Source: Candidatus Saccharimonadota bacterium (lineage in GTDB: Bacteria > Patescibacteriota > Saccharimonadia > Saccharimonadales > Saccharimonadaceae). Taken from it: 32,000 nt of DNA. The stretch covers positions 240,001-272,000 of the forward strand of contig JBAQRV010000001.1 of the NCBI GenBank assembly GCA_049296095.1, given 5' to 3'. The translations under genes were made by a program, and so were the position numbers. The notes under the pieces were generated by a model. It saw only the letters and a list, made by a program, of their open reading frames with translations, was not told where the DNA came from and did no database searches. This document shows positions 1 to 32,000 of the stretch, piece after piece (positions within the stretch are counted from its first letter, which is position 1; the number at the start of each line of letters is the position of its first letter).

Positions 1-51
1 GTATGGATCACATTCGTTCGCATAATCAAAACGGGTGGATCAAGTAGTCTT

Positions 52-80
52 TTGACTGTCGACGCTAGATAATGTATAGT
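52..80 (+). promoter_or_regulatory. Sigma70-like promoter TTGACT-17 nt-TATAGT upstream of the HxlR-family gene
   Basis: TTGACT at 52-57 and TATAGT at 75-80 with a 17-nt spacer. The ATG lies at 91, so the leader would be only a few nt. Confidence 0.5.
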
Positions 81-90
81 AAAAGCAGTT

Positions 91-408
91 ATGAGCACAG
101 AAACTATCGGCTGCGTCAAGGCAGCAACCAAGATCCTCGGCGACAAATGGACCCCCCAGCTGTTACGCTTCTTTGTTAATGAGGAGACGGTTCGTTTTTG
201 CCAGATTCAAGATTTAGTAGAAGGCATCAACCCTCGGACACTCTCCTCTCGACTTGATTATCTTGAAGCTGAAGGTATTATCACCAAACACCCGACGACC
301 TCTGAGAGTCGTTGCGAATACCGTCTTACTCAAAAAGGAAAGGACCTGGTACCAATCCTTCACAATATGCAAACCTGGAGTGACCGATATACAGAGGTCG
401 CAGCCTAA
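91..408 (+). CDS. HxlR-family winged-helix transcriptional regulator
   Basis: 105-aa ORF. 'ILGDKWTPQLL' and 'INPRTLSSRLDYLEAEGII...EYRLTQKGKDL' match the HxlR/MarR-type wHTH pattern. Confidence 0.8.
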   Translation: MSTETIGCVKAATKILGDKWTPQLLRFFVNEETVRFCQIQDLVEGINPRTLSSRLDYLEAEGIITKHPTTSESRCEYRLTQKGKDLVPILHNMQTWSDRYTEVAA

Positions 409-449
409 CTTTCGGGCGTTTTCTCAGCATATTATCAGCCAAATGAGCG

Positions 450-455
450 TATACT
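450..455 (+). promoter_or_regulatory. -10-like TATACT 6 nt upstream of the response-regulator ATG
   Basis: TATACT at 450-455, gap 'aagagt', ATG at 462, and no SD. The gene could instead be co-transcribed with the upstream gene. Confidence 0.3.
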
Positions 456-461
456 AAGAGT

Positions 462-1133
462 ATGAGAGTACTCATTGTTGAAGATGAACACAAGATTGCC
501 CGCGCCTTAAAAAAGACTTTGGAGCAAGAGACTTATGCGGTTGACGTTGCCTATGATGGGGATGAAGGCTATGCAATGGCCACAACTGAACCCTACGACA
601 TCGCCATTATCGATCGAATGCTTCCGGGCAAGTACGATGGTATTGGTATCGTCAAAGGCATGCGTGAAGCCAAAATCCACACCCCTGTTATTTTTCTAAG
701 TGCCCTGGGAAGTGTGAGTGAGCGGACAACTGGCCTTGATGCAGGTGCTGATGATTACCTCGTCAAACCTTTCGCGCTTGAAGAGCTCCTCGCAAGAGTA
801 CGCGCCCTATTGCGCCGTCCTACCGAACAACAGGCAACCATTCTGCGAGCAGGCGACCTGACACTCAATACCGTCACCTACAGCGTCGAGCGCGCCGGCA
901 AACCAATCCAACTTACTAGCAAGGAATTTGCCTTACTTGAATATCTCCTTCGCAACCAGGGACGGCCGATCAGCAAAGAGGTGATTATCAGTCATGTCTG
1001 GGATTACGACGCAGATATCTTACCAAATACTGTTGAAGTCTATATTAAATATCTTCGTAATAAAATTGACACGCCATTCAAGTCACCACTGATCCACACG
1101 GTCAGGGGATTTGGCTACAAGCTCGAGGCATAA
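462..1133 (+). CDS. OmpR/PhoB-family response regulator
   Basis: N-terminal receiver domain (MRVLIVEDE..., IIDRMLPG, 'ADDYLVKPF') and C-terminal winged-helix domain ('LTSKEFALLEYL', 'TVRGFGYKL'). Confidence 0.92.
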   Translation: MRVLIVEDEHKIARALKKTLEQETYAVDVAYDGDEGYAMATTEPYDIAIIDRMLPGKYDGIGIVKGMREAKIHTPVIFLSALGSVSERTTGLDAGADDYLVKPFALEELLARVRALLRRPTEQQATILRAGDLTLNTVTYSVERAGKPIQLTSKEFALLEYLLRNQGRPISKEVIISHVWDYDADILPNTVEVYIKYLRNKIDTPFKSPLIHTVRGFGYKLEA

Positions 1134-1138
1134 CAACA

Positions 1139-2182
1139 ATGTTTCGTTCCGCGACGTTAAAACTGACCGCCTGGTACCTGGCAATCCTCATGACCATTAG
1201 TATCGTTTTTAGTATTGTTATTTTTCAGCTAAATTTCCATGAAGTTGGCGTGCGGCTTGAAAATCTGCAACAGGGCTTAATAAGCGCCGAGTCCCTACAG
1301 CAGATTAGCTTAAGTCAGGTGGGAGAGAGCGCTTTAATCCGCATACAAGCCGAGCAGGCAGCGCTACAAATGTTTCTGTCTCTTATTTATATTAACGCCG
1401 CTATCTTGATTGCAGGTGGAGTAGGCAGTTACTTCCTCGCGAGGCGTACACTCCAGCCGATCGAACGTGCACACGACGCCCAGAGCCGCTTTACAAGCGA
1501 TGCCAGCCATGAACTGCGGACACCGCTCGCAAGTATGAAGACCGAGCTTGAGGTCGCACTTCGCGACAAGTCACTGAGCGCCGAGGAGTCAAGAGAACTC
1601 TTGATCAGTAACCTCGAAGAAGTAAATAAGCTTATTGGCCTATCAGAGATGCTTTTAAAACTGTCAAAGCTTGATTATGACCGATTGGAACGCAAACAGA
1701 TTGATCTGGTTGAACTTTTCCACTCAAAACTCAAAGCATTTCCAAAAGTCGCCAAACGTTTTACTGTTACGACCCGAAAGCGTGCAACCGTTTTTGGAAA
1801 TGAAGCCGCTATCGCTGAGCTCATCACCATCCTGATTGATAACGCTATTAAATATAGTCCTCCTAAAAGTCGTATCATGGTTCGTATCTATGAGCGTCGA
1901 CTAATGGGAGTATTCGAGATCAGCAATAGCGGCCCTGCTATCTCGGCTGACAGACTCCCTCACATCTTTGAACGATTCTACCGAGCTGATGATTCTCGAA
2001 CAGAGAGTGACAAAAAAGGCTATGGACTAGGGCTCGCCATTGCTAAGAAAATTGTCGACATTCACCACGGAGATTTAACGGTTAAGAGTAACGACAAACT
2101 CACCACCTTTACCTTTTCACTGCCAACCGTACGCGGCATCACTTCCACTGTTTCCGACCCTTCACTGCAAGTCAAAGCATAG
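1139..2182 (+). CDS. Sensor histidine kinase (HisKA + HATPase_c)
   Basis: Starts 6 nt after the regulator stop. Two N-terminal TM segments, H-box 'FTSDASHELRTPLA', N-box 'LIDNAIKYS' and G-box 'GYGLGLAIAKKIV'. Confidence 0.92.
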   Translation: MFRSATLKLTAWYLAILMTISIVFSIVIFQLNFHEVGVRLENLQQGLISAESLQQISLSQVGESALIRIQAEQAALQMFLSLIYINAAILIAGGVGSYFLARRTLQPIERAHDAQSRFTSDASHELRTPLASMKTELEVALRDKSLSAEESRELLISNLEEVNKLIGLSEMLLKLSKLDYDRLERKQIDLVELFHSKLKAFPKVAKRFTVTTRKRATVFGNEAAIAELITILIDNAIKYSPPKSRIMVRIYERRLMGVFEISNSGPAISADRLPHIFERFYRADDSRTESDKKGYGLGLAIAKKIVDIHHGDLTVKSNDKLTTFTFSLPTVRGITSTVSDPSLQVKA

Positions 2183-2301
2183 TGGGGAAAATTACAACGA
2201 AATAAGACCTAGTTTTAAGATTCAATTCAGATAACCAGGCAATACTAGAGACAGTAGCGATCAACATGCTACAAAAAAAGTAAAAGGAGAGAGTGAACAC
2301 A

Positions 2302-2787
2302 ATGAATAGCACTATCACCACGACAAGAGAAAAAACAATTTTACTGAGTAAAAAGGGTATGAAGGAGTTAAAAAGAGAGATCGCTCAGCTCGAACATGAC
2401 CGCCAGGCTATCATTCGCAGCCTCCATGACATTGATCGCTCCACCGGCCATGACGATCGCCTACAGAGGGTCGAGAAACTCGCTCAACTCGAAAGCATCG
2501 AATCGAATCTCGCCGACAAACGGCAAACTCTGACCGATGCACGTTTAATCCCATCAAAGCGTGCCCGTATGAAGGTAGCTATCGGATCTGTGGTTGATCT
2601 CATCGACCAACAAGGACGTCTTTTCCGCTACACACTCGTGGATACGATCGAAGCAAACCCAAGTGATGGACGAATTTCCATCGTCAGCCCGCTCGGTAGT
2701 CATCTGGTAGGAAAGACCCTGAAAGATACCGTCGAGTGGAACTCGGGTAGAACAAACACCACCTTCCGACTCGTACGGATTGGCTAG
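2302..2787 (+). CDS. GreA/GreB-family (Gre-factor-like) protein with a non-canonical N-terminal coiled coil
   Basis: The C-terminal 'VAIGSVVDL...ISIVSPLGSHLVGKTLKDTVEW...RLVRIG' matches the Gre C-terminal domain. AAGGAG lies at 2284-2289. A GTG at 2293 is an alternative start. Confidence 0.7.
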   Translation: MNSTITTTREKTILLSKKGMKELKREIAQLEHDRQAIIRSLHDIDRSTGHDDRLQRVEKLAQLESIESNLADKRQTLTDARLIPSKRARMKVAIGSVVDLIDQQGRLFRYTLVDTIEANPSDGRISIVSPLGSHLVGKTLKDTVEWNSGRTNTTFRLVRIG

Positions 2788-2804
2788 TAGTGTCGGTAAA
2801 GAGA

Positions 2805-2835
2805 AAAGACAGCCTCCTTTAAGGGGGCTGTTTTT
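2805..2835 (+). terminator. Rho-independent terminator after the Gre-like gene
   Basis: Stem cagcctcc (2810-2817) pairs with gggggctg (2823-2830), loop tttaa, then TTTTT (2831-2835). Confidence 0.7.
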
Positions 2836-2843
2836 GATACAAT
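2835..2843 (+). promoter_or_regulatory. Extended -10 box TGATACAAT, 7 nt upstream of the ATPase ATG (leaderless arrangement)
   Basis: TGATACAAT at 2835-2843, gap 'agtgcta', ATG at 2851, and no SD. Confidence 0.5.
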
Positions 2844-2850
2844 AGTGCTA

Positions 2851-5382
2851 ATGCTTTTCTATCATCAATCCGTCCAAGCCACCTATGACGAACTCCGCAG
2901 CGGCCCTGACGGATTATCGAAACGCGAGGCCAGTACCCGTCTTGAAACCTATGGCCCAAATGCCATCCAACTCAAGGGCGAACCTCTGTGGCGAAAATTA
3001 GTCGAGCCGTTTGCCAATGTCTTTATGGGTGTCTTGCTTGTCGCGGCCGTTATTAGTTTCATCCATGATGCCGTGTTTGATGCTTTGCTAATTATCGCCA
3101 TCATGCTGGTGAGTGCTGTTATCTACTACATTCAGCGCTTTTCAACTGAGCGTATCCTACGATCTTTACAGAAACGTTCCGCGCAGGAAGTAGAAGTTAT
3201 AAGGGGTGGCGAAACAGTCTCGGTTGACGTCAGCGAGTTAGTTCCAGGTGACCTTATCAAACTTAGCGAAGGCGACAAGGTGCCAGCCGATATCCGCCTC
3301 ACCGTCGCAAGTTCGGTTCGAACTGATGAAGCCGTCCTGACCGGAGAGTCGGCGCCAGTAAGCAAGAATCCCGACACGCTTGGCGAAAAGAAAGAAGTCT
3401 ATGAGCAGAGCAATATGCTGTTTCAGGGCTCTTTTATCGTCTCGGGACAGGCAACGGGTATCGTCGTCCATACTGGTAACCAGACAGAGTTCGGGCGGAT
3501 CGCTGCCCTAACGAACCAAAGCCCCGAAATGACCACCAGTCCTGTCCAAAAGAAGATTGATAAACTCTTGGCTTATATTGTTGCAGGTGTCGGTGGTATC
3601 GCGGTCATCGCCTTTATCCTGGCGCTGGCGAGAGGAACCGAGTTTGTTGAAGCATTGCGCTTTGTTATGGCCCTGTCGGTCTCGGCCGTCCCCGAAAGTC
3701 TGCCGGTTGCTATCTCGGTCATTCTTGTTCTGGGTATGCGCCGTATGGCGGCAAAAAAAGCCCTAGTGCGCACAATGGCAGCGATTGAAACCATCGGCGT
3801 TATTACCACCATCGCGACCGACAAAACCGGTACTCTAACTGAAAATAAACTATCCGTCCAGGAAACATGGACCCTTCCTGGCACCAAGCATCACCTCCCG
3901 ACCATTGTGCATCGAACCATTAATCATCATGGTGATCGGAGCCGTGATCCGCTCGATATTGCTATGATCGAGTTTACCTCTGCCCAAGAAGCGGTAAAAT
4001 TACACGGCGAATCAGTTGCCAAGCTGCCCTTCGATCAAGCCTATTCCATGAGTGGTAATGTCTGGCACCACAAAGGAAAATATGAGCTGGTTATTAAGGG
4101 TGCCCCTGAGCAGGTGATAGCCCGTAGTCAACTTACTAAAATCCAGAAGGACCATATTGAACTCGCGTTGCAAGCCCTGACTAGCCGAGGCTATCGTGTT
4201 ATCGCCCTGGCGTCTGCGCCGCTGACAAAGCCTGTCGAATCTTTTGCGGACATGCACGCCAAGTTGCAATTTGAGTTTGTCGGCCTCCTCGCCGTCGCCG
4301 ATACCCTTCGCCCTGCTGCACGGCGAGCTATCCAGACCGCTCAGGCGGCTGGTGTATCGGTTCGAATGATTACTGGTGACCATTTTGAAACAGCCTACCA
4401 TATTGGCCTACAGCTCGGCTTGATCCAGTCCCGCGACCAGGTGTTTGATAGCCGACTGATGAGCGATCTGAGTGATAAAGAGCTTACGAAACGTATTATC
4501 GACGCTCGTGTCTTCTCGCGGGTCACTCCAGAAAACAAGTTCCGTATCTTACAAATCCTAAAGGCCAAAGAGGTAACCGCCATGACAGGTGATGGTGTCA
4601 ATGACGTCCCAGCCTTAACAAATGCCAATGTCGGCGTTGCGATGGGGAGTGGTTCGCAAATCGCCAAAGACGCTGGCGACATCATCCTTTTGAATGACAA
4701 CTTTGCCAGTATTGTCCGAGCGATGCGCGAAGGCAGGATTATCTTCGCCAATATCCGTCGCATGCTTTTCTACCTCTTATCTACCAATCTTGGTGAGGTT
4801 GTCGTATCGATCGGTGCTCTGATCATCGGCATGCCTTTACCACTAGTACCGATTCAGATCCTTTGGATTAACCTTGTCACCGACACCACTATGGTGATTC
4901 CACTGGGGCTCGAACCAGGCGAGAAGGATGTCATGAAACGTAAACCAATTATCCCGACCTCTCCCTTACTGAGCTGGTATATGATTGGTCGTGTTCTCTT
5001 GGTTGCGGTCGTGATGGGCCTACTGACGCTCGCTATGTACGCTTTCTTTGCAGCCCAGTATGGCAATGCCTATGGGCAAACCATTGCCTTTACGGCCCTC
5101 GTCGTGATGCAGTGGGCCAATGCCTTTAATGCCCGCAGCACCTATCAATCCGTCTTTACGCGCCTCAAGGTCTGGAACAAGACCTTCTATATCGGCCTCG
5201 CGATTTCTGTCTTCTTGCAGGTTATTGCCGTTCTGGGGCCACTCCAGGGCCTACTGCACATCCATCCGGTCGCACTCGGTGACTTATTTACCACCAGTCT
5301 GATTGCCTTCTTTGCACTTATCCTCGTTGTCGAGATCCATAAGTTCTTTGGACGACGATTGATTAAAGATCCTCTCGAATAA
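2851..5382 (+). CDS. Cation-transporting P-type ATPase (P2-type, Ca2+/Mg2+-like)
   Basis: Contains 'TGES', the phosphorylation motif 'DKTGTLT', 'MITGD' and 'TGDGVNDVPAL', with about 10 TM segments. A GTG at 2845 is an alternative start. Confidence 0.92.
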   Translation: MLFYHQSVQATYDELRSGPDGLSKREASTRLETYGPNAIQLKGEPLWRKLVEPFANVFMGVLLVAAVISFIHDAVFDALLIIAIMLVSAVIYYIQRFSTERILRSLQKRSAQEVEVIRGGETVSVDVSELVPGDLIKLSEGDKVPADIRLTVASSVRTDEAVLTGESAPVSKNPDTLGEKKEVYEQSNMLFQGSFIVSGQATGIVVHTGNQTEFGRIAALTNQSPEMTTSPVQKKIDKLLAYIVAGVGGIAVIAFILALARGTEFVEALRFVMALSVSAVPESLPVAISVILVLGMRRMAAKKALVRTMAAIETIGVITTIATDKTGTLTENKLSVQETWTLPGTKHHLPTIVHRTINHHGDRSRDPLDIAMIEFTSAQEAVKLHGESVAKLPFDQAYSMSGNVWHHKGKYELVIKGAPEQVIARSQLTKIQKDHIELALQALTSRGYRVIALASAPLTKPVESFADMHAKLQFEFVGLLAVADTLRPAARRAIQTAQAAGVSVRMITGDHFETAYHIGLQLGLIQSRDQVFDSRLMSDLSDKELTKRIIDARVFSRVTPENKFRILQILKAKEVTAMTGDGVNDVPALTNANVGVAMGSGSQIAKDAGDIILLNDNFASIVRAMREGRIIFANIRRMLFYLLSTNLGEVVVSIGALIIGMPLPLVPIQILWINLVTDTTMVIPLGLEPGEKDVMKRKPIIPTSPLLSWYMIGRVLLVAVVMGLLTLAMYAFFAAQYGNAYGQTIAFTALVVMQWANAFNARSTYQSVFTRLKVWNKTFYIGLAISVFLQVIAVLGPLQGLLHIHPVALGDLFTTSLIAFFALILVVEIHKFFGRRLIKDPLE

Positions 5383-5409
5383 AAAACACTCGGCCTTTGC
5401 GAGTGTTTT
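5383..5409. terminator. Bidirectional hairpin terminator between convergent genes
   Basis: aaaacactcg (5383-5392) pairs with cgagtgtttt (5400-5409), loop gcctttg. An A-run lies before the stem and a T-run after it. Confidence 0.7.
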
Positions 5410-5431
5410 AATTGAAGATCAAGACTTACCC

Positions 5432-5683
5432 CTAAGATATAATGCTGAGCAATGTCCAGTTACCACCGTGGTTGTCACTGCGTAGTCGATACTGAGATTG
5501 TCCATCGGTCAGAGTAATGATCTCTGCCATTGATTCACCAGAGCGGACCAGGCAGCGGAGGCCAGCATCGATAAACTCGTAGATAGTTCCGCGAAATTCC
5601 ATGCGGCGTGGGTAAGCGGCTAGGTTCTTCTTAAATCCCATTTTTGTAACAGCGACTTCTTCATTGATAGTGATACGATTCAT
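5432..5683 (-). CDS. Hypothetical small protein (83 aa)
   Basis: ORF with a GGAGA SD (5692-5696 on plus) 8 nt upstream of the ATG at 5683. I recognised no family. Confidence 0.5.
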   Translation of the reverse strand: MNRITINEEVAVTKMGFKKNLAAYPRRMEFRGTIYEFIDAGLRCLVRSGESMAEIITLTDGQSQYRLRSDNHGGNWTLLSIIS

Positions 5684-6031
5684 GATTGTTTTCTCCAAAA
5701 GTTTTATTGTTTATCTAGTAACGCAAAAAGGCTGAACAAAGAGTTGATCAGCAGCGGATTTTGGAGGAGTGATTTGGAGAGGGGAGAGAGACCGCGTAGA
5801 CTCTATACCTTTTTACCAAATATCACATTAGATTGTATCGATTATCAGGGGCGCCTAGGTCTAGATCCTGGTGTGCATGACATCGTTGGTGGCTCTATAA
5901 GCCTGTAAGTAGAAATCCTCGCAGAAGTACTCACATGACTATCCTTAGTATACACCCGCCATTAGCATGAGCGTCAAGAGCTAAATAGACAACTCATCAC
6001 GCTGTCGCTTATTTACTTTTTAATGGTTTTG

Positions 6032-6040
6032 TGCTATAAC
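6032..6040 (+). promoter_or_regulatory. Extended -10-like TGCTATAAC in low-GC DNA upstream of the high-GC LPXTG gene
   Basis: It shares 'tgtgctataa' with the 8751-8760 promoter-like element. It would give a ~135-nt leader. Confidence 0.35.
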
Positions 6041-6095
6041 TATCCCCAAGCGTGTGAGCCTGTCTTTTTGATGTGGCTTGCAAGCACATCAGACA

Positions 6096-6106
6096 ATTCG
6101 ACTCAC
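6096..6106. repeat. Left copy of an 11-bp inverted repeat (attcgactcac) bracketing the LPXTG gene
   Basis: Exact reverse complement of 8261-8271. Confidence 0.5.
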
Positions 6107-6179
6107 AAGCCTATAACTTAATAGGCAAGACCATTCCTATCCATCAACCGTGCCCCTAGGGCACAGAGAGAAGGCCATC

Positions 6180-8264
6180 ATGGCATTCTTGTCCACGCTG
6201 GGATCTCGAAAGAAATCCCTGCTGACAGTGGTGACGGCAACCGCCGCCGCCTGTCTGCTCGCCCTGGCACCGCTCAGTGCGAACGCCGAAGGCGAACCTG
6301 ATCCGAACACCGAGGTCGTCACGACCGAAGGGGCATCCGCCCCCGAGGAAGAGACGGCACCGATCGAGGAGACGGAGGAGGTGACCGACGAGACGCCCGC
6401 CACCGAGGAATCCATCGCGGATTCCGAGAAGGAGATCGTCACCGAGGAATCCTCCAGGAAGATGCCCAAGAAGGTTTTCGTCTGCAAGTACGTCGGTACC
6501 CCCGGCGTCGACGAGGCCCTTCAGACCGGGCAGAACCCCATCTCGGTATCGGTCAACAGCATCCAGAACTGGGATGGTATCATCCCGGGCTACTTCTCGG
6601 ACGCTCACGATCGTTCCTACGTCCTCGAATACGACGAGGGTCAGGAAGAGCCGGATGTCTCGGAGTGCCCCGACCCGGATGACCCGTTCAACTGGGACTG
6701 GGAGTACGCAGCCCCGACATGCACCGCGCTGACCGTCGTCTACCCCTCGGACATCCCGAGCGGACAGGCGAACGATGTCAACGTGCGCATCGAGAACCTT
6801 CTCACCAACCAGGAGCTCACGCTGAACTTCCACAAGGACAGCGGCACCTGGAGCGGGACGAAGGTCTTCGATTTCACCACCCACCCGAACTGGCCGAACT
6901 GGTCGTACTACAAGGTGGAGTGGGTGCAGGTCGCAGGTACGAACTACCACTGGGAGGGCACCGTGACGTGCGGCACCCCGCCGCCGCCCGTCGTGCAGCA
7001 GTGTACCGCACCCAACGCGCCGATCACGCTCACCAACCTCGACGACATGTTCTTCGAGGACCGGCAGAACCCGAGTGACCCCACCAACAAGGGGACACAC
7101 GAGCTCGTCGACGGTGGTATCGAGATCAGCACGACCGGTGGCGGTTACTACTCGAAGTCCGCCGGCTACATCGCGGTTGACATCCCCTTCGAGGAGATCG
7201 GGTCGCCCAGCTTGGGCTACACGGTCTACTCCGGAGCGAGCGCCGGCCTGAACCTCACCCTGTACAAGAATGGGGTGTGGTTCGGTAACCTGGTGTACGA
7301 ACCGCTCTTCGCGGAGTGGTGGATCAACAAGGCTGTTCCCGGCATGTCCGCGGGACCGAACCCGGGCTACCAGCTCGCGTACGGAACCCTGGACGAGTTC
7401 CTGCAGGCCTTCGTGGCCAACGGATGGGACGTCGACGTCAAGGCGATCGGCTACTCGCTCGGTTCGAACGCGGTCGGTGCAGGCCTGGTAACCTCCCTGG
7501 TCATCGGGTGCGACACCTACTTGTTCGACAAGGCGTTCGTCGCTCCGACCGCGTCCGCGCAGATCATCTGCACGGAAGGTGACCCGTCGCTCGAGGTGAC
7601 AGGTACGGCCGGATCCGAGGAGACCGAGTTCCAGACGCAGATTTTCGGCGTCACGGTGCACACCGAGACGGTTGCCCCTTACGGTAGCTACTCGTATCCC
7701 GATCCGATCTCGGAGTTCCAGAATGGTGACAGCTTTACCGTCACCGTTCTCGCGAACGGCGTGGCGGTCTTTGGACCGACGGAGTTCACGATCGACTGTG
7801 AAGAGCCCGAGGAGCCGACGATTGTCGTCCCCGAGAGCCCGACCATGGTCGATCCGTGTGGCACCGACGACGACTCGTTCACCCTGCCGAGCGCTGAGCC
7901 CGGAGAGACCGAGTCGGTGACGGACGAAGGCACCTACACCGCCGACGACCAGCGCGACGAGAACGGCGTCGGTGACGTGATCGTGACGTTCACGCCCGCA
8001 GAAGGTTTCGTGGTGTCTGACACCAAGAACGCCGACTACGAGCTGGACGAGAACGGCAACGCCGTCTGGACCTTCACGTTCACCGACGAGAAGTGCCCAA
8101 CCAACCCGCCCGTGACGCCGCCCAGCACCACTGGGCTGCCGAACACCGGCTCTGGCAACCCGCTGCCCTTCGTGGGGGTCGGCTTCCTGCTGTTGTTTGC
8201 TGGATTGAGCTTCGTGCTCATCCAGCAGCGCCGTCGGAACAAGGCCAACGCCTCGGCCGAGTGA
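6180..8264 (+). CDS. Secreted LPXTG-anchored cell-wall surface protein (sortase substrate), foreign high-GC composition
   Basis: Signal peptide '...LLALAPLSANA/EGEPD', an acidic E/T/P-rich stalk, Cys-containing globular regions and a PPPP linker. C-terminal 'LPNTG' is followed by a hydrophobic stretch and 'QQRRRNK'. AGAAGG lies 5 nt upstream of the ATG at 6180. Confidence 0.85.
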   Translation: MAFLSTLGSRKKSLLTVVTATAAACLLALAPLSANAEGEPDPNTEVVTTEGASAPEEETAPIEETEEVTDETPATEESIADSEKEIVTEESSRKMPKKVFVCKYVGTPGVDEALQTGQNPISVSVNSIQNWDGIIPGYFSDAHDRSYVLEYDEGQEEPDVSECPDPDDPFNWDWEYAAPTCTALTVVYPSDIPSGQANDVNVRIENLLTNQELTLNFHKDSGTWSGTKVFDFTTHPNWPNWSYYKVEWVQVAGTNYHWEGTVTCGTPPPPVVQQCTAPNAPITLTNLDDMFFEDRQNPSDPTNKGTHELVDGGIEISTTGGGYYSKSAGYIAVDIPFEEIGSPSLGYTVYSGASAGLNLTLYKNGVWFGNLVYEPLFAEWWINKAVPGMSAGPNPGYQLAYGTLDEFLQAFVANGWDVDVKAIGYSLGSNAVGAGLVTSLVIGCDTYLFDKAFVAPTASAQIICTEGDPSLEVTGTAGSEETEFQTQIFGVTVHTETVAPYGSYSYPDPISEFQNGDSFTVTVLANGVAVFGPTEFTIDCEEPEEPTIVVPESPTMVDPCGTDDDSFTLPSAEPGETESVTDEGTYTADDQRDENGVGDVIVTFTPAEGFVVSDTKNADYELDENGNAVWTFTFTDEKCPTNPPVTPPSTTGLPNTGSGNPLPFVGVGFLLLFAGLSFVLIQQRRRNKANASAE

Positions 8265-8271
8265 GTCGAAT
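8261..8271. repeat. Right copy of the 11-bp inverted repeat (gtgagtcgaat), overlapping the LPXTG gene stop codon
   Basis: Exact reverse complement of 6096-6106. Confidence 0.5.
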
Positions 8272-8336
8272 CAGAACCCGTGTCTAGCGGCCTCTAGATA
8301 ATCAGTTCTGCCCTCGCAATAGGGCATCGAGCAACA

Positions 8337-8385
8337 GGGACCCCCGATCAGCTTCACGGCTGTGACGGGGTCCCTTCTCAATTTC
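8337..8385 (+). terminator. GC-rich hairpin terminator candidate after the LPXTG gene
   Basis: gggacccc (8337-8344) pairs with ggggtccc (8367-8374) and is followed by 'ttctcaatttc'. A smaller hairpin (tgccct/agggca) lies at 8309-8326. Confidence 0.5.
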
Positions 8386-8452
8386 AGAGTAATTTTTCAA
8401 ATCATAAACATAAGCGTATACTGTACTTACAACCTAAAGGAGGACGATAGGT

Positions 8453-8665
8453 ATGCGAGTAGTAAACGTTATAGCACTAATACTAATCATAATTGGAGGC
8501 CTCAACTGGGGACTGGTCGGATTCTTCGACTACAACCTTGTCGATGCCATCTTTGGCGAAGGCTCAGGCCTCGCGCGTGTCATCTATGCAGTCGTAGGAC
8601 TGGCAGCGGTGTACAAACTTGTGATTGCAATTGGCAGTCGCACAATGGCTACAGAGAAAAAATAA
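8453..8665 (+). CDS. DUF378-family small membrane protein
   Basis: 70 aa with two TM helices. 'IGGLNWGLVGFF..NLV' is the DUF378 signature. A strong SD AAAGGAGG lies at 8436-8443. Confidence 0.75.
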   Translation: MRVVNVIALILIIIGGLNWGLVGFFDYNLVDAIFGEGSGLARVIYAVVGLAAVYKLVIAIGSRTMATEKK

Positions 8666-8675
8666 GGTATCCCTT

Positions 8676-8714
8676 AAAAGAGTCCGCGCCTCTAGTGCTG
8701 CGGGCTCTTTTTTA
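8676..8714 (+). terminator. Rho-independent terminator after the DUF378 gene
   Basis: aaaagagtccgc (8676-8687) pairs with gcgggctctttt (8700-8711), one G-U pair, with a T-run continuing to 8713. Confidence 0.7.
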
Positions 8715-8752
8715 TTTCCCCATAGGCCTCTCTAGACAAAATATCTAGCTTG

Positions 8753-8761
8753 TGCTATAAT
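8753..8761 (+). promoter_or_regulatory. Extended -10 box TGCTATAAT for the DEAD-box helicase transcript (long leader)
   Basis: A perfect TGnTATAAT. The start codon lies ~130 nt downstream at 8892. Confidence 0.5.
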
Positions 8762-8811
8762 GAAGCCATTGCATCCGAATGGATACCGTCTCTGTTTAAG
8801 AAAGATTTCTG

Positions 8812-8864
8812 AAATAGATATCAAAAGGTTCTCGCTGTTCGTCTGCAGCGAAACATATCTATTT
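8812..8864 (+). promoter_or_regulatory. Nested stem-loop in the helicase 5' UTR
   Basis: Outer 10-bp stem aaatagatat (8812-8821) with atatctattt (8855-8864). It encloses a 6-bp hairpin tcgctg (8832-8837) with cagcga (8846-8851). Confidence 0.4.
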
Positions 8865-8891
8865 AAACCCTGAAAGGGGACTACTGTCTCT

Positions 8892-10130
8892 ATGACATAC
8901 CGAAACACACGCTCATCAACCAAACCAAGCTCATCACGAGCAGGACACCGTTCATTCGGTGGTCCATCAAGTCGTCCACAACGAAGTGGAGGCGGCAACC
9001 GTCGTGGTGCTTATATCCACCCAAGTAAATTTATTAACAAGGCAGTCACCGCTGCCGAGGAAGTAATCTACGAAGCAAAGCATACTTTTGCTGATTTTAA
9101 GTTCCGCCCCGACCTTGAACGTAATATCGTTCACAAGGGCTACGTCACGCCAAGCGCCATCCAGGACCAAGCAATTCCGCACATCCTTGCAGGCAAGGAC
9201 GTCATTGGCCTCGCTAATACTGGTACGGGTAAGACAGCCGCCTTCCTTCTTCCGATCCTTGAAAAGTTAGACGAACGAACGCAGATGCCATCCGTACTCA
9301 TTATGGCACCGACTCGTGAGCTGGCCGTTCAGATCCAAGAAGAGTTCCGCGCCTTCTCAACTGGCATGCGTCTTTTCTCAGCCCTTGTGGTTGGTGGGAT
9401 GAACATTGACCGTCAGATTCGCGACATTCGTCGCCGTCCACACGTCATTATCGGCACACCTGGTCGTCTTAAAGACCTCATGAAACGAAATGAGCTCAAG
9501 CTCCAGGAAGTCAAATTCCTCGTCCTCGACGAAGCTGACCGAATGCTCGACATGGGATTCATCAACGACATCCGAAATATCATCAGTGAAATTCCTAAAG
9601 AACGCCAAACATTGTTCTTTAGTGCAACCATTACGCCAACCATCCAAACATTGGTGAATGAATTCTTGCAAAATCCTGAAGTTATCTCAGTCCGAACCGC
9701 CGACACCAGCGAACACGTCGAACAAGACATCGTTGAAGTTGCCAGCAAAGAAGCTAAGCTCGATACCTTAGTTGAGATGCTTCGTGGTGAAACTTTTGAT
9801 AAGGTCCTTGTTTTCGGTGAAACGAAATTCGGCGTCCAACGTCTGTCAGATCATCTTGAACGAAGCGGCTTTACCTCTGTTGCTATCCACGGTAACAAGT
9901 CTCAGTCACAACGCCAACGTGCCCTCAAGTCTTTCAAAGACAACCAGGTCAAGATCATGGTTGCCACCGACGTTGCCGCTCGTGGCCTCGACATTCCAAA
10001 TGTCAGCCACGTCATCAACTTTGATCAACCAGCCACCTATGAAGACTACGTCCACCGTATCGGCCGAACCGGTCGTGGTGGTGCCAGTGGAAAAGCTTTC
10101 ACTTTCGTTCCAACCCAGAACCGCTACTAA
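8892..10130 (+). CDS. DEAD-box ATP-dependent RNA helicase with an R/G/S-rich N-terminal extension
   Basis: Q-motif region, 'ANTGTGKTAAF', 'PTRELA', 'VLDEADRMLD', 'FSAT' and 'HRIGRTGRGG'. Confidence 0.93.
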   Translation: MTYRNTRSSTKPSSSRAGHRSFGGPSSRPQRSGGGNRRGAYIHPSKFINKAVTAAEEVIYEAKHTFADFKFRPDLERNIVHKGYVTPSAIQDQAIPHILAGKDVIGLANTGTGKTAAFLLPILEKLDERTQMPSVLIMAPTRELAVQIQEEFRAFSTGMRLFSALVVGGMNIDRQIRDIRRRPHVIIGTPGRLKDLMKRNELKLQEVKFLVLDEADRMLDMGFINDIRNIISEIPKERQTLFFSATITPTIQTLVNEFLQNPEVISVRTADTSEHVEQDIVEVASKEAKLDTLVEMLRGETFDKVLVFGETKFGVQRLSDHLERSGFTSVAIHGNKSQSQRQRALKSFKDNQVKIMVATDVAARGLDIPNVSHVINFDQPATYEDYVHRIGRTGRGGASGKAFTFVPTQNRY

Positions 10131-10152
10131 CAACGAGTTAAAAGCACAACTG

Positions 10153-10182
10153 TATACCGCCCGAAATGGCGGTATATTTTTT
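10153..10182 (+). terminator. Rho-independent terminator after the helicase gene
   Basis: tataccgcc (10153-10161) pairs with ggcggtata (10168-10176), followed by TTTTTT (10177-10182). Confidence 0.8.
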
Positions 10183-10187
10183 GTTAA

Positions 10188-10196
10188 TGATATACT
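10188..10196 (+). promoter_or_regulatory. Extended -10 box TGATATACT, 6 nt upstream of the ATG (leaderless arrangement)
   Basis: TGATATACT at 10188-10196, gap 'tttaac', ATG at 10203, and no SD. Confidence 0.5.
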
Positions 10197-10202
10197 TTTA
10201 AC

Positions 10203-10901
10203 ATGCTCTACAGTCTTAGCCTCCTCGTCCTTCTGTTCTTCGTCTACTCATTCATCGGCTGGATCCACGAGATCATCTACCGCCTCATCACTGAACGCAA
10301 GTTCTATACAACCGGCTTCTTAACAATGCCTATCTTGCCAATTTATGGAACTGGGGCGACCGTCATCCTACTACTGGTCGATCCTTATTTCGATAACCCA
10401 TTCGTCGTCTTTGCGCTCAGTGTCGTGATTGCCTCTGTGTTGGAATACACCACGCATCTTATCTTGGACAAGCTATTTCACATTCAACTATGGGACTATA
10501 GCAAGAAGAGATTTAACCTCCAGGGCAGAATCTGTCTCGAGAACTCACTCGGGTTCGGTATCTTAGCGCTCTTGCTCGTGTACGTACTACATCCTCTGTT
10601 CTCAGGCTGGCTCGGTATGATTCCTGACTCAATCGCTATTATTATTGCTATCGTACTCAGCTCGCTGCTCATTATCGACTTTGCTAACTCTGTCATCAGT
10701 CTTGTTAGGGTGCGCATGAGTGCTATTAAGGGGACACTCAAAGCCATCTGGGAGCACCTAGTCAACGAACTTTCGATCATCACCACGGCTGATCCAACGA
10801 AGAGAAAGCGTCTCATCCGTATTCGACGAGCCCTGCTTCGACTCCATGAACTGAACTTACGTCGCTTAACACGGGCCTACCCAAATGCCCAACGTAAATA
10901 A
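10203..10901 (+). CDS. Polytopic membrane protein ('putative ABC-transporter type IV'/CmpB-like family)
   Basis: The N-terminal 'FFVYSFIGWIHEIIY' motif is typical of that family. There are several TM helices and a basic C-terminal tail. Confidence 0.55.
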   Translation: MLYSLSLLVLLFFVYSFIGWIHEIIYRLITERKFYTTGFLTMPILPIYGTGATVILLLVDPYFDNPFVVFALSVVIASVLEYTTHLILDKLFHIQLWDYSKKRFNLQGRICLENSLGFGILALLLVYVLHPLFSGWLGMIPDSIAIIIAIVLSSLLIIDFANSVISLVRVRMSAIKGTLKAIWEHLVNELSIITTADPTKRKRLIRIRRALLRLHELNLRRLTRAYPNAQRK

Positions 10902-10965
10902 CAGCCAATTACCACAAGCGCGTTATAATAAAATGGCGTACACTAGAATAGAAAAGGAGAACAAC

Positions 10966-11382
10966 ATGACAGATAGTATTGATCACGGACCTGGTCCGTT
11001 TGTCGCTAACATCGAGGATGCGACACTCGCCAACACCAACTATCGAACTACTCTTTGGACCGGTAAGCACCTTCAAGTGACTCTGATGGCAATTCAGCCT
11101 GGTCACGACATCGGCCTAGAGGTTCATGAAACTGTTGACCAGTTCCTTCGTATCGAAGAGGGGAAGGCAACGGTCTACATGGGGGATTCAAAAGAGAATT
11201 TGGAGTCATGGGAAGCTAACAATGACGATGCTGTTATTGTTCCAGCTGGAACTTGGCACAACCTCGTTAACTCTGGCGATACGCCACTGAAAGTCTACTC
11301 AATCTACGCACCGCCACAGCACCCACACGGCACAGTTCACGTTACAAAAGAAGAGGCTGACGCTGACGAAGCGAACGAATAA
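10966..11382 (+). CDS. Cupin-domain protein
   Basis: 'GHDIGLEVHETVDQFLRIEEG' and 'VIVPAGTWHNLVNSG' are cupin motifs 1 and 2. A GGAGA SD lies 5 nt upstream of the ATG at 10966. Confidence 0.75.
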   Translation: MTDSIDHGPGPFVANIEDATLANTNYRTTLWTGKHLQVTLMAIQPGHDIGLEVHETVDQFLRIEEGKATVYMGDSKENLESWEANNDDAVIVPAGTWHNLVNSGDTPLKVYSIYAPPQHPHGTVHVTKEEADADEANE

Positions 11383-11385
11383 TAA

Positions 11386-12168
11386 CTATTTAAGCAGAAG
11401 GCCACCATCGACCACAATCTGACTACCAGTCATATATGATGACAGGTCAGATGCTAAAAAGAGGGTGGCCTTTGCAATGTCATCGCCCTGGCCAATGCGC
11501 TTCATTGGGATACGAGCTTCCATCGCCTTGAGCGTATCAGGAATCTCACCGTCTATCGATCCGACGCCTGGAGTCGCGATTGCCCCAGGTGCGATGGCAT
11601 TAACAGTGATATTGCGCTCTGCGAGCTCGAGAGCGATATTCTTTGTAAAGCCCCAAACACCGTGCTTTGATGCATCGTAATGTGCTAAACCTGCCATTGA
11701 AGGGTGAATAGCATCAATCGAAGTGATATTGATGATCTTGCCGCCGTCATTCATCGCAGTCGCCGCATTCTGAGTGCACAGAAACACGCCCTTCAGGTTC
11801 ACATCGATTACCCGCATAAAGTCGGCCTCATTCATATCCATCACATTCTGAAAAGGATAGATACCAGCATTGTTCACGAGAATATCCAAAGAGCCACATT
11901 TCTCAAGGGTATAAGCAAAGGCCGCCTCGACTTCAGAAGCCCGACTCACGTCTAATCCGAAAGAGTGGGCGGATCCCGCGCGCAGTTCGTTCAATTCATT
12001 GGCCAGAGTATCAGCCGCATCTCGGTTAAGATCCGAGACGATCACCATTGCTCCCGCCTGATGAAGTCGGCGCACAATAGCCTGTCCAATACCCATAGCC
12101 GCGCCAGTCACAAAGGCAACCTTCCCGTTCAAGGTCAGTAGTGAGTCTATTGTTTCGAGTTCTTTCAT
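11386..12168 (-). CDS. Short-chain dehydrogenase/reductase (FabG-like)
   Basis: 'VTGAAMGIGQA' (TGxxxGxG), 'NNAG' and the catalytic 'YDASK'. Its ATG overlaps the upstream gene's stop (ATGA). Confidence 0.9.
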   Translation of the reverse strand: MKELETIDSLLTLNGKVAFVTGAAMGIGQAIVRRLHQAGAMVIVSDLNRDAADTLANELNELRAGSAHSFGLDVSRASEVEAAFAYTLEKCGSLDILVNNAGIYPFQNVMDMNEADFMRVIDVNLKGVFLCTQNAATAMNDGGKIINITSIDAIHPSMAGLAHYDASKHGVWGFTKNIALELAERNITVNAIAPGAIATPGVGSIDGEIPDTLKAMEARIPMKRIGQGDDIAKATLFLASDLSSYMTGSQIVVDGGLLLK

Positions 12169-12770
12169 CGTGCCACACCCCGTTTCTTCTTATGCTTTAT
12201 TGTACTATATCTGGCACGCCGAACAAGCAAGTAGACAGCGAATCCGGCATTCGTCACGAATAATAGGGCAGGGTAAAGGGCTGTCACGACACTGACGGTT
12301 TGCAAGGCAAATAGTGCAATAAGGAACTTCAGGCTGTTAAGTGCAAAGGTAGTGACAGTTTCTTCTCGAGCACCTTTCCAGGCTTTGCGAATGGTTGGCG
12401 CAAAGCCGAGCAAAGAAATGATGCTCGCCAGAACAACAGACAAGACCACATCAGAGGTCTGATACCAGACCACCAAAACAAACCCAGCAGCAACCAAGCA
12501 GAACCAATCAAGCCGCGTAATGCGTCGCTCACCGTATTTAAAAGACAAACCAAAGATAATAAAGTTTGCCAATGCTGCACTGCCGGTCACCCAGGCTCCT
12601 GGTCCGGCACCAGCCGCCAGTTGCTGGAAAAATATAAAGGAATTAAGCATTCCCCATATCAACCAGGTTAACCCGTGCGGCTTGGTCTTGCCACGGAACA
12701 TGTCACGAAAGTAAAGCCCATAGCTGATAATAGCCATGAGGATAGTGAGAAGGCCAAGCCAGACAGTCAT
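12165..12770 (-). CDS. Integral membrane protein, unknown function
   Basis: About 6-7 predicted TM helices. The start at 12770 was chosen because a TATACT box sits 7 nt upstream. The gene is coupled to the SDR gene by a 4-nt overlap. Confidence 0.6.
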   Translation of the reverse strand: MTVWLGLLTILMAIISYGLYFRDMFRGKTKPHGLTWLIWGMLNSFIFFQQLAAGAGPGAWVTGSAALANFIIFGLSFKYGERRITRLDWFCLVAAGFVLVVWYQTSDVVLSVVLASIISLLGFAPTIRKAWKGAREETVTTFALNSLKFLIALFALQTVSVVTALYPALLFVTNAGFAVYLLVRRARYSTIKHKKKRGVAR

Positions 12771-12777
12771 ATAGATA

Positions 12778-12783
12778 AGTATA
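12778..12783 (-). promoter_or_regulatory. -10 box TATACT, 7 nt upstream of the ATG at 12770 (leaderless arrangement)
   Basis: The reverse complement of 12778-12783 is TATACT. The gap is 'tatctat'. Confidence 0.4.
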
Positions 12784-12815
12784 ACCTTTATCGAGAAGAA
12801 GTGAATTACCTCACG

Positions 12816-12824
12816 TGCTATACT
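12816..12824 (+). promoter_or_regulatory. Extended -10 box TGCTATACT, 6 nt upstream of the ATG at 12831 (leaderless arrangement)
   Basis: TGCTATACT, gap 'caaact', then ATG. It lies back-to-back with the minus-strand box at 12778-12783. Confidence 0.5.
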
Positions 12825-12830
12825 CAAACT

Positions 12831-13292
12831 ATGCAAGAAGATTCTATTTCAACCATCGCCGCTTATATTAATGAACACCCCTTGGCTGTCCTCAGCACTG
12901 TCACGCCGTCAGGCACACCTCATGGCACGACGCTTTACGTAGGAAGCGACCCGCAGCTTCATCTTTTCTTTATGACCAAGCGCGAAACTCAGAAGCATGA
13001 GAATATTCTCAGCAACCCGAAGGTTGCACTTACTTTCAGTGGTGAAGACCACCAAACAACACTTCAGCTGAATGGTATTGCATCCGAAGTCGCCGTCCCA
13101 GATGAAGGTGCGAGGGCATTCCAGGTCCTTGGCACTATCCGCCACAATAGCGAAGACTTCCGTCTACCGATTTCAAAGATCGAGGCCGGACCATACATTG
13201 TCTACCGCGTCGATGTTGCCGAAGCAATTCTCACTGAATACGAACACGGTAACCGAGTTGATGGGATCGTAACGGTTACCTATAATCGTTAA
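12831..13292 (+). CDS. Pyridoxamine 5'-phosphate oxidase-like (FMN-binding split-barrel) protein
   Basis: 'LAVLSTV..G.PHG..LY' and 'LHLFFMTKRETQKHENILSNPKVALTF' fit the PNPOx-like fold pattern. The 12675 start was rejected because it overlaps the divergent gene. Confidence 0.6.
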   Translation: MQEDSISTIAAYINEHPLAVLSTVTPSGTPHGTTLYVGSDPQLHLFFMTKRETQKHENILSNPKVALTFSGEDHQTTLQLNGIASEVAVPDEGARAFQVLGTIRHNSEDFRLPISKIEAGPYIVYRVDVAEAILTEYEHGNRVDGIVTVTYNR

Positions 13293-13320
13293 GGTCTATC
13301 GAGAGGATCCTAGGCTCTAA

Positions 13321-13809
13321 ATGAAACGTATTTCTGCAGAATATCTCCAAAGTGCAATGTTCGGATTTAACGATGCGCTCGTGTCAACCACGGGAGTTAT
13401 AGTTGGAATTAGCGCTGGTACTGGCAGGAAGGAAGTGGTCATCCTCGCTGGGGTCGTGACGATACTTGTAGAGGCACTGTCAATGGGGGCAGGTCAGTAT
13501 CTTAGCTCCAAATCGGCCCATCAACTCAATAAAGAAAAGTCGTCGAGATCATCGATCCTCAGCGGACTCATCATGCTATTTGCGTACTTTACGGCAGGGC
13601 TTGTGCCATTATTGTCTATTGTCTTCTTTCCGATTAGTTATTCTACTATCGTCGCGGTTATCGCATCACTAACGTGCCTTTTGGTGCTTGGTTACATCAA
13701 AGGAAAAGTTGTTCAGGTTTCTCCTTTGAGAAGTGCGTTCGAGGTTTTTGTCATTGGTGGTATCGCCACGGCAATCGGTATCATAGCCGGGAAAATTTTC
13801 TCTATTTAA
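13321..13809 (+). CDS. VIT1/CCC1-family (Fe/Mn transporter-like) membrane protein, short form
   Basis: 'FGFNDALVSTTGVIVGISAG' and 'EALSMGAGQYLS' are VIT-family motifs. Confidence 0.7.
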   Translation: MKRISAEYLQSAMFGFNDALVSTTGVIVGISAGTGRKEVVILAGVVTILVEALSMGAGQYLSSKSAHQLNKEKSSRSSILSGLIMLFAYFTAGLVPLLSIVFFPISYSTIVAVIASLTCLLVLGYIKGKVVQVSPLRSAFEVFVIGGIATAIGIIAGKIFSI

Positions 13810-13873
13810 GGACAAAATCTTATATACTCTTAAACATAGAGTGCATTAAGCAATAAAACGATAGAAGGGTATC

Positions 13874-14215
13874 ATGACATTTCTAGAATCAATCCAAGCA
13901 GTTCCACGTAAATATGCAGAATTTAGCGGCAGAGCTTCCCGCTCTGAATTCTGGTGGTGGATCCTTTTCACCGTACTCGTGACAAGCGCATTTAATGTAT
14001 TCAGCGTCATTACCGTTGGTCAAGATGGCTCAATCGGGTCAATACTGAGTGGGCTATGGGGTGTTGTGATTCTTCTTCCTACCCTTGCAGTGACAGTACG
14101 CAGGTTGCGTGATGCAGGCTATGCCTGGACGAATGTATTTTGGATACTTCTCCCATTTGCCGGCCTCATTATTCTCGCGATCTATCTCTCGAACCCTCAG
14201 GCAAAGAAAAAATAA
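13874..14215 (+). CDS. DUF805-family membrane protein
   Basis: 'F.GRASRSEFWWW.LF' and 'LAVTVRRLRDAG' are DUF805 signatures. Confidence 0.75.
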   Translation: MTFLESIQAVPRKYAEFSGRASRSEFWWWILFTVLVTSAFNVFSVITVGQDGSIGSILSGLWGVVILLPTLAVTVRRLRDAGYAWTNVFWILLPFAGLIILAIYLSNPQAKKK

Positions 14216-14236
14216 GAAATGGTGTCGTTTATAGCT

Positions 14237-14264
14237 AAATAGGACCTGTAGGGGGTCCTATTTT
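14237..14264. terminator. Bidirectional hairpin terminator between convergent genes
   Basis: aataggacc (14238-14246) pairs with ggtcctatt (14254-14262). It is flanked by an A-run and a T-run. Confidence 0.65.
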
Positions 14265-14311
14265 AATGTGTCACATTTGGCTGGGGTTAGTGGATGTGTT
14301 CCAGTAACTTT

Positions 14312-14998
14312 TTAACTTAGAATCTGCGCAACTGTGCTGTCGGCTAAGATTTTCATAGTATCGAATATCTCAACTTTATTACTTTCTGGGTTCAAGAGCT
14401 GCAAGTCCGTACATGCGAGTGCAACGAAGGATACATCTTTCGAGATAGAGTTGGCGGTATCGATAAGGAATTCGCGGTCTTCATCAAGGTGCTCCCCATT
14501 CACAAGACGTTGAATAATAGTATCGATTTTTGATCGCTGTTCGTCAGTAGGAGTTACATATTCGATTCCACTTTCAGAAAGTTTCGATTCGTATACCTTA
14601 TTTTCGATTGTCGCAGACGTAGAGATAAGACCAACCTTTTTTATGTCTTTGCTATTCAAGTATTTAATTGTTTCCTCAACAATACTCAACACTGGAATTG
14701 AAACAGCCGCTCGAATTTCATCAATAAATACATGCAACGAATTACATGGCATTACAAGAAAATCGACACCACTTTTCTCTAGCTTCCTAGCTTCTTCCTG
14801 AAGAAAGGGGATATAACGTTTAATGCCAGTATTATGTGCAATTAAGTCACGTTCAATCTCAAATAACAAAGGGACGCTACCGATAACGACAGACGGTCGC
14901 TGATTATCATTTAGCTGCTGACAACGAAAAATAACCTCTAAGTAGAAGTTTGCTGTTGTTTCTGGACCTAGACCTCCAATAATACCTACAGACTTCAT
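14312..14998 (-). CDS. Aspartate/glutamate racemase family protein
   Basis: 'GIIGGLGPETT' plus the two catalytic-Cys motifs 'MPCNSLH' and 'LACTDL'. Confidence 0.85.
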   Translation of the reverse strand: MKSVGIIGGLGPETTANFYLEVIFRCQQLNDNQRPSVVIGSVPLLFEIERDLIAHNTGIKRYIPFLQEEARKLEKSGVDFLVMPCNSLHVFIDEIRAAVSIPVLSIVEETIKYLNSKDIKKVGLISTSATIENKVYESKLSESGIEYVTPTDEQRSKIDTIIQRLVNGEHLDEDREFLIDTANSISKDVSFVALACTDLQLLNPESNKVEIFDTMKILADSTVAQILS

Positions 14999-15004
14999 AC
15001 ACTC

Positions 15005-15013
15005 ATCATAGCA
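15005..15013 (-). promoter_or_regulatory. Extended -10 box TGCTATGAT, 6 nt upstream of the racemase ATG (leaderless arrangement)
   Basis: The reverse complement of 15005-15013 is TGCTATGAT. The gap is 'gagtgt' and the ATG is at 14998. Confidence 0.5.
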
Positions 15014-15038
15014 AACAAAAGAACCTCCGAAGAAGTTC
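15013..15038 (-). terminator. Rho-independent terminator after tRNA-Gln (UUCG tetraloop)
   Basis: The minus strand reads gaacttc-ttcg-gaggttc (7 bp with one G-U pair) followed by ttttgttt. Confidence 0.65.
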
Positions 15039-15052
15039 TAAAGTAATAAATC

Positions 15053-15126
15053 TGGCTGGGGATGAGGGATTCGAACCCCCGATATCGGGACCAGAACCCG
15101 GTGCCTTACCACTTGGCCAATCCCCA
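15053..15126 (-). tRNA. tRNA-Gln (anticodon CUG), CCA encoded
   Basis: The 74-nt reverse complement is TGGGGATTGGCCAAGTGGTAAGGCACCGGGTTCTGGTCCCGATATCGGGGGTTCGAATCCCTCATCCCCAGCCA. It has a 7-bp acceptor stem with a U1-A72 pair, a GGTTCGAATCC T-arm and the anticodon loop TTCTGGT. It closely resembles E. coli tRNA-Gln. Confidence 0.88.
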
Positions 15127-15198
15127 AAGCTTCATTATTTTAACATATTTGGCATGAATTACTAAGGTTATTATTCTGCTTGACCCTTATGCTTATAC

Positions 15199-15226
15199 TT
15201 GCGTCACCGCTTATGTTTGTTACAAT
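15199..15226 (+). promoter_or_regulatory. Promoter TTGCGT-16 nt-(TGt)TACAAT, with the -10 box ending 6 nt upstream of the pilin ATG (leaderless arrangement)
   Basis: -35-like TTGCGT at 15199-15204 and extended -10 TGTTACAAT at 15218-15226. The gap is 'gagcat', the ATG is at 15233, and there is no SD. Confidence 0.55.
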
Positions 15227-15232
15227 GAGCAT

Positions 15233-16897
15233 ATGAATCGGCTGAATAAAGGCTTTACTCTTGTCGAATTAATCGTTGTGATAGCGGTCATTGGTATTCT
15301 GGCAACCGTGACGGTGATCGGACTTGGACGCTATCAGGCTGATACCAGGGATGCTCGACGCGCTGCAAACGCGACGGTCATTAGTGAGGCGCTTGAAAAA
15401 TACTACGATGCCAACGGGGAATACCCAAGCTGTGGTGCGATCACTGCCGCAGGCAACGTTGTTACCGATAACACTGGCCCTTTGGCTGGCGTAGACAAGA
15501 ATTCTATCGTGGCACCGCAAGCACCTGGGGGAACAACCAACTCTATCGTCTGCGGCACTACACTCGGACTAACCGGTGATGACTTTTACCAGTACGTTGG
15601 CGATGGCAGTGCCGCATGTTCTGGAAGTAGCTCATGTTTGTCCTATAGCCTTAAATATCGCAATGAAGTCGACAATGAAATCATCACGCTTTCCGGTCGT
15701 CGCAATACCTCAATTGCAACTGCCGGCGCCGCTACTATTTCAGTCACGGCGATAGATTTCTCAACCATTAATGTCTCTTGGACCGCTATTCCAAATGCGA
15801 CCAGCTATCTCGTCCAGCGATGTACCGCGGCTGGGTGTGGCGTAGGAACAACCACCGATATCCCCGTTGGTGACGTCACCACCGCTACAGCCACTGGTCT
15901 GAGCAGTGGGACGCCGTACTGGTTCCGTGTTCGTCCAGATGCGACCTCGACAAACGGGACATGGTCAAATACTATCAGCGCTACAACTCTACAGATTGCC
16001 GCGCCGAACCCTCAAGGAACTCCCAACTCAGGAACACAGATCACGATTACCTGGAGTGCTGTCGCCAATGCCGTCAGCTACACACTTGAATACTCCACCT
16101 CACCAACACTTGCCAGTGGTGTCACGACGATTACAGGCATTACGACCACTAACCGCGTTCTCACAGGTCTGTCTGTCGGAGCGACCTATTATTTCCGCGC
16201 CAAGGCCATCAATGGTGCCATTCAAAGCGCCTGGTCATCTATCAATAATGCAACGACCGCTGTCCCTGCACCAGCGAGTTGTACTCCAAGTTTGGCGAGC
16301 AATACACAGATCAACCTCAGTTGGGCGGCGGTCACCAGCGCTACCAGCTACACCGTCGAATATGCAACCAATAGTGGGTTTACCAGTTCGACAGTCATAC
16401 CGAACATTGCCACAACCACACGTTCGCTTACCGGGCTTCTCAACGGAACATCCTATTATATGCGAGTTAAGGCAGTGAACGGCTCTGTCCAAGGTAGTTG
16501 GGCGACCTGCGCCACAACCTCTACAGGTGTTAGCGGTCCAATCTCAGCTGGATACAGCTATGGTGGCTGCTGCCAAGTAGTAAACATCGGTGCGGTTGAC
16601 TGGGTTGGGAGCAATGCGGATGGTTATAGCGGCAACAACTACGCCTCACACGTCGATACGTACGGCTCATGTGAAGGTGGCGCTGAATTCCAAATCTATA
16701 TGGATGTCTGGTACGCCTACAGCAACGGAAGTGGTGCCAATGATTATGCGGCCGAAGGCTGGACGACAGGTAACCGCAGCTGGTGGATGATTAATGGCTC
16801 TAATAGTTGGTATGGCTACTATAATGCCAAAGTGCGATGTCTCATCAATGGCCAAACGGCTGGTGGGTGGAGCATGGGCACGATCGGGGGATATTAG
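15233..16897 (+). CDS. Type IV pilin-like protein with three FN3 modules and an aromatic/Gly-rich C-terminal domain (554 aa)
   Basis: Class III signal 'MNRLNKG/FTLVELIVVIAVIGILA' with Glu at +5 and a pilin-core 'ALEKYYDANGEYPS'. This is followed by three ~88-aa FN3-like repeats and a 124-aa W/Y/G/N-rich C-terminus. Confidence 0.85.
   Translation: MNRLNKGFTLVELIVVIAVIGILATVTVIGLGRYQADTRDARRAANATVISEALEKYYDANGEYPSCGAITAAGNVVTDNTGPLAGVDKNSIVAPQAPGGTTNSIVCGTTLGLTGDDFYQYVGDGSAACSGSSSCLSYSLKYRNEVDNEIITLSGRRNTSIATAGAATISVTAIDFSTINVSWTAIPNATSYLVQRCTAAGCGVGTTTDIPVGDVTTATATGLSSGTPYWFRVRPDATSTNGTWSNTISATTLQIAAPNPQGTPNSGTQITITWSAVANAVSYTLEYSTSPTLASGVTTITGITTTNRVLTGLSVGATYYFRAKAINGAIQSAWSSINNATTAVPAPASCTPSLASNTQINLSWAAVTSATSYTVEYATNSGFTSSTVIPNIATTTRSLTGLLNGTSYYMRVKAVNGSVQGSWATCATTSTGVSGPISAGYSYGGCCQVVNIGAVDWVGSNADGYSGNNYASHVDTYGSCEGGAEFQIYMDVWYAYSNGSGANDYAAEGWTTGNRSWWMINGSNSWYGYYNAKVRCLINGQTAGGWSMGTIGGY
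15725..16522 (+). repeat. Three tandem FN3-like coding repeats inside the pilin-like gene
   Basis: Each repeat has the pattern '(I/V)..SW.A...A.SY.(V/L).(Y/R)... T..T.TGL..G..Y(Y/W)(F/M)R(V/A)(K/R)'. The repeats span about aa 165-252, 255-342 and 344-430. Confidence 0.7.
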
Positions 16898-16899
16898 CC

Positions 16900-17568
16900 A
16901 TGATAGAAGAGATGACTATGCGTAAGAAAATTATAATAAGCATCGCCGCCCTCCTTGGCGTTGCCGTGCTTGTGTTTGGAGCCCTCTTTGTCATACAACT
17001 AATCCGTTCTCAAAACGAGGAAACTCCACCGGCCGAAACACTTGTTGGGCCTAATTTATCGAAAAATTATGGCGCCTGTGACTTGTTTGACAAGGCAACG
17101 GTCAAAACTGCACTAGGCTCAGCCGCAAATGAGCTGCAAGACCCTCAAAACAATGGCATTGTTGATGGCAAAAAAGTTGGTGGCGGTATGGAAGACCTCG
17201 TGTTTGACTCCCAGGTCTGTATTTACGGATTTGCGCCTGGTGGAACTTTTGAAGACGGCTCTGGCAGTGGTAATGGTCTGACCGTTTTGGTTGCTAAATA
17301 TACCAACGAAACGGGTCCAGCCACCTTCATCGCCGCTATTCGAGATGAACCTCTGATCGAGGAAATTACAGACCTTGGTGACGATGCCTTTTACAATGCC
17401 AATACTACCGCGACCGGACCTGGCGCAATGTATAACTTTAAATTGCAAGTGTTTAAGGGTAAAACCCTCTACGAATACACGATTCGACAACCAGCCGATG
17501 CTGCTACCTATACGGCGGAATCTGCCAAAACTGCCCTGGTGACACTAGCTAAAGCCGCCAAAGACTAG
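16900..17568 (+). CDS. Membrane-anchored or secreted hypothetical protein directly downstream of the pilin-like gene
   Basis: The ATG lies 2 nt after the pilin stop. N-terminal 'RKKIIISIAALLGVAVLVFGALFVI' is a TM anchor or signal. An ATG at 16918 is an alternative start. Confidence 0.65.
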   Translation: MIEEMTMRKKIIISIAALLGVAVLVFGALFVIQLIRSQNEETPPAETLVGPNLSKNYGACDLFDKATVKTALGSAANELQDPQNNGIVDGKKVGGGMEDLVFDSQVCIYGFAPGGTFEDGSGSGNGLTVLVAKYTNETGPATFIAAIRDEPLIEEITDLGDDAFYNANTTATGPGAMYNFKLQVFKGKTLYEYTIRQPADAATYTAESAKTALVTLAKAAKD

Positions 17569-18053
17569 CTTGTTTTAATACGACGATAGGCAAATTTGGT
17601 GTGCTGTCGCCAGTCACCATTCGTGTCACTATCGTATTGATAAATCATGCCACCCTTGACTTCGCTGATTAAAATAAGCGCTGGTGAGTAGGGAGCAAGT
17701 GTCCGATAAAAAGCGATATCTTGTTCATTGATATGCCCTCGGCCTGGAAAAATCTCACGGAACTTCTCAGTACCAACCTCGTCGAAGTAGTGTGGGCGAT
17801 TCTTTGGCGGCATATATAGTTCCGCCTTTAAGCCAACTCGCGAGACAATCTTTTGAACATCAGAAAGTAGTAGTTTCGATTGACTCGTCACATAGAGAAA
17901 CAGTTGCTTCTTCTTTGTCAGAAAAAGCGTCGCTTCAGCCGTTCGACTGACAGGGATACGCCTTGCAATTACCGAATCAACTTCAGCCGCCACACCAAAC
18001 TGAGCTTTCAGGTTCTTTTCGAGCGCAAAGTCCTCATAGACCTGTTCGTTCAT
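17565..18053 (-). CDS. Hypothetical protein (162 aa)
   Basis: A clean ORF. The start at 18053 was chosen because TGGTACAAT ends 7 nt upstream. The 18062 ATG overlaps that box. I recognised no family. Confidence 0.55.
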   Translation of the reverse strand: MNEQVYEDFALEKNLKAQFGVAAEVDSVIARRIPVSRTAEATLFLTKKKQLFLYVTSQSKLLLSDVQKIVSRVGLKAELYMPPKNRPHYFDEVGTEKFREIFPGRGHINEQDIAFYRTLAPYSPALILISEVKGGMIYQYDSDTNGDWRQHTKFAYRRIKTS

Positions 18054-18060
18054 GCCTGTC

Positions 18061-18069
18061 ATTGTACCA
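18061..18069 (-). promoter_or_regulatory. Extended -10 box TGGTACAAT, 7 nt upstream of the ATG at 18053 (leaderless arrangement)
   Basis: The reverse complement of 18061-18069 is TGGTACAAT. The gap is 'gacaggc'. Confidence 0.45.
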
Positions 18070-18109
18070 CCCCTGATGGGTAGACACAAACCCCGGCCGC
18101 GCCTCGGGG

Positions 18110-18118
18110 TGATATAAT
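18110..18118 (+). promoter_or_regulatory. Extended -10 box TGATATAAT, 7 nt upstream of the ATG at 18126 (leaderless arrangement)
   Basis: TGATATAAT, gap 'gagagca', then ATG (MEFEKRY...). The ATG at 18117 lies inside the box. Confidence 0.5.
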
Positions 18119-18125
18119 GAGAGCA

Positions 18126-21100
18126 ATGGAATTTGAGAAGCGTTACAAACAGCTCAACGTCGCTCAAAAGGAGGCCGTAGACCATATCGATGGTCCACTT
18201 ATGGTGATCGCGGGACCCGGCACTGGTAAGACCGAGCTCCTCAGTGTCCGTACTGCTCAAATCTTGCAAAAAACCGACACTTTACCCGAGAACATCCTCT
18301 GCTTGACCTTTACTGACAGCGGAGCCAGTGCGATGCGCGAACGGCTGGTTGGGATTATCGGTAAGGATGCCTACAAGGTTGCAATTCATACCTTTCACAG
18401 CTTTGGCACAGAGGTCATCAACCAAAATCGGGAGTATTTCTACAATGGAGCGCTATTCCAGCCAGCTGATGATCTGAGCCGCTACGAAATCTTGCGTTCG
18501 ATTTTCGATGAGCTTGAATACAAGAATCCTCTCGCGAGCACGATGAATGGCGAGTACACGCACCAACCAGATGCCACAAAAGTTATCTCAGAGTTAAAAC
18601 GAAGCGGCTTGACCAGTGATGAGCTTTTGGCCGTGATTGACCAGAGCGAGGCAGCACTCGACAAGGCTGAGCGTATTATCGTCCCATTGATCAGCGGCAC
18701 TGTCACCGCTAAGGTCGGTCAATCGCTCGCCCTTAGCCTATCAGCGCTTCAGGAACTGGCCGACGAGGCCGAGACGCTCTATGAAGTGACTCCGCTGATT
18801 AAAGTGATTACAGAGGGCCTAGGTGCAGCCATAGCGCAGTCTCAGTCCGAACATCCCACCAAGCCGATCACTGCCTGGAAAAAGAAATGGTTTGTGAAGA
18901 ATACGAAAGGTGAGCTAGTCTTTAAATCCCGCGCACATATCACCAAGCTTCGCGCGCTGGCCTTTGTTTACTATGAATACTTGGCTCGCATGGAAGCGGC
19001 TGGTCTATATGATTATGATGACATGATCCTCCAGGTCGTGCATGCGATGGAAGTTCATGATGATTTAAGATTTAATCTCCAGGAAAAGTATTTATACATT
19101 ATGGTGGACGAGTTCCAGGACACCAACCTGGCCCAGATGCGCATCCTGCACAATTTGACCGAAAGCCCACTCAATGATGGTAAGCCGAACATCATGGTGG
19201 TCGGTGATGACGATCAGGCAATTTATAGTTTCCAAGGTGCTGATATTAGCAACATTTTACGATTCAAGGAGCTCTACCCAGCTGCCGAATTGATTGTCCT
19301 GACCGATAACTATCGTTCAAAGGAAATCATCATCGATACTTCCCGCGAGGTCATCATACAGGGCGTTGACCGACTCGAAAACCGCATGCAGGATATCAAT
19401 AAACATCTTTCCGCCAACCAAACAGGTGAGGGTGCAGTTGAACTTATCCACGCACCAACAATCGACGCCGAACGGCATTGGCTGGTTGATCATATCGCTC
19501 GCAGCATCAAAGCTGGGACCAAACCTGGCGATATCGCCGTTTTGACTCGTCGTCACTTTGAAATCCAGAGTTTGCTTCCGTATTTCTCTCGCCGTGGCAT
19601 TGCCGTCAATTACGACCGACAAGATAATGTCCTCGACCAACCGCCGATCCTAGCACTCGACCTGCTTTCGAGGGTGGTCGTGGCGCTTAGTAAGGGAGAG
19701 CACGACCAAGCTAATAGCTTGATGCCTGAATTGTTGGCACACCCTGCCTGGAACCTGAGCCCAGGCGAATTGTGGCGCCTCAGCACCACTGCTTATGATA
19801 GCCGTCAGCGCTGGCTCGACGTCATGGCGACCTTACCGCAATTCCTCGAGATTCATAGTTGGCTCATCGAGCTCAGTGCACTGGCTAGTCACACCGCACT
19901 CGAACCAATGATCGATCGCCTCATCGGGCGCACCGACGACACCACCAAATCAAGTCCTTTTTACGACTATTATTTCTCAGCCGAGCAACTCGACAAGACA
20001 CCACTGCAATACCTCGATTGCCTGGCAGCGCTGCGCACCATCCGCGGCCAGCTGCGTGAATACCATGCCAAAGACGGACTAACACTGGCTTCATTTGTTG
20101 AGTTTATCCAGCTCCATCGACGCCTCGGCACCAACTTGATGGTGGCCCGAACTTCACTGGATAACGAGGAGGGTGCGGTCAACCTCATGACGGCTCACAA
20201 ATCAAAAGGGCTCGAGTTTGAACAAGTATATATCTTTAATAGCGTTGATAATGGCTGGGGTGAAAAAGCCCGCAGTGCCAGTCGCAATATCAGCTATCCT
20301 GAGAACCTCCCGCTCGCGCCAGCCGGCGAATCGTCAGATGAACGGTTGCGCCTGTTTTACGTTGCCATGACCCGTGCCAAGTCTCGCCTCATTCTCAGTT
20401 ATAGCGATAGTAACGATAGTGACAAATCAACCCTTGTTGCGAGTTTCTTGGCTGGCAATACGATTGAAACAAAAGATATTCCACCAATTAGCGATGGAGA
20501 CGTCGTCGAGTCTGCCGAGATTGCCTGGTACGAACCGTTAACCGAACCGACTGCTGACTTAAAAGAACTGTTGCAACCTCAGCTGGAGAAATACAAGTTA
20601 AGCGCTACTCACTTCAACTCCTTCCTCGACGTCTCACGCGGCGGCCCGCGGGCTTTCTTACTCGATAATCTGCTCCATTTCCCGAGCGCCAAGAGTGCTT
20701 CAGCATCGTACGGTTCAGCTATTCACAATACACTCCAGCAGGCTCACGTTCACCTCGCTGCGACGGGCGAGCAAAAACCGCTCGAAGATGTCCTGCGTGA
20801 TTTCGAGGTCAATTTAACCCAACAGCGCATGAGCCCCTTGGACTACACGACGTACTTACAGAAGGGGAGTGAGCAACTGCAAGCCTTCCTTGATGCACGA
20901 TATGATACTTTCTCTCCGACTCAAAAATCTGAGCTGTCTTTTGGCGGCCAAGAATCATTCCTCGGTGATGCGCACCTAACGGGTTCGCTCGACGTCGTTG
21001 ATATTAATAAGGCCGACAAAACTATTATTGTGACCGATTACAAAACAGGTAAGCCAGCCTCGGGTTGGAAGGGAAGCGATGATCACGAACGGGTCAAGCT

Positions 21101-21395
21101 CCACAAATACCGACAGCAACTGCTGTTCTATAAGTTATTGGTTGAGCACTCCCGTGATTATGGCAATTACAATGTTACAGAAGGTCGTCTATCCTTCGTC
21201 GAGCCGACCAAGGCAGGGGAGATCATCACGCTTGATATGTCATTTGAGAAGGAAGAGCTAGAGCGATTCAAGCAGCTGGTGGAAAAAGTTTGGCAGCGCA
21301 TTGTGAATCTTGATCTCCCAGATACCTCCTCATACGAGCCGAATGCGCGCGGGATTGCGGCTTTCGAACAGGATATACTGGACGACGCAATCTAA
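18126..21395 (+). CDS. UvrD/PcrA-type superfamily 1 helicase fused to a C-terminal PD-(D/E)XK nuclease (AddA-like helicase-nuclease)
   Basis: Helicase motifs 'AGPGTGKT', 'DEFQDTN', 'VVGDDDQAIYSFQGA', 'LTDNYRS', 'MTAHKSKGLEFE' and 'LFYVAMTRAKSRL'. C-terminal nuclease motifs 'GSLDVVD', 'VTDYKTGK' and 'YRQQLLFY'. Confidence 0.9.
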   Translation: MEFEKRYKQLNVAQKEAVDHIDGPLMVIAGPGTGKTELLSVRTAQILQKTDTLPENILCLTFTDSGASAMRERLVGIIGKDAYKVAIHTFHSFGTEVINQNREYFYNGALFQPADDLSRYEILRSIFDELEYKNPLASTMNGEYTHQPDATKVISELKRSGLTSDELLAVIDQSEAALDKAERIIVPLISGTVTAKVGQSLALSLSALQELADEAETLYEVTPLIKVITEGLGAAIAQSQSEHPTKPITAWKKKWFVKNTKGELVFKSRAHITKLRALAFVYYEYLARMEAAGLYDYDDMILQVVHAMEVHDDLRFNLQEKYLYIMVDEFQDTNLAQMRILHNLTESPLNDGKPNIMVVGDDDQAIYSFQGADISNILRFKELYPAAELIVLTDNYRSKEIIIDTSREVIIQGVDRLENRMQDINKHLSANQTGEGAVELIHAPTIDAERHWLVDHIARSIKAGTKPGDIAVLTRRHFEIQSLLPYFSRRGIAVNYDRQDNVLDQPPILALDLLSRVVVALSKGEHDQANSLMPELLAHPAWNLSPGELWRLSTTAYDSRQRWLDVMATLPQFLEIHSWLIELSALASHTALEPMIDRLIGRTDDTTKSSPFYDYYFSAEQLDKTPLQYLDCLAALRTIRGQLREYHAKDGLTLASFVEFIQLHRRLGTNLMVARTSLDNEEGAVNLMTAHKSKGLEFEQVYIFNSVDNGWGEKARSASRNISYPENLPLAPAGESSDERLRLFYVAMTRAKSRLILSYSDSNDSDKSTLVASFLAGNTIETKDIPPISDGDVVESAEIAWYEPLTEPTADLKELLQPQLEKYKLSATHFNSFLDVSRGGPRAFLLDNLLHFPSAKSASASYGSAIHNTLQQAHVHLAATGEQKPLEDVLRDFEVNLTQQRMSPLDYTTYLQKGSEQLQAFLDARYDTFSPTQKSELSFGGQESFLGDAHLTGSLDVVDINKADKTIIVTDYKTGKPASGWKGSDDHERVKLHKYRQQLLFYKLLVEHSRDYGNYNVTEGRLSFVEPTKAGEIITLDMSFEKEELERFKQLVEKVWQRIVNLDLPDTSSYEPNARGIAAFEQDILDDAI

Positions 21396-21398
21396 AAG

Positions 21399-21407
21399 TG
21401 TTATAAT
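21399..21407 (+). promoter_or_regulatory. Extended -10 box TGTTATAAT immediately after the helicase stop
   Basis: A perfect TGnTATAAT. It would start a transcript ~125 nt upstream of the 51-aa ORF. Confidence 0.45.
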
Positions 21408-21465
21408 AAGAATCAGCACAGATTGAAGGCTAGGAAATACACCGACGTATCGGTGCCTTTCCACG

Positions 21466-21494
21466 CTATCTCTGTTGCACATTGACAGAGATAG
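21466..21494 (+). repeat. 10-bp-stem hairpin (ctatctctgt / acagagatag); its left arm is direct-repeat copy 1
   Basis: Perfect 10-bp inverted repeat with a 9-nt loop. 'ctatctctgt' recurs at 21747-21756. Confidence 0.6.
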
Positions 21495-21537
21495 TGAAGC
21501 TTTCACCCACCCACGACACCTCGGAAGGGAGGTAAAC

Positions 21538-21693
21538 ATGGCAGACAAGGAGCAGGTCCGCGCATGGGCGGCAGACAAGGCCGCTGGCAAGTCGATCTCG
21601 TCCGACAAGCAGGCCGCGATCGACCGTACCACCAGTCAGGCTGGCAGCGAGGGTCGAGCGGTCGAGCGTATCCTCGGCGGCGGCAAGGCCTAG
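21538..21693 (+). CDS. Small hypothetical protein (51 aa) with high-GC composition
   Basis: A strong SD GGGAGG (21527-21532) lies 5 nt upstream of the ATG. GC at 21541-21600 is 40/60, and third codon positions are mostly G/C. Confidence 0.5.
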   Translation: MADKEQVRAWAADKAAGKSISSDKQAAIDRTTSQAGSEGRAVERILGGGKA

Positions 21694-21746
21694 GCCTTCG
21701 ATAGAGACCGTCTGGCCCCGCCATTCGCAAAAAGGATCAGAAAGCA

Positions 21747-21756
21747 CTATCTCTGT
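21747..21756 (+). repeat. Direct-repeat copy 2 of 'ctatctctgt'
   Basis: Identical to 21466-21475. The two copies bracket the high-GC islet. Confidence 0.5.
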
Positions 21757-21757
21757 C

Positions 21758-21809
21758 CGTCTCTCATTCGCCACAAACAGTTGTGACAGATGAGAGATGT
21801 TTCATTTTA
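21758..21809 (+). terminator. Composite hairpin with a T-rich tail between the small ORF and dus
   Basis: cgtctctcat (21758-21767) pairs with atgagagatg (21790-21799), one G-U pair. It encloses cacaa/ttgtg (21772-21785) and is followed by 'tttcatttta'. Confidence 0.45.
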
Positions 21810-21818
21810 TGAGACAAT
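21810..21818 (+). promoter_or_regulatory. Extended -10-like TGAGACAAT, 8 nt upstream of the dus ATG
   Basis: TGAGACAAT, gap 'agaaactg', ATG at 21827, and no SD. Confidence 0.35.
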
Positions 21819-21826
21819 AGAAACTG

Positions 21827-22780
21827 ATGAAAAATTTCTGGCAAGACCTACCAAAACCTTTTTTTATCCTGGCTCCGATGGAGGCAGTGACTGACGTGGT
21901 TTTTCGTCATGTCGTCGCAAAGGCGGCCGCGCCAGATGTCTACTTTACTGAATTTACCAATACCGATAGCTACGTCAGTCCAAAAGGACAGCACAGTACT
22001 AAAAGCCGCCTCGCTTATACAGACGACGAGCAGCCGATCGTAGCACATATCTGGGGAAAGACACCAGAGCATTTCCGCCAAATGGCCCACGGCATGAAAG
22101 AGAAGGGCTTTGTTGGTATCGATATCAATACGGGTTGTCCCGCCAAGGACGTCGTCAAGAACGGTGCAGGCAGTGGACTTATTCGCACCCCAGAACTCAT
22201 GGCGGAAATTATTGCAGCGACAAAAGAAGCCGGCCTTCCGGTCAGCATTAAAGCTCGTCTTGGCGATGTAAGGCCAGAAGAATTCAAGGAATGGCTAGCT
22301 TTTCTTCTGAAACAAGACATCGCAAACCTAACAATTCACCTACGGACTCGAAAAGAAATGAGCAAGGTCCCAGCCCACTATGAATTAATTTCAGAGATCA
22401 AGAAGTTACGCGACGACATCGCACCACAGACTTTATTGACAATTAATGGTGACATCCGCGACCGCACCCATGGTCTTGAACTGGTTGAGAAATACGGCGT
22501 TGACGGCGTCATGATCGCTCGGGGCGTCTTTACCAACCCCTATGCATTTGAACACGAGCCGAAAGAGCATTCTCGTGAGGAATTAATTGACCTTTTGAAA
22601 CTCCAGCTTGATCTTTATGATAAATACGTAGAAGAATTCGGTCCAAAACCATTTGATACTCTTAAAAGATTCTTTAAGATTTATATTCGTGATTTTGAGG
22701 GTGCAGCTGAACTGCGAGATATTTTGATGCACACAAAAAGCACCGATGAGGTGCGTGGAATCTTAATTCAACATAAGTAA
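21827..22780 (+). CDS. dus: tRNA-dihydrouridine synthase
   Basis: '[14 protein letters not shown]', '[13 protein letters not shown]' (catalytic Cys) and 'DGVMIARG' are Dus family motifs. Confidence 0.88.
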
Positions 22781-22805
22781 AACCCGCCCCCGAGGGAGCA
22801 GGGCT

Positions 22806-23078
22806 CTACCTTCGACGACGGGGCTGTACTGACGCACGAGTCTTGGTTGGCATCTCCTTTTTGTTGATGATGACCTGATGGGGCTTGAGCGCACGCTGGA
22901 CCGCATTACTCACGGCCGACCTTGAGGACTCGGGGTCGAGTTCATAGACAAGTTCTATTACCTCGCGACCCTTGTGCTTTGCCAATGTGAGCACCCACTC
23001 ACGATTGAGTTCCTCGAGCTGCTTCATGGCAGCCCGGACACTCAATCGCTCGGATCTCAACTCGATAATCAATGGCAT
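22806..23078 (-). CDS. Hypothetical small protein with a basic C-terminal tail (90 aa)
   Basis: ORF directly downstream of atpC on the same strand. I recognised no family. A GTG at 23087 is an alternative start. Confidence 0.45.
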   Translation of the reverse strand: MPLIIELRSERLSVRAAMKQLEELNREWVLTLAKHKGREVIELVYELDPESSRSAVSNAVQRALKPHQVIINKKEMPTKTRASVQPRRRR

Positions 23079-23173
23079 AATGTACACCTGCTTCCACTAA
23101 GGATACTCGTACAGATGACTATACGAATACTGTACCGTAAATGCAAGAACATCTCTTTTTTTATGAAACACGG

Positions 23174-23599
23174 CTATTGGCGACGTCGACGTCGATGCAG
23201 ATCAGCCACCTGCAATCGAACCGCGTGTCGATCAATCAGCTGAGTTGCTTTTTCGAGCTCAACCTGGTCTTTCGCCTCATCGCGTAGCTTCATGGCACGC
23301 TCGAGCGCAGCCCGAGATTCAGCCTCGATAATATTTTCACCGTGATCAGCTTCGTCCACTAAGACGCGGATTGAATCTGGGTTAATCTCGATAACCCCAC
23401 CAGAAATAGCAAAGTATTCCAGCTTATCATCTCGGTCTTTCTTATCATGACGAACGGTCAGCGCACCAGGTACCGCCAAGGTCACGAGTGGTTCGTGGCC
23501 AGGAAAGATACCAATTTCACCCGCAGCTGTCGGCGCGATCAATTCATAAATGTCTTGATCGACGCTAATGCCATTCAGGGTGATGAGCTGCAGGTGCAT
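23174..23599 (-). CDS. atpC: F1 ATP synthase subunit epsilon
   Basis: 141 aa. 'GEIGIFPGHEPL' and 'FAISGGVIEI' are typical epsilon motifs. The gene starts 3 nt after the atpD stop. Confidence 0.9.
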   Translation of the reverse strand: MHLQLITLNGISVDQDIYELIAPTAAGEIGIFPGHEPLVTLAVPGALTVRHDKKDRDDKLEYFAISGGVIEINPDSIRVLVDEADHGENIIEAESRAALERAMKLRDEAKDQVELEKATQLIDRHAVRLQVADLHRRRRRQ

Positions 23600-23602
23600 A
23601 AA

Positions 23603-25263
<1,661 letters not shown>

Positions 25264-25271
<8 letters not shown>

Positions 25272-26133
25272 TAAGTGCCTCCACGCCACCGCTTATTTCT
25301 GCTAATTCTTGTGTAATCGCACCTTGTCGCGCCTTATTCATCGCCAGCGTCAGATCATCAACGAGGTCAGATGCATTATCGCTCGCGTTCTTCATCGCCA
25401 ACATGCGCATACTGTGTTCGCTTGCACGGGAATCGAGCAATGCTTGATAAATCTGTGCCCCAACTAATCGATAAGCGACGCCGTCGAGGACTTCCTCGGT
25501 GCTTGGTTCATAGGTTACATCAGTCGCCACACCCGGTTCAACCGTTGACTCAAAGCCGGCCGGCAAGACACGGATCATTTTTGATTCCTGCACAATACTA
25601 CTGACAAAGTCGGTGTAGATCACATCAACGGCGTCGACTTCGCCACTCTCAAACAAGGTCCGCGCACTATCTAAAATAGCCCGCAGCTCACTGCCGTCGG
25701 GACGATCGGGCAACTCTTCATAGGCACCCAGGACTTGAGTATCCTTGATGCGCGCCACGAATTGCGCCGCTTTTCGTCCAACCGTAATAGTCGTATTTTT
25801 AATCTTGGCAGCATCGTCTTTTTTGAGTTCTTCGGCATAAACACGAACGATATTACTGTTATAGGCACCAGCCAAGCCCTTGTCTGACGCAATCACGATG
25901 AGTAGACGAGTCTTCACTGGACGATTCACAAACAATGGGTGATTCTTGACCGAAGTGTGGGTCGAGAGGGCAGTCAAAAGCTGACGAGCAGCGAGTGTGT
26001 AGGGTGCAGATGCCTTGGTCGCATCCTGCGCTCGGCGCATTTTACTGGCCGCAACCAATTGCATCGCCTTCGTAATCTGGCGAGTACTCTTCACCGAACG
26101 AATGCGTGACTTAAGTAGTTGCGTTGATGCCAT
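25264..26133 (-). CDS. atpG: F1 ATP synthase subunit gamma
   Basis: 'IRSVKSTRQITKAMQLVAASKMRRAQ' at the N-terminus and 'LTLAMNKARQGAITQELAEI' at the C-terminus. Confidence 0.95.
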
Positions 26134-26135
26134 TG

Positions 26136-27662
26136 TTAGCCTTCAAACCCCTTCGCCGCAGCCTTGGCGACCTTCTCAATCAACTTAATCATCGCCTCAT
26201 CAGGCTTGCCGCCCTTATCAAGTTCAGCCATTTCCTTCTTGTGATCGGTTGATAGCTTGGTCAAGAGGGCCGCTTGCGCGTCCTTGATCTTGGCTGCTGG
26301 AACTTCATCGAAGTAGCCGTTGGTTACCGCAGCGATTGAGACAACTTGCTGCCAGACGCTCATTGGCGCGTACTGGACTTGCTTAAGGAGTTCAGTCAAA
26401 CGTTGACCGCGGTCGATCTGTGCCTTGGTTGAAGCATCGAGGTCGCTGCCGAACTGTGCGAACGAGGCGAGCTCACGGAATTGTGAAAGTCCGAGCTTCA
26501 GGTTACCACTGACTGATTTAACGGCACTAGTTTGCGCCGCACCACCGACACGAGAGACCGACAGACCAGCAGAGATTGCTGGGCGAATACCCTGATAGAA
26601 AAGATCGGTTTCAAGGAAAATCTGACCATCAGTGATTGAGATCACGTTTGTTGGAATATAGGCAGAAATGTCTCCGGCCTGAGTTTCAATGATTGGAAGT
26701 GCAGTTAGTGATCCGCCACCGAGTTCATCAGACAACTTTGCTGAACGTTCGAGAAGACGAGAGTGGAGATAGAAGACGTCTCCAGGATAGGCTTCGCGTC
26801 CTGGTGGGCGACGAAGGAGAAGTGACATCTGACGGTAGGCAACTGCGTGCTTGGTCAGGTCGTCGTAGATCATCAGTGCATGCTGAGAGTTGTCACGGAA
26901 ATATTCACCCATGGCAGTACCGGCGTATGGTGCGAGGTAGAGAAGTGAGGCTGGGTCGGATGGGCTAGTTGCCACAACGATAGTTTGATCCATCACACCT
27001 TCTTGCTTGAGACGCTCGACCAGACGAGCAATCTTTGAAAGTTTCTGTCCAATGGCGACGTAGACGTTTATCACACCAGTTTTTTGCTTGGCTTGGTTTA
27101 TCATCGTATCGATCGTGAGCGCCGTCTTACCCGTCTGGCGGTCACCAATGATCAGCTCACGCTGGCCACGGCCGATAGGGAACATAGCGTCAATCGCAAC
27201 AATACCGGTCATTAGCGGTTCGTGAACCGATTTACGACCCATGACGCCAATAGCTTCGCGCTCAACCAGGCCTTTTTGCTTGGTTTTGATCGCAGGACCA
27301 CCGTCAATTGCTTGACCAAGTGGGTTTACGACTCGACCGAGGAGCTCGGGGCCAACCGGTACTTCAAGGACAGATCCCTTCAAGCGAACGGTTTGTCCAG
27401 CTTTGACATGCTTGTCGCTACCAAGGAGTACGGCACCAATTTCATCTTCCAAGAGGTTTAATGCAAATGCTTCAACCACACCTGCTTCAGTCTCGATTTG
27501 CAGGACTTCACTGTAGCCAGCTGAACGCAAACCGTGGATCCAAACCACGCCGTCACCGACGCGCATCACCACCCCAACTTCGTCGAGTTGCTTGTTTGAT
27601 TCAAGATTCTCAATCGCTGCGCGGAGATCTTTTGATAATTCTGTTATTGATAGTTCACTCAT
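26136..27662 (-). CDS. atpA: F1 ATP synthase subunit alpha
   Basis: 'GDRQTGKT' P-loop, '[12 protein letters not shown]' and '[20 protein letters not shown]'. Confidence 0.97.
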
Positions 27663-27671
27663 ATATTTCTC

Positions 27672-28070
27672 CTAGGCTTTCTTGAATCTGGTTTTAAGGA
27701 CGGTCAATTGATGGGCAATGGTCTGGTCAAGTTCATATCCTGGCAGACTGATTTTGACACCGCCGATGACGGTAGGGTCAATCTCGGTTTCGATTGCAAC
27801 TTCTGACGACTTGGTCTTAGTAGCAATGAACTTTTCGATGGCTTTCTTTGTTTCTGCCGAAAGGTCAAAAGCGGAAGTGACGGTCGCGCTGGTAATACCG
27901 ACCTCGGACAGATAGAAATTGATATCGCGGACAATGAGGCTAAGCTCTTTAGTGCGCCTGGTCTCAACCAGATAAGCGGCGAGTTCTTTGACGACCTTGG
28001 CACGATTCTTCGCCACCAATTGAGTCGCAACATACATCGCTAAACTACGTCGTGAAAGCTTTCGAGCCAT
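27672..28070 (-). CDS. atpH: F1 ATP synthase subunit delta (OSCP), unusually short at 132 aa
   Basis: The C-terminal 'IDPTVIGGVKISLPGYELDQTIAHQLTVLK' matches the OSCP C-terminal domain. Operon position is between atpF and atpA. The TAATG overlaps atpF. Confidence 0.85.
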   Translation of the reverse strand: MARKLSRRSLAMYVATQLVAKNRAKVVKELAAYLVETRRTKELSLIVRDINFYLSEVGITSATVTSAFDLSAETKKAIEKFIATKTKSSEVAIETEIDPTVIGGVKISLPGYELDQTIAHQLTVLKTRFKKA

Positions 28071-28612
28071 TACTTGCTCTCCTTGACGGCTGTCGCAATT
28101 AACTCACTGTCGGCTTTTTTAGTAAGTGTCGCGCCAATAACTTTCTCAGTTGCCAGCCCAACAAGCTCGAGAGTTTCGTTGTAAAGTTGCTTCTTTACAT
28201 TCTCGACATCCTTATTAATCTGCTCGTGAGCATTAGCAACGATCTGCTCGGCCGTTTTCACAGCCTTCTTTTCACTCATACTGACAATCTCGGCAGATTC
28301 TTGCTTAGCCGTGCTGACAATATCAGACGCCTCTTTGCGAGCCTCGGCCAGCAGCTCGGCTACTTTTTCATTGTTCTTTTCAGCCGCTTCTTGTGCTTTG
28401 GCAGCAGCCTTAGCCGCGGCTTCAATATTCGCTTGGCGCTCATCAACTGATTTCATGAGCCATGGGTAGACGAATTTTCCGAGTAAAAATACCAGGACTA
28501 AAAAGGCAATTATCTGCAAAATTAGCAGGCGCCAGTCAATTCCGAGCGCACTAAAAATGTCGCCCGTCGCTTCGGTCGTTGTCTCAGCAGCAAATTGGCT
28601 CAAAAAACTCAT
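28070..28612 (-). CDS. atpF: Fo ATP synthase subunit b
   Basis: Single N-terminal TM helix followed by a long A/E/K-rich coiled coil. Operon position also fits. Confidence 0.9.
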   Translation of the reverse strand: MSFLSQFAAETTTEATGDIFSALGIDWRLLILQIIAFLVLVFLLGKFVYPWLMKSVDERQANIEAAAKAAAKAQEAAEKNNEKVAELLAEARKEASDIVSTAKQESAEIVSMSEKKAVKTAEQIVANAHEQINKDVENVKKQLYNETLELVGLATEKVIGATLTKKADSELIATAVKESK

Positions 28613-28621
28613 CTAATCTCC

Positions 28622-28834
28622 CTACAAGAACTTCGCGATGATAGCAACAATGATACCAATGATAGCGAGTGAGTCGGCAAAGACAATCGCGGTAATCATC
28701 AGTGTACGAATGTCGCTTAATTTTTCTGGGTTACGTCCAAAGGCGTTCAACGCTCCGTTACCGATAAGACCAATACCGAGTGCAGCTCCCAGTGCTGGTA
28801 GTGCGTAGGCAAGTCCAAATGCTAATTGTTCCAT
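28622..28834 (-). CDS. atpE: Fo ATP synthase subunit c
   Basis: 70-aa two-helix hairpin with a Gly-rich helix 1 ('LGAALGIGLIG'), an 'RNPE' loop and a carboxylate in helix 2. Confidence 0.93.
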   Translation of the reverse strand: MEQLAFGLAYALPALGAALGIGLIGNGALNAFGRNPEKLSDIRTLMITAIVFADSLAIIGIIVAIIAKFL

Positions 28835-28879
28835 TATTTCTCCTTATGTTATTACGCGGCGCGTATCTGATTAATTATA

Positions 28880-29671
28880 TCATCCCTTTGCTAGGGCCTT
28901 TTTCTTAGCCTTGGCAGGTGAGTGATCAGGTGAGGGGCCGTGGTGAGCGACGGCAAGCGCAGTAAAAATAAGCGTCAGGACAAAGAAGACGTAGGCTTGG
29001 ATAAAGCCGATAAATAATTCAAAGCCCATAAAGAAGGGGAGGACAGCCGCAGCAGCATAACTTGTCAAGACGGCAATCACGATCAATAGAACCTCGCCAG
29101 CAAAGGCATTCCCGAATAAACGCAGCGCTAGCGCCGCTCCGCGAGAGACCTCGCCAATAAGCTCCAGGACCCCCTCGAATGAGCCAATTGGATCCTTAAT
29201 TGGGTTACGGAAGTAGCGGTTGCCATTACCGAAAATACCAAGGTGCTTGATGGCATAAATTTGAACAGTCACGACAGTAATAATTGCCAGGCCGAGCGTA
29301 AAGTTTAGATCGGCGGTGAGGCTTCGGAGTACTGGCACGCCGTCCCACTTAATTGAATCAAGGCCAGGAATCACACTCAGCCAATAATTAAACAGTACAA
29401 CAAAAAAAATAGTAATCGCCAGTGGAGCGACCTTTCGTCCAAGCTTTTTGTCTGGAATAATATCATCGACCGATTTCAAAAGGCCCTCAAACACCCATTG
29501 GACCAGCCCGACAAAGCGATTGTACTTACCGCGTTTGACTCGACCGCTGACATAAAAAAGGATCGCGATTGTAATCAGGGTACCGATAATGCCAGTTATG
29601 AGTGCGTTGGTGATAGGGAAGCCCCAAAGATGAAAGAGTGGTTCGGCCGAGATCGAAATATGGAGATCCAT
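28880..29671 (-). CDS. atpB: Fo ATP synthase subunit a
   Basis: 'ALALRLFGNAFAGEVLL' contains the essential Arg motif. The protein is polytopic. Confidence 0.93.
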   Translation of the reverse strand: MDLHISISAEPLFHLWGFPITNALITGIIGTLITIAILFYVSGRVKRGKYNRFVGLVQWVFEGLLKSVDDIIPDKKLGRKVAPLAITIFFVVLFNYWLSVIPGLDSIKWDGVPVLRSLTADLNFTLGLAIITVVTVQIYAIKHLGIFGNGNRYFRNPIKDPIGSFEGVLELIGEVSRGAALALRLFGNAFAGEVLLIVIAVLTSYAAAAVLPFFMGFELFIGFIQAYVFFVLTLIFTALAVAHHGPSPDHSPAKAKKKALAKG

Positions 29672-29943
29672 TAGAGAGGCTTCCTGACATCACGAATCTG
29701 TTTGGCAATCAAAAGAATACTGAGCGCCGTTCCGACAATCAAGCAGGCAATCGTCCCAATCGGCGCAATATTGAACCAGTGATCAATCCCGATACCCAAG
29801 AAAGTACCCCCGATGGTCGGCAAGAATGCCCTCCAGGTGGTATCAAGTGCGGTAGCAAGTAACAACATCGACGCAGACTGGGGTGTTCGCGGTCGTTTTG
29901 TCGTCTGGCTCTCTGTATCAGTAAGTCGAGGCGACTGCGGCAT
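29671..29943 (-). CDS. AtpZ/AtpI-like small membrane protein at the head of the atp operon
   Basis: 90 aa with two TM helices. Its stop overlaps the atpB start (TAATG). The start at 29943 was chosen over 30072, which would overlap the upstream gene. Confidence 0.65.
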   Translation of the reverse strand: MPQSPRLTDTESQTTKRPRTPQSASMLLLATALDTTWRAFLPTIGGTFLGIGIDHWFNIAPIGTIACLIVGTALSILLIAKQIRDVRKPL

Positions 29944-29953
29944 AACTCTCTCA

Positions 29954-29962
29954 ATTGTAACA
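29954..29962 (-). promoter_or_regulatory. Extended -10 box TGTTACAAT, candidate atp operon promoter
   Basis: The reverse complement of 29954-29962 is TGTTACAAT, 10 nt upstream of the ATG at 29943. Confidence 0.5.
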
Positions 29963-29989
29963 GCGAGGCAAAGATTTGTATATGACCAG

Positions 29990-32000
29990 TTAGTTGATTG
30001 ATGTGACAGTAAATGTTCCGCTCGAAGTAAAGCGATGAATCGTATTGCCACCCGAAGTAGTGATCGTTCCACCCGTCGCCGTCATCGTACCGGTAGGATA
30101 GGAGATAATAACCACACCAGAGCCACCGGCACCACCATTTCCGCCGCCATCGCCTCCGCCGCCGCCACCGCCGCCTCTGTTCGCCGTGCCCGCTGCGCCT
30201 GCAGTCGGACCGCCACCTTGGCCACCAACACCGCCAGCACAACCCGCCGCCCCTACACCATTAGTAACATTTGCCCAACGGCCACCGCTACCACCGCCTG
30301 CGTAGCAGACACTTGCACCACTTATTGAAGTTGTATAGCCGGCCCCTCCTGTACCCGAGACACCTGCGCTCATAGCACCTGTTGCATTACCACCTGCGCC
30401 CGTTGCGCCACCGCCACCACCACCTTGACCTGCAGTAGAGTCAGAGGATCCATTACCCCCTCTGTTCCCACGACCGATAGTCCCGAGCATACCCGCACCG
30501 GCAACTCCCGTTGCTGCGTCGATCGTCCCTGCGCCGCCGCCACCAGAACCACCTATTGTCGCCTGAGAAACAGAGTTTGTGTTAATGCGCCCGCCGCCGC
30601 CGCCGCCGCCTAGAGAGATAATTGTTGAGAATACCGAAGTACCACCCATTCCGCCTGGAGTACCGATGCCAACACCACCACTTCCTCCAGCACCAACCGT
30701 TACGGCATACGCCTGCTGGCTTACAACTACCGTACCTTCAGAAACACCGCCACCACCACCGCCACCTGCGTGGTTATTTCCGCCGCCGCCACCGCCACCA
30801 ACTACCAGCGCTTGTACCGTTGCTAGTTGTTCTGTATCTGGTACGGGTCGAAAAGCTGCACTATAAGAATAGGGGATTGTACTACTTGTAGACCAGACAA
30901 AACCGGCTAACCAACTTGCATCGGTACGAGTTAATATAGAGCTGTCAGATAATTTCCGAACTGAAAGGCTAAACCCAGCGCCACCACTAACATTGTAGTC
31001 TGAAACCGCAAACTGATGTTCACCCTCAGTAAGAGTCACGTTTACCGTATAGACATTGTTATATGAGCCTGAAGCGATGATAGTACCATCAAGATAGATA
31101 TCACAGGTTTCATCGCAGTTATATGTCACCCTCACATCAGTCGGTGAAGTAACCGTAATTGTTCGACTATCGCGAAAGAATGAGTACTGCGCCGACGGGG
31201 AATTACCGGAGCCATCATAATTATGCACTGTCGTAATCCAACGCGCACCCGCATCGCTACTATTACTTGTCCATGCGCTGTTAACTGCCTGTGCACTAAA
31301 CCTATCTCGACTCACTCCCCACATACTTGATAACGCATCAAAATCCTTATGTGCAAAGTTAACCGTGTCACCGGCCGTTGCTCGCCAACTGCGATCTGTC
31401 ACTGCAACTGGGATTGAAGCACCTTCTTGAATGACGCTCGCTTCAAAACGAGCAGCATTGTTTGCTAAGTCTGGACTCAGGTTAATCAAACGTACAAATA
31501 CATTGTGACATCCACTCGATAAAGTGACACTACCGGATCCGAGAGTGCCCGCTTCAGACCTAGTAATATACTTCCCGTCGACATATATATATGCACTATC
31601 GTTCACACCAGACACCTGTACGCCAACGTTATAAGTTCCTGCATTCGTCACGCTAAAGTCTTTCCTGTAGTAGGTCGAGCCGGGATTTAAAGCACTGTCA
31701 GAAATACTTATTGTCTGCGCTAAAGACGTGGGAGAGTAATCGACCTGAGTACTCGTAAGAACAGCTGCTTGCCAACCTAATGTGCTCGAAGTTGCCCCGG
31801 AACATAGATCGGGAACGACCGCCGCCTGGACGCTTGGTTGAGTGTAAGTTCGCCAGACCGATCCATTCGATGTACGAGTAATTTCCGTATAGCCAGTATT
31901 AGGGATAGTGACCGCTTTGCCATCACTATCGAGAGTCGGGCGACCCACACTAAATGAACTGCGGACATTGCCGTTCTGGGTTACGAAACATTGCGGGCCG
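29990..32000 (-). CDS. Large protein with PA14-like beta-sandwich modules and a C-terminal glycine-rich domain (N-terminus outside the window)
   Basis: The frame stays open to the window edge. The 31948 'start' is an internal GTG. Two PA14-like modules are present ('AYIYVDGKYI...GCHNVFVRL' and 'CDIYLDGTII...GEHQFAVSDYN'). A ~270-aa poly-Gly block domain ends 'GGNTIHRFTSSGTFTVTSIN'. Confidence 0.8.
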   Translation of the reverse strand, partial: GPQCFVTQNGNVRSSFSVGRPTLDSDGKAVTIPNTGYTEITRTSNGSVWRTYTQPSVQAAVVPDLCSGATSSTLGWQAAVLTSTQVDYSPTSLAQTISISDSALNPGSTYYRKDFSVTNAGTYNVGVQVSGVNDSAYIYVDGKYITRSEAGTLGSGSVTLSSGCHNVFVRLINLSPDLANNAARFEASVIQEGASIPVAVTDRSWRATAGDTVNFAHKDFDALSSMWGVSRDRFSAQAVNSAWTSNSSDAGARWITTVHNYDGSGNSPSAQYSFFRDSRTITVTSPTDVRVTYNCDETCDIYLDGTIIASGSYNNVYTVNVTLTEGEHQFAVSDYNVSGGAGFSLSVRKLSDSSILTRTDASWLAGFVWSTSSTIPYSYSAAFRPVPDTEQLATVQALVVGGGGGGGNNHAGGGGGGGVSEGTVVVSQQAYAVTVGAGGSGGVGIGTPGGMGGTSVFSTIISLGGGGGGGRINTNSVSQATIGGSGGGGAGTIDAATGVAGAGMLGTIGRGNRGGNGSSDSTAGQGGGGGGATGAGGNATGAMSAGVSGTGGAGYTTSISGASVCYAGGGSGGRWANVTNGVGAAGCAGGVGGQGGGPTAGAAGTANRGGGGGGGGDGGGNGGAGGSGVVIISYPTGTMTATGGTITTSGGNTIHRFTSSGTFTVTSIN

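Follow-up and report, generated by a model that had tools for sequence, protein, structure and literature searches.

A GC-rich surface-protein gene in Saccharibacteria occupies a conserved slot with apparently exchangeable contents

Several bacterial loci are hypervariable, their alleles being exchanged through conserved flanks, as at the pneumococcal cps and pspA/pspC loci and the streptococcal emm locus. The LAxTG motif is the class E type motif of Actinobacteria. Classical horizontally acquired genomic islands have atypical GC, and the amelioration model is reportedly that of Lawrence and Ochman.

Saccharibacteria are naturally competent, and their epibiotic growth on Actinobacteria needs several adhesins (PMC10633639); the hosts of cultured Saccharibacteria are all Actinobacteria (PMC9040727). 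The host-interaction factors described so far comprise type IV pili together with adhesins that carry lectin-like, dockerin or FN3 domains, found to be essential by Tn-seq in Southlakia (PMC10633639; PMC9894109). Host recognition by CPR bacteria and Saccharibacteria, together with host prediction, is an acknowledged open question (PMC11659515; PMC9040727). Published genome comparisons give little sign of gene flow from host to epibiont, and McLean et al. (2020) saw no strong indication in TM7x that genes had come from its Actinomyces host (PMC7427843).

Here we report the analysis of a GC-rich island in a 32-kb stretch of DNA (the window), for which the original prediction had proposed a single gene for an LPXTG-type surface protein, recently acquired from a high-GC donor. 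Literature searches turned up neither the present locus nor any account of high-GC anchored cassettes from Saccharibacteria. Our comparison with related loci suggests that the gene is one of many occupants of a conserved slot, at which surface-protein genes of actinobacterial character have been replaced recurrently.

Composition and product of the island gene

The genome belongs to Saccharibacteria, as supposed, and a Candidatus Microsaccharimonas MAG carries an annotated copy of exactly this protein. The cassette gene (6180–8264, plus strand) encodes a 694-residue predicted sortase substrate, which NCBI records as 'LPXTG cell wall anchor domain-containing protein [Candidatus Microsaccharimonas sp.]' (P0001). 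ATG 6180 is the likely start; the GTG at 6150 given by the open reading frame lister is less likely; an exact look-up of its 704-residue product returned no match.

The single-gene island is real, and its proposed limits, 6145–8385, are about right. GC is 0.63 in 500-nucleotide (nt) windows from 6501 to 8000, against 0.44–0.52 in the flanks and 0.50 over the whole window; by segment, it runs from 0.43 (5950–6100) and 0.49 (6100–6180) through 0.63 in the gene to 0.56 (8265–8385) and 0.33 (8386–8452). The gene's GC1/2/3 values are 0.58/0.46/0.85. GC3 among the 21 other genes of the window is 0.495 ± 0.053 (range 0.35–0.59), which places the cassette gene at z = 6.7, and highly expressed core genes such as ATP synthase have values of 0.50–0.54. 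High GC3 extends throughout the gene, from 0.72 in the signal peptide, the lowest value, to 0.91 in module B, the highest, and the 501-residue stop-free shadow frame is indeed present on the opposite strand (6156–7661, minus strand). After normalization for GC, the tetranucleotide profile of the island correlates with the rest of the window at only 0.33, compared with 0.53–0.85 for 12 control pieces, and correlates at 0.71–0.80 with the non-homologous flanks of nine actinobacterial loci. These GC3 and tetranucleotide comparisons, both proposed beforehand, show a gene that is compositionally foreign, its signature departing from the host genome and matching that of a donor group, the actinobacteria. 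By contrast, the other GC-rich patch of the window (30001–30500, GC 0.61) is an amino-acid effect rather than foreign DNA, because it lies in a gene for a Gly-rich protein with GC2 of 0.62 but GC3 of 0.40.

The translation contains the protein features first proposed: a candidate signal peptide, an E/T/P stalk, Cys-bracketed modules, a PPPP linker, LPNTG and RRRNK. Judged by eye, the n-, h- and c-region pattern of the putative signal peptide (residues 1–36; 6180–6287), with an RKK n-region, a hydrophobic core and a cleavage-type site between ANA and EG, is typical of Sec substrates. It is followed by an acidic E/T/P-rich stalk (residues 37–95; 6288–6464), which is predicted to be disordered and has a pLDDT below 50 in the full-length model. 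Of the five β-rich modules that follow, module A (residues 96–165; 6465–6674; KKVFVCKYVGTPGVDE...) is the most widespread, with amino acid identities of up to 83% and frequent duplication in other proteins; its nucleotide identity is 81–86% to copies in Saccharibacteria and Actinomycetota alike. Module B (residues 166–270; 6675–6989) is modelled as a Cys-bracketed β-sandwich (pLDDT 80–95) with TPPPP at its end. Modules D and E (residues 456–650; 7545–8129) are modelled as Ig/FN3-like β-sandwiches (pLDDT 71–95), and E-like repeats are found in the nearest relative, L003, as well as in 10 of the other 43 cassettes. The cell-wall sorting signal (8130–8264) consists of LPNTG (8136–8150), a hydrophobic helix of about 25 residues, an RRRNK tail and the stop codon, and matches the NCBIfam LPXTG_anchor family (TIGR01167) at 17.1 bits, above the cutoff of 15.9, as expected of an LPXTG-type anchored protein. 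The protein is thus probably anchored by a sortase. The gene content of the 32-kb window includes no sortase, and a Pfam Sortase gene adjoins the cassette in related loci (L041, L087/L094, L117, L126 and others).

Clues to function come from module C (residues 271–455; 6990–7544). The full-length AlphaFold model left this module unmodelled, and we therefore modelled it alone, obtaining a confident β-jelly-roll with one helix (pLDDT 96.3, pTM 0.89). The module had no Pfam match and no meaningful PDB match in a sequence profile search. A Foldseek search of the PDB returned mostly carbohydrate-binding modules (CBMs), with CBM11 (TM 0.44/0.51, probability 0.99) and also CBM35/6/86, all with E values of at least 4.6e-3 and with 11–15% identity to the best of them. 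The jelly-roll assignment is confident and the likeness to CBMs weak; module C is a candidate glycan binder. Sequence and fold searches yielded no functional clue for modules A, B, D and E: Pfam and NCBIfam searches with the whole protein found the anchor as the sole family, CshA_repeat (PF19076) falling below threshold (cutoff 27 bits, score 13.9, E = 0.088), and Foldseek with the full-length model gave generic Ig/FN3/macroglobulin-type matches only.

In its order of parts, a putative signal peptide, a stalk, tandem Ig-like modules and an LPXTG tail, the protein resembles LPXTG/LAXTG sortase-anchored adhesins (MSCRAMM-like proteins and class E substrates). The relatives at the locus mostly carry LAxTG, some with an adjacent sortase, like the class E substrates of Actinomycetota. 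Unlike known sortase-anchored adhesins, however, the protein has no module that matches a characterised adhesin family, its bearer is an ultrasmall epibiont and its gene resembles the host phylum in composition. It shares with the Southlakia factors a predicted extracytoplasmic location, putative glycan-binding β-sandwich domains and an epibiont of Actinobacteria as bearer, whereas the reports on those factors mention neither sortase-anchored high-GC cassettes of actinobacterial type nor the present locus (PMC10633639; PMC9894109).

A conserved slot and its putative resident signals

The gene order RR–HK–GreA–ATPase–h83–high-GC gene recurs in L003, L004, L005, L012, L041, L079 and L083. The anchor of the locus, h83 (5432–5683, minus strand), encodes a conserved 83-residue protein and is divergent from the cassette. 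It is 63–91% identical in amino acids across loci (pN 0.078, pS 0.69), and has no Pfam match and nothing meaningful in a PDB sequence profile search. In a metagenome scan anchored on h83, 47 of 58 contigs, assigned by synteny and GC alone and carrying no taxonomy, had an adjacent divergent open reading frame with GC3 of 0.60–0.92 (background GC 0.42–0.55). The 43 distinct anchored proteins have a GC3 of 0.763 ± 0.065, versus 0.506 ± 0.092 for 387 other reading frames, and their anchor motifs include LASTG, LAYTG, LAETG, LPQTG and LPNTG. The domain content of the occupants differs each time. In some related loci a further high-GC anchored gene lies close by, but the sequence covered showed no promoter-less archive of silent donor cassettes such as programmed antigenic variation of the pilE/pilS or vlsE type would use. 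As for the empty sites that the original prediction suggested looking for, L103/L106, L146 and L155 have h83 and the neighbouring RNA described below with no high-GC gene, within the sequence covered. Thus, the slot is conserved, and the locus is old and resident, because high-GC anchored genes, homologous or not, fill the same syntenic position in many Saccharibacteria.

The conserved flank appears to carry expression signals of its own. Between h83 and the cassette promoter lies a structured RNA of about 220 nt (5722–5941, minus strand) with its own promoter and terminator. It was found in 69 of 70 loci, with 19 covarying pairs compared with 5.4 ± 1.3 in shuffles, and had no Rfam match; it belongs to the conserved flank and is outside the island. 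A putative resident promoter (6012–6040, plus strand), comprising TTTACT, 17 nt and an extended −10 element, TGcTATAAC (6032–6040), follows in the low-GC part of the flank. The box is conserved as TGcTATAAT among relatives, which supports the recipient-type promoter proposed upstream of the gene; a consensus promoter scan missed it because the −10 copy of the window (TATAAC) ends in C. Further downstream, a conserved 5′-leader hairpin (GATGTGGC..GCACATC; 6070–6090, plus strand) shows compensatory variants in L003 and L041, and homology with relatives stops at about 6099–6110, the upstream edge of the variable segment. The putative resident promoter appears to drive the cassette. At the other end, a GC-rich hairpin (GGGACCCCC...GGGGGUCCC) followed by UUCUCAAUUUC (8335–8385, plus strand; −48.8 kcal/mol and z = −3.3 for the region) is a probable terminator carried inside the island, just before the drop in GC to 0.33; a simple terminator scan did not call it.

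Replacement of the contents and their homologues

Closely related contigs show that the contents of the slot are exchanged. L135 and L136 are 95.6–97.0% identical in their flanks, and their cassettes, of 2.0 kb and 4.6 kb, share nothing, one of them carrying a GlxA/galactose-oxidase-like gene. Between L102 and L104, the last ~200 bp, encoding the C-terminal hydrophobic tail, are kept and the ectodomain is swapped, and L117 and L118 have only the first 800 bp in common. These unrelated or mosaic alleles in close strains come from related contigs, outside the species of the window. Such alleles, a fixed slot bounded by conserved DNA and breakpoints that fall either in the flanks or within the gene are shared with the cps, pspA/pspC and emm loci, unlike which the allele pool here has the composition and modules of another phylum and includes a GlxA-like oxidase. 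Similarly, the domain mosaicism, with distal modules exchanged and anchoring parts kept (L102/L104, L117/L118), recalls phage receptor-binding proteins, and module C has homologues in Microbacterium phage proteins, one of which is annotated as a membrane protein. Unlike receptor-binding proteins, the cassette is a cellular gene with a predicted sortase anchor, and the phage homologues lie outside the tail module.

Within the cassette of the window, module B is young relative to the genome on synonymous divergence. When the window is compared with L003, synonymous sites have reached saturation in four flanking genes (pS 0.79–0.84), whereas module B has a pS of 0.35 (dS 0.46, dN/dS 0.10). The original prediction had set recent transfer against an ancient resident gene of equally high GC. 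High-GC genes do occupy the same slot in the lineage, but the gene now there is not an ancient one that has failed to ameliorate, because the flanks are synonymously saturated where module B is at dS 0.46 and because cassettes are swapped at 96–97% flank identity. Taken together, the comparisons argue for recurrent replacement at a dedicated slot, and the proposal of one recent, isolated acquisition of a single gene is not supported.

Like classical genomic islands, this one is atypical in GC, in GC3 and in its oligonucleotide signature, is patchily distributed and has empty sites in relatives, but it differs from them in being a single gene, apparently promoter-less cargo behind a resident promoter, in a slot refilled repeatedly. 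No integrase or transposase lies nearby, neither direct repeats nor an att-like repeat border the island, and the sole tRNA of the window is at 15053–15126, with none at the island borders. A 13-nt inverted repeat (6028–6040/8468–8480) is within chance expectation, and the junction segments 6096–6182 and 8265–8460 resemble nothing among the related loci compared. No mobility gene, repeat or tRNA therefore accounts for the arrival of foreign DNA at the slot without flank homology.

Homologues of the modules were found in Demequina, Agromyces, Nocardioides and Microbacteriaceae, the genome scan using the A+B module alignment (A2), as the mixed-module alignment (A1) was too gappy. The best actinobacterial matches per module are 47–65% identical in amino acids and at most 80% in nucleotides over about 300 nt, and a plasmid search gave no match. 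A host-derived gene had been proposed; homologues and composition are actinobacterial-like, as that proposal requires, but these matches do not identify a donor, and derivation from the host itself stays conditional. The nucleotide sequences of modules B and C resemble actinobacterial genes (75–80%) more than they do other Saccharibacterial copies (68–70%), with the exception of L003: module B is 75–76% identical to Demequina, 68–70% to other Saccharibacteria and 89% to L003 (91% in amino acids), and module C reaches 79.7% with L085, an actinobacterial gene, and 69.7% with a Saccharibacterial copy. The actinobacterial homologues have a GC of 0.62–0.72, in line with their own genomes at 0.63–0.74. 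In a neighbour-joining tree of module B they group by genus, and the Saccharibacterial copies fall in three separate places, with deep nodes (bootstrap 8–65%) too weak to prove multiple entries. This fit to their genomes and the clustering by genus suggest that the homologues are native to Actinomycetota. Two homologues elsewhere, L046 and L049, are fully ameliorated, with GC3 of 0.46–0.49. For TM7i, which lives on Leucobacter, the best named matches of the homologue are Agromyces, Nocardioides and Demequina; no Leucobacter match was found, only other Microbacteriaceae and further Actinomycetota. An actinobacterial origin of the island DNA is well supported by the tetranucleotide signature and by the occurrence of the modules in Actinomycetota, and the transfers could be old or have passed through unsampled intermediates.

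Origin and role of the cassette protein

On balance, we favour the view that the island is what currently fills a hypervariable expression slot for surface proteins, one loaded time and again with proteins of actinobacterial type that are probably host adhesins. The slot, beside h83, the structured RNA and back-to-back promoters, would be a conserved feature of Saccharimonadaceae-type Saccharibacteria, its promoter and short conserved leader driving whichever gene lies downstream. The occupants would be genes for secreted, mostly sortase-anchored proteins, built from modules that Actinomycetota use in wall-anchored proteins and retaining actinobacterial base composition, and would be exchanged by recombination, entire or in part. 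As we infer direction and route, DNA of this composition would enter the Saccharibacterial gene pool, natural competence being a plausible means of uptake, and would then spread and be reshuffled among Saccharibacteria through the conserved flanks and shared modules. The version in the window, with its signal peptide, acidic stalk, modules A-B-C-D-E and LPNTG, would be displayed on the wall of the epibiont, where, we infer, it serves in contact with or adhesion to the envelope of the actinobacterial host; the cassette is probably a host-contact module that can be swapped. A stronger form, in which the slot is loaded repeatedly by natural competence with surface genes or modules from the DNA of host Actinobacteria, and cassette identity sets or tracks host range, is a tentative proposal.

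The protein could have this origin and turnover and yet serve in camouflage or mimicry, evading host surface defences or phages, as a decoy or in nutrient capture, rather than as an adhesin. We regard such roles as unlikely: the CBM-like fold of module C and the need for adhesins in cultured relatives lean towards binding, even though the modules are those of the host phylum's own wall proteins, fast turnover fits an arms race and module C has phage homologues.

Somewhat less probable is an ancient resident family, its GC3 upheld locally by GC-biased gene conversion at a hot spot of recombination or by selection on mRNA or codons, after one old transfer or with transfer from Saccharibacteria to Actinomycetota. 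The locus is old and conserved and clearly a recombination hot spot, and cassette GC3 grades continuously between 0.6 and 0.92, with the two ameliorated homologues below that range, all of which such a history would accommodate. However, a process that pushes GC would not yield a GC-normalised tetranucleotide signature that fits actinobacterial genomes and not its own. Nor does this history sit well with the GC-richness of unrelated proteins at the slot, such as the GlxA-like oxidase, with actinobacterial copies of native composition that group by taxonomy, with the closeness of modules B and C to actinobacterial rather than other Saccharibacterial copies, or with the ordinary GC3 of highly expressed core genes.

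A one-off recent transfer of one gene from an actinobacterial host, its position meaningless, is very improbable. It would explain high GC3 over the entire gene, from start codon to terminator, and the actinobacterial signature and homologues, but synteny has already largely refuted it: the slot is filled, with differing domain content, not only in the scanned contigs but in at least seven named Saccharibacterial genomes, cassettes are swapped between near-identical strains, and chance insertion at the same site across so many lineages is not credible. Finally, an assembly or binning artefact, in which an actinobacterial read cloud was misjoined into a Saccharibacterial contig, is suggested by the abrupt composition change within a metagenome-derived MAG and had been raised as a concern at the outset, but is already refuted, since a second, independent assembly from Logan (SRR28062512) matches the contig with 100% identity across 15,082 nt that span both junctions, the same architecture recurs in more than 50 contigs, dozens of them unrelated, from many samples, including contigs of 0.3–0.98 Mb and the complete TM7i chromosome, and the gene abuts a conserved Saccharibacterial promoter box and leader.

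If the slot is indeed loaded from host DNA, the epibiont would be using wall-protein modules of its host's lineage to recognise the host envelope or to blend into it, and the host of an uncultured Saccharibacterium could then be predicted from the actinobacterial relatives closest to its cassette, a possible sequence-based route to host inference for such organisms. Were the function unrelated to hosts, the locus would still be a striking recombination hot spot, of narrower interest. In either case, h83 together with the structured RNA and a GC-rich gene for an anchored protein makes an easily found marker. It points to candidate host-contact proteins in a relative that can be cultivated, TM7i, which carries such a gene, KI440_02330. 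The locus may offer a natural example of inter-phylum gene flow aimed at one expression site.

The cassette gene and its protein

The mean GC content of the window is 50%, and three 500-nt windows within 6501–8000 reach 63%. This rise is occupied by a single open reading frame (ORF), for which the ORF lister gave a GTG start at 6150 (704 residues); the ATG at 6180, preceded by GAGAGAAGG, yields the 694-residue product of the NCBI annotation (6180–8264, forward strand). The GC contents of the cassette gene at codon positions 1, 2 and 3 are 0.58, 0.46 and 0.85, the third (GC3) compared with 0.495 ± 0.053 for the other window genes (n = 21; z = 6.7), and all parts of the gene are GC3-high, including those encoding the signal peptide (0.72) and the sorting signal (0.86). 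The upstream increase in GC content is located at 6100–6180, and at the downstream border the value is 0.33 immediately past a GC-rich hairpin (8335–8375), apparently the terminator of the gene itself. The 501-residue antisense 'shadow' ORF of the original prediction is present in the ORF listing. The sole further GC-rich patch in the window, at approximately 30.0–30.5 kb (0.61 at 30001–30500), lies within a gene encoding a 652-residue glycine-rich protein with a Pfam Gly_rich_2 domain (29990–31948, reverse strand; GC2 0.62, GC3 0.40). Because its GC derives from codon position 2, this patch reflects amino-acid composition rather than transfer, and the gene provides a contrast case for a GC bump of non-foreign kind.

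A chimeric join was ruled out by a separate Logan assembly (SRR28062512), which agrees with the window at 100% identity across 15,082 nt, including both junctions, and this exclusion is strengthened by the finding of this arrangement in dozens of other, unrelated contigs. The exact cassette protein is also found in GCA_049286885.1, as 'LPXTG cell wall anchor domain-containing protein [Candidatus Microsaccharimonas sp.]', from a genus of the Saccharimonadaceae within the Saccharibacteria. In Saccharibacteria 49-20 (locus L004), the cassette is broken by an N run inside tandem 'TQTRTKTTTPYK'-type repeats (~9300–9420), and its true C terminus, with the anchor, lies in another frame; we rejected its reading as a pseudogene, as the N run is an assembly gap.

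BLASTP comparison with homologues revealed that the cassette protein is a mosaic. It consists of a signal peptide (residues 1 to 36), an acidic E/T/P stalk (residues 37 to 95), module A (residues 96 to 165; KKVFVCKYVGTPG...), the Cys-bracketed module B with PPPP at its end (residues 166 to 270), module C (residues 271 to 455), modules D and E (residues 456 to 650) and a sorting signal in which a hydrophobic helix links LPNTG to RRRNK. This signal matches NCBIfam TIGR01167 (17.1 bits; cutoff 15.9), and no other Pfam or NCBIfam family scored above threshold in the protein. In the AlphaFold model, modules B, D and E are β-sandwiches, with fold matches only of the generic Ig/FN3 type. A separate model of module C, built with 28 homologues, shows a confident jelly-roll (pLDDT 96.3). 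Module C has no sequence relatives in Pfam or the PDB, and its PDB fold matches are mostly carbohydrate-binding modules (CBM11, TM-scores 0.44/0.51; CBM35, CBM6 and CBM86), all of them weak (E ≥ 4.6e-3). By tblastn, relatives of module C were found in Microbacterium phage proteins (31–33% identity), and Foldseek matched it to gp43 of phage Megan with E = 1e-10. The gp43 gene (locus L167; NC_073368.1, 33728–35185) lies between lysis and recombination genes; further phage relatives occur in Nicole72, Gina and Teamocil. The phage genes follow those for lysis, and one phage protein is annotated as a membrane protein.

A recurrent slot beside h83 and a structured RNA

The second-best protein match (P0002; 40% identity, GC3 0.905) comes from a related genome with a gene order identical to that of the window: CysS...RR–HK–GreA–P-type ATPase–h83–[gene], where h83 encodes a conserved 83-residue protein (5432–5683, reverse strand). 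By tblastn with the window neighbours, at least seven genomes of Saccharibacteria proved to share this arrangement (ATPase identity 59–76%), and in the cultured Saccharibacterium TM7i, h83 adjoins a homologue of the cassette gene in a rearranged context. Of the contigs from a metagenome scan anchored on the 83-residue neighbour, 58 extended far enough upstream. In 47 of these, an ORF of 341–912 residues (GC 0.57–0.675 and GC3 0.60–0.92, against a background GC of 0.42–0.55) lay directly beside the neighbour in divergent orientation, such a gene lay one or two genes away in 5 more, and 4 contigs (3 distinct: L103/L106, L146 and L155) had none in the available DNA and act as empty sites. With the same slot filled so widely across contigs and genomes, the one-off event originally envisaged is not borne out. 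The distinct anchored proteins (n = 43) have a GC3 of 0.763 ± 0.065, compared with 0.506 ± 0.092 for other ORFs (n = 387), and mostly carry LAxTG sorting motifs (LASTG ×10, LAYTG ×4, LAETG ×2). Modules A, B, C and E of the window's protein recur in 9, 1, 7 and 10 of them, and about 30 of the 43 have some module in common with the few actinobacterial loci compared.

The h83 protein has 63–91% amino-acid identity in Saccharimonadaceae-type genomes, is under purifying selection and has no relatives in Pfam or the PDB; its gene is almost always beside an RNA and usually beside a high-GC cassette. This RNA, of about 220 nt, lies between h83 and the cassette promoter (~5722–5941, reverse strand), with its own TTGACG/TGnTATACT promoter (~5948–5977) and a terminator formed by a hairpin plus U-run (~5720–5760). 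It occurs in 69 of 70 h83 loci, empty ones included, and is part of the conserved flank rather than of the island. The consensus structure has 42 pairs in 10 helices (99.2% paired), with compensatory changes in 19 pairs as compared with 5.4 ± 1.3 in shuffles (0/500) and 2–5 in slid controls. The RNA contains three variable hairpin insertion sites and a CU-rich, anti-Shine–Dalgarno-like stretch (CCCUCUCYAAAUCWCUCCUCC), and neither strand matched Rfam. The RNA may stand on its own, as a new family, or may act in cis as the leader of h83.

Homology to all relatives stops at ~5980–6110, and the intergenic region is much better conserved than the coding flanks. The recipient-style promoter proposed in the original prediction gains support from a conserved putative box, TTTACT-17 nt-TGcTATAAC, at 6012–6040 (TGcTATAAT in relatives), which a simple promoter scan did not call; a covarying hairpin follows downstream (6070–6090). 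The borders of the island have no adjacent tRNA, direct repeats or mobility genes. A 13-nt inverted repeat, TTTGTGCTATAAC / GTTATAGCACTAA (6028–6040 and 8468–8480; 12/13 complementary), brackets it, one arm being the promoter box and the other lying inside a DUF378 gene; the repeat is probably meaningless, as a rough estimate gives ~2–3 such pairs by chance in 3 kb.

Actinobacterial character and turnover of the slot DNA

Homologues of the modules are found in many Actinomycetota (Demequina, Agromyces, Nocardioides, Isoptericola, Luteimicrobium, Rhodoglobus, Leifsonia, Nakamurella, Ilumatobacteraceae and Gaiella) and also in many Saccharibacteria. The actinobacterial module genes have the composition of their own genomes, whereas those of Saccharibacteria lie 8–16 GC points above the surrounding DNA (GC3 ≤ 0.86), except for two fully ameliorated homologues (0.46–0.49). 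After normalization for base composition, the tetranucleotide correlation of the island with the rest of the window is 0.33 (0.53–0.85 for 12 control pieces), and the values against non-homologous flanking DNA from nine actinobacterial loci are 0.71–0.80. At the nucleotide level, module B is 75–76% identical to Demequina and 68–70% to most Saccharibacterial copies, and for module C the identity to two actinobacterial genes is 79.7% and 76.6%, compared with 69.7% for one Saccharibacterial gene. In a module-B tree with low support at deep nodes, the actinobacterial sequences cluster by genus and the Saccharibacterial ones fall in three places. On these data, we regard the cassette DNA as actinobacterial in type. 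The databases searched contained no direct donor. The best named matches of the TM7i homologue are Agromyces and other Actinomycetota, not the host genus Leucobacter, and the outcome of this sole test with a known host pair is not confirmatory.

When the window is compared with its nearest relative (L003), the RR, HK, GreA and ATPase genes show saturation at synonymous sites (pS 0.79–0.84), so an ancestral GC3 of 0.85–0.90 could not have persisted passively in both lineages. Module B (312 nt) has a pS of only 0.35 and a dS of 0.46 in the same comparison, so its sharing must postdate the divergence of the genomes by a long time; its dN/dS of 0.10 indicates purifying selection. Pairs of metagenome contigs differ in their cargo. 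L135 and L136 have flanks that are 95.6–97.0% identical and unrelated slot DNA (2.0 kb versus 4.6 kb). L102 and L104 (flanks 96%) retain ~200 bp at the 3′ end of the gene, encoding the C-terminal hydrophobic tail, with a wholly different ectodomain, and L117 and L118 have the first 800 bp alone in common. These comparisons place the breakpoints in the conserved flanks or within the gene. The slot of L136 holds a GlxA/galactose-oxidase-like protein with kelch and E-set domains (3597–5651, reverse strand; GC3 0.68) and no cell-wall anchor.

Small, unanchored high-GC genes (GC3 0.70–0.88), with no Pfam match, lie near the locus in relatives: L003 8595/8691–9113 (forward strand; a 140-residue ORF inserted between ATPase and h83), L083 678–1106, L123 9133–9561 and L128 467–1138. 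Their presence suggests that further actinobacterial-type DNA arrives in the slot neighbourhood. In one related genome, a reverse-transcriptase (RVT_1) gene (L083 9983–11197, reverse strand) lies ~1.5 kb downstream of the high-GC cassette.

Proposed cassette exchange, anchoring and host contact

Sortase substrates, GC islands and recombining surface-antigen loci are already known kinds of element. The literature searched contained no description of this locus or of high-GC actinobacterial-type cassettes in Saccharibacteria, and a published study reported no strong sign that TM7x carries genes derived from its host, an Actinomyces (McLean et al. 2020; PMC7427843). Most likely, the slot serves as an expression site with a Saccharibacterial promoter and leader, and its cargo, a modular actinobacterial-type protein that is secreted and anchored to the wall, is exchanged by recombination via the conserved flanks and shared modules. 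Saccharibacteria are naturally competent (PMC10633639), and competence together with homology from resident modules would be a plausible route for the first entry of actinobacterial DNA.

Anchoring requires a sortase, and the window contains none. In several related loci, a sortase gene (Pfam PF04203) directly follows the cassette (L041 9430–10167; L087/L094 ~2388–3014; L117, L120, L126, L107 and L096/97/100). Cassette-linked sortase genes have a moderately raised GC3 (0.66 in L041), and the cassettes beside them terminate with an atypical '...GGANTG...' signal. Elsewhere in the window, a 554-residue protein (15233–16897, forward strand) carries a prepilin-type methylation motif at its N terminus and, after it, FN3 and purple-acid-phosphatase-N-like domains. 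This predicted pilin-like protein with a large β-sandwich body is a candidate for another host-contact factor; a homologue adjoins the module-A gene in L045.

A role of the cassette protein in mimicry or as a decoy is equally compatible with the turnover. Since all cultured Saccharibacteria live on Actinobacteria (PMC9040727), adhesins are essential for that life (PMC10633639), the architecture of the protein suits surface display and module C resembles glycan binders, we infer that the cassette protein contacts the envelope of the actinobacterial host.

Follow-up and report, generated by a model that had tools for sequence, protein, structure and literature searches.

The window, the whole 32-kb stretch of DNA analysed here, encodes an adjacent pair of proteins that we read, with slightly better than even confidence, as a modular minor type IV pilin and its dedicated membrane-anchored accessory protein. 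The pilin starts with a class III signal of canonical form and an alpha1 helix, followed by a head conserved throughout its family, a stalk of FN3 domains that varies in copy number and a C-terminal beta domain of which the family has several discrete types. The bitopic membrane protein encoded downstream is co-conserved with it, and the two genes are often translationally coupled. The 554-aa pilin-like protein matches an NCBI protein of a Candidatus Microsaccharimonas MAG (assembly GCA_049286885.1) at 100% identity and is a member of a large Saccharimonadales family. The two genes and their parts are:

15233..16897, + strand: modular type IV pilin-like gene; ORF of 554 aa plus stop, with Pfam N_methyl and three fn3 domains
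15233..15337, + strand: class III (prepilin) signal; leader MNRLNKG (aa 1-7), then alpha1-N helix FTLVELIVVIAVIGILATVTVIGLGRYQ (aa 8-35)
15338..15727, + strand: conserved globular head of the pilin module (aa 36-165, ~130 aa) with four invariant Cys
15728..16525, + strand: three tandem FN3 domains (aa about 166-253, 254-343 and 344-431)
16526..16894, + strand: C-terminal 'tip' domain (aa 432-554, 123 aa), all-beta and Cys-bracketed
16900..17568, + strand: partner gene; its product is a bitopic membrane protein with 222 aa if translated from ATG 16900 and 216 aa if translated from ATG 16918

Pilin module and FN3 stalk

An in-frame TGA lies at 15182, and ATG 15233 is the earliest start downstream of it; position 15199, taken as the start in an earlier sequence-only reading of this DNA, lies 34 nt 5' of that ATG, out of frame and without a start codon. 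The textbook prepilin signal described in the same reading (KG/FTLVE, with Glu at +5) was borne out. The leader MNRLNKG is followed by FTLVELIVVIAVIGILATV with Glu at +5, as expected of a class III signal, and cleavage is predicted after Gly7. Pfam N_methyl (PF07963) matches aa 3-26 (E 9e-8; 31.8 bits versus a cut-off of 21.2), NCBIfam TIGR02532 likewise scores 31.8 bits (cut-off 16.3), and residues G7 (G-1), F8 (F+1), T9 and E12 (E+5) are invariant in an alignment of 29 homologues. In addition, aa 8-113 align by phmmer to the mature PilE and PilA chains in the PDB from residue 1 (E 2e-5 to 8e-5), and geopilin is also among the solved pilins that align from mature residue 1. None of the specific minor-pilin or pseudopilin equivalogs (GspG, GspH, ComGC, PilA_Myxo and others) scored above its NCBIfam cut-off; the top match was GspG (TIGR01710; 32.9 bits versus a cut-off of 88.85), and all equivalog matches were confined to aa 2-78.

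Of the 'pilin core' that had been proposed, the signal and alpha1 helix are demonstrably pilin-like. For the globular head alone, a profile of aa 36-165 detected no solved pilin and no Pfam family; its sole match was a weak one between the alpha1-C motif and the PilD-processed protein 4d40 (E 0.89). The head carries the alpha1-C motif EALEKYYDxNGEYPSC and the invariant residues C67, C107, C129 and C135, and is the best-conserved part of the protein after alpha1-N (mean pairwise identities: alpha1-N, 65%; head, 55%; FN3 domains, 40-47%; tail, 36%).

Three tandem FN3 repeats of ~88 aa had also been claimed, and this was confirmed by a Pfam fn3 (PF00041) match over three stretches (E 2e-22; 79.8 bits versus a cut-off of 25), by matches of the region to tenascin, titin and FN3con in the PDB, and by the repeats being mutually alignable. 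An FN3 HMM derived from the family put the domain boundaries at about aa 166-252, 256-342 and 345-431. The HMMER comparison with Pfam that had been suggested as a check thus recovered both N_methyl and fn3 above cut-off. One FN3 domain is ~3.5 nm long, and three correspond to roughly 10 nm.

The C-terminal tip domain

The tip is an unusual domain, rich in aromatic residues (W/Y/F 17%), Gly (20%) and Asn (9%) and containing four Cys, much as previously described, although it is 123 rather than 124 aa long. Residues C480, C536, W457, G483 and Y494 are invariant, and an AF2 model (pLDDT 87, pTM 0.79) consists of seven strands. The sequence-only reading had regarded its composition as typical of carbohydrate- or surface-binding modules and had proposed AlphaFold modelling with Foldseek as a check. 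When the model was compared with the PDB and BFVD, nothing significant was returned (no E below 0.001; top scores E 5.5e-3 with TM 0.29 in the PDB and E 1.3e-2 in BFVD; TM-scores 0.25-0.4). No Pfam family was matched either, the only hit being GBD_T9SS_assoc (E 0.015; 16 bits, below the cut-off of 27), and an exhaustive phmmer search yielded seven matches, all family members or compositional, with no CBM-containing relatives among them. A likeness to FG-GAP/VCBS repeat proteins (P0126-P0129) was limited to a single Gly/Trp-rich hairpin and was judged local or compositional. Across Pfam, phmmer and Foldseek against the PDB and BFVD, no similarity to a known adhesin, lectin or CBM was found, and no profile or structural match assigned aa 432-554 to a known CBM or lectin family. 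As the tip is modelled confidently yet has no significant counterpart in the PDB and BFVD, the carbohydrate-binding reading is not supported.

The membrane-anchored partner

The next ORF had been reported to begin 2 nt after the pilin stop, which is true of ATG 16900 (2 nt past the TAG), but the NCBI gene call and most homologues use ATG 16918 (MRKK...), 20 nt past the stop. Its N-terminal anchor, also proposed from the sequence, is evident as a basic N-terminus and a hydrophobic helix of ~25 residues, modelled as helix 2-30. Overall, the partner begins with a signal-anchor helix, from which a linker leads to an extracytoplasmic alpha/beta domain of ~155 aa that contains two invariant Cys, and its AF2 model (pLDDT 84) runs in the order helix, six strands, C-terminal helix. 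A first search had returned four homologues, as for a lineage-specific gene; this was rejected after downstream-gene comparison, a profile search and HMM scans revealed a conserved family.

Sequence and sequence-profile searches of Pfam, NCBIfam and the PDB gave no match for the partner. Foldseek returned weak matches to 4esq (PknH), 7cu8 and 7cu9 (TiME), 6e5d (LpqN), PsbP and DcrB, mostly with probabilities of 0.85-1.0 (LpqN 0.54), E 6e-3 to 9e-2 and TM 0.3-0.4; the best of these matches have probabilities of 0.9-1.0 but E of only 6e-3 to 2e-2. The modelled fold appears to resemble PknH-sensor/PsbP-like folds weakly. The alpha/beta sandwiches of the PknH sensor, TiME, LpqN, PsbP and DcrB-like proteins share the predicted secondary-structure order of the partner, and it is, like the PknH-sensor-type proteins, extracytoplasmic with conserved Cys. 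In contrast, it has no sequence similarity to any member of this set, a fold class whose functions are heterogeneous.

Genomic context

Upstream of the pilin gene, the window contains:

15053..15126, - strand: tRNA-Gln(CTG)

No pilus-assembly Pfam family was found in ~40 larger ORFs of the window (all the major non-overlapping ones), in agreement with the earlier statement that pilB, pilC, pilT and pilM are not nearby, and the window contains only one prepilin motif. Pilus-assembly genes were also absent beside the pilin at every relative's locus examined. Adjacency to a tRNA gene, to which the sequence-only reading had drawn attention, is real here but incidental, the tRNA being absent beside the pilin in relatives, where the upstream gene encodes a DEAD-box helicase or a tRNA methyltransferase; in the window, a block of ~5 kb plus the tRNA intervenes between helicase and pilin. 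A tRNA-linked mobile element was rejected as an explanation, given the lack of an integrase or recombinase among the scanned window ORFs and the absence of the tRNA beside the pilin in relatives.

The pilin-partner pair occupies a fixed housekeeping slot in nine of ten orthologous loci, the order being pilin, partner, a 162-aa minus-strand gene and an AddA-like helicase (the window, which is L087, together with L081-L084, L086 and L098-L100); the partner is missing in L080 only. A location among housekeeping genes is unusual for minor pilins and counts against the pilus reading. Pilin and partner genes frequently overlap, stop to start. Among metagenome loci anchored on the partner and having upstream sequence, all seven have an upstream ORF with FN3 repeats and the window-type tail that ends 0-4 nt 5' of the partner, with the pilin N-terminus present on only two of the contigs. 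Co-occurrence of the two genes across relatives, another check that had been named, is thus conserved in both sets of loci. In Southlakia, the slot consists of the AddA-like helicase and the small gene followed directly by a P-type ATPase, and the pair is absent. Southlakia SEML1_0890, an essential 'glycan-binding FN3' protein (PMC10633639), was dismissed as an orthologue, being 196 aa long, without a prepilin annotation and in a different context.

Modularity and selection across the family

The pilin module is retained in all of the best 120 homologues, while the number of FN3 domains varies (three in 103, four in 11, five in four and two in two). The window-type tail is present in 93 of these homologues; a further 25 complete ones carry different tails, which are about 100-290 aa long, and two entries are incomplete fragments. 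A contig profile scan with generic pilin helix and alpha1-C patterns returned 79 loci with unrelated pilins from many phyla, and the synteny of orthologous loci was taken from exact-protein look-ups.

No part of the protein is more constrained than the tail within the window's clade, where tail identities are 80-92%, while FN3 identity falls to 38-57% in the clade's more distant members. Synonymous sites are equally saturated in the tail and FN3 regions, so that the higher identity of the tail indicates purifying selection for a functional type of tip, and not a recent transfer. Recent lateral transfer was likewise rejected as the cause of the tip's 85% identity to L101, where synonymous sites are as saturated as in the third FN3 domain and the partner. 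Specific co-evolution of partner and tip is not supported, the partner being 58% identical where the tip is 85% identical, and distant partner homologues accompanying pilins with other tails.

Comparison with known pilus systems

A tip minor pilin with beta-rich C-terminal domains and a partner protein is found in CofB with CofJ of ETEC and in TcpB with TcpF of V. cholerae. As here, the minor pilin has beta-repeat and beta-sandwich C-terminal domains and works together with a second protein, which comes from the same gene cluster. However, CofJ and TcpF are soluble secreted proteins, whereas the partner described here keeps an uncleaved-looking N-terminal membrane helix and has no sequence or structural similarity to either, and the CofB/CofJ and TcpB/TcpF genes, unlike the FN3 pilin pair, sit in pilus operons. 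The CofB/CofJ pairing is also discussed in the 2021 survey of modular pilins (PMC8179133).

In that survey, Raynaud et al. define a modular pilin by an N-terminal IPR012902 motif and at least one extra domain that is not pilus-specific (PMC8179133), a description that applies to the present protein with its N_methyl motif, three fn3 domains and one further domain. The 'giant' size that the sequence-only reading had treated as anomalous is not so: modular pilins this large have been described, and FN3 (IPR003961) ranks within the survey's 15 most frequent extra modules (PMC8179133). The survey's representatives include the Ca. Saccharibacteria protein A0A1Q3NLQ9, and S. sanguinis PilB (pilin plus vWA) and PilC (pilin plus lectin) are further modular pilins; the FN3 architecture is given no function (PMC8179133). 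As in the surveyed proteins, an N_methyl/IPR012902 module is followed by grafted non-pilin domains, with display on the pilus as the expected role. Unlike in the survey description, FN3 here looks like a stalk of variable length (2-5 copies), function probably resides in an additional C-terminal domain unseen by signature databases, and a conserved membrane partner is encoded downstream.

Type IV pili are near-universal in Saccharibacteria (PMC11623550), and the link to host association cited in the sequence-only reading is real (PMC9894109, PMC11623550). In Nanosynbacter lyticus TM7x, PilX1 has a jelly-roll-like C-terminal domain and PilX2 a seven-bladed propeller, and PilX2 is needed for host binding and competitive fitness (PMC11623550); together with S. 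sanguinis PilB (PMC8179133), PilX2 provides a precedent for modular adhesins displayed on pili. PilX1, PilX2 and the FN3 pilin are all Saccharibacterial pilins with large C-terminal accessory domains, but PilX1 and PilX2 are encoded within pilus loci, have no FN3 stalk and adopt other C-terminal folds. TM7x and Southlakia are the two Saccharibacteria open to genetics, and none of the pilins described for TM7x has FN3 domains or is an orthologue of the FN3-pilin family (PMC11623550). The Pam pili of Ca. Mycosynbacter amalyticus (bioRxiv 10.64898/2026.03.03.709456) are also Saccharibacterial surface filaments; they are built from Ig-like beta-sandwich domains and have been linked to contact with the host. 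However, Pam pilins are Sec-dependent, assemble by donor-strand exchange with chaperone-like proteins and have no class III signal, and they were rejected as the same system, being unrelated.

Proposed function and alternative explanations

If the protein is a modular minor pilin, prepilin peptidase would cleave it after Gly7, and the alpha1 helix would retain it in the membrane up to its incorporation by a type IV pilus machine whose genes lie elsewhere in the genome; its place would be at the pilus tip, close to it, or at sparse positions along the fibre. With the FN3 stalk keeping the tip domain away from the fibre, that domain could bind a surface ligand on a host bacterium or substrate. 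The partner would most likely act at the membrane before assembly, where it would hold, fold or present the bulky portion of the pilin that lies outside the cytoplasm, a role that we purely infer. By analogy, a function of the modular pilin in adhesion or host attachment is plausible.

The same architecture could also belong to a pilin-anchored surface protein that never polymerises, its class III signal serving only as a cleavable membrane anchor, as in pseudopilin-like proteins and in archaeal substrate-binding proteins that carry class III signals. The FN3 stalk would then cross the wall, and tip and partner would form a surface complex for binding or sensing. This would fit the orphan position of the gene in a housekeeping slot far from pilus genes at every locus examined, a constant companion that is itself membrane-anchored and weakly similar to extracytoplasmic sensor or envelope domains (PknH sensor, TiME, LpqN, DcrB), and the 55% identity of the head, which is unusually conserved for a pilin. 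However, Glu+5 is needed where subunits pack against each other in filaments but not for simple anchoring, and here both Glu+5 and the whole alpha1-N helix are invariant. Moreover, the characterised modular pilins S. sanguinis PilB and TM7x PilX2 are displayed on the pilus or required for its function (PMC8179133, PMC11623550), and we consider a non-polymerised protein rather unlikely, while giving it real weight.

A further alternative, in line with the view of the tip's composition in the sequence-only reading, is that the C-terminal domain is a carbohydrate-binding module and the protein a pilin that captures glycans or adheres to polysaccharides. The abundance of aromatics, Gly and Asn in the tip points in this direction, as do sub-threshold matches to GBD_T9SS_assoc (E 0.015), GH2 beta-sandwich domains and one porphyran-binding CBM (E 0.09), and TM7x minor pilins have been proposed to bind glycans (PMC11623550). 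The absence of any CBM or lectin HMM at threshold, of a Foldseek E below 0.001 (TM 0.25-0.4) despite a confident model, and of CBM-containing relatives in an exhaustive sequence search makes this improbable. It is highly improbable that the protein builds a separate, thick 'bottle-brush' filament as its major subunit, even though it is single-copy and widely conserved, has an invariant polymerisation helix and contains 47% Gly/Ala/Ser/Thr, at the top of the 38-47% range for major pilins (PMC11623550). An appendage of ~400 residues per subunit would be hard to fit into type IV pilus packing, the Saccharibacterial major pilins that have been identified are small (PMC11623550), and no dedicated machinery lies nearby in the window.

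Significance

The architecture class and the concept of a pilus-displayed adhesin are already known. Published experiments concern human-associated strains that apparently lack the pilin-partner pair. The FN3-pilin family is large and part of the core genome of environmental Saccharimonadales, and its conserved anchor, together with a stalk of adjustable length and discrete types of tip, each under strong purifying selection, makes it a concrete candidate for host or substrate specificity in these uncultured lineages. It also adds two domains, the tip and the partner ectodomain, that have no characterised relatives. A bolder proposal, which we advance tentatively and think doubtful as a whole, is that pilin and partner act as a two-gene device for host recognition that is restricted to environmental Saccharimonadales. 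The tip would be a new ligand-binding fold whose discrete, strongly conserved types set the host or surface to which the cell attaches, and the partner would be a novel type of membrane-anchored chaperone or presenter for the pilin, without which so large a subunit could not be loaded into the pilus.

Putative promoter

Two elements upstream of the pilin gene may contribute to its transcription:

15199-15204, + strand: weak -35-like TTGCGT, agreeing with the -35 at 3/6 positions
15218..15226, + strand: possible extended -10 element TGtTACAAT, 6 nt 5' of ATG 15233, read by eye from the sequence

The extended -10 was missed by a consensus scan because of the poor fit of the -35. If used, this candidate promoter at 15218 would give a leaderless or near-leaderless pilin transcript.

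The pilin and its family

The pilin is encoded by a single long open reading frame:

15233..16897, + strand, pilin ORF (554 aa)

The start at 15199 proposed in the sequence-only reading is intergenic, upstream of the gene, and not in its reading frame; that reading otherwise describes the feature accurately. The precursor (MNRLNKG/FTLVE...) carries a basic 7-residue leader that ends in Gly (-1) and is followed by Phe (+1), with Glu in position +5, matches the Pfam prokaryotic N-terminal methylation motif (N_methyl) at aa 3-26 (31.8 bits; cut-off 21.2), and also passes the NCBIfam prepilin cleavage/methylation domain model, bearing out the prepilin signal claimed earlier. None of the specific NCBIfam pilin or pseudopilin equivalogs came near its cut-off, their matches being confined to aa 2-78. 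In solved structures, aa 8-113 align with the mature PilE and PilA chains from their residue 1 (E about 2e-5). The region upstream of the ATG (window 15199-15232) contains no Shine-Dalgarno-like sequence. An extended -10-like element (TGtTACAAT) ends 6 nt 5' of the ATG; transcription from this element may yield a leaderless mRNA.

Three fibronectin type III (FN3) stretches were identified with Pfam (E 2e-22), and the middle of the protein aligns with solved tenascin, titin and consensus FN3 domains, in agreement with the three modules initially described. A homologue search in which 8000 candidates were scored returned 419 proteins at E <= 0.001. The best 120 of these are nearly all 540-570 aa long, and the named ones among them come from Saccharibacteria/Saccharimonadales. 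HMMs for the pilin module, FN3 repeat and tail, built from the alignment, identified the same pilin module in all 120, and three (103 proteins), four (11), five (4) or two (2) FN3 domains. The window-type tail occurred in 93, while the other 27 comprised 25 proteins with a different tail (about 100-290 aa) and two truncated fragments. Mean pairwise identity falls from N- to C-terminus (alpha1-N 65%, head 55%, FN3 40-47%, tail 36%). Overall, the anchor stays constant, the stalk varies in length and the end modules come in discrete, separately constrained types, as expected of a display scaffold with the tail as its functional end. Sequence comparison shows a modular protein in which a class III signal is joined to a polymerisation helix that is invariant.

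The C-terminal tail

The tail comprises the last 123 residues (aa 432-554), one fewer than first counted, and has the composition originally noted: W/Y/F 17%, Gly 20%, Asn 9% and four Cys. An AlphaFold2 model made with 24 family sequences was confident (pLDDT 87, pTM 0.79), with seven long strands and zero helices. W457, C480, G483, Y494 and C536 are invariant in the homologue alignment, the two cysteines suggesting a disulfide that brackets the core. The carbohydrate-binding role proposed for the tail found no support, since Pfam assigned it to no family and Foldseek returned nothing significant from the PDB (top match E 5.5e-3, TM 0.29; the best matches being Ig-like beta-sandwich domains of GH2 enzymes) or BFVD (top match E 1.3e-2). 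When 1.84 billion representative proteins were searched exhaustively with phmmer, seven matched, of which three (P0125, P0060 and P0047) are members or fragments of the FN3-pilin family and four are repeat proteins matching via one Gly/Trp-rich hairpin only. In the PDB and BFVD, and outside its own family among the representative proteins, the tail simply has no recognisable relatives.

Its low family-wide identity does not simply mark the tail as evolving fast: within the window's clade, tail identity is 80-92%, while FN3 identity drops to 38-57% in the clade's remoter members; examples of a tail more conserved than the stalk are homologue P0004 and the fragment at relative locus L101 (tail 85%, third FN3 domain 55% identical). 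Identical residues use identical codons at similar frequencies in the tail (42%), third FN3 domain (37%) and partner (43%). This equal saturation of synonymous positions points to purifying selection, and not to recent transfer, as the source of the identity, so that the comparison of coding sequences establishes the putative tip as a domain under selection.

In alternative tails (homologues P0055, P0091, P0087, and P0103 at aa ~515-804), a Cys-bracketed unit of ~45-70 aa (C-P-x-G-T...Y..W...G...R/Y-C) occurs one to three times. Its likeness to the core of the window's tail falls short of HMM significance (domain E 0.03); the repeats may represent the same module in a distantly related form.

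The membrane-anchored partner

An ATG lies 2 nt after the pilin stop (16900), as the sequence-only reading had it, but the NCBI gene call and most homologues start at a second ATG, 20 nt after the stop (16918). The partner has a basic N-terminus, a hydrophobic helix of ~25 residues and a C-terminal domain of ~155 residues, and no sequence match in Pfam, NCBIfam or PDB. In its AF2 model (pLDDT 84), a disordered linker connects a membrane helix to an alpha/beta sandwich, for which the best Foldseek matches were the PknH extracellular sensor domain, TiME, LpqN, PsbP and DcrB. As probabilities were mostly 0.85-1.0 (LpqN 0.54) with weak E values (6e-3 to 9e-2) and TM scores of 0.3-0.4, the modelled fold is only tentatively assigned to this class. 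An initial search found four homologues only, owing to a word-index limit; a profile search extended the family to 20 proteins. In relatives, the genes directly 3' of the pilin share 46-49% identity with the partner gene of the window.

Exact-protein look-ups revealed a shared order of pilin, partner (212-236 aa), highly conserved opposite-strand gene (162-165 aa), AddA-like helicase and Dus in the window (L087) and in relatives' loci L081, L082, L083, L084, L086, L098, L099 and L100. Among the loci compared, the partner is missing in L080 only. Pilin-partner spacing ranges from -1 to +21 nt; at several loci the stop codon of the pilin overlaps the start codon of the partner. A partner-anchored metagenome scan recovered eight loci, seven with upstream sequence; in all seven, an upstream ORF with FN3 and the window-type tail ends 0-4 nt before the partner, although most of these contigs end short of the pilin N-terminus. 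Co-occurrence of the two genes, a check proposed at the outset, therefore holds in nine of the ten orthologous loci and in these seven. The partner is thus conserved together with the pilin and probably co-translated with it. In L098-L100 the pilins have other tail types, yet a distant partner homologue is present (HMM E 4e-10 to 1.5e-22), indicating that the partner goes with the whole pilin and not with one tip type.

At L085, a paralogous 804-aa pilin in a different context is followed by a bitopic protein missed by the partner HMM. Directly upstream of the orthologous pair in L084 (7332-9999), a second cassette encodes a 570-aa N_methyl and fn3 protein and a 312-aa bitopic protein; the tail and downstream protein are unrecognised by the tip and partner HMMs, suggesting that pairs of pilin and membrane protein may duplicate and diverge as units.

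Possible display on a pilus or at the membrane

On balance, the pilin probably, if far from certainly, polymerises: a prepilin peptidase would process it, it would be incorporated into a type IV pilus by machinery encoded elsewhere, and the FN3 stalk would display the tip, which would bind a host or surface ligand, with the partner in a chaperone- or presenter-like role. The main alternative, that it is never polymerised and acts with the membrane partner as a pilin-anchored surface protein, is rather unlikely but draws on the gene's orphan status in a housekeeping location and on the partner being itself membrane-anchored; it is countered by the invariance of Glu+5. As noted from the outset, no pilus-assembly genes lie nearby: no such family matched any of the larger window ORFs scanned (~40, all the major non-overlapping ones), and a six-frame motif search of the 32 kb found no prepilin signal other than this pilin's.

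Precedents for such a mechanism are S. sanguinis PilB and PilC, both modular pilins (PMC8179133), and PilX2, which the Saccharibacterium TM7x needs for host binding (PMC11623550). A 2021 survey of >1,200 modular pilins in 264 architectures places FN3 (IPR003961) with the 15 commonest extra modules, gives it 'no clear function' and includes a Candidatus Saccharibacteria protein in its set of 15 representatives (PMC8179133). The window's pilin therefore belongs to a known class, and its 554 aa, earlier called giant, are unexceptional beside the 860-residue case mentioned there (PMC8179133). Beyond that catalogue entry, the FN3 domains behave like a stalk of variable length, the pilin actually ends, as modelled, in an unrecognised beta domain of discrete, constrained types, and a bitopic partner accompanies it almost without exception, tightly coupled and at a fixed place in the core genome. 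Our literature search found no functional study of this family. Unlike the window's pilin, none of the described TM7x pilins has FN3 domains, and in Southlakia the conserved slot of ATP synthase, Dus and AddA-like helicase runs straight to a P-type ATPase without the pair, so existing genetics are silent on the family. Pam pili are a Sec-dependent system unrelated to this pilin. The pair would serve well as a target for experiments on how environmental Saccharibacteria attach to hosts, though it is no conceptual surprise.

Genomic surroundings

A protein identical to the pilin is on record from a Candidatus Microsaccharimonas MAG (GCA_049286885.1). The remaining window genes are housekeeping (first two lines below); the lines after them give the block and the tRNA gene that precede the pilin:

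Two-component system; GreA; P-type ATPase; DEAD-box helicase; small metabolic genes
AddA-like UvrD/PD-(D/E)XK helicase-nuclease; Dus; F1Fo ATP synthase operon
10203-15126, ~5-kb block (CmpB-like protein, cupin, SDR, hypothetical protein, PNPOx-like protein, VIT1, DUF805, Asp/Glu racemase) plus tRNA-Gln
15053-15126, - strand, tRNA-Gln

The tRNA adjacency noted earlier is real but specific to this lineage, because the block and tRNA-Gln sit between the DEAD-box helicase and the pilin here, in contrast to L080-L082.

Converging on the partner with a 4-nt overlap of 3' ends, the 162-aa opposite-strand gene (17565-18053, -) has no Pfam family and is ~80% identical across relatives, far above pilin conservation. 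Its Southlakia counterpart, by position only, would be SEML1_0365 (582 nt), for which the three Tn-seq columns on essentiality read NE/GD/ES. A 704-aa ORF (6150-8264, +) without a Pfam match encodes a Sec-type signal peptide and an acidic linker rich in Glu, Thr and Pro; at the C-terminus, an LPNTG motif precedes a hydrophobic stretch and RRRNK. These are features of a predicted sortase-anchored wall protein. The ORF lies in a 60-63% GC stretch (about 49% elsewhere), which suggests that it was acquired horizontally, possibly from a donor of high GC content (actinobacterial?). Immediately upstream of the ATP synthase operon, and overlapping it, is a gene for a 652-aa protein (29990-31948, -) with a Gly_rich_2 domain (Pfam E 1e-16).

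In L086 (GCA_002422915.1, 5-2836), an RVT_1 reverse transcriptase and a bAvd accessory gene occur together with an N_methyl protein of 398 aa that has an FGE-sulfatase/C-type-lectin-like domain. This cluster, some 7 kb upstream of the locus's FN3 pilin, has the look of a diversity-generating retroelement whose target is a pilin-like protein. L081 and L082 have N_methyl proteins of comparable length (386-405 aa) close to the FN3 pilin.
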